Assembly (NCBI GenBank): GCA_028534125.1
Contig: CM052816.1
Span: 21,888,001 to 21,952,000, forward strand
Reading direction: 5' to 3'
Length of the DNA: 64,000 nt
Source of the DNA: Lama glama
Lineage: Eukaryota
Shown in pieces: positions 1 through 64,000 of the stretch; positions within the stretch are counted from its first letter, which is position 1, and every line of letters starts with the position of its first letter. The notes under the pieces were generated by a model, which saw only the letters and a program-made list of their open reading frames with translations, did no database searches and was not told the DNA's origin. Position numbers and translations under genes: made by a program.

Positions 1-199
1 CCTCGACCTGTCAAATCTGCGTTGGTAGGCACTGGCCTTTTATTAACCAATTATTAGAAAGACTCTAAGAAGAAAATGTACTTATTGGGAAGATTTAGAT
101 ATACATAATTTCTTAACAAATTTAGGGGGAAAATGCACAGAAGCTGTATACTTACACCTACATACAGGCAGATGTTTTTTAAATGAACTGTCAGTTGAC

Positions 200-597
200 A
201 ACTGTGTCACTTGGGACCACTGGGAAATGGTTGTTGCAAGAGAATTAAAAGTTCAAGTAGCATCTTAAAGCGGGTAAGACCTAAGAAAGGAAAGCTGGAA
301 GGAAGCAGGATTAGGCTGAAATAGCCTCAGTCTTCAATGCAAATCTGGCAGAAGCTCTCCCAGTGGGGTGGTCTGGAGCGAAGATTGTCCATTATAGGAA
401 TCTTATCTTATGTTGGGCTGCTATGCTGGGATGTTGGCTGAGTCTTGCCCAAGAAGATGATGGCCTCAGCCTGAAAGCTGAAGCAGATTCTAAAGATGTT
501 GTAGCTGGGGGCTATTAGCTAACTGTACTTAATGCAGTGGAACAGCAAGTTCTTTGTTGAAGGAGATCTGAGCAGAGCACCTTCATGGCTGCCACAG
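200..597 (-). mobile_element. Old ERVL-class solo LTR (family uncertain)
   Basis: Reverse strand begins TGTGGCAGCCATGAAGGTGCTCTGCTCAGATCTCC, resembling recalled ancient ERVL LTR starts. Confidence 0.5.
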
Positions 598-1232
598 TGA
601 TAATAATTACAGCTATCACTGAGTATCTCCTACCCTCCAGACACCCTAGGTTCTCTTTACGTGTATTATTTATAACTTTTGCATGGCAATCCTTAGGGTA
701 GGATAATCCCTATTGTTCAAATAAAGAAATTAAAAGGTTACATAGCCAATAAATTACAGCACTTACATATTTAGTATACTAGGTAAGTATACCCATAAAA
801 TTTTTTAGATAAAATCTTCCTAATACATATTCTGGATTATGTCTTGAACAACTAGTTTAAGTCATTTTAAGCCAGTAAAAAAGTAAAGAATGAAAGAAAG
901 AAAAGAGGAAAGAAAGAAAAAAGAAACCTAACACCACTATGATGTTCAAGCTTTATGAGTTTGGGTCCAGACTGGACAGCATATAATGATACCTATTCAA
1001 AGAGATTTATCAGTTGCACCACACAGAGTTTTCTTGGAAGTTGTTTGACCTAGCTCAAGCCAGAATATTCTTTAGTTACCTGTCTAGTGGTTTAAAATTT
1101 AATTAGCAGATTAAAATTTTATTACTACGACAATTATGATCTAGTATATTGTTTTTAAATTTTGTTTTTTACTGTATTAAAGTAGTTTTCTGTTTCTGCT
1201 TTTCAATCCCCTATCTCACAAAATATTGATAG

Positions 1233-1313
1233 GACACAAAGCCCAGTACTTCTGATAAGAAAAGCAGAGGCCTGTTAACAAGTACTCCATCTTCGCAAAC
1301 AGCTGGTTTAGTG
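1233..1313 (+). CDS. MEIKIN: MEIKIN internal coding exon (81 nt, phase 0/0): DTKPSTSDKKSRGLLTSTPSSQTAGLV
   Basis: AG at 1231-1232 and GTAAGT donor at 1314-1319. Open frame that joins the next exon in phase. Resembles recalled human MEIKIN (..RGLLTSTPSSETAGFV|IDLSS..) and contains an S-T-P motif. Confidence 0.88.
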
Positions 1314-1524
1314 GTAAGTACTATTAGCATTTGGCACTTGTAGTATCTATTTTCAGGCTCCCTGTTCTCCCCATTATTCTGTTTTTGTCAGGCCAGGGGA
1401 ATATGCACTTAGACAATAATGTCTGTATTTTCTGTTGTATAAACACACTTTCACTGGAAGTACTCTTTTACTACTGTACATAAAAGAAAGAATACTGCAG
1501 CACCAGTCAGGGTTCTTTAAAAAT

Positions 1525-2820
1525 TTTTTTGATTGTGGCAAAATAAACACAACGTGAAATTTGCCATTTTAACTATTTTAATGTATGGTTCCTTATGGTA
1601 GCTCACAGAGAAAAAAATGTGACAAATGTGACAATATATATATATGTTCATGTATAACTGAAAAATTGTGCTCTACACTGGAATTTGACACAACATTGTA
1701 AAATGATTATAAATCAATAAAAAATGTTAAAAAATGCACGGTTCAAGTACATACACATTGTTGGGCAACTATTACCTCTGTCCATATCTGGAACTTTTTT
1801 TATCTTGCAAAAATGAAATTTTATACCCATTAAAAAATGATTCATCATTCCTCCCTCCTCCAGTCCCTGGCAACCTCTGTTGTACTTTGTCTCTGTGTAT
1901 TTGACTATTCTAGGTATTTTATATAAAGGAGTCATACAGTGTCTTTTTTGTGACTGGCTTATTTCACTTAGCATAATGTCTTCAAGGTTCATCTATGTTG
2001 TAGCATGTATTAGAATTTCCTTCCCTTTTAAGGCTGAATAATATTCCATTGCATGAATATCCTACATTTTGTTTATCCATTCATCTCTCAATGGACATTT
2101 CAGTTGCTTCCATCTTTTGGCTATTGTAAGTAATGTCGCTCTGAACATGGGTATGCAAGTATCTTTTTGTGACACTGCTTTCAATTCTTTTGGGTATATA
2201 TTTTGAAGTGGAATTGCTGGATCATATGGAAATTCTCATTTTAACTTTTTGAGCAACCATTTTCCTATTTTTCATACTGGATGCACTATTTTTCATTCTC
2301 ACCAACAATGCACTAGGGTTCCAATTTCTCAACATCCTTGCCAACACTTGTTATATTCTGTATGTTGGTGTTTTTTTAAATGATAGCCATCTGTAGAGGT
2401 GTGACATGGTTCCTCATTGTGGTTTTGATTTTTATTTCCCCAAAATAAAAATAGTGTTGTTGAACACCTTTTCACATAATGAGTGGCCGTTTTTAATATC
2501 TTCTTTTGAGAAATGTCTGTTCAAGTCCTTTGCTTATTTTAAAAATCAGATTGTTTATTTTTCTGTTGAGTTGTAGTTCTTTATATATTCTAGATATTAA
2601 CCCCTTATCAGCTATATGGTTTGCAAATATCTTCTCCCATTCTGTGAATTACCTTTTCATTCTTTTGATAATGTCTTGTGATGCACAAAAGTTTTTAATA
2701 TATGTAATTCTGTTTATCCTTTTTGTTGTTGTTGTTGCGTGTGCTTTTGTGTCATATCCAAAAAATCATTTGGAAATGCAGTGTTATGAAGCTTTTTCCC
2801 TTTGTCTTCTTGTAAGAATC
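1525..2820 (-). mobile_element. L1 3' fragment (L1MA/MB-like), interrupted by a younger L1 tail
   Basis: Minus-strand ORF 1714..1992 (MNLEDIMLSEISQSQK) is the L1 ORF2 C-terminus, followed by typical 3'UTR. Confidence 0.85.
1592..1732 (+). mobile_element. Young L1-type 3' tail (~140 bp, 5'-truncated) with TSD
   Basis: Near-identical (reverse complement) to 23636-23760. Ends AATAAAAAATGTTAAAAAA. TSD aatgtatggttc (1580-1591) / aatgcacggttc (1733-1744). Confidence 0.85.
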
Positions 2821-3494
2821 TAATGAATACATCTTACCCAACCAGAGTTCTTAGGTTCAACTAAATGACAGAAATACAGCTTTCAAGTGGAGCAGAATCA
2901 AGTATTCCTCATCATTGGGAGCAGTCCTCACAGAAGTCCATGTGGTAACATACATAGCAGTCTGGGACAGCTCATGTACAAGGAGATGAGGTCCAATATC
3001 TTTTGTAATAACACATAGACATAGCTTCCAGTGTCCCCTAGAGGGACATGCCTAATTACAAGAGTCAGGAAACCCAAAATATGGTGCCTTTAATAGTATT
3101 TATTTACTTAAAGTACTTATACTTCTGGTGCATTTATAGCTGCTCCCTGTCCAAATGCAATTTATAAATCAGATACCATTTTTGCCCTAAGCGTTGTTGC
3201 ATAGTAATACAGTGGACATTCTTACCTTTATCAGATTCCTTGTGGAGCAGAGCTAGAGAGTTAGCCAAAGATCAGTTTTTTCAAGATGGGGAAAAGGTTT
3301 CTGTGAACACTCTGCTCACAATCTTTATAGTGTTCTAAAGATTAATACCTTTTCCAGAAAATGAATGCTTTATTTTTTTATTCATTTTTGTTTGATATTT
3401 TGGGTTAAAACGTATAGAGAGATAGATAAATTTTTAAAAAGGAGTTTTTCCCCCATAAAACCAATTAGTGACTATTTTATAAATACTGACATCT

Positions 3495-4870
3495 TTTAAA
3501 AATTGAGCTATAATTCACATTTTATAAAGTTCACCTTGCTAAAGTGTAAATTCAGTGACTTCTGGTATACTCATAAGGTTGTGCAACCATTATCACAATC
3601 TAATTTAAGAACATTTTTAATCACCCCCTTAACAGTCACTTACCATTCCCCCAATCTTACCCTCTAGCTCCTGGAAATTACTAATCTATTCTGTCTCTTT
3701 AGGTTTGCTTATTGTGGCTATTTCATATAAATGGTTTCATACAATATTTGGTCTTCTGTGTCTGGCTTTCACTTACCATAATGTTTTTAAGATTTATCCA
3801 TGTTAACAGCATATATCAGTATTCTGTTCCTTATTTATGACTGAATAATATCCCATTGTAAGGATACACCACATTGTATTTACTGATTCATCTGTTTGTG
3901 AGCATTTAGATGAATAATAATGCTATGAACATTCATATACAAGTTTTTATATGAATATATGTTTTCACTTTTCTCGAGTATATGCCTAGAAGTGGAGATG
4001 GAATGAATCGATTACATGTAACACTTTTTTTGTAGTGGATTTAAAAAACAGTTTTACTGAGGTACAATTTACCTATTTAGAGTATAAAATTCTGTGGTTT
4101 TGGTGTATTCACAAAAATGTGCTATCATTACCACAGTTAATTTTTAGAACATTTTTATCACCTCAAAAATAAACCCCATTCACTTTAACCATTGCTATTA
4201 CCCCCTTATTCCTCCATTCCACTATCTGGCCCCAAACTGCCATCAATCTACTTTCCGTCTCTATAGATTTACTGGACATCTTGTATGAATAAAATCTTTT
4301 GTGACTGATTTCTTTTACTTAGAATAATGTTTTCAACATTCATCCATGTCATATGATGTGTCAGTTCTTCTTTCCTTTTCATGGCCAAATATTCCATTGT
4401 GTTCATGGCCATTTGGGCTATTTTGACTAATGCTGCTGTAAACATTCAGGTACAAGCTTTTGTGTGGATATATGTTTTCATTTCCCTTGGATAGTACTTA
4501 GAAGTAAAATTTCTGAGTTATATGGTTAACTCTATGGTTAATCATTAGAGGAACTACTTGATTCTTTTCCAAAGTGATTGAACAATTTTACATTCCCAGC
4601 AGCTGTGTGTGAGTGTTTTGATTTGTCTGTATTCTCACCAACACTTACTATCATCCCTCTTTTTGGGTGTGAAATAGTACCTTATTGTAATTTTACAGTT
4701 GATTGTATTGGTTCTTTGTATATCTTCTTTGAAGAAATGTCTTCTTATATCTTTTGCCCATTTTAAAATTAGGTTGTCTTTTTATTGTTGAGTTGTAAGT
4801 GTTCTTTATATGTTCTAGTTACTAGACCCTTATCAAATAAATGATTTGTAAATATTTTCTCCATTCTGTG
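3495..4870 (-). mobile_element. L1 (L1MB-like) 3' fragments
   Basis: Two antisense L1 3' ends (starting near 3495 and 4050) followed by decayed ORF2-end sequence. Confidence 0.75.
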
Positions 4871-5697
4871 GATATAACAGTGTCTTTTAATAAATAAAAA
4901 TACTTTTGAGAAGACTTAGTGGCTTAGCATTTTAAAGTCTATTTTGTTACCAAATGAATCTGAGACTAATTGCCCTTTGGTTCATTCCACAGGTTGCTGC
5001 CACCAAATGAGTCATGTAGATCTCCCTCAGTTCCAAGCTGTCAGTCTGGCCACCCTGAAAGGAAGCCAGTTGACTCAAGGACTTTGGGAGATTTTCATTT
5101 TCCAGGGTCTCACTTTATTGTGACCTTCCTAACACTGTTTCAAGATGTACATGGTTAGGCGTGAAGTTGTTCTGCCCTCCTGTAAGGAAGAAGAGCTAGG
5201 CAAGGGCAGACACTCCCACTTCCCACCCAGCACAGCTGATAATTCATTCTGGTCACATATGCATGTAGTGTAGCATAGGTTCAGGCCAGATTACTCTAGT
5301 CAGACCTAGCTGGATAACATGACAAAGCTTTTTGGAGTCCCAACCTAAAGAGTATGGATCCTGATTTGGTTTTAAATATTTTGAATTTGATATGGAAATA
5401 TGTGGTGATTTAAGTAACCTGATAGTGATATGGATATAATGCTCACAAAAAAGATAGGGATTTTAAAATATCTGGTGTTCAGTTGGTAGGCAAAAAGAAG
5501 GCAGGAGCAGAATGCTGGGGAAGGCTGACATTTAAGGGAAGTGCAAGGGAAGTTATTCCATGAACCATAGTTGCTGGGTAGATGAATTTCATTTGATAGG
5601 CACTTGATATATGTAAATTACATGATACTTTAGCAAACAAATATTTTTATTTAAAAAATTATTTTAAAGCCTAAGAGCCTTATATTATTCTTTATAG

Positions 5698-5801
5698 ATT
5701 GATTTGTTCCCAGTTAAACATGCGTCTTTTGAAGAAGCAATTATATTAATGCAGATCAAATTGTTCATATGTCAAGTTCACAAGAAAATGCTTCTATTGA
5801 G
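5698..5801 (+). pseudogene. Degenerate tandem duplicate (pseudo-exon) of MEIKIN exon 5890-6009
   Basis: Aligns along its length with the functional exon 192 bp downstream. Acceptor retained, 16-nt internal deletion, donor GT absent. Confidence 0.88.
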
Positions 5802-5889
5802 AGAATATGTCAACTTCCCTTTAATTGCTTAAAAATAATTGTTTTTGCAACATTTAACTTCTACAAAAGAGTAATATATTCTTTTGTAG

Positions 5890-6009
5890 ATTGATTTGTC
5901 CTCAGTGCAGAAAGCATCTTCTGAAGAACTATTTCCAAATGTCAGCAATTACGTTAACTCAAATGAAATCGTTCCTGTGTCAAGTGTGCAAGAAAATCCT
6001 TCAAATGAG
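5890..6009 (+). CDS. MEIKIN: MEIKIN internal coding exon (120 nt): IDLSSVQKASSEELFPNVSNYVNSNEIVPVSSVQENPSNE
   Basis: Acceptor ttcttttgtAG ending 5889 and GT at 6010. Overlaps ORF-track entry 5896..6087. Peptide matches recalled MEIKIN C-terminal region. Confidence 0.93.
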
Positions 6010-6384
6010 GTAGTATTTTCATATTTTCCTTCAATTACTAAAAGAAATAATTACTGTTATATTAGAGATACTTTGAGAAATTTGTAACTCAGTGGAGGAT
6101 AATAGCATCTATATGTGGAATCAGCTATCAGCTACAATTCCAGTTAAAGGATATTAGGCTGCCACAGCAAAAACACTTAGCATCATTGGGACCTGGGGAT
6201 ATTAAATAACTAGAATAAACAGTATTATCCTACTTTGTCCCTAAACTCAGTTTTTGTCTGTACGTAAAAAAAATGTGGCTATCAACCTTGTTGTGTTAGA
6301 ATGAAAGTACTATATGGAAGTTCTAAGCTCCATTAATAAAGAAGATATAAAACTCAAGACTCTATGAGTCATGGAGGTTTGGGT

Positions 6385-6522
6385 GGGAGTAGAGGGAGAG
6401 GATGAGCAGAAAAAGAGAGGAAAACAAAAAGAGAGAGGGGGAAGGGGGGAGGGGGCAGACAAGAAAGACAGAGAGAAAGAGTAAGACAAGAAAGAGGCAG
6501 AGAAAAAAGAAAGAAAGAGGCA
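6385..6522. repeat. Purine-rich (GA) low-complexity tract
   Basis: Almost only A and G over ~135 bp. Confidence 0.85.
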
Positions 6523-7452
6523 GAACTTATTGATATGTAGTGGTTCATTGTCGCTAGATGTTTTCAGGGTGAAGTTGGGGATCTGGGTGGTGAGGAGAAA
6601 GGTGGAGATGAGATTGTAAAGGTAAACAGGGGCCAAGATTGTAAAGGGTCTTATAATCCTTATTAAGGAATTTGGATATTTTCCTGTGGGGAGCTGGTAA
6701 AGGATTGTAAACAGGAGATACCCAATGCTCTTGTATAAAATTTATTTTGGTTTCAGGCATGGAGAACAGATTGAAAAAGGCTGAGGCTAGAGGCAGTTTG
6801 AGGGATAATCTCCAGAGAAGGAGAGAGAGAGAGAATAAAGAGGCTTAAGGAAAGTAAAAATAGTTTAAAGTAGGATTTGGGGGGGAATGGAAGAACTAGG
6901 GAAACCCAAGATTATACAGCACATTGTTGAGACCCCAGCTGAAACTGGGAACTACTACTTAAAAAAAAAACTTTATTGAGATATAATTGACATGAAGTAA
7001 ACTGCACATATTTAAAGTGTGCAGTTTGAAAATTTTCACATATGTATGCACCTGTGAATCCACTGTCACAATCAAGATAGTGAAAATATCCATCACCAAA
7101 AGTTTCCTCCTACCATTTTATAATTTTTTTCTTCCTGCCCCACCCCCACCCCCTTACAATAGTGAGCAACTACTGATCTAGTTATGGTCATTATAGATTG
7201 GTTTACGTGTTCTAGAATTTTGGAGTCATGAGAAAGAGAGAGAGAGACAAAGAGAAAGAGATTTTTTTGGTCTGACTTTTTTCACTCAGCATAATTATTT
7301 TGAAATTCAGCCATGTTATCAATAGTTTATTCCTTTTTATTGCTACATAGTATTCCATTGCATGGTATACAGAAAATTATTTATCTAGTCACCTATTCAT
7401 GGACATTCAGGTTGTTTAGCTGCTAGGAACATTTATGTACAAGTATTTGTAT

Positions 7453-8771
7453 TGACAAATAATCTCCCCTTGATCAAACTTTAGGCTCTTCTGAGCCCTC
7501 TTCTCAACTAGGCCTTGACCTTGGGCTTCTATGTGCATCCTGGAATACAGCTTTAGCAAGAATTCTGCTAAGTCAGTTAAGAGAGAATCTTCCATTCCTG
7601 ACGTCTGATCACCCTGACTGCCTTTAGCACTCTGACATGTTAAATCTAATTTGGTTCCTGGACCCAGTTTCAATGAGTGTGTGGTGGGGAGGGTTTCCCC
7701 ACACCTCTAACAAGCAGTGCACCGGGAGCCAGCTGGGTGTCCTAGAATTCAACTTGGTTCTGACACTGTCCACACAGAGATAGCATCAGATTCCACAGGT
7801 AAAGGGCTCAGTCCCAGAAGAACACTTCCCACTTCAGACACCAATTACAAGCCCAGGTTATTACCTGTGTTTTTGACAGGCCGGCTACAAATTGGAGGTT
7901 CCTATGATCTCCTTCCTTGGACTTCAGGCTCCAGTCACAATTCTAGGTTATTACCTTTACTTCTGATTGACTGGCTATAAATCAGAGGTTCCCACGACCC
8001 TCTCCTGGGGTTCGATTAATTTGCTAGAGCAGCTCAGAGAGCTCAGAAAAACATTTTACTTACTAGATTACTGGTTCGTTATGAAAGGATATAATTCAGG
8101 ACCAGCCAGATGGAAGAGATGCATTGGACAGGGTATGGGGAAAGGGTGCAGAGTTTCCATGCTTTCTTCCGGAGTGCCACTCTCCCCAAATCTCACCAAC
8201 CCAGAAGCTCTCTGAATTCCATCCATTTGGGATTTTATGGAAGCTTTATTAGGTAGATGTGATGGATTTAATCAATGGCCATTGGTGATTAGTTCAACCT
8301 CTAACTTCTCTCTCCTCCCTGGAGCTTATGGGTTGGGCCTGAAATTTCCAACCCTCTAATCACATAGTTGGTTTCCCTGGTAACCAGCCCCCATCCTTAA
8401 GTGCAGTCCAGAAGTTACCTCATTGATGTAACAAAAGATACCTTTGTTGCTCTCATCACTTAGGAGATTCCAAGCATTTTAGGAGCTCAATTCCAGGAAT
8501 GGGGACAAAACCAAAGATAGATTTCTTATTGTAAATCACAATTTCACAGATCAGTTTAGCAAGAATCCCTTTACCCTTGATGTCTCCTCTTAGCAGTTTC
8601 TCAACCTCTGATGCCCTCACTCTGCTCATTGGCTATAAATCCCCAGCTGTCTTTTCTGTGTTTGAAGTTAGACCTGATCTGTGACCCCTATTGCAATACC
8701 CCTATTTCAGCAGTCTTCAATAAAGTCTTCCTTATTGTTTTAACAAGTATCAGAATACTTTTCCTTTTACA
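7453..8771 (+). mobile_element. Solo LTR (MER31-like), split by a MER21-like LTR
   Basis: TG...CA ends with 4-bp TSD GTAT (7449-7452 / 8772-8775). TATAAA 8634-8639 and AATAAA 8719-8724. Confidence 0.78.
7632..8548 (-). mobile_element. MER21-like LTR
   Basis: Reverse strand starts TGTGAAATTGTGATTTACAATAAGAAAT, like recalled MER21 consensus. Confidence 0.78.
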
Positions 8772-10313
8772 GTATGGATATATATTTTCTTTCCTGTTGT
8801 GTAAATACCTGGGAGTAGAAATTGCAAAGCTGTTTTTCAAAGTGGTTGTGCCATCTTACATTTAAATTAGCTGTGTTCTAGAGTTGTTTCTTTGCATCCA
8901 ACAATTAGTATGGTCGGTCTTTTAATCTTTACCATGCTGATGGATATGAAGTGATATCTTATTGTGGTTTTAATTTGCATTTCTCTAATGACTAATGATG
9001 TTGATCACTTTTTCATGTACTTATTTGCCATCTGTATGTCTTCTTTGGTGATGTATCTGTTCAAATCTTTTGCCCATTAAAAAAAATGGTTGATTTTTCT
9101 CATTGTAGGATCTGAGAGTTCTTTGTATATTCTGGATGCAAATCTTTTATCAGATTTATACTTTGAAAGATATGCTTCTAGCCTGTGCCTTGTTTTTTCA
9201 CACTCTCCACCATCTTAAAAAAAAGAGCTTTTATGCAGTATATTTTACATATCATAAAATTCACCCATTTCAGGATTACAATTCAGTGATTTTTTAGTAA
9301 ATTTATGAAGTTCAACCGTCACCTTATGTCAGTTTTAGAACATCTTCATCCCTCGTGCCCATTTACAGCTAAGCCCTGTTCTCTACCCAGCCTTAGGGAA
9401 ATACTCATCTACTTTATGTCTCTAGAGTTGCCTTTTCTGGGCATTTCATATGAATGGAATCATACGATTTGTAGTTTCTTGTGAAACAGTGTCATTTGAG
9501 AAACCTAAGTTTTTAACTTTGATAAAATCCAACTGGTCAATTTTTTAATGAGATGTTGTCATAACTAAGAAATCTTTGCCTAACCTGAAATCACAAAGAA
9601 TTTCTCTGTTTTCTTCTAGAAGTTTTATAGTTTAAAGTTCTACATTTATGCCTGTGAGTTAATTTTTATATATGATTATGGATTCGAGTTCATTTTTTTG
9701 CATATGGACATTCAGTTATCCTAGCACCATTAGTGGAAATAGTATTCTTTACTGTATTGCCTTTGTACTTTTGCTGAAAAACGGATATCTATACATAGGT
9801 ATAGTTCTGTGTCTGAATTCTTTATATTATTCCATTCATCTACTTTTCTATCCTTATGCCAGTACCATGCAGTATTGAACAATGTGGCACTATAATAATT
9901 CTTGAAATCAGATAGTGTTAGCCCTCTAACTTTGTTATTCTTTTTCAGTTGTTTTGGCTATTCTAGATCCTTTGAATTTTTATATGAATATTAAAATAAG
10001 CTGGTCAGTTTCTACCAAAAAAAAAAACCTGATGGGATTTTGATTAGGATTGCACTGAATTCATAGATTAATTTGAGGATAGTTAATATTGTTACAATAT
10101 TGGTGTCTGTCCATTTATTTAGGCCTTCTTTAATGTCTCTCAGAAATATCTTGTAGTTTTTACTGTACAGATCATTATTCCCACCTGATGTCACTATTTC
10201 TCACCTAATTTCAGTGTTTCATATTTTGATGCTATTATAAATGGTAGTTTTCATTTTAATTTCTCACTATTCATTGCTAGCATATAGAAACATTCCTTTT
10301 TGTAATTGACTGT

Positions 10314-10688
10314 TATGTTAGTCTTCTTGAGCTTCCATCAGGAAATACCATAGAGTGGGTGGCTTAAACAACAGAAATTTATTTTCTGACAGTTCTGGAG
10401 GCTGTGAAGTCCAAGACCAAGTTGCTGTCAGTTCCCTGAGGGCTGTCTTCCTGGCTTGTAGATGACCACCATCTTTCTATGACTTCACATGGCCTTTTCT
10501 CTCTTTGCACAAAGAGAGCTCTTGTGTTTCTTCCTTTTCTTATGAGGGCACCAGACCTCTCAGATTTGGGCCTCACCTTTAGAACTTATATTGCCCTCTC
10601 ATAGACCCTTTCTCTAAATATAGTCTGATTGGGGATTATGACTTCAACATATGAATTTTTTTAGGACACAAACACTCAGTTCATAACA
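10314..10688 (-). mobile_element. MaLR solo LTR (MLT1A/B-like)
   Basis: Hallmark ggtggcttaaacaacagaaatttatttt...cagttctggaggctg...aagtccaaga. Confidence 0.8.
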
Positions 10689-12759
10689 AAGATACTGCAA
10701 ACTTGATAAACTTATTAGCCCTAGTAGTTGTTTTCCCTAAGTTTCCATTAGACCACAGGAAATTGTGTCATCTGTGAATAAAAACAGTTTTACTTCTTCC
10801 TTTCCAATCTGGATGCCTTTTTGCCCCTGCATAGTTGCAGTAGCTCAGCCCTTCTGTACAATTTTGAGTAAGAACAGTGAGGAGAGCAGACATCCTTGCC
10901 TTGTTTCTGTACTCTGAAATTTCCTTCTACTCCTAACATGCTTGCGAGATTTTTATCAGGAATAGATGTTGGATTTTTGCCAAATGCACTTTCTGTGTCT
11001 GTTAAGATGATCACAGGGTTTTTCTTTTTCTATTTGTTAATATGGTGAATTGATAATGATTGTGAATTAAGTGTAATATATTGACTGATGTTCTAATGTT
11101 AAACCAACTATGTGCATCCTGGGATAAACCCCACTTAGTTGTGTTGTATTTTTCTTTTTATATATTCTTGAATCTGATTTGCTTAAAATTTTTTTTAGAA
11201 TTTTTGGATCAATGTTCATGAGAGTCTGATTTTATTTTCTTTTGATGTATATCTAGGTATGTGTATGTATAGGCTCACAGAACAAATTGGGAAATATTTC
11301 TCCTTCTTCAATTTTCTAGAAAAGAGATAGTATTATTTCTGCCTTAAATATTTGGTAGAATTCACTAGTGAAGCCATCTAGGCCTTGAGTTTTCTTTGTT
11401 GAAAGGAAATAAGCCACAGTTACAGACTCCTTAGGGCTGTGCAACTTATCTATTTATGCTTGAATGAACTTTGGTAGTTTGTGTATTTTTATGAATTTAT
11501 CCATTTTCCGTAAATTTATTCAAGTTTATTGTCAAATATTTACAATATTCTCTTATTATTCTTTACTATGTTGGCATCTGTAGTGACATAACCTTATTCA
11601 TTCCTGATATTGGTAATTTGTGTCTTCCTTTTTTTTTTCCTAATCAATCTGTCTAGACATTTGGTTTCATTGATTTTTCTCTGTTGTTTTTCTATTTTCT
11701 ATTTTACTTATGTCTGCTGCTTTGTGTTTAACTTGCTTTTCTTTTTAGTGATACAAGACCTTTCTTCTTTTCTAATATAGGTGCTTAATGCTACAGATTT
11801 CCCTCAACTACTACACAAATTTTGACATGCTGTGTTTTCATTTTTATGCAGTTCAAATACTTTCCACTTTCCCTGTTTATTTATTCTTTGATCCATGGCT
11901 GTTTAGAAGTATGCTGTTGCTTTTCCAAATATTTGAAAAATTTCCAGAGATCTTTCTGTTACAGATTTCTAAGTTAATTCCAGTGTAGTCTAAGACCACA
12001 CTTTGTATGCCTAGCATCTTTTAAAATTTATTGAGACATGTTTTATAACCCATATGATTTATTTTGGTGAATGTTCTGTGTGCACTTAAGAATAATGTGT
12101 GTTCTGTTTTTGTTGGATAAAATGATCTATAAATGTCAATCAGTTTAGGTTAATTGATAGTGATGTTCAAGTTGACAATATTCTTGCTAATTTTTTTGCC
12201 TACTTGGTCTATTGATTATTAAGAGGTATTGAAATCTCTTAGTATAATGGTGGATTTGTCTGTGTCTTCTTTTAGTACATCCTTTTTTGTTTCACATATT
12301 TTGAAGCTCTGTTACTAGGTATATAAACATTTAGAGTGTTTAGGTTGTTATATCCTCTTGATTAATTCACACCTTTATCATTATGAAAGATCTTCCTTAT
12401 CCCTGGTAATATTCTTTGCATGGAAATCTACTTTGTCTGATATTAGTATAGCTACTCCAGCTTTCTTTTGACTGTTGTTAGCATGGTATATACTTTTACA
12501 TCCTTTTACTTTTTGAAAAAATTTTTAAAATTTTTAGAGAAGTTTTAAGTTTATAGCAAAATTGAAATTTCTCATGTACTCCCTAGCCCCACACATGCAT
12601 AGCCACCACCATAATCAACATCATTCACCAGGATGGTTTATGTTTTACCAAGGATGAGCCTCCAATGACATATCATAATCACCCAAAGTCCATAGTTTAA
12701 ATTAGGGTCATTCTTGGTGTTGTACATTCTTTGGGTTTGGATAAAAGTATAATGACATG

Positions 12760-13215
12760 CAGGCATACCTTAGAGATATTGCAGGTTCAGTTCCAGACCA
12801 CAGCAATAAAGTGAATATCACGATAAAGTGAGTCATAAATTTTTTGGTTTCCCTAAAATTATGTTTAAACTACACTGTAGTCTATTAAGTGTGTAATAGC
12901 ATTACATCAAAAAAGTAAATATCTTAATTTAAAAAATACATTATTGCTAAAAAGTGCCACAACAATTATGATAGTAACATCAAAAGATCACTGATCACTA
13001 GTCACCATAATGAATATAATAATAATGAAAACACATGAAATATGTGAGAATTACCAAAATGTAACACAGAGACATGAAGTGAGCAAATGCTGTTGGAAAA
13101 ATGGTCCCAATAGGCTTGCTGGGCACAGAATTGCCACAAATCTTAAAGTTGTATTAAAAAACACAGTATGTTCAAAGTGCAGTAAAGCAAAGAGCAATAA
13201 AACAAGGTATGCTTG
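12760..13215. mobile_element. Tigger1-family DNA transposon, internally deleted
   Basis: Terminal inverted repeats CAGGCATACCT...AGGTATGCTTG and Tigger1-like subterminal sequence. Confidence 0.85.
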
Positions 13216-16200
13216 CAATTATAATATCATACAGAGTATTTTCACTGCCCTAAATATCCTATGTACTCTACTTATTCATCTCCCCTCACCCACCTCTGAC
13301 AACCACTGATTTTTTTTAATATAGGAATTTTTATTTTTTAAATTGAATTATAGTCAATTTACAATGTTGTGCCAGTTTCTGGTGTACATAGTGATTCATT
13401 GATCCATTTGTCCTATTTTTCACCAATATCACACTGTCTTGATTACTGTGGCTTTATAAATAGCCTTAAAGTTGGATAGTGTCAGTTCTTTGACTTTATT
13501 CTTCTCCTTCAATACTGTGTTGGCTATTCTGGGTCTTTTGCCTCTCCATATAAACTTTAGAATCAGTTTGGTAGAATCCACAAAAATACTCGCTGGCATA
13601 TTTATTGGGACTGCATTAAATCTATAGATTAAGTTGTGGAGAATTGCAATTTTGACAACATTGAGTCTTCTTAACCATGACTATGGAATATATCTCTATT
13701 TAATTCTTTTTTGATATCTTTTTCAGAGTTTTATAGTTTTTCTTATATAGATATGCTATATATTTTGTTAGATTTATACCTAAATAGTTCATTTTGGAGG
13801 TACTAATATAAATGGTAATGTGTTTTAATTTCAAATTATAATTGTTCATTGTTGGTTTTATGGGAAAGCAGTTGACTTTTGTATATTAACGTTGTATCCT
13901 GCAACCTTGCTGTAATTGCTTATTAGCTTCAGGAGGTTTTTTTTGTTGTTGATTCTTTTGGATTTTCTGTGTAGTCAATCATGTCATCTGCAAATAATGG
14001 TAGTTTTATACCTTCCTTCACACTCTGTATATCTTTTATTTCCTTTCTGGTCTTACTGCATTAGCAAAGACTTCCAGTACGATGTTGAAAAGCAGTGGTG
14101 AGATGCAACATCCTTGCCTTGTACTTGATCTTAGGGAGAAAGTTTCAAGTTTTTCACCATTAAGTATAATGTTACCTTAGGTTTTTTATTGATACTTTTT
14201 AGCAAGTTGAGGAAGTTTCCCTCTATTCCTAGTTTACTGAGAGTTTTTATCATGAATGGACGTTATACTTTGTCAGATGCTTTTCCTGCATCTATTGATA
14301 TGGCCATGTAGTTTTTCTTCCGTATCTGGGTGATATGATAGGTAGGTTGCATTAATTGATTTTTAAATGATAAGCCAGTCTTGCATACCTGGATTAAATC
14401 CTGCTTCGTCTTGGTGTATAATTCTTTTTATGCATTGTCGCATTTGGTTTGCTGATATTTTGCTGAAGATTTTTATATCTATGTTCATGAGAGATACTGG
14501 TCTGCAGTTTTCTTACTTGTAATGTCTTTATCTAGTGTCAGTATTAGGATAATGCTGGCCTTGTAGAATAAGTTAGGAAGTGTCCTTTCTGCTTCTGTCC
14601 TCTGAAAGAGATTGTACAGAATTGGTGGTACTTCTTCCTTAAATGTTTGTTGGAATTCCCCATTGACTCCATCTGGGCCTGGTGCTTTCTGTTTTGGAAA
14701 GTTATTAATTATAGATTCAATATCATTAATAGATAAAGGGCTATTCAGATTGTCTGTTTCTTCCTTTGTGCATTTTAGACAATTGTGCCTTTCAAGTAAC
14801 TGGTCTATTTCACTTAAGTTATAAAATTTGTAAGCTTAAAGTTGTTCATAGTATTCCTTTATCAACCTTTTAAATTTCATGGGCTCTGTAGTGCTGTCTT
14901 CTTTTTCATTTCTGATAGTAGTAACGTGTCATTTCTCCTTTAGTTCTTAGTTAGCTTTGCTGGAGGCAATTTTATTGATCTTTTTAAATAATCAGCTACA
15001 GTTTTTGTTTATTTTCTCTATTCTTTTTCTCTTTTCAATTTCATTGATTTTTGCTCTAATTCTTACTATTTCTTTTCTTCTGGTTACTTTCGATTTAATT
15101 TTCCCCTTTTTCTATTTTCCTAATTTGGAAACATAGATTATTTTAGATCTTTCTTCTTTTCTAATAGGTATTGCAGTGCTATCAGTTTCCCTTTAACGGC
15201 TTTTGCTGTATCCCACAAATTTTAGTAGGTTGTGTCTTAATTTTCATTTAGTTCAAAATATTTTAAAAGTTGTCTTGAGATTTCTTCTTTGACCCATGTG
15301 TCATTTGTAAGTGTTTTTTTTTTAAATCTCTATGTATTTGGGGATTTTCAAGCTGTCTTTTTATTATCAATTTCTTGTTTAATTCTGTTGTGGTCTATTA
15401 GCGGATATTGTATGATTTCTATTATTTTAAACTTGTTAAGATATGTTTTATTGCCTAGAATGTGATCTGTCTTGGAGAATGTGTTATGTGAGCTTGAGAA
15501 AAATGTGTAATCAGCTGTTGTTGAATGAAATAGTCTGTAGATGTCTGTTGTATCCAGTTGATTGGTGCTGTTGAGTTCAGTTACATCTTTACTTATTTTC
15601 TGCCTGCTGGATCTGTATGTTTCTGAGAGAGGGTTTTAAAGTCTTCAAGTATGATAATAGATTTATATATTTCTCCTCTATTCTATCCATTTTTGCCTTA
15701 TGTAGTTTGATGCTCTTTGGTTAGGCACAAACACATTAAGAATTTTTATGTCTTCATGGAGAACTGACCTATTTATCATTAGATAATGCCAAGCTTTTAC
15801 CCTTTATAACTTTTTTTGGCATTTGCTTTATCTGAAATTAATATAGGTACTCCCACATTCTTTTGATTAGTATTAGCATGTTATATCTTTCTCCACTTAC
15901 TTTTTTTACTGCACATATTTAAAAATTTACACATATATACCGTTCATTGTTTCTAGGAATGTTTAGAGCTTTAGCTTTTTAAACTTATGTAGTTATCAAA
16001 GGAATAAAGCCATCCACAAAATAAATATTAATTAAAAAAGATACATACACCCTGCTATTAACAGCAACATTATTTATAATTGCCAAGATATGGAAGCATC
16101 CTAAGTACACATCAATAGATGAATGGATAAAGAAGATGCAGTATATATATGTAATCTCCATTTACTTTTCATCTATGTATGTACTTATATTTAAAGTGTT

Positions 16201-16431
16201 TTTCTTGTAAACAACATATAGTTGGACTGTATTTTTTGATTCACTCTGATATCTGTGTCTTTAAATTGGTTTATTTGGTTCATTTAGGCCATTGACATTC
16301 AGTGTGATTAGTAATACAGTTTGGTTAATATTCAGCATATTTGCTACTGTTTCTGTTTCTTGCCCTTGTTCTTTGTTCCTATTTTTGTCTTCCAAAAATT
16401 AGGAAGTTTTAATTGAGCCTTTTGCAGTTTT

Positions 16432-16667
16432 TTTAATTGAGGTATAGTCAGTTTACAGTGTTGTGTCAATTTCTGGTGTACAGCACAATGCTTCAGTCAT
16501 ACATGAACATACATATATTCGTTTTCATATTCTTTTTCACCATCAGCTACTACAAGATATTGAGTATATTCCCCTGTGCTATACAGTATAAAGTTGTTCA
16601 CCTATTTTATATATACCAGTCAGTATCTGCAAATCTCAAGCTCCCAGTTTACGCCTTCCCACCCCCA
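16432..16667 (-). mobile_element. Young L1 3' end, 5'-truncated, with 17-bp TSD
   Basis: TSD gagccttttgcagtttt (16415-16431) / gagcctcttgcagtttt (16668-16684). Target reads TT/AAAA on the minus strand. Confidence 0.85.
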
Positions 16668-17708
16668 GAGCCTCTTGCAGTTTTAATTGAGCATTTTACC
16701 TGATTACATTTTCTCTTCTTTCTTATTTAGCACATTGGTTATACTTCTTTACTTTTTTTAGTAGTTGCCCTAGTGTTTTCAATGTATATTTACAACAAAT
16801 CCAAGTCCACTTTTAAATAAACCTATCCACATCAAGCATAGTACAATAACAAATTAATCCAAATTCATTTCTCCCATTTCTTGTATTATTGCTGTCATTT
16901 GTTTTATTATGCATAAGGATATGTACATATACACAAAAGATATATACAGATAAGCATACCTAATTGAATATATTGTTGCTATTATTATTTTGAACAACTA
17001 TTATTTGTTAGATCATTTATGAATTGGTTTTTACTTGATTTTTTATTTTAATTGACAACTGATTTTTCAATTTAAAAAAGAGTTTATGTTCACTTACTTA
17101 TTCTCCATACTCTTCCTTTCTTTATGTAGGTAGTTTCTGACCTATATTCATTTTCCTTCTCCCTGGGAAACTTTTATTAATGTTTCTTGCAAGCAGGCCT
17201 ACTGGCAACAAATTCCCTCAATTTTTGTTTGTCAGAGAAAGTCTGCATTTCTCCTTCACTTTTGAAGGATAATTTCACAGGGTACTGAACTCTAGGTTAG
17301 CGGTTTTCTTCTCTCAATACTTGAAATATTTAACTTTGCTCTTTTCTTGCTTAAATGGTTTCTGACAGAGGTCTGTAATTCTTATCTTTGCTCTTCTATA
17401 GGTAAGGCGTTTTTCCCTCTGGCCACTTTCAAGATATTTTCTTTCTGTTTGATTTTCTAATGTACAAGTATGATATACTTAGACATAGTTTTTTGGGCAC
17501 TTATCCTGCTTGGTGTTCTCTTTAATTCCTGGATCTGTGGTTTGATGTGTGACATTAATTTGGGGAAACTCTTAGTCATTACCGCTTCAAACGTTGCTTC
17601 TGTTCCTTCTCTCTGTTTCTTTTCCTTCTAGAATTCCAGTTATGTATATGTCATACCTTTTTTAGTTGTCCCGCAGTTCTTGAATATTCTCTTCTGGGTT
17701 TTTTTTTT

Positions 17709-18208
17709 NNNNNNNNNNNNNNNNNNNNNNNNNNNNNNNNNNNNNNNNNNNNNNNNNNNNNNNNNNNNNNNNNNNNNNNNNNNNNNNNNNNNNNNNNNNN
17801 NNNNNNNNNNNNNNNNNNNNNNNNNNNNNNNNNNNNNNNNNNNNNNNNNNNNNNNNNNNNNNNNNNNNNNNNNNNNNNNNNNNNNNNNNNNNNNNNNNNN
17901 NNNNNNNNNNNNNNNNNNNNNNNNNNNNNNNNNNNNNNNNNNNNNNNNNNNNNNNNNNNNNNNNNNNNNNNNNNNNNNNNNNNNNNNNNNNNNNNNNNNN
18001 NNNNNNNNNNNNNNNNNNNNNNNNNNNNNNNNNNNNNNNNNNNNNNNNNNNNNNNNNNNNNNNNNNNNNNNNNNNNNNNNNNNNNNNNNNNNNNNNNNNN
18101 NNNNNNNNNNNNNNNNNNNNNNNNNNNNNNNNNNNNNNNNNNNNNNNNNNNNNNNNNNNNNNNNNNNNNNNNNNNNNNNNNNNNNNNNNNNNNNNNNNNN
18201 NNNNNNNN
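17709..18208. other. Assembly gap (500 N)
   Basis: Run of exactly 500 N, probably a fixed-size scaffold spacer. Confidence 0.99.
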
Positions 18209-18659
18209 AAGATTAGGAAGGATGTTTCAAGATGACTTGGTGTAAAGCCCTTAATCCTTACATCCAGACTACAAGGGCTTAAAGGAATGCCATCATAACT
18301 GAAGTGATGAAAACAAGTAGGAAGATGATTTAAGGTAAAGCTGAATGATGAGAAAAATTTGGTCAATTTAGAGTTTTGAACGCCATGTTATTGATTTTGA
18401 TCTTTATGATTTTGTTAGGCTTTTTAAATTTGATAACCCAAACAAAACTTTCTTTTAAATTTGTCATTTATAGTCGAACTTGATCTACCAATAAATTGTC
18501 AGTACAATTCAATAGAAATATATATCTCAAAACTCAAAAATTCAGTAACTTTTCTATGGTTTTATTGTATTTGTTTTTAGATTTACCTTTTATTTATGAC
18601 AGATAATAATTTTCCATTTATGAAAATGATACAAATTTTCCTTTTGTTTGTCTGTTTAT

Positions 18660-19105
18660 ATTTATTTTAGTTTTACTGTGGTAGGAACACTTACATGAGA
18701 CCTACCCTCTTAACAGATTTTGAGTATTATCTATAAGCACAATATTGTACAGGAGATCTCTAGAACTTATTTATTTTGCATAACTGAAGTTTTATACTTG
18801 TTGATTAGCAGCTACTTGTTTCCCCCTCCCCAAGCCCCCAATAATTCTTTTCTTTCCTATTATAAAAAAAAAGATAACGAATGTTGGTGAAGTTGTGGAG
18901 AAACTGGAACCTTTGTACTCTGTTGGTGGAAATGCAGAAATGATGCAGCTGCTCTGGAAAACAGTATGGAAGCTCCTTTTAAAATTAAGACTAGAACTAC
19001 TGTATGATTCAGCAATCCCACTTATGGGTATTTATCCAAAAGAATTGAAATCAGTATCTCAGAGAGATAGTAGCATTCCTATGTTCATTGCAGCACTATT
19101 CACTT
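18660..19105. mobile_element. Two short L1 fragments in opposite orientations
   Basis: Antisense 3' end at 18660-18840. Sense ORF2 C-terminal piece at 18895-19113 (LELLYDSAIPLMGIYPKELK). Confidence 0.75.
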
Positions 19106-19215
19106 TTCTTTAATTTTCTTCTTTCCTTCTCCTCTCTTCTCCTTCCCCCTTCCCCTCCCCTACCCTCTTCTCCTCACTCCTTCTCTCCCTCTCTTTCTTT
19201 CTTTCTTTCTCTATC
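19105..19215. repeat. Pyrimidine-rich (CT) low-complexity tract
   Basis: Almost only C and T. Confidence 0.85.
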
Positions 19216-20334
19216 TATTGTATTAATTAGTTAACTCTCTACTTATGTTTAAGATTATGAATCTAAAAATTTGATTGTACATTATAGTTCCTGGGTGGGG
19301 CTTGTCAACTGTAAAACTTATTGTAGGTGATTTGGCTGAGCCTTTTACTTGAAACAGCAACATTAGCTCTTTCCATTTGGGCTGCAGAGGGCAAAATCTT
19401 TCATTCTCTTGCCTGGAAGATAAAGGTCTCTTAGAGTTGGGAGTTTCAACACCATTTATTTTTACAACACCTTCCCCTTCACCTTCTGGAAGTTCCTCAG
19501 AAAGGAAACCATCTGTTATACCCTTTTCACTTAAAAAAAAAATCCTACAGTGTTTGCTTGAGTTAGGGAAGAGCATTTACAAGAACTGGGAGAGTAGATC
19601 TGGGAATTCAACTGCTGTCTCTTTATATAAATATAGCATTCATTAAAAAGAGAGGATGCATAGTTTAAAGAAAAAAAATAGATAAGTACCCTTGTGCCTG
19701 CTCACTATGCAGACAGTGAAATAGAACATTACATATACTGTCCTCCCCAAAATCCAGAGTCTCACCATGGTTCCATTCACTCTCTCCCATAAGTAATGAT
19801 TATCCTAAGTTTTCTGTCATTTGTTTCTCTAATTTTGTATTTTTATAAACAGCATCCTTATTAAATCTTTCATTCCATAAGCATGATACATTCTGTAATT
19901 TATTTAGCTGTTTAATATTTTTCAGTACAGTTTTATTATTTTAACTAGAATGACCTTGCATTTTTTATTAGACACATTCCTAGGCACATTATGTTATTTG
20001 ATGCTATTGTGAATTGTCTATTTGTAAATTACATTTTTTATATTTTTTATTTATGGAGTATAGCAATACAAAATGATTTGTATATATTTGTGCATAGCCA
20101 GAATCCTGCTACATCTTACTAATGCTAGTGTATGTCTGTAGATTCTTTTAGATCTTCTACGTAGACAGTCATATCATCTACAAATAATAAATTTGTTTTT
20201 TCCATGTGAATTTTCACTCATTGTCCTGGATAAGGCCTCCAGTCCAACATATTTTCTGTATGAGATCTGAAGGAAAATTGTTTTAAAAGTTTCACTGTTA
20301 AGATTATAACTTTTGTGACTTATTTTATAGGTAA

Positions 20335-20725
20335 CTTGTACTAATCAAGATAAACTATGGTGAGAAACAACCCCCAAAATTTAGCAACTAAAATAATAAA
20401 GGTTCATTTCTTGTTCATGCTGTATACCTCCATTGGGTTGAGTTAGGGCCCTGCTCATTGTCACTGATAGAGCTGCCCCCATCTTGAATATTGCTAAAAA
20501 GCTATGCCAGTGAAAAAAAAAAAGAAAAAAAGAAAGAAAGCTCTGGAAGGTCTTCTTACATTGACAATTGAATGTTCTGGCCTGGAAGTGACATTCATTA
20601 GTTCTGCTCAAAACTCATTGGCTTGGAATAGTGACTTGGACTTACTGAACCACAAGGGGGCCAGGAGATGCATCTTCTCTAAGAAAAACCAAAAAGCTTT
20701 GAGAAACAATACTCAAGACCACCAT
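20335..20725 (-). mobile_element. Old MaLR LTR (MLT1-like)
   Basis: aaacaacccccaaaat...aaaggttcatttcttgttcatg pattern typical of old MLT1 LTRs. Confidence 0.55.
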
Positions 20726-22256
20726 CATCCTAGGTTGAGAACTTCTTCCTATTTCTAGTTTGCTATGATGTGCATATGATTTTTATTAAAATTTTTTTTG
20801 CATCTGTTGGGTACATACTTCTGTGTTGACAGCCTTTTTTCTCTCTGCTCTTTGATGCTCTCATTCCACTATCTACTCACTTCCATGTTGCTGTTGGGGC
20901 TCTTCTATTAGCCTAATTTCCATTTCCTTGTAAATCATATGAATGTAGGAAAGGGTTAACTCAGCAGGCCTGCCCATTCCCAAGGTCCTCAGGCCTGTCC
21001 TATGGCTTGGCTCCTGGGAGATGACCTCTATTCTGCCTAATAAGAATGTTTTTGTTTGTCCTGAGCCAGGCGAGATAGCTTATGCTAGCAATGTGATTTA
21101 TGGTAAACACCTGTTTTTGATGCCTGAGGCTTTGGGCTACCTTGTATCAGTTTGACCTCTGGGGGACTGGGGTCTGAGTAGCTGAGGTCAGCCATGCAGG
21201 CACAGCATATTTATGTGAGTGACTCCAAATAGAAACCCTGATGCCAAGGCTCACTGAGCTTCCCTAGTTGGCAGCGCTTTGCATGTAGGAGAATTAAATG
21301 TTCTCCATGTGATTTCAACTAGGGGCAGACAACTGGAAGCTTGTACTCCTGGATTCATCTCTAAATGCCATTTCTTCTATTCTTCACTCCATGTATCTTT
21401 TCCCTTTCGTGATTTTATTTTATTTGTATTTTTAAAAATAAATTTTTTTATTTGAAGTACAGTTGATTCATAATATTATATTACTGTCAAGTGTACATAT
21501 AGTGATTCAGTATTTTTACAGATTATACTCCATTGTAAATTATTATAATGGCTTTAATTCCTGTGCTATACAGTGTATCCTTGTTGCTAACCTATTTTAT
21601 GCATAGTAGTTTGTATCTGTTCATCCCATCCCTTCCCACTTCCCTCTCCCCTTTGATAACTACGAGCTTTGTTTTCTTTATCTGTGAGTTTGCTTCTGTT
21701 TTGCATATACATTCATTTGTATTTTTTTTTAGATTCCACATATAAGTGATATCATACCGTATTTGTCTTTCTCTGTCTGACTTATTTCATGAAACACAAT
21801 ATTCTCTAGGTCCATTCACGTTGTTGCAAATGGAAGAATTTCATTCTTTTTTAAGTCCATTGTATATATACCACGTCTTCTTTATCCATGTGTCTTTTCA
21901 TGGGCATTTGGGTTGCTTCCATGTCTTAGCTATTTCTCTAATAGTTAGCAGTGATGAGCATCATTTCATGTGCCTATTAGCCATCTATTTCTTCTTTGGA
22001 AAAGTGTCTGTTCAGGACTTTTGCCCATCTTATGATTGAGTTGGGGTTTTTTTGCTATTGAGTTATATGAGCTCTTTATGTTTTTTGGATATTTACCCCT
22101 TGTTGGTCACAATATTTGCAAATATATTCTCCAATTATGTAGGTTGTCATTTTGTGTTGTTGGTGGTTTCCTTTGCTGTGCAAAAGCTTTTAAGTTTAAT
22201 TAGACCCCATTTCTTTCTTTCTGTTTTTCTTTCTTTTGCTGTAGGAGGCTGATCCA

Positions 22257-22332
22257 AATATATATATTTATATATATATAAAAATATATATATAAATATA
22301 TATATTTATATATAGCAATATATATATATATT
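22257..22332. repeat. (TA)n-rich microsatellite
   Basis: Imperfect TA repeat inside the L1. Confidence 0.9.
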
Positions 22333-23621
22333 GCTACAATTTATGTCAAAGAGTGTTCTGCCTGTTTTCTTCCTGGAGTTTTATGGTTTCCAGTCTTACA
22401 TTTAAGTCTTTAATTCATTTTGAGTTTATTTTTGTATATAGTGTTAAGAGAATGTTTTAATCTCATACTTTTACATATAGCTGTTCAGTTTTCCCAGCAC
22501 CACATGTTGAAGAGACTGTCTTTTCTCCATTGTATATTCTTGTTTCATTTTTTGTAGATTAATTGACCATAGATGCATGATTTTATTCCTGGATTTTCTT
22601 TTTTTTGCAGTGTCTTTATCTGGTTTGCCCTTAATCAGGACAATGGTTGCCATGTAGCATAAATTTGAGAGTATTCCCTCTTCTTCAGTTTTTTGGAATA
22701 GTTTGAGAAAAATAGATATTAGTTCTTTTTCGTATTTGGTAGAATTACCCTGTGAAACCATTTGGTGTGAACTTTTGTTTGCTAGGACTTATTATTATTA
22801 CAAATACAATTTCACTTCTAGTGATTGGCTTATTCAAATTGTCTGTTTCTTCTTGGTTCAGCCTTGGCAGGTTGTATGTTTCTATAAATTTGTTTATTTC
22901 TTCTCAGTTGTCCAATTTGTGGTTCATACTCTTCTCATGATTTTTTGTTTCTGTGTATCAGTTGTTATTTCTCCTTTTTCATTACTTATTTTTATTTGGG
23001 TCCTCTCTCTTTTCTTCTTGGTGAGCCCTGCTAAAGATTTTTCAATTCTGTTTATCTTTTCAAAAAAAAAAAACCAAACAGCTCTTGGTTTCATTGATCT
23101 TTTCTATTGTTTTCTTTTTAATCTCTGTTTTTCTTATTTCCTCTCTGATCTTTGTTATTTCCTTCCTTCTGCTGACTTTGGGCTTTGTTTCTTCTTCTTT
23201 TTCTAATTCTTTTAAGTGGTAGGTTAGGTTGTTTATTTGAGATTTTTCTTGTTTCTTGAAGAAGACCTGTATTACTTACTGTAAACTTCTCTCTTAGAAG
23301 TGTTTTTCTGCATCCCATAGATTTTGGAAAGTTTTGTTTCCATTTTCACTTTTCTCAAGGTATTTTCTGGTTTCCTCTTTGATTTCATCATTGACCCACT
23401 GGTTTTTTTTAGTAGCATGTTGTTTCATCTCCACATGTTTGTTCTTTTCCCATTTTTCTTTCTGTAGTTGATTTCTATTTACATACCATTATGGTTGGAA
23501 AAAATTCCTGATTTAACTTCTATTCTCTTAAATTTGTTGAGGTTTGTGTTGTGGTCTGGTATGTGATTTATCCTGAATAACATTCCTTGTGCACTTGAAA
23601 AACTGTGTGTTCTGCTGTTTT

Positions 23622-24091
23622 TTGTTTGTTTTAATTTTTTATTGATTTATAATCATTTTACAATGTTGTGTCAAATTCCAGTGTAGAACACAATTTTTCA
23701 GCTATACATGAACATATATATATTCATTGAGACATTTTTTTCTCTGTGAGCTACCATAAGATCTTGTGTATATTCCCCTGTGCTATACAGTATAATCTTG
23801 TTTGTCTATTCTACAATTTTGAAATCCCATCTATCCCTTCCCACCCACTGCCACCTTGGCAACAACAAGTTTGTATTCTATGTCTATGAGTCTATTTCTG
23901 TTCTGTATTTATGCTTTGTTTTGTTGTTTTTGTTTTTTGGGGTTTTTTTTTTAGATTCCACATATGAGCAATCTCATATGGTATTTTTCTTTCTCTTTCT
24001 GGCTTACTTCACTTAGAGTGACATTCTTCAGGTGCATCTATGTTGCTGCAGATGGCGTTATGTTGTCGGTTTTTATGGCTGAGTAGTATTC
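23622..24091 (-). mobile_element. Young 5'-truncated L1 with 23-bp TSD
   Basis: TSD aaaactgtgt(g/a)ttctgctgtttt at 23599-23621 and 24092-24114. Confidence 0.88.
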
Positions 24092-24799
24092 AAAACTGTG
24101 TATTCTGCTGTTTTGAATGTAATGTCTTGTAGGTATCTATTTAGTACAACTGGTCTATTTTTTCATTTGGGACCTCTGTTACCTTATTGATTTTCTGTGT
24201 GGATATTCTGTCCATTGTTGTCAGTGAGGTATTAAACTCCTCTACTATTATTCTATTATTGCCAATTTCTCCCTTTATGTCTGTTAATGTTTGCTTTATA
24301 TTTTTAGGTGCTCCTATACGTATATTGGGTATGTATATTTTAATGATAGTAATATTTTCTTCTTGTATTGATCCCTTCATCAGTATATAATGCCCTTCTT
24401 TCTCTTTGTTATAGCCTTTCTTTTAAAGTCTTTTGTCTGGTATGAGTATTGCTACCCCCACTTACTTTTTGTTTCTGTTTGTGTGAAATATATTTTTCTA
24501 TATCCTCTCACTTTCAGTCTGTATGCATCTTTAGCCCTGAAGTGAGTCTCTTGAGGCAACATAGTGAAGGATCTTTTTATTTCAATCATCTAACCTGTGT
24601 ATTTTGATTGGAGTTTTTTATTACATTGACACAAAATAATTATTGATAGATATGTTATTGCCATTTTATTACTTTTTTCAGTTGTTTTTGTAGTTGTTCT
24701 CTGTTAATTTCTTATTTTTGTTTCTGTCATTGTAGTTTGATGATTTTCTTTGATAGTATGCTTGGGTTCCTTTCTTTTTGGTTTCTATTGCAAGTTTTT

Positions 24800-26395
24800 T
24801 TTTTATTGAAGTATATTTAGTTTACAACGTTGTGTCAATTTCTGATGTACAGCATAATAGTTCAGTCATACATATACATACATATACTCATTTTCATATT
24901 CTTTTTCATTATAGGTTACTACAAGATATTGAATATAGTTCCCTGTGCTATACAGTATAAGCTTTTTGTTAATCTATTTTATATATGGTAGGTAGTATCT
25001 GCAAATCTCAGACTCCCAATTTATCCCTTCCCACTCTCCTCTGCACCCCTGGCAATCATAAGTTTGTTTTCTATGTGTGTGAGTCTGCCCCTGTTTTATA
25101 AATAAGTTTGTGTGTGTCTGTGTGTGTTTTTTTTAGATTTCACATATAAGTGAGATCATATAGTATTTTTCTTTCTCTTTCTGGCTTACTTCACTTAGAA
25201 TGATAATCTCCAAGTCCATCCATGTTGCTGCAAATGGCATTATTTTTTATGGTTGAGTAGTATTCTGTTGTATAAACGTACCACAACTTCTTTATCCAGT
25301 CATCTGTCAATATACATTTAGCTTGTTTCTACGTCTTGCTATTACAAATAGTGCTGCATGAATATTGGGGTGCATGTATCTTTTCAAATTAGAGTTCCCT
25401 CTGGATATATGCCCAGGAGTGAAATTGCTGGGTCATATGGTAAGTCTATTTTTAGTCTTTTGAGGAATCTCCCTACTGTTTTCCGTAATGGCTGCACCAA
25501 ACTACATTCCTACCAGCAGTGTAGGAGGGTTCCCTTTTCTCCACACCCTTTACAGCATTAATCATTTGTGGACTTGTGAATGATGGCCATTTTGACTGGT
25601 GTGAGCTGATATCTCATTGTAGTTTTGATTTGCATTTCTCTGATAATTAGTGATATTGAACATCTTTTCATGTGCCTATTGGCCATTTATATGTCTTCAT
25701 TGGAGAATTGGTTGTTTCGGTCTTCTGCCCATTTTTGGATTGGGTTTTTTTTTTAATATTAAGTTGTATGAGCTGTTTATATATTCTAGAAGTTAAGCCC
25801 TTGTCAGTCTCATCTTTTGCAAATATTTTCTCCCATTCCGTAGGTTGTCTTTTTGTTTTGCTATGGTTTACTTTGCTGTGCAAAAGCTTGTAAGTTGAAT
25901 TAGGTCCCATATGTTTATTTTTGCCTTTAGTTCTGTTGCCTGGGTAGACTGTCTTAGGAGAACATTGCTAAGATCTGTGTCAGATAATGTTTTGCCTATG
26001 TTTTCTTTTAAGAGATTTATAATGTCTTGTCTAATGTTTAAGTCTGTAAGCCATTTTGAGTTTATTTTTGTGTATGGTATGAGGAGGTATTCTAACTTCA
26101 TTGATTTACATGCATCTGTCCAGTTTTCCCAATACCGTTTGCTGAAGAGGCTATCTTTACTCCATTGTATATTCTTGCCTCCTTTGTTGAAGATGAATTG
26201 ACCAAAATTCTGTGGGTTTATTTAGGGGCTCTCTATTCTGTTCCATTGATGGTTATGTCTCTTTTTGTACCAAAAACCATGCTGTTTGGATTACTGTAGC
26301 TCTGTAGTATTGTCTGAAGTCTGGGAAGGTTATTCCTCCAGCTTCATTCTTTTTCTTCAGTATTGCTTTGGAAATTCTGGGTCTTTAGTGATTCC
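24800..26395 (-). mobile_element. 5'-truncated L1 (~1.6 kb) with 15-bp TSD
   Basis: TSD ct(a/g)ttgcaagttttt at 24785-24799 and 26396-26410. ORF2 C-terminal peptides at 25668..26101 (RQPTEWEKIFA, PYTKINSKW). Confidence 0.88.
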
Positions 26396-29300
26396 CTGTT
26401 GCAAGTTTTTAGATTTGTGGTTACCATAGATACAATATTGACCCATAATTATATCTGTGGGTTTTAAACTTGTAGTCATGTAAGTTCAAACACATTCTAA
26501 AAGATCTACATTTTAAATTCCCCCCAAAATATGTTTTTGATGCCATATTTTACATCTTCATGTTAATAGTTAATATAGTTGCTTTTATAATTTTTTGTTT
26601 TTTAATCTACATACTGGCTTATTTAAGTAATCTTTTGTTTTATTAAATACCTTTGTTTCTTAGTGGGATTTTCTCTCTCCTCTAGATTCTTACTTCTTTT
26701 CCACCCACAGACCTTTGAAAATTTCTTTCAGGATAGGTTTAAACCTGTATTGATGAATTCTTTTAGTTTTTGCTGGTCTGAGAAGTTTTTTATCTCTCCT
26801 TCTATTTTAAGTGATAATCTTACTGGGCAGAATATCCTCACTTGCAGGTTTTTCCCTTTCAGCACTTTGAATATATCATGTTGCTCCCTTCTGGTCTACA
26901 AAGTTTCTGCAGAGAGATCAGCTGATAGCCTTGTGGGGATTCCCTTGTAGATGACCCTTTGTTTTTCTTTTGCTGCCTTTGGACTTCTCTCTTTAACTTT
27001 TGCCTTTTTAGCAGAATTTTTCTTGGTATGGGTCTGTTTGGGACCTTCTGTGCTTCTTGTACCTGGCAGTCTGTTGCCTTCTTAGGTTTGTGAAGTTTTC
27101 AACCTTAATTTTGTCAAATACTTTTTTAGTCTCCATCTTTCTCTCTTCTTCTGGAACCCTTAAAATGTGAATGTTGTTGTGCTTAATGTTATCCCATAGA
27201 TCTTGTAGATAGTTTTTTAAAATTTGTCTTTTTTTTCCTCCTGTTCCAATTGGTTGATTTCCAGTATTCTATCTTCCAGATCAGTTACATGTTTTTCTGT
27301 ATCACTTAGTCTGCTATTTATTCCTTCTAGTGTGTTTTTTATTTCACTTGTTGAATTCTTCATTTCTTATGGTGTCTTTTTTATATTTTGTTTCCTTGTT
27401 AGAATGGTCAGTGTTTAGATCAATTATTTTCCCTAGTTCAGTTAACATTTTTATTACCAATGTTTTGATTTCTTTATCTGGTAAATTGCTTATTTCTGTT
27501 TTGTTATTTATTTTTTCAGGATTTTTTTCTTGCTCTTTCAGTTGAGAACAGTTCCACTGCCTTTTCATTTTAATTAATTTCTCTGCCTCTATGAATTTAA
27601 GAGCAACAGTTGCCTATTGTGGTCTTGAAGGAATGTCCTTATGTGAGAGTTTCCTTTTGTAGACTGTGTTCAACGCCTTTGGTGGGAGGGCTGGATTAGA
27701 TGTGGATGCCAATCATGTCTTTCTCAGGATGTGTTGGCAGCTATCAGCTTGGAAGGGGGTGGAGTTGGAAATGGAGGAGCTAGGACTTGTGCAGACTGTT
27801 AGGGAGGACTTCCTCTCTGCTGAGTGGCCATCACCACCCTCTCAGGGGTGGGAGTTGATTCCAGGTTGCTGGAGTGGAAGCCCTGAGGGTTGGATTCACA
27901 CTGACTCTGTTCCCTTTAAGTGTGTATTTTTCCTTCTCCACACACTGGGTCCCATGACCCAAAGGAGGGGAGTGCTGAAGCAAGTGGAGCTTGGGTGCCT
28001 GCAGAGGTCTCATGTTCTGCCTGTGTAGGTTGCTTCTTTTCCCCAGTCATGGCCACCCTAGATTAAACGACATGGTATATCATGGAGTGAGTGGGGCCAG
28101 AGTGTTTACTTGGCTTGGGCTGGGGTGCACAGTGAGGCAGTTGCAGGAAACTCAGTGGCTGTGTTGTGTCAGAAGTCTGGGTTACTTCTGGGTTGCTGCT
28201 TGAGTAAGTGCTAATAGTGGCTACCACTGCCCCACCTGGGCTCTGCCCCAGGATTGGGTCACCTCTGCATTCCAAGGTCGAGTCTTTTCCCTCTGCCCTG
28301 GACACCCTAGATCCAGTGCCATACTGTGGTGTGGACTGGGTAGGGCTGGGCATTCACTTGACTCAGGCTGGGCAACTAGGACAGACCTCTGTCTTTCCTG
28401 CATGGGGGCAAGCCAGCACCTGCATGCTCCTCATGAGTGGAGTCCAGGCTTTTTCAATTTTTCTATCTCTCCCAGTGGTTCTTCAACCAGCCAAGGGGCT
28501 TGTCTCTTACGCATAGGACCCCAGTATTGCAGTGCCCAGTCTGTGGCTCAACCTGCTCACTCCTCAGAGCAGTGTCCACCCTTGCAATCTCCCTTTTCCT
28601 CTTGAGTCCACTCACAGGGGCACCTGTCCTAACCCGATCACTTTTTTTCCTGATCCTACCTGATTACATGTATATCTTTCTTACAGTTTTGTTTATACAG
28701 GAATACTTCTGCCAGTTTCCAGTTAGTTTTCAATGAGAATTGTTCCACGTGTAGATGTATTTTTGATGTTCATGGGGGAAGGTGAGCTCTACATCCTCTT
28801 ACTCCACCATCTTGGTGTCTGTGTATGCTGATTTTAATCTATATCTTTTTGATATAGTAAACCATAACTATAAGTATAACGGCTTTTCTGAGTCCTGTGA
28901 ATCCTTCTAGCAAATATTTGAGCCTAAGGGTGGTCTTGGGAACTGATACATCTTTTATTTCTGGCTTCTTTTAAGTTCTCCTTATCTTGGATATACTATA
29001 ATTTCACTGGAATTTGTACATAAATGGGTTAATATTTTTGTTTGCTGTTCTTTTAAAATTCTAATTTCACTTAATATATTAGACTTCCTGAGTTTGTGGA
29101 CCTGTGTCTCACATCAATTTGGGAAATTTTTCACTATTATCCATTTTATTCTGTCACAAATGATAATTGGTATGTATTAGGCCTCCAGTAGTAAATGTTC
29201 CCATCCTACACATCTTTCAACCTCTCTTTAATATTTTTCATTTATTTACTGTATTCTAGATAATTTCTTCAGTGAGTCTCTCTTCAGCTGGACTTACTCT

Positions 29301-30700
29301 GCTGCTTAAGCCTTCCATTAATTTTTTTATTTCAACAGTTTTTTCATTTCAAGAAATTCTAGTTGTTTATCTTTCAAATCTCCTCTTATTCCTGATAGTT
29401 TCAGTTGCTTGCTCATTCATGAAATTTCAGTTGTTAATTCTTTAATCATTTTGTGCTGAATTTTAAAATTCTAATATCTGATGTTTTGGGTGCTTAAATC
29501 CATTGTTCATTCCTGTACAGTCTTACATAAGGTAGCTTGATTGCTCATCAGTTTGGTACTTTCTTTTTTGTTGTTATAATGAAATTGTAGGAGGATATGA
29601 AATATGTTTTGTCCATCATTTCTGCTTGGAAGTCTTCTGAGCTGAATCTTGAAGACCTCTGACACTGACATTGACTCTTATCATTTATTTTGTTGCCCTT
29701 ATTTGATGAGAATCTTATGGACCTAAGTTGGGGATTTCATCTTCCTAACAGAATTTGTACCTGTTTTTACTGCAACAGGTGTAGCTAGGGTTAAGTATCA
29801 ACCTGGGACCACTTTGTCCCCCTTTAGGGATTGTGATTTAGTGCCAGAATCTCAGATTCAGCATTCCCGTCTTCCTGCTGGCCCTCTTACAGTGTTCTTA
29901 TCTGATCCAGTCACTTTGTGCAGGGGCATGGAATACATTGGTTGGCTAGGCTGATTCAGAAGTATTCTCAGCTCCTCCTGATCCATAAGGAAGGGGTGGT
30001 GAACAGGCTGGTAGAATGAGTAGGTTCTCCCCAGAAAACTCTGGCACTTTTCAGTACCAGAAGGATGAAAATGAATGCTGGGCAGGAAAATTGCTGATGT
30101 CCACCTCAGAAGATGATGTGAATTTTACATTAGAAGATATTTCTGTATAATCTTTATTTAAAATAGGAGGAGCTCTTAATGAATATGTGTCTATTTCTGA
30201 GTTCCAAGGAAGAAGATATTTCACATCTGAAGCATATGGTATTTTTTTATTCCAGAGATGGTCTGCTTGATGGGATAGTGTCAAAATTAACTTAGTTGGG
30301 AAATTACATAAATCTAGTGTTTGACTCTGAATTAAATTTAAATATGTTTTAATTCAGTAAATCCTGTAAACTTTCTCTCCCACTTTGGAATGATTGATTT
30401 TCAACTATATCATTACTTTCTCTCTGTTTTGCAATAAGTTACCCAACTTCTCTGAACCTAAGTTTTCTTGTTTTACAAGTGGGGATAATATAATCTGCTT
30501 TGCCTGGTTCTTGTGAGTATTAAATAAGCAAATGTTTTAAAACCAATTAGTGTCTAGAGTAGAATAAGCATTTCATAAATGCTTTTTATTGTTAATGTCT
30601 GTGAAAATACAGATATTGAGACCATTTGCTTTTGAAATAAAACAATGTACAGATATTGTACCTGGAAAAATTAGGCAATATCTGTCTTTGTCTTTTTTAG

Positions 30701-30824
30701 GTTCCTTCAGATACATCAGAAATATGTTGTATTATTAAAGCGTCACCAGGAACTAGACAATTGGAAACTAAAGGTGTCATTGTAAAGAAGCACAAATACT
30801 CTCCTCCTAAAGATACTCCTCCAG
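30701..30824 (+). CDS. MEIKIN: MEIKIN penultimate coding exon (124 nt): VPSDTSEICCIIKASPGTRQLETKGVIVKKHKYSPPKDTPP
   Basis: Strong acceptor tctttgtcttttttAG ending 30700 and donor GTACTG at 30825. Contains the EICCII motif recalled from the conserved MEIKIN C-terminus. In phase with the previous exon. Confidence 0.93.
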
Positions 30825-31661
30825 GTACTGTAGTGTGAATGCAGAGCCTAATTTTTGGAAGATACGAAACATTTTTTAATGGTTAATTTATTATGTACAC
30901 AAGAAGTTCAGTTATAAATTGTATTCTGAAAGTTCTTGCACAAAGTAGAAATGGTAAAGTTATAAAGAAGCTTGGTCCATTTTCAGAACCTGAGTAACAT
31001 AATTTTTTGAAAGTCACATACATCATCTTTTCTAAAATTAGCTTATACCATTGATTTAAAGTGTAATTATAACTTCTTTATTTCTCACTGTTACTTTATG
31101 ATAACAGGATGTATACAGTATCATCATTTTATATATTAGGAATCTGAGACTTAAAGTAGTATGCACTTTGTCCAAAATCATACTGCTACCAAGTGGTAGA
31201 GAGGAGTTGAATATTTGAAGGCTTCCAAATTTCATGTTTAGGTTTTTCCGTACTTCCCTCACTGCATATCAGACAGAATGTCTAATCACTTGATAGGGCT
31301 TAGGAATCTTTTATAAGTAAGCAGGCAGTGAAGCAATTGAATCTTAATAGATTATATATAACTTCAATTCAACTAGGCTGCCTACTCTTGATTCTTGTCC
31401 CCATTTCCTCCACAGAACCTGCCCTGTGTTCCTTAAGTCTGAAGAGCTTTTTTTCTTTTTTTCTAAGTTCCTTGACTACTTAATTCAATGACACTCATTT
31501 GACACTTAATAATATACTACTACGTTACATAATTTACAATGCTGACTTTTCATATTCTTTAGGTTATGAAGTTTTAAAGGAAAGGACAGAAATCACATAA
31601 TAGACTTCTTTCTATCTCTATCTCTGATAACTTTAGTGTATTGGTAGGGAATAGTAGATGC

Positions 31662-32059
31662 CGTATCAGTCAAGGTCCTAACAGAACTAATAGGATATAT
31701 ATAGAAACATATGTGTATATGTATATAAAGAGATTATTTCAGGGAGTTGGCTTATGCAATTGTAGGGTCTGGCTGAAAACTGTAGGGCTAGCTGGAAACT
31801 CTTGGGCAGGAGCTGGTGATATAGTCAGTCCTTAGGAGGAATTTTTCTTCTTAAGAGAAACCTCAGTTTTACTCTTAAGGTCTTTCCTGATTGGATGAAG
31901 CCTACCCACATTATCCACAATTATCTCCTTTACTGAAAATTAGTTATTACAAATGTTAACTGTATTTACAAAGTACCTTCATAGCAACACCAAAATTAGT
32001 ATTTAATTTAATTGAGTAGTGTTGCCTAGTTAAGATGACGCATACAACTAACCATCACG
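31662..32059 (-). mobile_element. MLT2-type 3' LTR of an ERVL provirus
   Basis: Typical MLT2 antisense pattern (tatcagtc..agaactaataggatatatata...aactaaccatcac), abutting ERVL internal sequence. Confidence 0.8.
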
Positions 32060-34715
32060 GTCCAGTCCATGTCAACTGTGCATTCATACACATCTCCTTA
32101 AACCATATTTAATTTCCAAATAAAGATAATAACAAAGTCATACTTCTGTCTAACATAATACAACTGCCCTACCTAAAACCAAAAATGTACTGACTCCTTC
32201 TCCAGAAGAGGATGCGGTCCTTGGGTGATGTTTGTTCTTCTCATCAGTGTCTTGTAACTCAAGTAGGATGATAAAAAGTAAATGGTGATTGATACAACTT
32301 ATGTAGATGATAAGGATATGAGAGATGGAAGAAAACAAAGACATTTGCTTAACTAGTCATGTGATCATAACTGGTATTTATAAGTACCTTCCTTCACTAT
32401 CCATTCCATATTATCTCTGCCCTCAGCAAGTACCTCAGCTGGTTGTAGTTCTTTAAATGGCTGGGTGACACAACCCTCATTTCTGAAAGGTCTGCAGTAT
32501 TAGCAGTTCTTCTTAGATGGGGTTGTTTTAGTTTTCCATTGACCTTAACCATAGAGCATGGTAATACTAAGAGATGGTCTAAAGGATCTCCTGTATTCCA
32601 GGCATAGTCTTCCTTGCCTCCCTTGGGGAGTAGTAGTTCAGATTCTTCTTGATAGTCAGTATCAATCACCCCAGTCAGGTGGCAGTCTTAATTTTCAGTT
32701 CAGTTGAATCATTGTGACTTCTGGTGGAAGTATTCTTCCCTTTGGAACTAAGACCTCCAGGCCTGCAGAGCATAAAGTCATGGTAACAGGAAGCAGAATT
32801 TTTGCTAGTGGGTCACAGGTGGTAGTGCTGAGTGATCTCACTTTCATTTCTACCTCTTGATTCCGGGCCTGTGACTCCTGGCTATGGGAGAAACAGTACC
32901 ATATATTGGGTGCTGATTCAGAGCAAACATAACCTTCTGGAGAACCTTTCCTCAGCCCTGCAAGATATTGTCACCTAGCTGGTGCTGTAACTGAGTCTTC
33001 AAAAGGCTATTCAACCATTCTGTGAAGTCAGCTGCTTCAGGTAAGACCAGTGGATTCCATGTGCTTGGCTCACTGCCAAACTTCTTTTGCTGCGAAGTGA
33101 GTTTTTTGATCAGAAACAGTGCTGTGGGATACCATAATGGTGGATAAGGCATTCTGTAAGTCCTTGGATGGTGATTTTGGCAGAAGCATTGTGTGCAGGG
33201 AAGGCAAATCCATATCCAGAGTATCTGTTCTAGTAAGAATAAAATGTTGTCCCATCCATGATGGAAATGGTCCAGTGTAATCAACCTATTTCCACCAGGT
33301 AGCTGGCTTATCACTCCAGGGAGTGGTGCCATATTGGAGATGAGGTATTGGTTTCTGCTGCTGACGGATTGAGTACTCAGCAGTGGCTGTAGCCAGATTG
33401 ACTTTGGTGCATGGAAGTCTGTTTTGCTGAGGCCATGCATAAGCTCCATCCCTGCCACCACGGCCACTTTGTTCATTGGCTTACTGGGTGATAACAAGGG
33501 TGGCTGGGGAAAAAGGCTAACTAGTATCCACAAAATAGGTAATCTTACCCACTTGATTATTAAAATTCTCCTCTACTTATATCACAGTTTGTGAGCATTC
33601 ACATGGGACACAGATTTTTGTCTCTTTTTTTTGCCCCCACAGAGAGTTCTATCTATATGCCTCTTCCCAAATCTCCTTGTTATCAACTTTCAAATCATGT
33701 CCCTTCCAAGTTTCTGACAATCTAGCAAAACTGTTGGTCACAGTCCATGAATCAATATATTATCATACATCTGGCCATTTCTCCTTCCAACAAAGTGAAC
33801 AACCAGCTGCATTGCTTAAAGTTCTATCCACTTGGAGGATATCCCTTCACTTTCCTTCAGAGATGTCCCAGAAAGAAGCTTAGGTGCTATAGCTCTCCAC
33901 TTCCAGGTTTTGCTTGCATACCATGCAGAACCATCTGTAAACCAAGCCTGAGCTTTCTTTTCCTCAATCACCTGACTGTAGAGAACTCCCCATGATGCCA
34001 TTAGTGCAGGCAGGGAGAAAGAAGGTAGTGTAGAAGGAGTAGGGGCCATGGGCATTTGGACCACTTCCTCATATAGCTTACTTGTGCCTTCAGGACATGT
34101 TGAGCCCATTCTCATGTATACCATTTCCATTTGATAACATAGTACTGTTCTTCACAGCCAAATTTATGGTTTGGTGCATTAGACAGCACACAATTCATGA
34201 TGGGTGGGCAGCTCAGCTCTCATTGTAACTTGGTGGCCCATAGTCAAGTATTCAGACTCTACTAAGACCCAGTAGCAGGCCAAAAGCTGTTTCTCAAATA
34301 GAGTGATTACCCACAGAGGATGGCAGGGCTTTGCTCCACAATCCTAAGGGTATAGACTGCAGTTCATCTACAGGCTCCAAACAGCATCTCTTTCTGCCAC
34401 TACCACTTCAGGCACCATTGGATCTGTTGGATCATATGGTACAAGTGGCAGGGTATCTTGCACAGTAGCCTAGACCTTTTGCAGAGCCTTCTTTTTTGTT
34501 CTAAGACTCGCTCAAAACTGGCAGCTTTTGGGTCACTTAGTAACAGGTCTTGAGTAGTACACTCAAATAAGGAATATATTGACTCCAAAATCTTAAAAGG
34601 CCCACTAGGTATTGTGCCTCTTTTTGGCTGTAGGTGGAGCAAGATGCAACAACTTACTCTTTATCTTATGAGGCATATCTCTTATATCACTGAACTAGAA
34701 ATTTCAATGAGATGG
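32060..34715 (-). mobile_element. Decayed ERVL internal region: RT end, RNase H, integrase, dUTPase
   Basis: Minus-strand peptides: AWFTDGSA (33816..34130, RNase H), FILTRTDT..SDQKTHFAAKEVWQ (33070..33255, integrase), IDTDYQEE..WNTGDPL..LLVLP (32397..32669, dUTPase). dUTPase downstream of integrase with no env is the ERVL layout. Confidence 0.88.
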
Positions 34716-34719
34716 AAAG

Positions 34720-35295
34720 ACACCCAGCAATTCCATTTCCCTGAACCCTAGAGACCCAGCAATTCCACTTCCAGGAATATATCCACTGAATGTGTACATA
34801 TGTTCATCATAAGATATATACTAGAATATTCATGTCAGCACTGTTGATAATAGCTTCAAATTGGAAACTATCCAAATGCCCATCAACAGTACAATGGATA
34901 AATATACTGTGGCATAAATAAACTGTGGTATACTTCATTAGAGTGCTATATGACAGTGAGAATCAACAATGTAGAGTTACATGCAACAGTATTGATGAAT
35001 CCCACATAAGGAGCCAGACACAATAGGGTACATTTAATTTTACTTATATTTAGTACAAAACTGGGCAAAACTAAACTATGGTGGAAATTACCATAGTGGA
35101 TGTTCTTGTTGGGGAGCGGGTCTTAACTGGAAAGGGTTATAAGAAGGAATTCTAGGGTACTGGTAGTGTTCTGTTTCATTATCTGGATGATGGCTAAATG
35201 GTATGTTAAGTTTCCGAAGACCCAACAATTTGTATAGTGCAGATATGTGTACTTTTCTGTGTATGCTATACTTCAGTAAAAAGATAAAAATAAAG
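34720..35295 (+). mobile_element. Old L1 3' fragment (sense)
   Basis: gacccagcaattccacttccaggaatatatcca...caaatgcccatcaacagt, ending in an A-rich tail. Confidence 0.75.
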
Positions 35296-36034
35296 CAACT
35301 TCTCGTAATTTGATCTTTGAGCTGCCCATGATGAATTGTGCGTTGTCTGATGTGCCAAGCCATAAATTTGGCTGTGAAGAGCAGCACTCTGTTATCAAGT
35401 GGAAAGAGCATATATGAGATTGGGCTCAAGGATGCCTGTCATCCTAGTGTATGACATCAGGTAATGTCACAACCCTGGATTTAAGTATGTCACAAATCAA
35501 AACTAAATTGTATCTAGGATGTTCTTTTGAGTATTCAGACCAAAATTTTTGTTTAATGGACAGAGAGACTCCCTGATGCAAGTTGAACCAGTTGTGCCAC
35601 CTCCTGGTTTCTGTCTAGGTTCTCATCTCATATAGCAGCTTCCTTACTTAATTCCCTTTCAACCTCTGGGCACTTGTCTGTGTCTTTCCTGTAGTAAAAA
35701 TAGCAAGTCCCCAAGCTAACTATGAGTATGTTATTTTAAACATGCAGCAGCCTATTTTTAGCCCTGGCATTTAACTGTTTAGCTAGTTTGGCAGTAATCT
35801 AATCAGGACTACGGGGTGAGGCTCACTTTTGACAGTCTAGGACCCCTGTTCTTTGTGCTGCTTGTTCATTAATAATTGGCACTATGCTGATTAAAGAAGA
35901 AAAATTTGTGAAAGTAAACCATGAGAAGAGTCCAAAAGAGATGTGATAGAGGAGGTGCTATGGGTAAGTAGAGGTCTGAGAGTGGTAACAGACAACTGGA
36001 TGGAAGAGGCCTTAGAAAACATCCAGTCCAAGGC

Positions 36035-38970
36035 TTGTCATGGTGTGGTCTTCTGACCACCTGTACCAGAATCACTGCAGACCTGGTAAATTACAATCTC
36101 TCAAGGTATGGCACAGGAATCTACATTTGATGAGCTTTCAAAGTGGTCCCAGTAAGCACTAAAATTTGAGAACGATATAATAATCTAGTCTATTTTGCTC
36201 ATTTTACATATAATAAAAATGACCTGGCCATATTGATAAGTGACTTGCTCAAGTTTACATAGCTAATTACTGGAAGAATCAGAACTAGAACTTAGCTTTT
36301 CTGATTTTCATTAAATTTGACTGGGTAGCTGTCAAATAAATAGAGAATGTGGGATAGAGTAGATGGGGCTCTGAGTTTCCCAGCTTATCTAGATAGAGCA
36401 GTTTTGCTCCTCTTTGCTTTTACGCACTGGGCTTGCTTTTATATTCTACTTAAAGAGACAATTTTTTTTTGTCAAGAGGAAGTTTGGACAATTATTGCTT
36501 TGTACTTCTTATAGTTATAGCAATGGATGTCTAATTTATTGGTACTTTAATTGATCCAGCAAGCATGCGTAAGGCACTGCAGTTTTAGCTAGGGATATGA
36601 GTACAGCCTTTGCCCTCTGGGGCTTACACATTAGTGATGAGGTAGATCTCACAGTCTTCTCTATAAGGTGATAAGTTAGTAGTGGAGCAAAGCACTTGCA
36701 GGAGCCCAGAAGAGGATACTTTTAACTTCAAAGTGTCAAGGATAACTTCCAAGCTTACAGTACTTTCTGGAAAAATCAGAGAAAATCTGTAGCTATCCGT
36801 ATAGTAAGATTTTGAGGTTTCTATTTTATTTTCATCTCCAGAAGGGATGATAGTGTGTTACAGATTCCTATCTTAATCTCATAGAATAACAGCTTTTACC
36901 TAGGTAGATAGATATATCTTTAATGGCAGTTTGAGTTTTTAGATAATAATGGCAGACAGAAGTATCACACAGAAATACGACAAATGAGATGGAAAAAGAT
37001 TTGAGTATCCAAGGGATGGTAGTCCTTTATCCTTCTACTTTAATCACTTAAGAGTAGAACATCCCTAAGTTCATATCCTAGCTCTGTTAATAAGAGTACA
37101 TTCCTTAATTGGCCTGAATTTTAGCCTTCTATCTGTAAAATGGGCATAATAATTACTTACCTCACAGAATTACTTCAAGGGCTAGAGATAATGTACATAA
37201 AATGTCTGACATAGAATAATCACTCATTATGCAATAATTATTATTTGCCTCAATAGGTTAATTCCTCAGGTCTAACTCACTAAATTTCCCTTTGAAAACT
37301 ACACCTGTGGTTTTATTTAATTGTAAAAAGTCTAAAATATATTGTGTGGTTATTGTATATAATCATAAATTTGGTTATGCCATCTCATGTACATAGTATA
37401 AGCAGGTAAGTGTGTGTGGTCTTTGACACAGACACATTGGTCCAGTATAAATACAGAGATGAAGTATGCCAGCCAGTTCCTCAGGGGAAAAGAAATCAGA
37501 CTAGTTTGACATATAGAGACCTTTTAAGTGTGTTGATTTGGTGTCATGTGGCTATAGAAATAAAAAGATGAAGTTCTGTAGCTGATTGGTTCATTCATTC
37601 AGCAAACATTGACTGAGTCTGCATATCATGTGCTAGATGCAGTTGATTGCTGGTAATATTGTAGAGAAATACATAGCTGTCTTTATGAAGTTTGTAATCT
37701 CATGGAGGAAGTCCAGTGGAGGTATAGGTGCTTTTGTAGTGCTATATGTGGGATCCTTTGGGAAATATAGGGAAAGTGGGAAATTCTCTGGAGGATGATC
37801 TGAAGCCCTCGGGGACATCCTGGGTATAGGCCTTCTAGGCAGAGGAACCAGCATAAATAAAGGCACACAAGCTTAAAGTATTCCTAGGTAATTAAGGAAT
37901 GAAGTAGTTATGTTCAGCTGGAGTGGAGATTGGACTCTGAAACTGAATATTTAGTAGTAATCAGGGGTCAGATCTTAGAGAGCTTCCTATGCCATACTGA
38001 CTTTTGACTATATCCTGGTCAAACTGCTTTTTAGTTAGATCATTCCAGCTAGAAGTGTGGAGTAACTTGGAAAGAAGTGAGCCTGAAAGAAGACAGATTA
38101 GGTGGGAGTTTTGCAAGAGTTCTGATGAACAAAGCTGAGAAAATAAGGATTTCAGCTATTGTATCTCAAAGTATGGTGCTCAGACCGCATGGGGGATTTA
38201 TAAATAATGCAAATTCCAGGGTCATTGCTTCAGCAATCTGATTCAGGATTTCTGGGATTTGGGAACCAGTCTAACCTAAAAATGTTTATTGGTATAATTG
38301 TCAGAGCTCAGTGACTGATTAGTTACTGGTACAGTGTAGTGAGAGAAGAGGACAGTTAGAGGATGATTTATCCGATTGTAGTATTGTAAATTTTCAGGCA
38401 TGATGTGTTATGGGTGATGTCAGAAGAAAATATAGGACATGGCCCTGGATGTAAACATGATGGCTAAGGTTGGGTAGATGAGACTAGATAGTTGGGTGAG
38501 CTGATTACCACTTGGGAAGTTACTCAAACGCTGGTGTGGAGAGGATGGCTGTGGCCCAGTTTCCAGTCTTTAATAAGTGATCAGTCGTTTTCTGAAGTCA
38601 TTGAAAGCAAGAATAAGGAGGAGTAGAGGGTAGAATAGTCAGTACTTCCCAAACATAATTTACTTGTGAATTGATTGTGGATCTTGTTAAAATGGAGATT
38701 TTGATTCAGTAGGTCTGGAATGGAGCCCAGGATTCTACATTTCCATCAACTCTTCAGTGACATTGAGGTTACTGGTCCATGGACTAGAGTTGAAGAGCAA
38801 AGATATTGGCCTCTGGTGTTCAAACAGCTGCACGTTAGACTTTTCCTGGATATTTGAGTCCTTTGCTAAGAGGTTCTGATCTAATTAGTATGGAGTATAG
38901 CCTGGATATCAGGATTTTTAAAAGCTCAGGTAACTCTAAGGTCCAGCAAAGTTTGAGAACCATTGATATA
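36035..38970. mobile_element. Cluster of ancient repeats: MER5-like MITEs (~36035-36175, 38160-38290, 38640-38965), MIRs (~36180-36310, 37060-37240), L2 (~37590-38130)
   Basis: MER5 motifs (gattcagtaggtctggaatggagcccagg; aagtttgagaaccattg), MIR core (tctgtaaaatgggcataataat), L2 tail (ttcattcattcagcaaacatt). Confidence 0.65.
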
Positions 38971-39534
38971 GGCTGATTGGGCCAGGGTGTGAGGTATATC
39001 ATAGTATGAAATTGGCAATGGGAATAGGTAAAGTTGGCTCCACTCTCGATCTCCTGGTACAGGGTATGAGGGGAAAGGCTCCAGAATCCTGTATTGGAAA
39101 GAACCTGGTTCAGCTACAACAAACAGCAGGAGAATGAAAAGAAAGATGGGTAGGGAAATGTGAGGGGATTCTGCCTGGGTGGTGGCTAAGGAGGACAGTG
39201 ATGAGAAGTGGATCCATTACACCAGGTTACAAGGCTGAGGTTAGCGGCCTTGTGATGGCCACTGACAGCCGTTTTTGCTGGGCTTTCCACTGGAATGCTA
39301 TTGAGCAGGTCTCTTTGTCTCTCCAAAGAAAAGTGTCCTCAGCATGTCCAGGAAGGAGTGAGCCAACTATTCTTTTTTTTTAAATGACCTCTGGATTTGT
39401 TTCCTAAGGCTTGATGGGGTGAAACTAGAGTTGCATGAACATTGGGTTCTCTCCCCCCAAGGACTGGTTATTAATAACTATTGGACACCTGCTTGTGATA
39501 TATATGAAATAATCTATTGTTTTTTTTTCTCCAG

Positions 39535-39566
39535 ATATTATAATAAAAACAAATGGCAGGATGTAG
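39535..39566 (+). CDS. MEIKIN: MEIKIN last coding exon: (D)IIIKTNGRM-stop
   Basis: Acceptor ttttttttctccAG ending 39534. Phase-1 join G|AT gives DIIIK as in recalled MEIKIN. TAG at 39564-39566. Confidence 0.85.
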
Positions 39567-39960
39567 CAACTGTGGCTGAATTTTCACTACTTTGAAGATT
39601 TGAATGTGAAGTTAAAGCCCATGAAGCAGAATGTCTGCCTGGAATTACATGAAATTCAAAAATCAAAATTCTCTAATTATTTGTGATATATCCTGGTGTT
39701 GAAATTGTATTGAGATTCTTATAAATTACTTTTGATGAGCTGAGAAAGAATCATTCTTCTGTCTGCTTCTTAAATGTATGTATTTGTCTTATTAACAAAT
39801 AGTTTATATTAGAAAACTGTTATTTCAGCTGTATATAAAGCTGAATATTAAATAGATTATTTCAGCTATTTACTAAGACCCAACAGCAGGTACTATGTAA
39901 CGTCCTTTGATTGTTTTTTCCCAAGTTTATCCTTTGTATGTATTAAAAGTAGTAAAGTTG
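39567..39960 (+). other. MEIKIN: MEIKIN 3'UTR with candidate poly(A) signals
   Basis: AT-rich non-repetitive sequence after the stop. ATTAAA at 39847-39852 and 39942-39947. The true end is uncertain. Confidence 0.55.
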
Positions 39961-41639
39961 TTGATGCTTATATTGCGAGCTATTTTTAACAGAACTTAAT
40001 TGAAACCACATGAGTGAGAGACCTAATTCCAGGTCTGCCTGAAAGAAACTCTATACTCAAGGTTTGCTGAAGCAGGGAATGTATAATACGTACAATCAAT
40101 CATATACCAAGTATTTAATATATTATCTCATTCCCAAACAACTTTCTTTAGCTAATGCTATCTGTAGCATTTTTTTGGTAATACAGTTTGTTGTGTCATC
40201 TCAGAAATGTCCTTCCCAAAAAGCAGCAATACTATTGTCAGCACAGTGCAGTGTGTAACCGTTGGTGAGATTTTAACTCTGATGGTTTTACTAATGTTAT
40301 TAGACACAAAAGTAAATAAGGCAAATTTTCAAAGCTGCTTTAATATGAAAGAAAATCACAAAATTGAAAAAGGAATTTGAGGTTACATAACCCGTGTGGT
40401 AATCATTTTAAAATAGCAGTCCTATGAAAATATTCTTGTAAATGATTTGACAAGGGCTAAGTCACTAACAAAGCTATTTGTAATTTCGGTTTCATATTTT
40501 AATCTGGAGGTGAAGTATGTGAAAGTTGTCAGGAAATGTAGAAGAGATCATTAATGATGGAGGCTAGAACCAAATTTAGACCTGAATTCTAAATCAGTAG
40601 CCAACTAAGTCAGCAAATCTTGTGGTAGTTTTAAAAGCAGAAATATGATAAGCAGAGGGGCAAGAAGAAATGAAATAGAAGGCCTATTCCCTGCCTTCAA
40701 GGAGTTTATAATCCAAAGGGGAGGAATGAGAATAAGAACAAAGTATTTGATAGTTTTAATCAGGTGTTAATTTTCTGTGAGAAAGAATAATACCTGATTC
40801 TTAGATTGGGCCTAGTAGGGCTGGAGGAAGTAAACATTTGATAGTTTCATATTGTTCATAAGAAAAATATAGCTAGCTTAGAGAGAGAAATACTTGGCCA
40901 GGCTGGTGTAATTTAGAAAGTGACAAGAGCCAGGATTTGAAGGTAAGACTATTTGAGTCCCATATTTTTATCAGCTGGAGCACAGGAAAAGGGGAGAGGG
41001 AAGGAGGAGCTGCAATTGGTGTTGTAGGCTCAGCAGTGGAGGATATAACTTCAATTATCATTAAGAGGAAGGAAAGTAGAATAAGCCTGCTTGCTTTCTG
41101 GCAGACATCAGAAGTTCAAAGAGGATTCCTGTTGGCAAATCCTAGGAGAAGGTTATACGCTTAACTTTCTGTCTGTGGGTAAGTCTCAGACATCTTTCAG
41201 TGAGCCTGCCTGGAAGACCATCAAAAAAGGAATCCATCTCTTTCTGGAGAGAGGGTCTCCATAGTTCTGATCGTGTTTGCAAAGTAGTCTGTGATCTAAA
41301 AAAAAAGTTAACAGTGGTACTGGACCCCTTTACTTCAGCATATAACTAATTAAATAACTTCATTTTTAAGCATTTAAAATTGTATTTTCAAATTACACTT
41401 CAAGATACAAAAATAATCTCAGGTCATAAGTACCCAGAAAATCCAGTTAAAAATTCGTGATGTCATTTCCATTAAAAATGTTTTTCACTGGAGTTTTTTT
41501 TTCACCTTTCCAATGTGTAATTCATCATGTTTTGTTCAGTTATGAATAGCCTCTTTCTTTCCTATTGTGTATACAGCATATATATTTATATGAAGGGTGT
41601 GATGCCCAAACTTTCCAGGTAGACATTTTCTTCTACCTC

Positions 41640-44600
41640 TCCTGCTCTACTGTTGCTTTCTAACTTGGCATTTTAAAATGTTGAATCGTCTTATATCTTA
41701 CACGCTCCCTTGATTCCATATGTTCTTCTACCTACCCAATAATCCTTTATCTCTTTACCCCCCTGTGTTTCCTAAAAAGAGTGCTTTCTGAAAGCTTTCT
41801 CATGGATTCCTCACTCCTCAGCCCTTTCCCCTCTTTCTCCTTCTCCCCCTCAACACACATAGAGTCTGGTTTCAGCTCTGGTTCTTCCCTGAACTGGTTC
41901 CCTCAAGTCTACCAGCAACCTCTTTGATGCTAATCTAATGAGTATTTTCCTGTTTTTATCTTACCCAACCTGTCCCAGCTAATGATGTTGCAGACATCTT
42001 CTTAAAAGCCTCCAGTAAGGAATGACCTCTCTGAAACATTACTCTCCAGGCTTATATCTCATCTCTAACTCTTTCTCTTCCATGTCTTCTGACGGCTCGT
42101 TTTCCTCTGTCCAGTCTTTAAATTTTGTTGTTTCTTGGAGTTCTATTCTAGGGTTTCTTCTTATGTAACACATTCTCCCTAGGTGATCTCACCTACCATT
42201 GGCTTCAGTTACCATCTCTGTACACTTGACCCCAAATCTTTGTTTCAGACTGCCATAGATAGTGGTAGTGGACATGTGTGGTGACTGTCTCTGCATCTGT
42301 CTCCCAAAAGATGTCTTTCCTTATATTCCCTGGCAGCCTGTATTTGTCACCATCATAGCATTTACCACAATATACTGTAAATGTCTTTAAATTCTATTTT
42401 TTTCTCCACTAGATTATAAAGTTCTTAAATGTAGGAACTACATCTTGTTATCATTGTATTACTCTTCCCCTCCACCTCCATCGCAATTGGATTTTGAGTT
42501 TCCAAGTCATTTAGGTGGGGTGGACCCCACCCTTAGTTCCAGGAGTGGGCCTTTAATGGTTTATGTTAATTAACAGGACCCTCCTAACTCTGGCACATTG
42601 ATTAGTTCAGAAATGGGTGCAAGGCCAAAAATGATCCTATCGGATTAAATCTCAGAGCTTTTTCTGGGAATGCTGGGATACAGACTTCTCCCTTTTTCTC
42701 TTGGATTTCTATCTGAAAGAGTTTTATCTGAAAGGAAAGCTGCCGGCAGTTATCATGTGTTCACAAATGGAGGCCCTGACTGACAATGGAGTTCACGCAG
42801 AGAAATTAGAGCTGGGATGGAGAAACTGGATTCTTGATATCAATGTTGCAGTCTTTGGATTCAGCTGTGCCTAAACTGTCTTCTACTTCAGCTCTAGTTA
42901 TGCGAGCTAATTTTTTTTTGTTTATGCTAGTTTAATTTGGGTTTTCTAGCATGTGCACCTCAGAACATCCTGACTGATGGACTCAACCAAGACCTTTCTA
43001 GAGTTCTAGGTCTTTGTAGCCAAATGCTTACTTGTCATTACTATAGGGATTCTCGTGATATCTCATACTCAACATACCCCAATCTGAATTTATCTTCCCC
43101 CCAAAGCAGTTCTTTCTCCTGTCATCTGTTTCAGTGTTAGATATCTTCATCTATCCAAGTTATTGAACCAGAAATTTGGCCATCACCCATGACTCCTCCC
43201 TCACTCTTATTTTTTCACAGGTAGTCAACATGAAGTCTTGTTGATTTTGAATCCTATATAGCTGTCAATATTTTACACACCCCTCTATTCCTTTGGCTAT
43301 TCTCTGAGTTCATGCCACTACTTTCTTGCCTAGCTTAGAGTAAAAGCCTCTTTGCTAGTTTCTCAACCATTTTTCTTGTACCCTATAGTCAATTTTCCAC
43401 AATGGATTCAGAGAGAGCTTTCTAAAATACTCATCTGATCATGTTTCCTGCTTAAAATCCCTCATAGCTCTCCAATGTCCTCTGGATAAAGTCTGATCTT
43501 TTAAATGTATTTTACATAGTTTTCTTACTCCTGTTCAGTTTTAACACTAGATTTTGTCGTGGGTCACTGAATTTTTATATTCTCTCTTGCCTCCAAGCCC
43601 AGCATGTGCTGCTCCATCTGCCTGAAACATGCTCTCCCTGCCCATATCTTCTTTAGCCTATCCCATTTTATCTTTAGCCTATCATTATTTTTAATCCCTT
43701 TTTATTTCACCCTTTATAAAACTCTTCTTAATTCCCCCAAAAGGTTAGTTGTTTTTCATTGTTTTCCCACAGCATTCTCTGCTTGCCCACATCATAGCAT
43801 TTATCACAATGTATCACAATGTAATTGCCTGTTAGATTCTGTTTTTTCTCCCTAGACTGTAAGCTTCTCCAGTACAGGAATTACATCTTGCCCATCATTG
43901 TATTTGCAGGTTCTAGCCCAGGTGCCAGACACACAGTAAACATATTAAGTGTTTGGAAAATATTTGTTGAAAGAATGTTTGTCATAGAAGTGTGCCATTA
44001 TATAAGGGACCTTCTTTTGTATACTTCTAATAGAATTCAAGGTGAGGATTTCAAGCCAATTTTGTATTGAAGATAAAGGTTTAATTCCTTAAAAGCACTT
44101 ATCACAATCTGCAATAACTTGTTTGTTTACTTGATTTCTTAAGGGTGAGAGGGCTGTGCCTGTCTTGTTCATTATTGTATTCTTAGCACCTGGAACGTAA
44201 CAAGTGCTTGGTTTCACTATCTCTATTAGATTATTTCTCTTAGCATATGAAATTCTCTAATATCTTACATTAAAAAAAAGGAAGACAATCAACTTTCCAC
44301 CCTCCTCATACTGAGAGGATCTCCTGTCAATCCTCATTTTTCTTCTCCCTTTCTCAGCAAAACAGAGTTGCTGTCTATACTTGCTTTACAGTCCCCTCCC
44401 TACTCTTTATTTTTTGAGTCCACTCCATTCAGGCTTTTGCTTACTCAATTGCATTGAAACTGTTCTTGTTAAGATGTCCATGTTGACAAATCTAATGGAC
44501 ATTTAAATTTTCAACAACATTCAACACAGTTGAGCCCTTTCTCTTTTTTGGGTATTTTCTTCTCTTATCTTGCTACACCTGTACCTTCTCAATCTTCTTT

Positions 44601-46960
44601 GCTGGATCCTCCTCTTCAATACTTGTAAGTCTTGTCCTCTTTAAGTCTTAGTCCTGGACTCTCTTCTGTATATGCACGTTCTCTCTAGGTAAATTCATCC
44701 ATTTCACTATTTTAAATTCTGTGTATGAGCTGTGTACAGAGTTTCTCTCCCTCCTGGCTTCTCCCCATATATTCTACTCAGATTCTCCACATGGATGTCT
44801 AATAGCCAATTCAAACTTAATATATCCAAATGTAATATGCTTGATTTTCCTATACAAGCCTGTACTTTTCCTGGTCTTTCTATCAGGAAATGCCTTCCAT
44901 TTGGTTGCTCAAGACAAAAACCTAGGAATCAATCCTTGGTTTTTCTTCCTTTCACTCCTATTACAAATCCTGTTGGTTCTGCCTTTAAGATATTTAGCCA
45001 ACATCAGTGGTTGCCTAAAATACACAGTAGACTCATATTGTTTCTCTGCTTCCATTCTTACTCTTTTATAACCCCTTCTCTTCAGAGCAGCCAGAGTAAT
45101 CTAAAATCATAAATTCAATCATTCCCTTTCCTGTTCTAAACTCCTACAATAGTTCCCATCACATTTAATCTAATCTCATTTCTATAATTTACAAGGTCCT
45201 ACATAATCTGGCTCCTTGTATCTTCCTAACCACATGTCGAACATCTTCCTCCTCCCAGAGTGTACCCAACTCTTCTAGACTTTTTTCTCTTTAAACAGGT
45301 GAAACCCATTCCTATCTCAGAGCCATTGTAATTTTTCTTCTCTCTGCTAGAATGTTCTTCACCACCATCTTCCCATTTCATTCTTTAGACCTCAGTTCAG
45401 ATCTCACATCGTTGGAGAGGACTTTCCTAATCACTCCATCTAAATTTGGTCCCCTCCAGTTGTTTACTATTAACTCTTTCTTTCATAGCTTTTAGTACTA
45501 CTTGCAAACGTCTCATTTACTATACCTCTCCCCATTAAGAACTAAGTTCCTGAGAGTAGAATAGACTCTGTCTAGAACAATGTCTGAGCTCTTTGAGGGA
45601 CTCAAGATAATATTTATTGAATAAATGAATGTTTATGTTTTCTGGTGCCTCAAACCACTGCCATCCCCTTATTATATAAAAGTAAATCATTGTGGGTTAA
45701 GAGTTTTTAAAACTGAGGTACCCTGAGTTCATCTGAATATTATTCAGGAACTTTTACTTGATCATCTTGATTCTGTATGTCTTGTTCTGAGATGTTATCA
45801 ATGAAAATCTAATTTGTTTTAGGAAAATTTAGCACAATTGAGGTTGTACTATTACTATGGTGGTTAAGGGAGCAAGATTCCAGTTTTATTGCGACCTTTT
45901 TACTATGTCTGGTAACCAGAAAGTGTCTGTTGCGAGGACCGCCCCTATCTTTAATGTTATTGGAATCGGATGGACAGAGACCCATAGGTTGTTGGGGTTT
46001 AGTGGAGGTTGAATCTTCTACTCCTAAGTGAAAGTGTAACCTTATGTCTAATTTTCTAACCCAACAGTTCTACATTCATATAACATTAATGAATAATTAT
46101 TTTCTTTCTCACATTTCCTACATGCTGACTTCCTAAATTTAAAGAGGCTACTTAAAGATATCTTAGCTTCTATGTGGGAAGAAGTAGTGTTAAGTATAAT
46201 TATCCATGAAGTAGCTTTTTTCCCAAGATGAAAGCACACAAAGTTATTGTACTTATAAACTTCCTTTGGAGGGGACCTGGAACTACTCTTCTCTGTGCCA
46301 GCCATTGAAAAGCCATGATTCCTCAGTGTTTTTGGTCCTATGTTGAGAGACTTGAGCCTGTTTCCACTTGCACTAATTTAGTGAAACTTGCTAGTATAAA
46401 ACCAAAACCTCCCCAAATGATTGATTCTTAATTGACTTATAGGAAGTGCATTTTCTAACTTAAAAAAATTGCTTCCAGAGCAAAAAACAGAACAAACCCC
46501 CCCAAAAACACAAGAAAAAACAAAAAATTGTATTGACTTCATTTTTTGCTTACAAAATTTTCATTCTGTGTTCACATTTTGTGAAAAAAAAATACATAGC
46601 TTCTTTTGCCTCATTAGAAATATTTCAGTATTTTGTGCCAGAGTCCAGAGATCTATCTTAAGTTTATAGATGATACAGTCCTGTGATTTTGAGAGTGTAT
46701 TGCCCAGTAATTCTGGAGCTTGGGTAATGTGCAGAGGAGCTCTGAATGAATCTTAACCTGAGCACCTCAAATGTCACCTCCTCAGACAGACCTTCCCCAC
46801 TCACTCATTTCATTGCTTAATTCTCGTTTATAACACTAATAGTTTGAAATTACAGTGTACTTATTTACTGTCTCCTATGGAAAGTTAGCTCTGTCCTTCT
46901 TGTTTACTTTGAATCTCAGTGCCTAGACAAGGGGCACTTGAACATTTGTGGAATGAAAAA
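41640..46960 (+). mobile_element. Intergenic L2 fragments plus an MLT1-like LTR (~42255-42980)
   Basis: Pyrimidine-rich L2 bodies ending in typical tails (atatttgttgaaagaatg ~43970; tttattgaataaatgaat ~45620; tttgtggaatgaa ~46950). Confidence 0.65.
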
Positions 46961-48049
46961 TTAATTTCTTAATCACCTAAAAATAGTACTTTTAAAATTC
47001 TTGTAACATTGAAATTCAACATGTTGACTACTTAAATTCTTCAAGATATGTATTTTGCCTATTACTTTGTTTTTCTATATAAGACCACTTATTTTAGCAC
47101 ATAGACTCTAGGTGCAAATATGTGGGAGTTGGTAGCCACTTAAAGAAAAGACAGTTTGATTTGTATACCTAGTTAAATGAGATTTTCAAAAAAGTACTTT
47201 AATCTAACCTTCCAAACCACATACAAATAGTTTCCTGACAACTGTCAGAGAATTCCGTCCCATGGTACAGAGTTCCTCATCCTGAAGGGGCAGTGGATGA
47301 ATGAGTAACAGTGCTGAAAATTTATAAGACCAGTTTGATCCAAACCCCAGTAAATTTTGGTTCCCTGCGTTTAATAAGACTATAAGGTCTTTTATGAGCA
47401 AAGTTTTTCTTTGGAAAAGGTTTTCCCCCTATTTTTAAAAAGCTTTCCAATTATTTAAATTCATTAATGTTGCAACAATACGACGTGTAACAAATCAGAA
47501 CACAAGTTACTATATTCCTAACAAGTCAAAGGAAAATAAAATATTACATCTTCTTAGTAAATCAAGACCAACCCTAGTATTTCTTACAGGGACCACATCA
47601 GCATCTTGCACAGTCATCAGAAGTGAATTTCTTGCACTGTAGAATGAGAGCATTAGGCTGGGCAACATCATCTGAATAGTACTAAAATGATTGTTTCCAA
47701 ATGACAGCATGTGAACTTACACTAAGAAAAACGTTTGAATCTGAAATATGTATCAGAGTGCGTTAGTGTCTAACAAACACTGTGTTCCATGTGAATGATA
47801 CCTCAAGGGCTGTGCATTCAGTGGCCCTGAACACTAATATTTACTAGCTAGGTTTATGTAAATAAACTGTTCAAGGGGCGTAACTTTAGAACGTTCATAT
47901 GGAAAAAGTGCAGTAGGGTTTTCCTACTAATAAACCCATTTGTTCACAATTCCAGAGTTCCTCTCTCTCTCCATACTTAGACATTAAGATTGAGTCTATA
48001 TCCTGAGCCTCCTATCGCCAGTTCTTCCAAAGGGGCTAATTTCTGGTAT

Positions 48050-49460
48050 GTAAGGGTTCGAGGCACTACTGGGAAACACTGAGGGCCGCTGCCGGCACTC
48101 CCTGGCCGAGGCAGTCCCCGGAACAGGCAGTCCCTGGTCTCTTCGGGGAGTCAGGACTGTGGCGAGTGTCTTCGCAGGGTCCTTCATCAGATCTAGTAAG
48201 CCAGCCCCGCGCTGTCAAGCTCTGAGCCCAAACCTCTCGCGGCTCAACGCGGGCCGGCCTGTGGCCCTGGGCTCAAAGACCAGCCGGTGCCGAGGCCCCG
48301 CTCTTTGTCCGCTCCGCGCCTTGTCTACTCAGGATTCCGCCAGGCGCGAGATGGAGGCGCGAAGTCGCAGAGGCTGAGGAGGTGACGGCGGGGGAGGGTC
48401 GAATGCTCCTGGCGTCCTAAGCGTCTCTCTTGGTTGTGGGTGAGGGGAGCCAGAGGCTTCTGCACTCCAAAGTCCCTGGCGCCCCCCCCCCCCCCGCGGC
48501 ACTCTACTGTCGCCTCAGATAGCAACTGACAGCGTCACGGAGGAAGACCTCAACCAGACCGCTTTCCTCCTTGTCTTCCCACCCACCTCTCGTTCTCCGC
48601 CCCTATCCTCGGCGCAAGCCCCGCCCCCTGAGCTGCCACGTGAGGGTACCCACTCGAGAGCCTATGGGCGCCAGCACCGCCCCACGCCTCCGCCTTGCAC
48701 CCTGCTCCGCGCGCCGCCACGTGATGCGGCTCACCGCCAGCCAATGGACGCCGGCCTTGCCTCGCGCCCCGCCCCGCGCGCCGTGGCCGTTTGTAGTGAC
48801 TAATTTCTGTCATATGACTGAGGCGCCTATGGGGGTGGCGGGGCAGCTGTAGGAGCAGGGGCCTGGCGAGTGCCTTGAGGAGCGACCCCGGCCTGGCCGT
48901 GGGTACCATGGCCCCTACGCTGTTCCAGAAGCTTTTCAGCAAGAGGAGCGGCCTGGGCGCGCCGGGACGGGACGCGAGGGACCCGGATTGCGCGTTCAGG
49001 TAGGGCGCTGTAGGGCGAGGGGCGCGGAGACGATGGCCTTGTGGGCTTCGGGTTCCAGAGGTGCTGGGGCTTTTGGTGTTGTCGGCCGCACGGCAGCGCC
49101 GCGCCCGGACCAGGATCTGGGCCGCGGTCAGGAGGGGCAGGGTAGCTGCAGACCTGCGCTGGAGGGTTCGAGCGAGGTCGTCTCTCCCCACCCCCCACCC
49201 CCACCGTTGCCCCTTCCCCCTCGTCAGGGTTGGTTTGTTTACGTCGTGCTCGGCTGCCACGCGCGGCTCTGCCCCTCCGAACCGAGCATCGCGGCCTGAG
49301 CTTAGGGTCTACACGCCTCCCTGGCGGCGAGTAGAGTTGGGCGCGGGCTGGATAGGACCTCAGCCGCCGTCCTCTGGGCCGAAAAGTTCTCCCCTCCTCC
49401 CCGTGACCATCGTCCTCTGGGTGCTCCATTCCAGCTTGGGTGCTGTTGTGGAGAGAGCAG
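48050..49460 (+). promoter_or_regulatory. FNIP1: CpG-island promoter of FNIP1
   Basis: Abrupt GC- and CpG-rich segment. GC box 48619-48627, CACGTG at 48637-48642 and 48718-48723, CCAAT 48741-48745, palindrome GTCATATGAC 48809-48818. Confidence 0.92.
48908..48999 (+). CDS. FNIP1: FNIP1 (folliculin-interacting protein 1) exon 1 coding part: [30 protein letters not shown](S)
   Basis: Strong Kozak ACCATGG, 92 coding nt, donor AG|GTAGGG at 49000. Peptide matches recalled FNIP1 N-terminus. MEIKIN followed by FNIP1 matches the known mammalian gene order. Confidence 0.96.
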
Positions 49461-50844
49461 CACGTTTTGGCCAACCTTCTGAGTGTAGAGAAGACTGGAG
49501 GAGCGTGTAGGCAAGCTGCTGTTCTTTAAGATTTCTTGGAAACCTAAACTGGCGGTGTGCAGATATATACCAGACCCAGCGGCCTTAACAGGGAGAAATG
49601 TGAAACTTAAAATGTTGTGGTTGTTACTGACCAGAATGAAACTGCACTGAATCACCTGAAGCATGGCGGTAGCATTGACTGGCTCCTTGGAACTGTTACT
49701 AAAAACGAGTCTTCAAAAATTGAGAACGATAGCAGCATATTTTGTGGTATTACACGCTTTGTTAATTTTTGGTTGCAGTACCTGTTGCTGATACAAAAAC
49801 TTTAAAATTTTTAGACTTAATGTAATATAAACCTGAATTCTAGGTAAAATTTTAGTCTCGAAACTACATTTGAAGAAGAGATGTGTTCCACGCAGCCTTC
49901 ACGTTTGTTGCCGTGTGGAAACTTGTAAATATAACTAGGCTAAATGTCAAATATCACTCAAACTTGATAGGATAGCAAAGAGCCCAGTTGTATAGTAGTC
50001 ATAGGAAAAAATGAGAATCTGTTAAATTCTGCAACAGCTTAAGTCTGAAATGACTGTACTACACCGGTTTAAAAGGTTTTGATAATCTTAAAATTATTCA
50101 CCTCCCTCTTGCTAGAGCTGGTCTCATTAGTAAACATTAAGTAATACATGTGGAATTGAAGTATTAAATGGGAAGAAATATGACTGTTTAGAGAGAAAGA
50201 AAGATCTCAGTGGTGAACATCTTAGACCAATGCTTAGTAGAAGACAGTTATCTAGCTTTTGGTCTTTTGTACTGAGAAAGAAATGTCTTGACATGCTCAT
50301 CTAACGACCTTCTTTAAAGTTTTCTTTAGTGTTTTTCTTTTGAAAAATGTAAGTGCAGTCTTATAATACTACATTGAGCCATCCAGTAAATCAAGGGTCA
50401 GTAGAAAGCAAGTTCAGGAGGGATATTAAAAAGTTATTTGTATAGGCTTTCTATTTCTGGGCAACGATTTACTTTGGGATACCAATCTTTCCAAGCACCT
50501 CAGGTCATTCTTGTGAAAAAATGTCTATTTAAAAAAAATGTGAAGTCTACTATAGGTTTGTGTAATAGTTCTTTAGAGTTGCCAAAGCACTTTCTCATCA
50601 GTTAATCTCATGTGATGTTTCATAACAACCTTGTGAGATTGTCAGGGTAAGTAGCAGTATAGATAACTAATGTGATCTTTTTTTCCATTTTAAGTAAGGA
50701 AGGATTATGTGTAAGCACAATAACTGTGGTACAATATGAAAGTTATTGCTTTAAAAAGTGTGTAGAGGTGTACATGTGAGAAAATGAAAACTGGCTAATG
50801 TCACATATCTTGTAACTTGCAAATTTAATCATCTCAAGTTTTTT

Positions 50845-51570
50845 TAAAACTTCATTGAGCTATAATTTATGTACAATAAAGTTGAGAGACTTTAGTGTAC
50901 AGTTCTGTGAATTTTGTTACATGTATTCAGTTGTGTAACCAACACCCCAATGAAGTTTTAGAAAACTCCCGTCACCCGAAAATTTCCCTCAGGCCCCTTT
51001 GCTGTCATTCCTTAGCCCTTCCTGACCCAGAGGTTCATCCATGTTGTTGCATTTATCAGCAGTTCCTTCCATTTTATTGCTGAATAGTATTCCATTATAT
51101 GGGTATACCACAATTTGTTTATCCATCCACTGGTTGGGAGATATTTGGGTTGTTTTCAGATTTGGGTTATAATGAACAACGCTGTTGTGAACATTTATGA
51201 ATGTATGCAGAAATATGTTTCATTTCTCTTGGAGTGAGATTGTTTGGTCATATGCTAAGTGTATGCTTAACTTTAAAAAAAATTGCCAAACTTTTCCAAA
51301 TTAGTTGTACCATTTTTGTATTCCCATTAGCAGTGTAGGAAGGTTACATTTGCTCCACAGCCTCTCCAATATCTGATATTGTTAGTCAGTTTTTTTAATT
51401 AGATTTTTTTTGTATTGTTAAAAACACCTAACATAAAACTTAATATGTTAGCCATTTTGGAGACTTTTTGATTATAGCCATTCTAATGGTGGTATCTAAT
51501 AAGTGGTATCTTGTGGTTTTAATTTGCATTTTCCAAATAATAAATGATGTTTAGTATCTTTTTATATAAT
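50845..51570 (-). mobile_element. L1 (L1MB-like) 3' fragment
   Basis: Antisense L1 3'UTR and ORF2-end motifs. Confidence 0.75.
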
Positions 51571-52346
51571 TTAGGTTTTTAAGTAGACTAAAATTCAGTG
51601 TTCATGCTAGTATACTATGCTTTCCTTTCTAGAATCCATTTTTGGTTTTGTTTTGTTGTAGTCAGCGTAAGTTGTTAAATCAGGCTTGGACACAATTAGC
51701 CATTGGCAACTAACTATAGCTCTGCCTGTAAGCGTCGGTTCCTAGAGTAAACAGTATATAAGGCCCAGTGGTGATAAGCCACTGGAGGGCTCCAGGATAG
51801 GAGAGACTTTTGACAGTAAAGCCTTAGGTGCCTTTCAATATTGTCTTTCATAGTTACTCCATTGAAAAAGATGATTAAGGATTACCCCCTTCTCTTCAGC
51901 CTTAAGTCTTTTACCTTACAGATTTTTGATGCTTGTCCTATCTAAGCTCCATTAAAGAATTTGGGAAAGAGGGTGCTTTCTAGGAGAAGATACTGCTGTA
52001 GGTTTCCTCTAGCAGGCCACCTTCCAGTGAAGTGAGAATTAAATGCAAGTCCAATAACTGCAATGAATATAAAATGATTGCTTTAAAAATAAAATTCTTG
52101 AAAGAAGTCTAATTTGATGAAGAAGGTTGTTTTAGAGTTAAATGTCCATAGGACGTAATTCATGTTTTGTTCAAAAAACAATTTCTGTATTTTTGTTTTA
52201 TTCTTTGTGCATGAACATTTTCTCGTATTGCCTGTAGCAGGAATTCTTAACCTGTTTTAACAGCCTCTTAATTGGTCTTTCGGTTATCACTCTTGCCTTT
52301 GTCCAACTATTGTCAACACTTCATCCTTTTGAAAAATTCTAATTCT

Positions 52347-52694
52347 TTTCTTTAGAATATGTTTTTATTGAAGTACAGTCAGTTTACAGTGTAGTGTCAA
52401 TTTCTGGTGTACAGCACAATGCTTCAGTCACATAGGAACATACATATATTCGTTCTCATATTATTCTTCACCATAGGTTACCACAAGATACTGAATGGTT
52501 CCCTGTGCTATACAGTATACACTTCTTGTTTATCGGATTTTGTGAGACTCCTCCTGTATTTCAAAATGAGAGACTCTGCTGGAGTTCAGTAGGTGTTCTG
52601 TGTGATTCAGTGGGTTTGTAGATGTAATTCTTGGTATATTTGTGGGAGAGGGTGATCAGTGAGTCTACTCTGCCATCTTGGCTCCGCCCACTCC
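52347..52694 (-). mobile_element. L1-derived mini-element: first ~160 nt of a 5'UTR fused to the last ~185 nt of a 3'UTR
   Basis: Minus strand starts GGAGTGGGCGGAGCCAAGATGGC. Junction at 52533/52534. The 3' part matches the L1 tails at 16432-16600 and 24800-24975. Degenerate TSD at 52332-52346 / 52695-52710. Confidence 0.85.
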
Positions 52695-53439
52695 AAAAAG
52701 TGCTAATTCTGATCATGATCAGGAGGCATAATGGTATAAAATTTAAAATCTCCAACACAGTGTTGTCTTGGACTCCAAGGGATAAGTTAGGTTGAGCGCT
52801 CAATGCAGTGCTTAGTCCATGGCTTTTAAGTTTTTACTATGATGATCTCATGCTTACGTATAAAACCACTCAGTTTAGGACTAAACTCCTTAAAATGGCT
52901 TGTGGTGCTGAGGCTTTTGTGAAGTCTCTAGCCTCGACTTTTTACTTTTTTAAAATAAGGTTATTTTTAAAAAATATAGCCATTGTATTAATATATTTAA
53001 CAGAATTAACAGAAATTTTATATTATTTATTCTTGGTCTATATTCAGATTTCCTCAGTTGTCTCAAGATGTCTTTTTACAGTAAATTTGTTTGAATCAGA
53101 ATCTTAAAAATGTCTACATATTGAATTTGCCAATATATTTAATTTTTATTCTATAACAGCTCCCCCTACTTTTAAAATATGATTTGTTGTTGAAACTGGG
53201 TCATTTTTCCTATTAAATTTCCCACATTCTCTATTTGGCTGTTTGCTTTCTATTGGTTTCCTTTAATTTACTAGTTCTCAGTGATATATGTTTTTAACAA
53301 GACTATGCGGTTGATTCTGAAGCTCAAGATTGAGAACCACTACTATAACCAGTGGAAGACTTCTCACACTGACTTCTGGGCCTTTTGACATAATCTGATC
53401 TCATTAATCTTTGGTAACTTCTTGCTTGCTTGTGGCCTT

Positions 53440-56400
53440 GTCTTAATCTAACCCTCTCCCTTTTCTGTGATTTTATCCCCTTGGATTTGTTTTAGGTTCT
53501 GGGATGTGCCATGCTGTGCTGTTCTGGGTTCTTGGCATAGTTCACTGTACCTTTTGTTTAGTTTTTTGTAGTGATCATCTGGGCTTAGCCTAATTATCCT
53601 TCCTCCAGGAAGCCTTTTCTGATTTCTTCCTGACTGAGTTAGGTTTCACTGTAATTTTCTTCCATAGCTTTCTGCATTTGCTTCTGTGACATCTGTCACA
53701 GCTGTCATTACTTATACACACCTCTCTTCTTTGCTTGCTTAAGAACACTCTTCAAGTTCAGGGTGTATTTTGGAGTTAGGATCTTCTAGAGCCACCTGAT
53801 AGGTTGTTTGTGGGGAACAGATGCATAGATTTCTGTTGAGCAGCTAGGTAGATGTTATTTTTCGAGGGAGAATATAATACCGTGGAGGCCTATCTTGAAC
53901 ATTCCATCAGAAGTAGCAGCCCTTTCCCCTATTCTCTGTCAGAGAAGACTGTTTATATCTTCATGGTTCTTTATGCAACTTATCATCTCTCCCAAAGTTC
54001 ACATTGATGTGCCAGTGTATACAGCACAGTGCCTGTGCATATGCTCAGTAAATATTTGTAGAATGAATATATTAAATAATTTTAAGGCCAGAGACAGAGA
54101 GTCAGAAGTTATATTTTGGACATTTGGTCCAGTTTTAATTGCTAATGAGATACTCACCTAGAGATCATCTGACAGTTTAAGAAAGTAAATCTGGAGTTCA
54201 CAGTAGAGGTTGGGCCTGGAGATCATGAACTTGGGCTTATGGTCAATATTAAAACTAAGGGAATGGATGATATCATCTAGGAAGAGGGTGTAGGTCGAGA
54301 ATTGGAAAGAACAGGACTTTGTCCTGAGGAAGTATAAAATGTACAGATGTGGGAAAGGAAAGTCCACAAGGAAGAAATGGCCGGAGAGAAGGTGAAAGCC
54401 AGGGGTGTGTGGTGTTAGGAAAGCTCAGAAAGGGGAATGTTTAAGAAATGATGGAGTGATAAACTGTTTTGTATGCTGGTTGCTGACAGGTGTTGTAGAT
54501 GAGAAACAGAAAAGTATTTGGCTTGTCAAGATGGAGATAACTGGTGACTTCCCTTTTTTTTTAAATTTTGATGGGGGGCATGTTTAGGGGGAAAAGTGAG
54601 ATGTGTAATAAAAGGGGAGGAAATGGCTTCACTGCTGAAGCTTCTCTTTCTGTAGGGGAAACAGCCTGTAGTGCTGCATTATCTTTTCACTTTCAGTAGT
54701 CTGATTTTATGTCAAATTTTGAGCTTCTGAAGTTCTTAAAAGCTATCTTCTTAATATTATCAGTCTTTGTAAGAATCATTTGAGAAGCCTTGTTTTTTCA
54801 GTGTGATTTTTTAAATGTTTGTGTATTCACGAGGTTTTTTTATTATTTAATAAGTACTCTTCCATAAATTGTACCTCTTTAATCTTATATTAGAAATAGT
54901 GGAAAGTTACAGTATTCTTTACAGAGAATCCTGTGGGATCATATCTTACTTAAGTGGGAAGCTGAGAGTTAAGTTAATTACATGTTAATGCACTGTGGTA
55001 TCAATATTTGGTTCTGAGTCTAATTTTGTAATAAGAAATGCAAGTGTTACATTTTGATAATTTTGTTGTTAATTTTATTTGCTTTTCCATCTCTAAGTAG
55101 TATTAGATTTGTTTTTTTAGAACCGTGTTTTTTGGAATAGTGAAAAATACAGCTTTAAGATTCATCTTACAAAACTTGGACCTCATTTCTTACTAATATA
55201 GTTATTATTGCCTTAAGTCTTGCTGAATGTAAATTATCTTTTAGGAAAGAATTGTTTTAAAAACTCCTCATGTAAAACATAATAGAATCTCCTTTATTTA
55301 AAGTAGTCCTAAACCATTCTCAGACAGTCTTATTTCTGTTCCTGACACTACCATTCTGTTAGTCTACCAAGTTGAAAATCAGAGAATCATCTTATACTCT
55401 TTCCTCTCTCTGGTTGCCACATTTGGTCATTTGTTAAGTCCTGTTGATTCAAATTCTGTGATATCTTAGTTCTTTTCCATTTTCTGCTGGCATCATCTCA
55501 TTTAGACCTTTAATGCTTTTCATAAAAATTTGCCATAATTTTCCCACTTCTTGTGTGTTCCCCTCTGTACCATTCTGCTGAATTGATCTTCCTGAACCAT
55601 AATTCTGATCAATTCACTGAGAAATCTCCTTTGACTCCCTATTGCTTAATTGCTCTGTGCCAAGTAGTATTTTGTTTTACACATATTCGTTCATTTGCTT
55701 CTCACAATAGCTGTATAAAGTAGGTCTAATTATCCCTATTTTATAGATGAAGGAACAGAGGCACAGAGAAGTTAAGGACTTTGTCCCAGGTCATACAGCT
55801 AGTAAGTGATATAATTAAGATATAAATTCAGACATTTGAATTCCAGAGCCTTTGTTTTTAACAAAGTCCATCTCTTCACTTTGGCATATCAGCCTCCTCT
55901 AGAGTTATAGCTTGGTTTGATGGACTGAGTTCAGATGGTTCCTGTGTATATATATAACCTTGGGAAGCAGTATCACGTTGTCATTCAAGGTGGTATGTAA
56001 CTGAATAGGGGAGTAAATGCCAAAGATACAGTACCAGTGTCCGTTGTATGTACCATTTGAGAGTTGTTTTGAGGATTAAATGACATGGTAGTCACTCAAA
56101 TGTTAGAATTCCTTCTCATACTCCCTCACTCTTCAGCTTATTCTTTCCAGTCTTTCTTCCAGTTCTTCCTCTAGTTGTGGGCTCTAAATCAGAATATTAA
56201 TGTTTCTTGAGAATATTTTGGTTCATGTATTTGCACACCACTTGGAATTACATGGCTACAACATATCTTTCTTTAAAGCGCCAATAGAATCCACATTTTC
56301 TCTGTGTTTTCCCATCATCGTGGTTACTTTCTTAGGTTGTAATTGCTTGTTTATGTATCTGTATCCTTCACTAGATTGTAAGTTCCATAAGGGCACAACC

Positions 56401-56480
56401 TTGGTCTAACTTGTTTAGTGCTGTATTTCTGGAGCTTGACTCACAGAAGGCATTCAATAAATATTTGATGAATGAGTGAA
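53440..56480. mobile_element. L2 and MIR fragments
   Basis: L2 tails near 54050-54070 and 56455-56480. MIR core at 55730-55800 (cctattttatagatgaaggaacagaggcacagaga). Confidence 0.65.
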
Positions 56481-57774
56481 TGAATATAAGTAGTCACTGA
56501 ATTGAAAAAAATGTTACTACCCTTAACAAAGATATTTCTGTTTTGAGTTATTTGCCTAAAGTAGTTATTTACTCCGTAAGTAATTGAAGGACACTTTTCT
56601 TTGAAATCAATGTTTACCAATTTGAAGGAAAATTTCATTGTAATTTTGGTTTTTATTAGATGGCAAGAATGGTTTGATTTTCTAGAAATAAGTTAGATTC
56701 TTCATTTATATACCTTATAACACCTCATACTTCCTCTTCCTACCACTTACTGCATTCAGAATTTGTGTTGTGTGTGTACATGGAGTCTTCCCTGACATAC
56801 TCAGTATATGCTGAATGGATAAAAGAATGAATAAATGAATTAATGTACTCTTTTTGGTAATGGGAATTTGTTTCAAGAACATGAGAAGTTTAGAGGTACC
56901 ATGGAATTTCTTTTCCATTTGAGCATTCTAGGTCCTTAGACCCTCTGATTGTTAAGCAGACCTTATGGGGAATTGGAGCAACAATTTAACCTGGCTACTT
57001 GAGGGCACAGCCAGAGCTCTAGGAATCTGCTTCCTTGTACTCATATTGCCCAATGTATTGTATCTCTTGACACAACAGCATTTTATCCCAAGACACTCCA
57101 GAGGTGGTTCACCATTGTCACATACTTGTAGTTTTCCCTACTGTAATCCTAACTGAGTGGCAGAGTTGGTTTTAGGAGCGTGTGGGATAATGAGCCATTT
57201 CAGTTTATACTATTACGGCCACTTGTAGAATGCAGCTGGCAGGCTCTTTGCAGCTTTTTGGCCTGCTTACCCACCCTCTTGTGGTCTGTTATACAATTTT
57301 TAAAGTTTTCTATTTATGTCAGGAAACTACAGATTGTGATGTTAATGAGAAGGTGAATAAAATGAAGTTGTGATATGACTCCCACAAATAGAGATTTTGT
57401 ATTAATTTCTATTAATTCCTAATTACTTTAGAATATAAAACATTTATACTATACATTTATAGAATGCAGTATAATACAGTTTTTTTGTGAATAATTTAAA
57501 TATTTTAAATTTTTATCAAGGAAATACCTGAACATAGTTTAAACATCAGACATTAAAACCCCATGTTAATGTAAACCCCATGAGTGGCTGCTGAACCCTT
57601 GGAACTCCTGACTGGCTAGCCAAGCAGGCTCTTCATCAGTGATAATCTGACTCTAAATTTACAAGTTGAATTTTTTGCTCCCAGTCCAAGAACATTATGG
57701 CAGGAATTTACTTAAATTCCTCCAGCCAGTCTTGATCCTAGAGGCAGCTGCTTTTTCAGTTGTTTTACTGTTTA

Positions 57775-60700
57775 TTTGAGTATTTACTTTTTTATTTATA
57801 AACAATACATATGTACTTAAAAGTAATTCATCTTTAGACATTTTCTGTTAATTTCCTGTATTGGTAAATATTGGTAAAGATTTAGGTCTTAAACATGTCC
57901 ACATATACATACATTCATGCACACCCTTCCCTTTCCCCTTCATTCTTCCAGTGTTACAATTTTTGATTAGTTTAAATGATCACGGTTAACTATATTATTG
58001 TATTGTAAAAGTTCATTACTGAGTGAAATATATTTTATCTTGTACTTCTTAAACTTTTTTCTTGGAGTTAATTGCCTTTTTTTCTTTCTTTTTTTTTTTT
58101 TTTTGGTTCACTGTTTTCTTTGAAATTTTTAGCTAATTCTTTGTACATCCTTTAACAGCTCCGTAAAATACCCTCAAAACAACTTATTTCTCTTAGTTAA
58201 ACTTACTAGGTCACTGATTAGTTAATATTTTTTCCTCCTGGATGTGTCCTTCTTGGAGCCCTTCTCTGGCTCTAGTTTGGACTGCCTGCCCTGTGGGTCT
58301 GCCCCACAGCATCATTAGGAGGCTTCCTTTCTCTCCCCCCTGGGAATTACTTTGACCCTTTTAAGTTAAGGTCTCCTGTTGACTGGTTTCCACTGCTTCC
58401 TCTTTGGATTGTTCCCTTGTTTTGGTGGTGCATATCCTTCCAGGAGCTTCCTGAGAATGATTGCTTGGGAGATAATTTTTTGAGACTTCCCAAGTCTGAA
58501 AATATGTTTATTCTATTTGGTTGACAGTCTTGTAGATACAGAATTCTATGTTGAGAATCATTTTAACTCAAAAATTTGAAGGTATTGCTCCCTTGTCTTC
58601 TGGCTACCAGTATTGCCACTGAGAAGGCCAAAGCTGTAACTCTCAACCCCCAGGAAGCTTTTGGAATTTTCTCAGTTTTCTCTTTATTTGGTTCTGAAAT
58701 TTCATGGTGATGTACCTGTACCTTAGTTTTTAAAAAAATTCATTTGTTGAAACTTGATGGGCCTTTCAGTCTGGAGGCGTCTTAAGACTGGTTCAACTTT
58801 GACAAGTTTCCCAGGAAAATAAATACCTGTTTTATATAAGGTGTGGATGGAGAAGTCTAGCTTCACATCCTGTGAAGGACATGCTTTGTGTTACTGTGAT
58901 TCTCCTCCACCTTCCAGAGGGCCTTATGTTTCCAATGCCTTTGCTTCTCAGGGACTCTGAGGAGACAAGTCCTTTGGTTGCTCATTGTTACCATCATATA
59001 TTGACAGTTAGGTTGTAGCTGCATCTGCTTTTGAAATGTTAGTTGCTACTTTTCATCTTTCAAATATTTATTGAAATCTCTTTATCCTTGAAAAATTTTC
59101 TCTCATATTGTCTTTGTCTTAAATACACATGTACATGTATATATATTTGTGTGGTTTTATTTCATTTATTATCATTTTTTGAATGGGATTTGAATGTATC
59201 AGTGCACCTTGCTTAACTTGGATTTCCTGAAAAAAAATTTAAACTTTTTATTATGAAAAATTTCAAACAAAAAAGAAAAAAGTATGCTATAACAGTACCC
59301 AGCTTCAACAATTATTAACATTTTGTTTCTTTCTGTTTGTTTCATTCTCTCTTCCCCCTACCTTATTTAAAATACTGATGCTGTTATTTGTTGTTGTTGG
59401 AGTATTTTAAAGTAAACTGCACACATCCTGTCATTTCACTCATGAATACTTGAGTATGACTCTCCAAAAGATTACTACTATCCCTAAAAATGAACAGTGA
59501 TTCCTAATATTTACTACTCATTCCATGTGCAGTTTCCCCGATTGTCTCAGAAATTTTAGTTTGAAATAGGAGTCTAATAAGGTTCACGTACTCATTTGTC
59601 TGAACAATGTTCCGTGTTTTGAATTTAGATCTGATTTCATCTTCACTGTGTCCTTTACTTTGTTCCTCTCTCCACCTTATTTTCTTTAAATTGAGAGTTA
59701 GCTCTAGAGACTTGATTGGATTCAGGTCCAGGTTTTTTTTTGGATATTATTGTTGTTTCCTGAGATTGCTTCATAGGTGTGCTGTATACTTCTTACTGCA
59801 TTTTACCATCAAGCACATAATCTCTGATTGTCTTACTTTAAGTGGTGCTAAGGTTGAGAAACAGGTTCAGGTGATGTCAGTCTGGTCCCTCCATTTTAAA
59901 GTTGCCTATCAACTGTTCACCTGATGGTTTTAGGATCTGTTCATGATGATAAAACATACTACTAAACAATTTTCTCAAGGTGAGTGCACTTATATAACTA
60001 GCACCCAGATGCAGAAACAGAATGTTGCCAGTGTCCTGGAAGCCTAACATTCCCCTGTCTAGTCACCCTTCCTTACTTCTGTTCAGGGTAACTGCTGTCC
60101 TGACTTGTAACACCATAGATTAGTCTGTTTAACTTCATGTAAATAGAGTTGTATTTTAATCATATATTCCTGTGTTCGGTTGTTTCGTTCAACATATTTC
60201 AGATTTGTTTATCCATTTTATGGCCTGTAGCCATAGTTGTTGCTATGTAGTATTTCCTTGTGTGAATATGCAGTAATTTATTTGTCTATTTTATTATTGA
60301 TGGAGAGTTATTTCCAACCAAAGAGTTGTTTCTAATTTTTGACTATTAAGTGTAATGCTGCTATGACCGTTCTTACATGTATGTCTTTTGGTGGACACGT
60401 GCTCAGTACTTCAACTGATATTTTCTCTTCAGCATTTCCACGTTTGGAGAATATAGTGTATGACAGTTTCTAAGTTAAACAGATTGCATTCTTGAATATG
60501 TTATGTAACACTGATTGCACATGTGTCAGAATTGCATATTTAACCCCAATACAATTATGCAATATATTTGTTCTCTAACATGTCATGTAGAGGATATAGA
60601 TGAAACCAAGACTTTCTGTGTAAAATATGTAAAAGTACACCAGTGATACCAGTTTTGCTGTGATTGCAGTAAGCAGTACATTTTGGATCATTTTGTCAAA

Positions 60701-63700
60701 TGTTCTGGATACAAAGATGAATAAGATAATAGCCATGAAACTTATAGCCTAATAGATGGGGTATGATGTGATCATAACTTATTTTACATTGTGGTGCAGT
60801 CCTTTAAGTGCCAAAAAGAATGTATGAAATACTGTAGTAAGTACTAGCTAGCAGGATAGATTTTCTTTAGCTAGAGGACGGATTGTTGGGGTTTAGACAC
60901 ATAGATAGGGAAGGAATTCCAGGTCGTGGGAACAGCATGAGCAGTCTCTAGGGTATATGCAGGGAACTTTGAGGAATACAGCTTTCCTTGACCATAGCGT
61001 TTTTGAAAGCTAAGTTAGATCCAGATAGTAGAGAATTCAATATCAAGAAATTTTTAAAAATAGTAGATGGGCCCTAGAAATTTGAGTAATGTTGATGTTT
61101 GAATGCCCAAGTGGCTCTGTGTACCACAGCTGTAGCTGTGATCTGCAGCTTTAGGAGCTTCTGATAAAACTAGTTAATGTAGACTATATTATCCATTTCT
61201 TATGCTTGCATCAGTAAATATGCCTGCTTTAAAAAAAAAAGTAACAACTTCATTGAGATATAATTTACAAACAGTCCACTCGCTTTAAGTATATGATTTG
61301 GTTGTTTCCAGTTTGTTCATAAAGTTGCGCCACCATTACTGCAGAATATATCTCATTTTTATCTATCCATTGATCAGTTAATAGACATTTGGATTGTTTC
61401 CACTTTTTGGCTGGCTATTCTGAATAACTCTGCTATAAATTTTTGTGTACAAGTTTTTGTGTGAGCATATTTTCATTTCTCTTGTGCACATATTAGGAAT
61501 GAAATTGTTGGGTCATAAGGTAACTTCATGTGTAAAATTTTGAAGACCTGCCATACTGTTTTCCAGAGAATCCACTGACATAGATTAGTGGTACTGAGAC
61601 AAAATAAATACCAACTAGAATTGATACCTAGTGAAACTTGTTTGAGAATGGAGGATATATATATACATATACATATATATATGTATATATGTGTGTGTAT
61701 ACACATAGTAATTATATATATATATACACACACATATGTGTGTGTGTGTGTGTATGACAAACAAAAGGTGGGGGAATACCACTAATAGAAAAATATCTGC
61801 AATGCAAGAATGATAAGGAAAAGGAAATGGATAACAACATAAAATGGTACACATGGGTAAATCTACACAGATACTGGTAGTATAAAAACAACAAACATGT
61901 CAAACAGAGCTTAAATACCGGAAAATAGTGCCATATAATGTGGTGGGTGGTTGAAATGGAGGAAATGAAATAGAATTAAAACATTCTATGGTTTGTTTGT
62001 GTTTTGAGGATGAAGATATTAAAGTCCAAAGTATGAGTGTTAAAATTTCAAGGCTACATGGTGAATAAATAGAAGTATATAATTTCCAAAGTAATAGAAG
62101 AAAAATGGAATATAGAAAAATAATTTTAAAAGACTTTATGAAAGGGTAGGAAAAGAAACAAGTCATAGAACAAGTACAAAGAAAGAGAATAATGTACAGT
62201 CAGAAATAAATTCCAGCATATTATAAGGATCACAATAAGTGAAAGCAGAGTAAGTAATGCAGTTAAGACAAAAATTTGTTAGGCTGGAAAAAAAAATCCA
62301 GTTTTATGCTACTATTTAGAATATGTATACCCAAGATATACCATTCCATAAAGGTTGAAAGCAAAAAGACAGAAAGATATCCACACAACCAAAAGAAAGC
62401 TGATGTAGCTCCAGTCATATCAGATAAAATAGACTTTAAGATACAAAAATTACTATGATAAATATAGTAATAAAAGGTTAACTTACCAGAAAGTTATGAT
62501 GTATTTTGAAAATATTTAAAGCAGAAATATTCTAGGAGCAATGGACACATTTATTGTAGTAGGTGAAGTTTAACATACTTCTAATGGCCAAAGTAGCCAA
62601 ATAGCCAAAAGTAGCCAAGTAGCCAAAAAAAATTATTAAGAATAAAAAAGATTTTAAAGACAAAATCAACACTTACTTGATTTAATGGACTATATAAATC
62701 TGCAGTTGGCACTTGGAGGAAACACATTTTTTTCTAACGTTCGTAGAACAGTTATGGAAAGAACGTATGAGTCAAAGGAGAAGAAATCCCAAATGGAACT
62801 TAAAAATAATTAGAACTGAATTATTAAAAATGCCATATTTCAAAACTTGGCATGTAGCTAAAACCTTACTGACAGTAAATTTATAGTTTTTATGTGAGAG
62901 AAGAAGAGACGTTCAAAATTTAATGAGTTGAATGTTCTACTTAAGGAGTTAGAAAAGGAAAAACAGAATAAACTCGAAGAAAATAGAAGGAAAGAAATAA
63001 TAAAGCTAAGAGCCCACATTAATAAAATAGTAAGCAAATGTATAATGAGCAAATAAACTGAAAGCTGATTCTTTGAAATAGGCAAATCTGATAAAAAGAA
63101 ATGAGGCACAGACAAATAATACTAAGAAAAAAAAAGAGAGACACCTTATCTGTGGATACGTGGAGACGAAAAAGACAAGAGAATTTTATTAATTTTTATA
63201 CCAAAATATTTATGTAGTGCTCATGACGTGCCAGGCATTATTTTAAGGACTTCGGGTGTATTAATTCATTTAATCATCAAAACAACTTCATAAGGTCAGT
63301 GATATTATCCCTATTTTATACATGAGGAACCTGAAGCACAGAGAGGTTAGATGACTTACCGAAACCCTAGCAGGTAGGTAGAGCATTAAGAACCCGGACA
63401 CTGCAACCTGATTGGACTTGAATACCAGCTTTGTTGTTTGTTGGTGTGATGTAGGTCAGGTAATTAAATCTCTGTGCCTCAGTTTCCTTATCTGTTAAAT
63501 GTAAATAATACTTCACTTGTTCATTGGAAGGATTAAGTGAGTTGTAAAGCACTTTTAACAGTATGGCACATTGAACTATACATGTGTTACTGTTTTTCTT
63601 AGTTATTAAAGAGAAAGACCACATGATTAATCAGTAGATGCAGATTTATTTGACAAAATTCAGCATTCACTTATGACAAAAGCTGTTGGCAAACTAAGAG

Positions 63701-64000
63701 TAGAAGTGAATTTCCCTAATCTGAGTAATGTTTGAAAGATAAAGGGTGTCTACCAAAACCCACAGTTAAATGTTAACAGGAATATGGAGCAGTGAGGACC
63801 TTTGTATATTCCTCATGGGAGTATAACTTGGTAAAACCACTTTGGAAAGCAATCTGGCATTATTTAGTAAAGTAGAAAATACTCATATCTTATGACCCAG
63901 AAGTTCCATTCTATGGCAGATTTTTTTACTTCTCACAGAGTTTTCTTACACCCTTCCATAATTCACAGCTCTTATAGTCACATAGGGCCATGTGACTTTC
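57775..64000. mobile_element. Patchwork of old L1 fragments and MIRs
   Basis: Antisense L1 ends (~59240, 61245), sense endonuclease remnant 62276..62458 (KKADVAPVISDKIDFK), MIRs at 63215-63575. Confidence 0.6.
61655..61755. repeat. Compound (TA)/(CA)/(TG) microsatellite
   Basis: Direct reading. Confidence 0.92.

Follow-up and report, generated by a model that had tools for sequence, protein, structure and literature searches.

A 348-bp L1 element without open reading frames in a camelid genome, most likely a DNA copy of spliced L1 RNA

Splicing of L1 RNA in human cells is a minor leak that yields defective copies. In the available text of Larson et al. (2018, PMC5860796), the human elements called SpIREs use a donor at G98U99 and acceptors located in the 5'UTR or in ORF1, and they are described as having reduced promoter activity and as being retrotransposition-defective; the accessible portion of a 2025 preprint (10.1101/2025.02.02.635956) presents them as typically 'dead-on-arrival'. 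HAL1 is another derivative, an ORF1-only L1 which, according to the part of PMC5753468 that is available, arose several times in mammals.

The element analysed here lies at positions 52347 to 52694 of a 64-kb window, by which we mean the whole stretch of DNA that was analysed, and it resembles these systems in some respects and departs from them in others. Like SpIREs, at least as the accessible text describes them, it has lost an internal L1 segment between a 5'UTR splice donor and a downstream acceptor, one donor and one acceptor are reused over many independent insertions, and the hallmarks of TPRT are present. The human acceptors, in the same account, lie in the 5'UTR or ORF1 and keep ORF2 and often ORF1, whereas the acceptor of the present element lies in the 3'UTR, so that both ORFs are gone and 0.35 kb is left. 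Copies of this kind, called minis below, also differ from SpIREs in that they equal or exceed in number the unspliced heads of their parent. Furthermore, the human work made use of RT-PCR, as far as the available text goes, whereas minis are known from genomic sequence alone.

With HAL1 the mini has in common that it is an L1 derivative without ORF2 and would depend on L1 proteins, but HAL1 encodes ORF1p and spreads as a lineage of its own, whereas the mini has no ORF and no lineage-specific substitutions. With processed pseudogenes it would share a spliced, polyadenylated Pol II transcript, copying by L1 in trans, a TSD and a dead-on-arrival product; the difference is that the 'gene' would be L1 itself, and the same retrocopy would have been made a few hundred times. 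SVA and SINEs are likewise short or ORF-less RNAs mobilised in trans by L1, and SVA, as we propose for the mini, derives neither from tRNA nor from 7SL. What sets those families apart is a subfamily tree of their own and diagnostic mutations, features that were looked for in the minis and not found. In the literature, to which our search was confined, we came across no description of an ORF-less class of L1 spliced from 5'UTR to 3'UTR, nor of such a camelid repeat, and a term search of the available text of a camelid TE survey (PMC8605555) gave no occurrence of 'spliced' or 'UTR'. The class may possibly have been catalogued already in Dfam or Repbase.

Structure of the element and related L1 sequences in the window

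The element is one insertion on the minus strand, read from 52694 to 52347, in which bases 1-161 of an L1 5'UTR are followed by ~187 bases from the end of an L1 3'UTR, the junction being ...AAAATCCG^ATAAAC (a caret marks a boundary here and below). It is bracketed by copies of a 15-16 bp TSD. Its features, in reading order, and those of a comparator in the same window are as follows.

52695..52710, minus strand: upstream TSD copy, AGAATTAGCACTTTTT, abutting the first base of the L1 head
52534..52694, minus strand: 'exon 1', the first 161 nt of the L1 5'UTR, ending in ...CACAAAATCCG, with 86-89% identity to unspliced L1 5' ends of the same genome
52680-52672, minus strand: CAAGATGGC core inside the head, from sequence reading
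52533..52534, minus strand: splice-type junction G^A, where ...ATCCG is joined to ATAAAC..., identical in 45 of 45 aligned copies
52347..52533, minus strand: 'exon 2', the last ~187 nt of the L1 3'UTR, ending in a short A-rich tail, with 88-92% identity to ordinary L1 tails
52369-52364, minus strand: AATAAA in exon 2, from sequence reading
52332..52346, minus strand: downstream TSD copy, AGAATTAGAATTTTT, from sequence reading
28654..28830, minus strand: 5' end of another L1 subfamily, outside the element and used as comparator only; AATCAG^GTAGGA, boundary 28660/28659

The original prediction had described an intact L1 5' end fused to a 3' tail, with both ORFs missing and a degenerate TSD on either side, and the sequence from 52694 to 52347 bears this out. 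The element starts with GGAGTGGGCGGAGCCAAGATGGC, which is the start of the L1 5'UTR, and its content is limited to 161 nt of 5'UTR and 187 nt of 3'UTR, ORF1 and ORF2 both being absent; the two TSD copies, AGAATTAGCACTTTTT and AGAATTAGAATTTTT, differ by one mismatch and one indel. Across the junction (52534/52533) the sequence runs ...CACAAAATCCG^ATAAACAAG... or, in another and longer rendering, ...GGAGTCTCACAAAATCCG^ATAAACAAGAAGTGTATACTGTATAGCACAGGG.... The CAAGATGGC core of the head is presumably the YY1 site of L1 promoters. Insertion by TPRT is recognised by a single TSD enclosing the complete element, together with a poly(A) signal and a tail, all of which are present here. A HAL1 keeps ORF1 while losing ORF2, and the 348-bp element keeps neither.

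Other L1 sequences of the window had been said to carry splice dinucleotides at the equivalent points, and this also holds. In the longer L1, the GT at 28660/28659 lies 155 nt from its CAAGATGG, the equivalent distance in the element being 147 nt. At the 3' side, three L1 tails of the window have AG directly before the homologue of ATAAAC, namely AAAATAG^ATTAAC at ~24973, GAATAG^ACAAAC at ~23805 and AAATAG^GTGAAC at ~16601, and their identity to the 3' half of the element is 82%, 73% and 86%, respectively. The comparator at 28654-28830 (minus strand) keeps a GT homologous to that of the GTAAG donor found in closer relatives, its GTAGGA being weaker on paper.

Splice signals in unspliced relatives and number of copies

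The genome to which the window belongs (2.35 Gb) was searched with the 5' half of the element. Of the loci fetched besides that of the window copy, 29 in all, 17 proved to be minis and one further mini had a SINE within it, while in the remaining 11 the L1 sequence runs on beyond the breakpoint. These 11, pooled with 30 loci fetched by the unspliced pattern and made unique, gave 38 unique heads other than plain minis. The donor ...TCTCACAAAATC(CG/TG/CA)^GTA[AG]G is present in 36 of the 38, the two exceptions being L060, which has a deletion at the donor, and L048, which is the SINE-interrupted mini. The CG, TG and CA variants before the donor are the forms expected from the decay of an ancestral CpG. 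The consensus splice donor is MAG^GTRAGT, and CCG^GTAAGA fits it from -1 to +5.

When the 3' half of the element was used as query, the genome search returned mostly ordinary L1 tails. At the position of the 3' breakpoint these read ...GGGATAAATTGGGAGTTTGAGATTTGCAGATACTAACTAATATATATAAAATAG^ATAAACAACAAG..., that is, ...TACTAAC...AAAATAG^ATAAAC. Among the 22 tails with L1 sequence upstream, AG stands at the breakpoint in 18 as scored by script and in 20 on direct reading, two of the script misses being offsets from a 3-nt deletion. The branch-like TACTAAC lies ~18 nt upstream of the AG; an exact copy within 60 nt is present in 11 of the 22 tails, and YTRAY in 20. The tract between this motif and the AG is AT-rich, not pyrimidine-rich, and the acceptor is weak on paper. 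Since GT and AG stand at the two breakpoints, as the original prediction expected of the parent L1, the segment absent from the minis, which measures ~6 kb in full-length elements, is built like a GT-AG intron; judging from these motifs, its donor would be strong, its branch site close to the consensus and its acceptor modest.

The junction itself is multi-copy, and not the one-off event that had been envisaged as a possibility. A 60-mer spanning it gave 40 scored matches among 218 candidates, all crossing the junction, with 90-95% identity. The junction is identical (AAAATCYR^ATAAAC) in 45 of 45 aligned copies, with a few point changes close by. Its 22-mer, TCTCACAAAATCYRATAAACAA, is matched exactly 107 times in the genome, whereas the reversed control is not matched at all, and 8 of 17 minis that were found independently of this pattern have it intact; the number of minis can therefore be put at ~230, a rough figure that includes some duplicated contigs. 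By the same rough reckoning, with the same inclusion of duplicated contigs, the 106 matches of the unspliced 19-mer TCTCACAAAATCYRGTAAG (0 for the control) and its recovery in 8 of 11 heads lead to ~145 unspliced heads. Identical inverted pairs of copies occur on the unplaced contigs C251271 (298129, 2021736), C140171 (7819, 389750) and C95731 (13845, 981233); they are probably assembly duplications, so that the copy counts are slightly inflated. As to the unspliced acceptor 22-mer, it has 6,128 exact matches and is common to several L1 subfamilies. The 107 junction matches thus equal ~2% of a total that spans these several subfamilies, a ratio that would agree with an abundant spliced RNA having been mobilised in trans.

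A TSD of at least 10 nt, with at most 1 mismatch, was detected around 22 of 58 minis and in 3 of 58 cases in a displaced control. The finder is crude and misses copies with an extra 5' G or a truncation, so that 22 of 58 is a lower bound; clear TSDs of 13-22 nt can be read in example copies. Mini copies are separate insertions, many of which bear a TSD of their own. Three of the marks by which SpIREs are recognised, GT and AG at the deletion ends, signs of TPRT and the same junction in independent insertions, are found in the minis.

One contig, C37 (98 Mb, 4% of the genome), holds 21 of the 100 unspliced-head matches listed and 11 of the 100 mini matches listed. Long L1 copies may be concentrated on this contig, which is perhaps the X chromosome.

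Source lineages and competing origins

Diagnostic substitutions unique to mini-copies, for which the original prediction had advised a search, are absent from both halves: when the minis were set against unspliced heads on the 5' side and similar tails on the 3' side, shifts in frequency were seen and no private substitution. The samples used in this and the following comparisons are small and were drawn by similarity to the window copy or by short patterns, and the alignments, of 156-190 columns, cover a region rich in decayed CpG. Over 156 nt of head, compared in 61 unique minis and 36 unique unspliced heads, two minis differ on average by 0.140, two unspliced heads by 0.147, and a mini and an unspliced head by 0.146. 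Nearest neighbours are distributed near randomly: for the minis they are 40 minis and 21 unspliced heads, for the unspliced heads 21 minis and 15 unspliced heads. On a FastTree of the 5' half, the mini/unspliced label requires 23 changes, against 29.2 +/- 2.2 when labels are shuffled, and 1 shuffle in 300 was as low. Minis are somewhat clustered on this tree, but far from forming one clade. Pairwise distances between whole minis are unimodal (0.137 +/- 0.021) with a minimum of 0.078. On the 3' side, tails chosen by the acceptor 22-mer differ by 0.189 among themselves and by 0.187 from minis, but they are of mixed subfamilies and hence not a fair control for the mini 3' halves; tails chosen by similarity to the window copy differ by 0.123 among themselves and by 0.136 from minis.

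The heads exist in several variants, two of which, GGTTGAGCC and GGAGGTGCC, are linked to a C/T site ~140 nt downstream, a linkage seen among the minis (p=0.007) as well as among the unspliced heads (p=3e-5). About 8 kb was fetched for 40 unspliced-head loci, and the head was re-found in 37. Nine of these elements are full length (5.7-7.8 kb), nine belong to a family of ~3.2 kb, seven have other internal deletions and twelve have no tail within 8 kb. The GGTTGAGCC-type head is borne by 6 of the 9 full-length elements; it is also the commonest head among minis (26 of 58), and commoner there than among unspliced heads. The GGAGGTGCC head is found in 7 of 9 members of the 3.2-kb family and in 6 of the 7 other deleted elements. 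A third type, GGCRGAGCC, includes the window copy.

The ~3.2-kb family (L069, L192, L195, L200, L202, L205, L210, L214 and L216, with L205 at C6:52676336-52684536) is internally deleted: what remains is the 5'UTR, ORF1 and the inter-ORF spacer, followed directly by roughly the final 15 codons of ORF2 and the 3'UTR. The junction, ...ATCAAACCAGAAAAATACCATATG..., is common to these 9 of the 37 unspliced-head elements; it has microhomology, and full-length relatives have no GT-AG at this site. One copy matches the Pfam L1 ORF1 domains (Transposase_22, E=1.3e-19). This family is a HAL1-like lineage which spread independently, and it seems to have been among the sources of minis.

Markers in the 3' half point in the same direction as the heads. 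A 3' variant of the 3.2-kb family and the other deleted elements recurs in 6 of 9 minis with the GGAGGTGCC head, as against 7 of the 35 remaining minis (p=0.012), and this variant is carried by 13 of 15 elements of these two deleted groups as against 3 of 8 full-length elements (p=0.026). In minis, a C at one site of the 3' half goes with the GGCRGAGCC head (8 of 11 versus 3 of 46, p=1.4e-5); three of the 11 are loose regex matches. This C travels with three further 3' variants, and the resulting four-site haplotype is also present in ordinary 5'-truncated L1 tails, where the linked site is G in 11 of 14 C-tails and A in 25 of 29 T-tails. One unspliced element, L067, bears both the GGCRGAGCC head and the 3' C; the window copy has a 2-nt deletion at the 3' C/T site. 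Since the 5' and 3' markers that go together in minis are those of three or more source lineages, they argue for repeated splicing of source RNAs, and the simplest reading would be that the same splice acted on the transcripts of all these lineages. The markers identify three or more apparent sources: full-length L1 (GGTTGAGCC), the ~3.2-kb ORF1-only elements (GGAGGTGCC) and the GGCRGAGCC lineage to which the window copy belongs. Minis could also have been copied from minis during a short phase, especially those of the GGTTGAGCC type, which is over-represented among them.

We therefore come to the question of how the minis were made. The two halves join exactly where unspliced relatives bear GTAAG and AG, which is most likely the outcome of ordinary splicing of an L1 transcript. 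The element is quite probably a DNA copy of such a spliced RNA, and copies of this type would have been made recurrently, by reverse transcription in trans by L1 proteins. The spliceosome would remove the ~6 kb segment from GTAAG to AG, and it would do so many times, on transcripts of different source elements, rather than once in a mini master from which the others spread. As an RNA spliced in this way lacks any ORF, reverse transcription in trans, via its poly(A) tail, would have to be supplied by ORF1p and ORF2p of other L1s. An RNA of 0.35 kb would be copied end to end almost every time, and minis would in this manner come to equal or exceed the unspliced heads. Most L1 copies are 5'-truncated, so parity between complete minis and heads does not mean that minis represent a large share of insertion events. 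In our best reading, minis would be an extreme, ORF-less relative of the human SpIREs, generated by recurrent splicing and trans-mobilisation.

A self-propagating non-autonomous lineage has to be weighed against this recurrent splicing. The 161-nt head with its CAAGATGGC core would drive Pol II transcription, the element would provide its own AATAAA, L1 proteins would do the copying, and most copies would descend from other minis. This agrees with the numbers, minis equalling or outnumbering unspliced heads (~230 against ~145) and 9 of the 37 unspliced-head elements examined being plainly full length, as well as with the enrichment of the GGTTGAGCC head among minis, their mild clustering on the tree and the fact that they begin at the same first bases as L1 heads; the 3.2-kb derivative, moreover, is a deleted form that spread as a lineage in the same genome. 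However, neither half contains a mini-private substitution, distances within and between classes are equal, the distances are star-like with no pair below 0.078, and the linked head and tail markers borne by minis are those of at least three lineages that exist as unspliced elements or ordinary tails. In addition, the available text of Larson et al. (2018, PMC5860796) reports that human L1 promoter activity is cut severely when the 5'UTR downstream of about base 98 is missing. We consider such a lineage unlikely. A bolder version, in which the 161-nt head is a working minimal L1 promoter and at least the GGTTGAGCC minis copied themselves as an L1 parasite of SINE size that Pol II transcribed, that had arisen by splicing and that for a short time outpaced its parent, would fit the figure of ~230 minis versus a few dozen plainly full-length parents; we judge it distinctly unlikely. 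The original prediction, that an ORF-less spliced L1 RNA was retrotransposed in trans and that the product could act as a Pol II-driven SINE-like family, thus gains strong support from the sequence for the splice origin and is confirmed for the multi-copy nature of the element, in view of GT/AG and the TSDs, while its self-propagating part finds no support in the lack of private sites, the equal distances, the 23 label changes on the tree and the at least three source haplotypes.

Two further scenarios dispense with the spliceosome. The segment might have been lost by a template switch during reverse transcription, or by a DNA deletion in one L1, and the product amplified later. A 1-nt overlap (G) at the junction is compatible with microhomology, and the 3.2-kb family, with microhomology and no GT-AG at its junction, indicates that such events occur and can spread. 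Yet the breakpoints of the minis fall exactly at CG^GTAAG and AG^, with TACTAAC ~18 nt upstream, and the same junction is found on at least three source haplotypes, whereas an accident would not recur to the base; we therefore regard this origin as very improbable. As for the idea that a 5' fragment and a separately inserted tail, two unrelated pieces of L1, came to adjoin by chance, the one point in its favour is that annotation software would list the element as two L1 fragments. Both halves lie within a single TSD, where the original prediction had left room for separate ones, the junction 22-mer has 107 matches as against 0 for the control, and all 45 aligned copies have the identical junction. 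Chance adjacency is accordingly rejected, its likelihood being practically nil.

Significance and age of the minis

If recurrent splicing is the origin of the minis, one L1 lineage of a large mammal would have possessed both a strong 5'UTR donor and a usable 3'UTR acceptor, and the ORF-less product would have been reintegrated a few hundred times, being written back at least as often as unspliced heads. Minis may then record how much of the L1 transcript output splicing can consume. Spliced and unspliced copies, matched to one another and derived from three or more apparent source lineages, would form a natural set for studying why L1 keeps or loses splice sites, and the same set could serve for the efficiency with which a bare head-plus-tail RNA is mobilised in trans. 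Repeat annotators presumably call minis two L1 fragments and overlook the class.

A mean pairwise distance of 0.137 corresponds to ~7% change per copy, and suggests that the mini copies are old. RNA-labelled public runs contain 0.28-0.38 of the sampled words. Assembled contigs of four runs cross both boundaries between element and flank (52100-52391 and 52664-52950) with 6-7 differences per ~290 nt. Over 52100-52950 the run contigs have a flank depth of 9-22 on both sides, ~2% differences and breaks inside the repeat; being assembled contigs, they cannot show transcription or splicing, and a depth that is the same on either flank resembles DNA or intronic background rather than a discrete transcript. 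Since these contigs bridge both boundaries with ~2% difference, the insertion would be common to a related organism diverged by ~2%.

In the SINE-interrupted mini (L048, C25:10205600-10208754), a tRNA-type SINE lies a few bases before the splice junction, at ~1650-1780 of the locus, and is flanked by duplicated TCACAAAATCCA. This SINE sits inside the mini, and was therefore still active after minis had been inserted.
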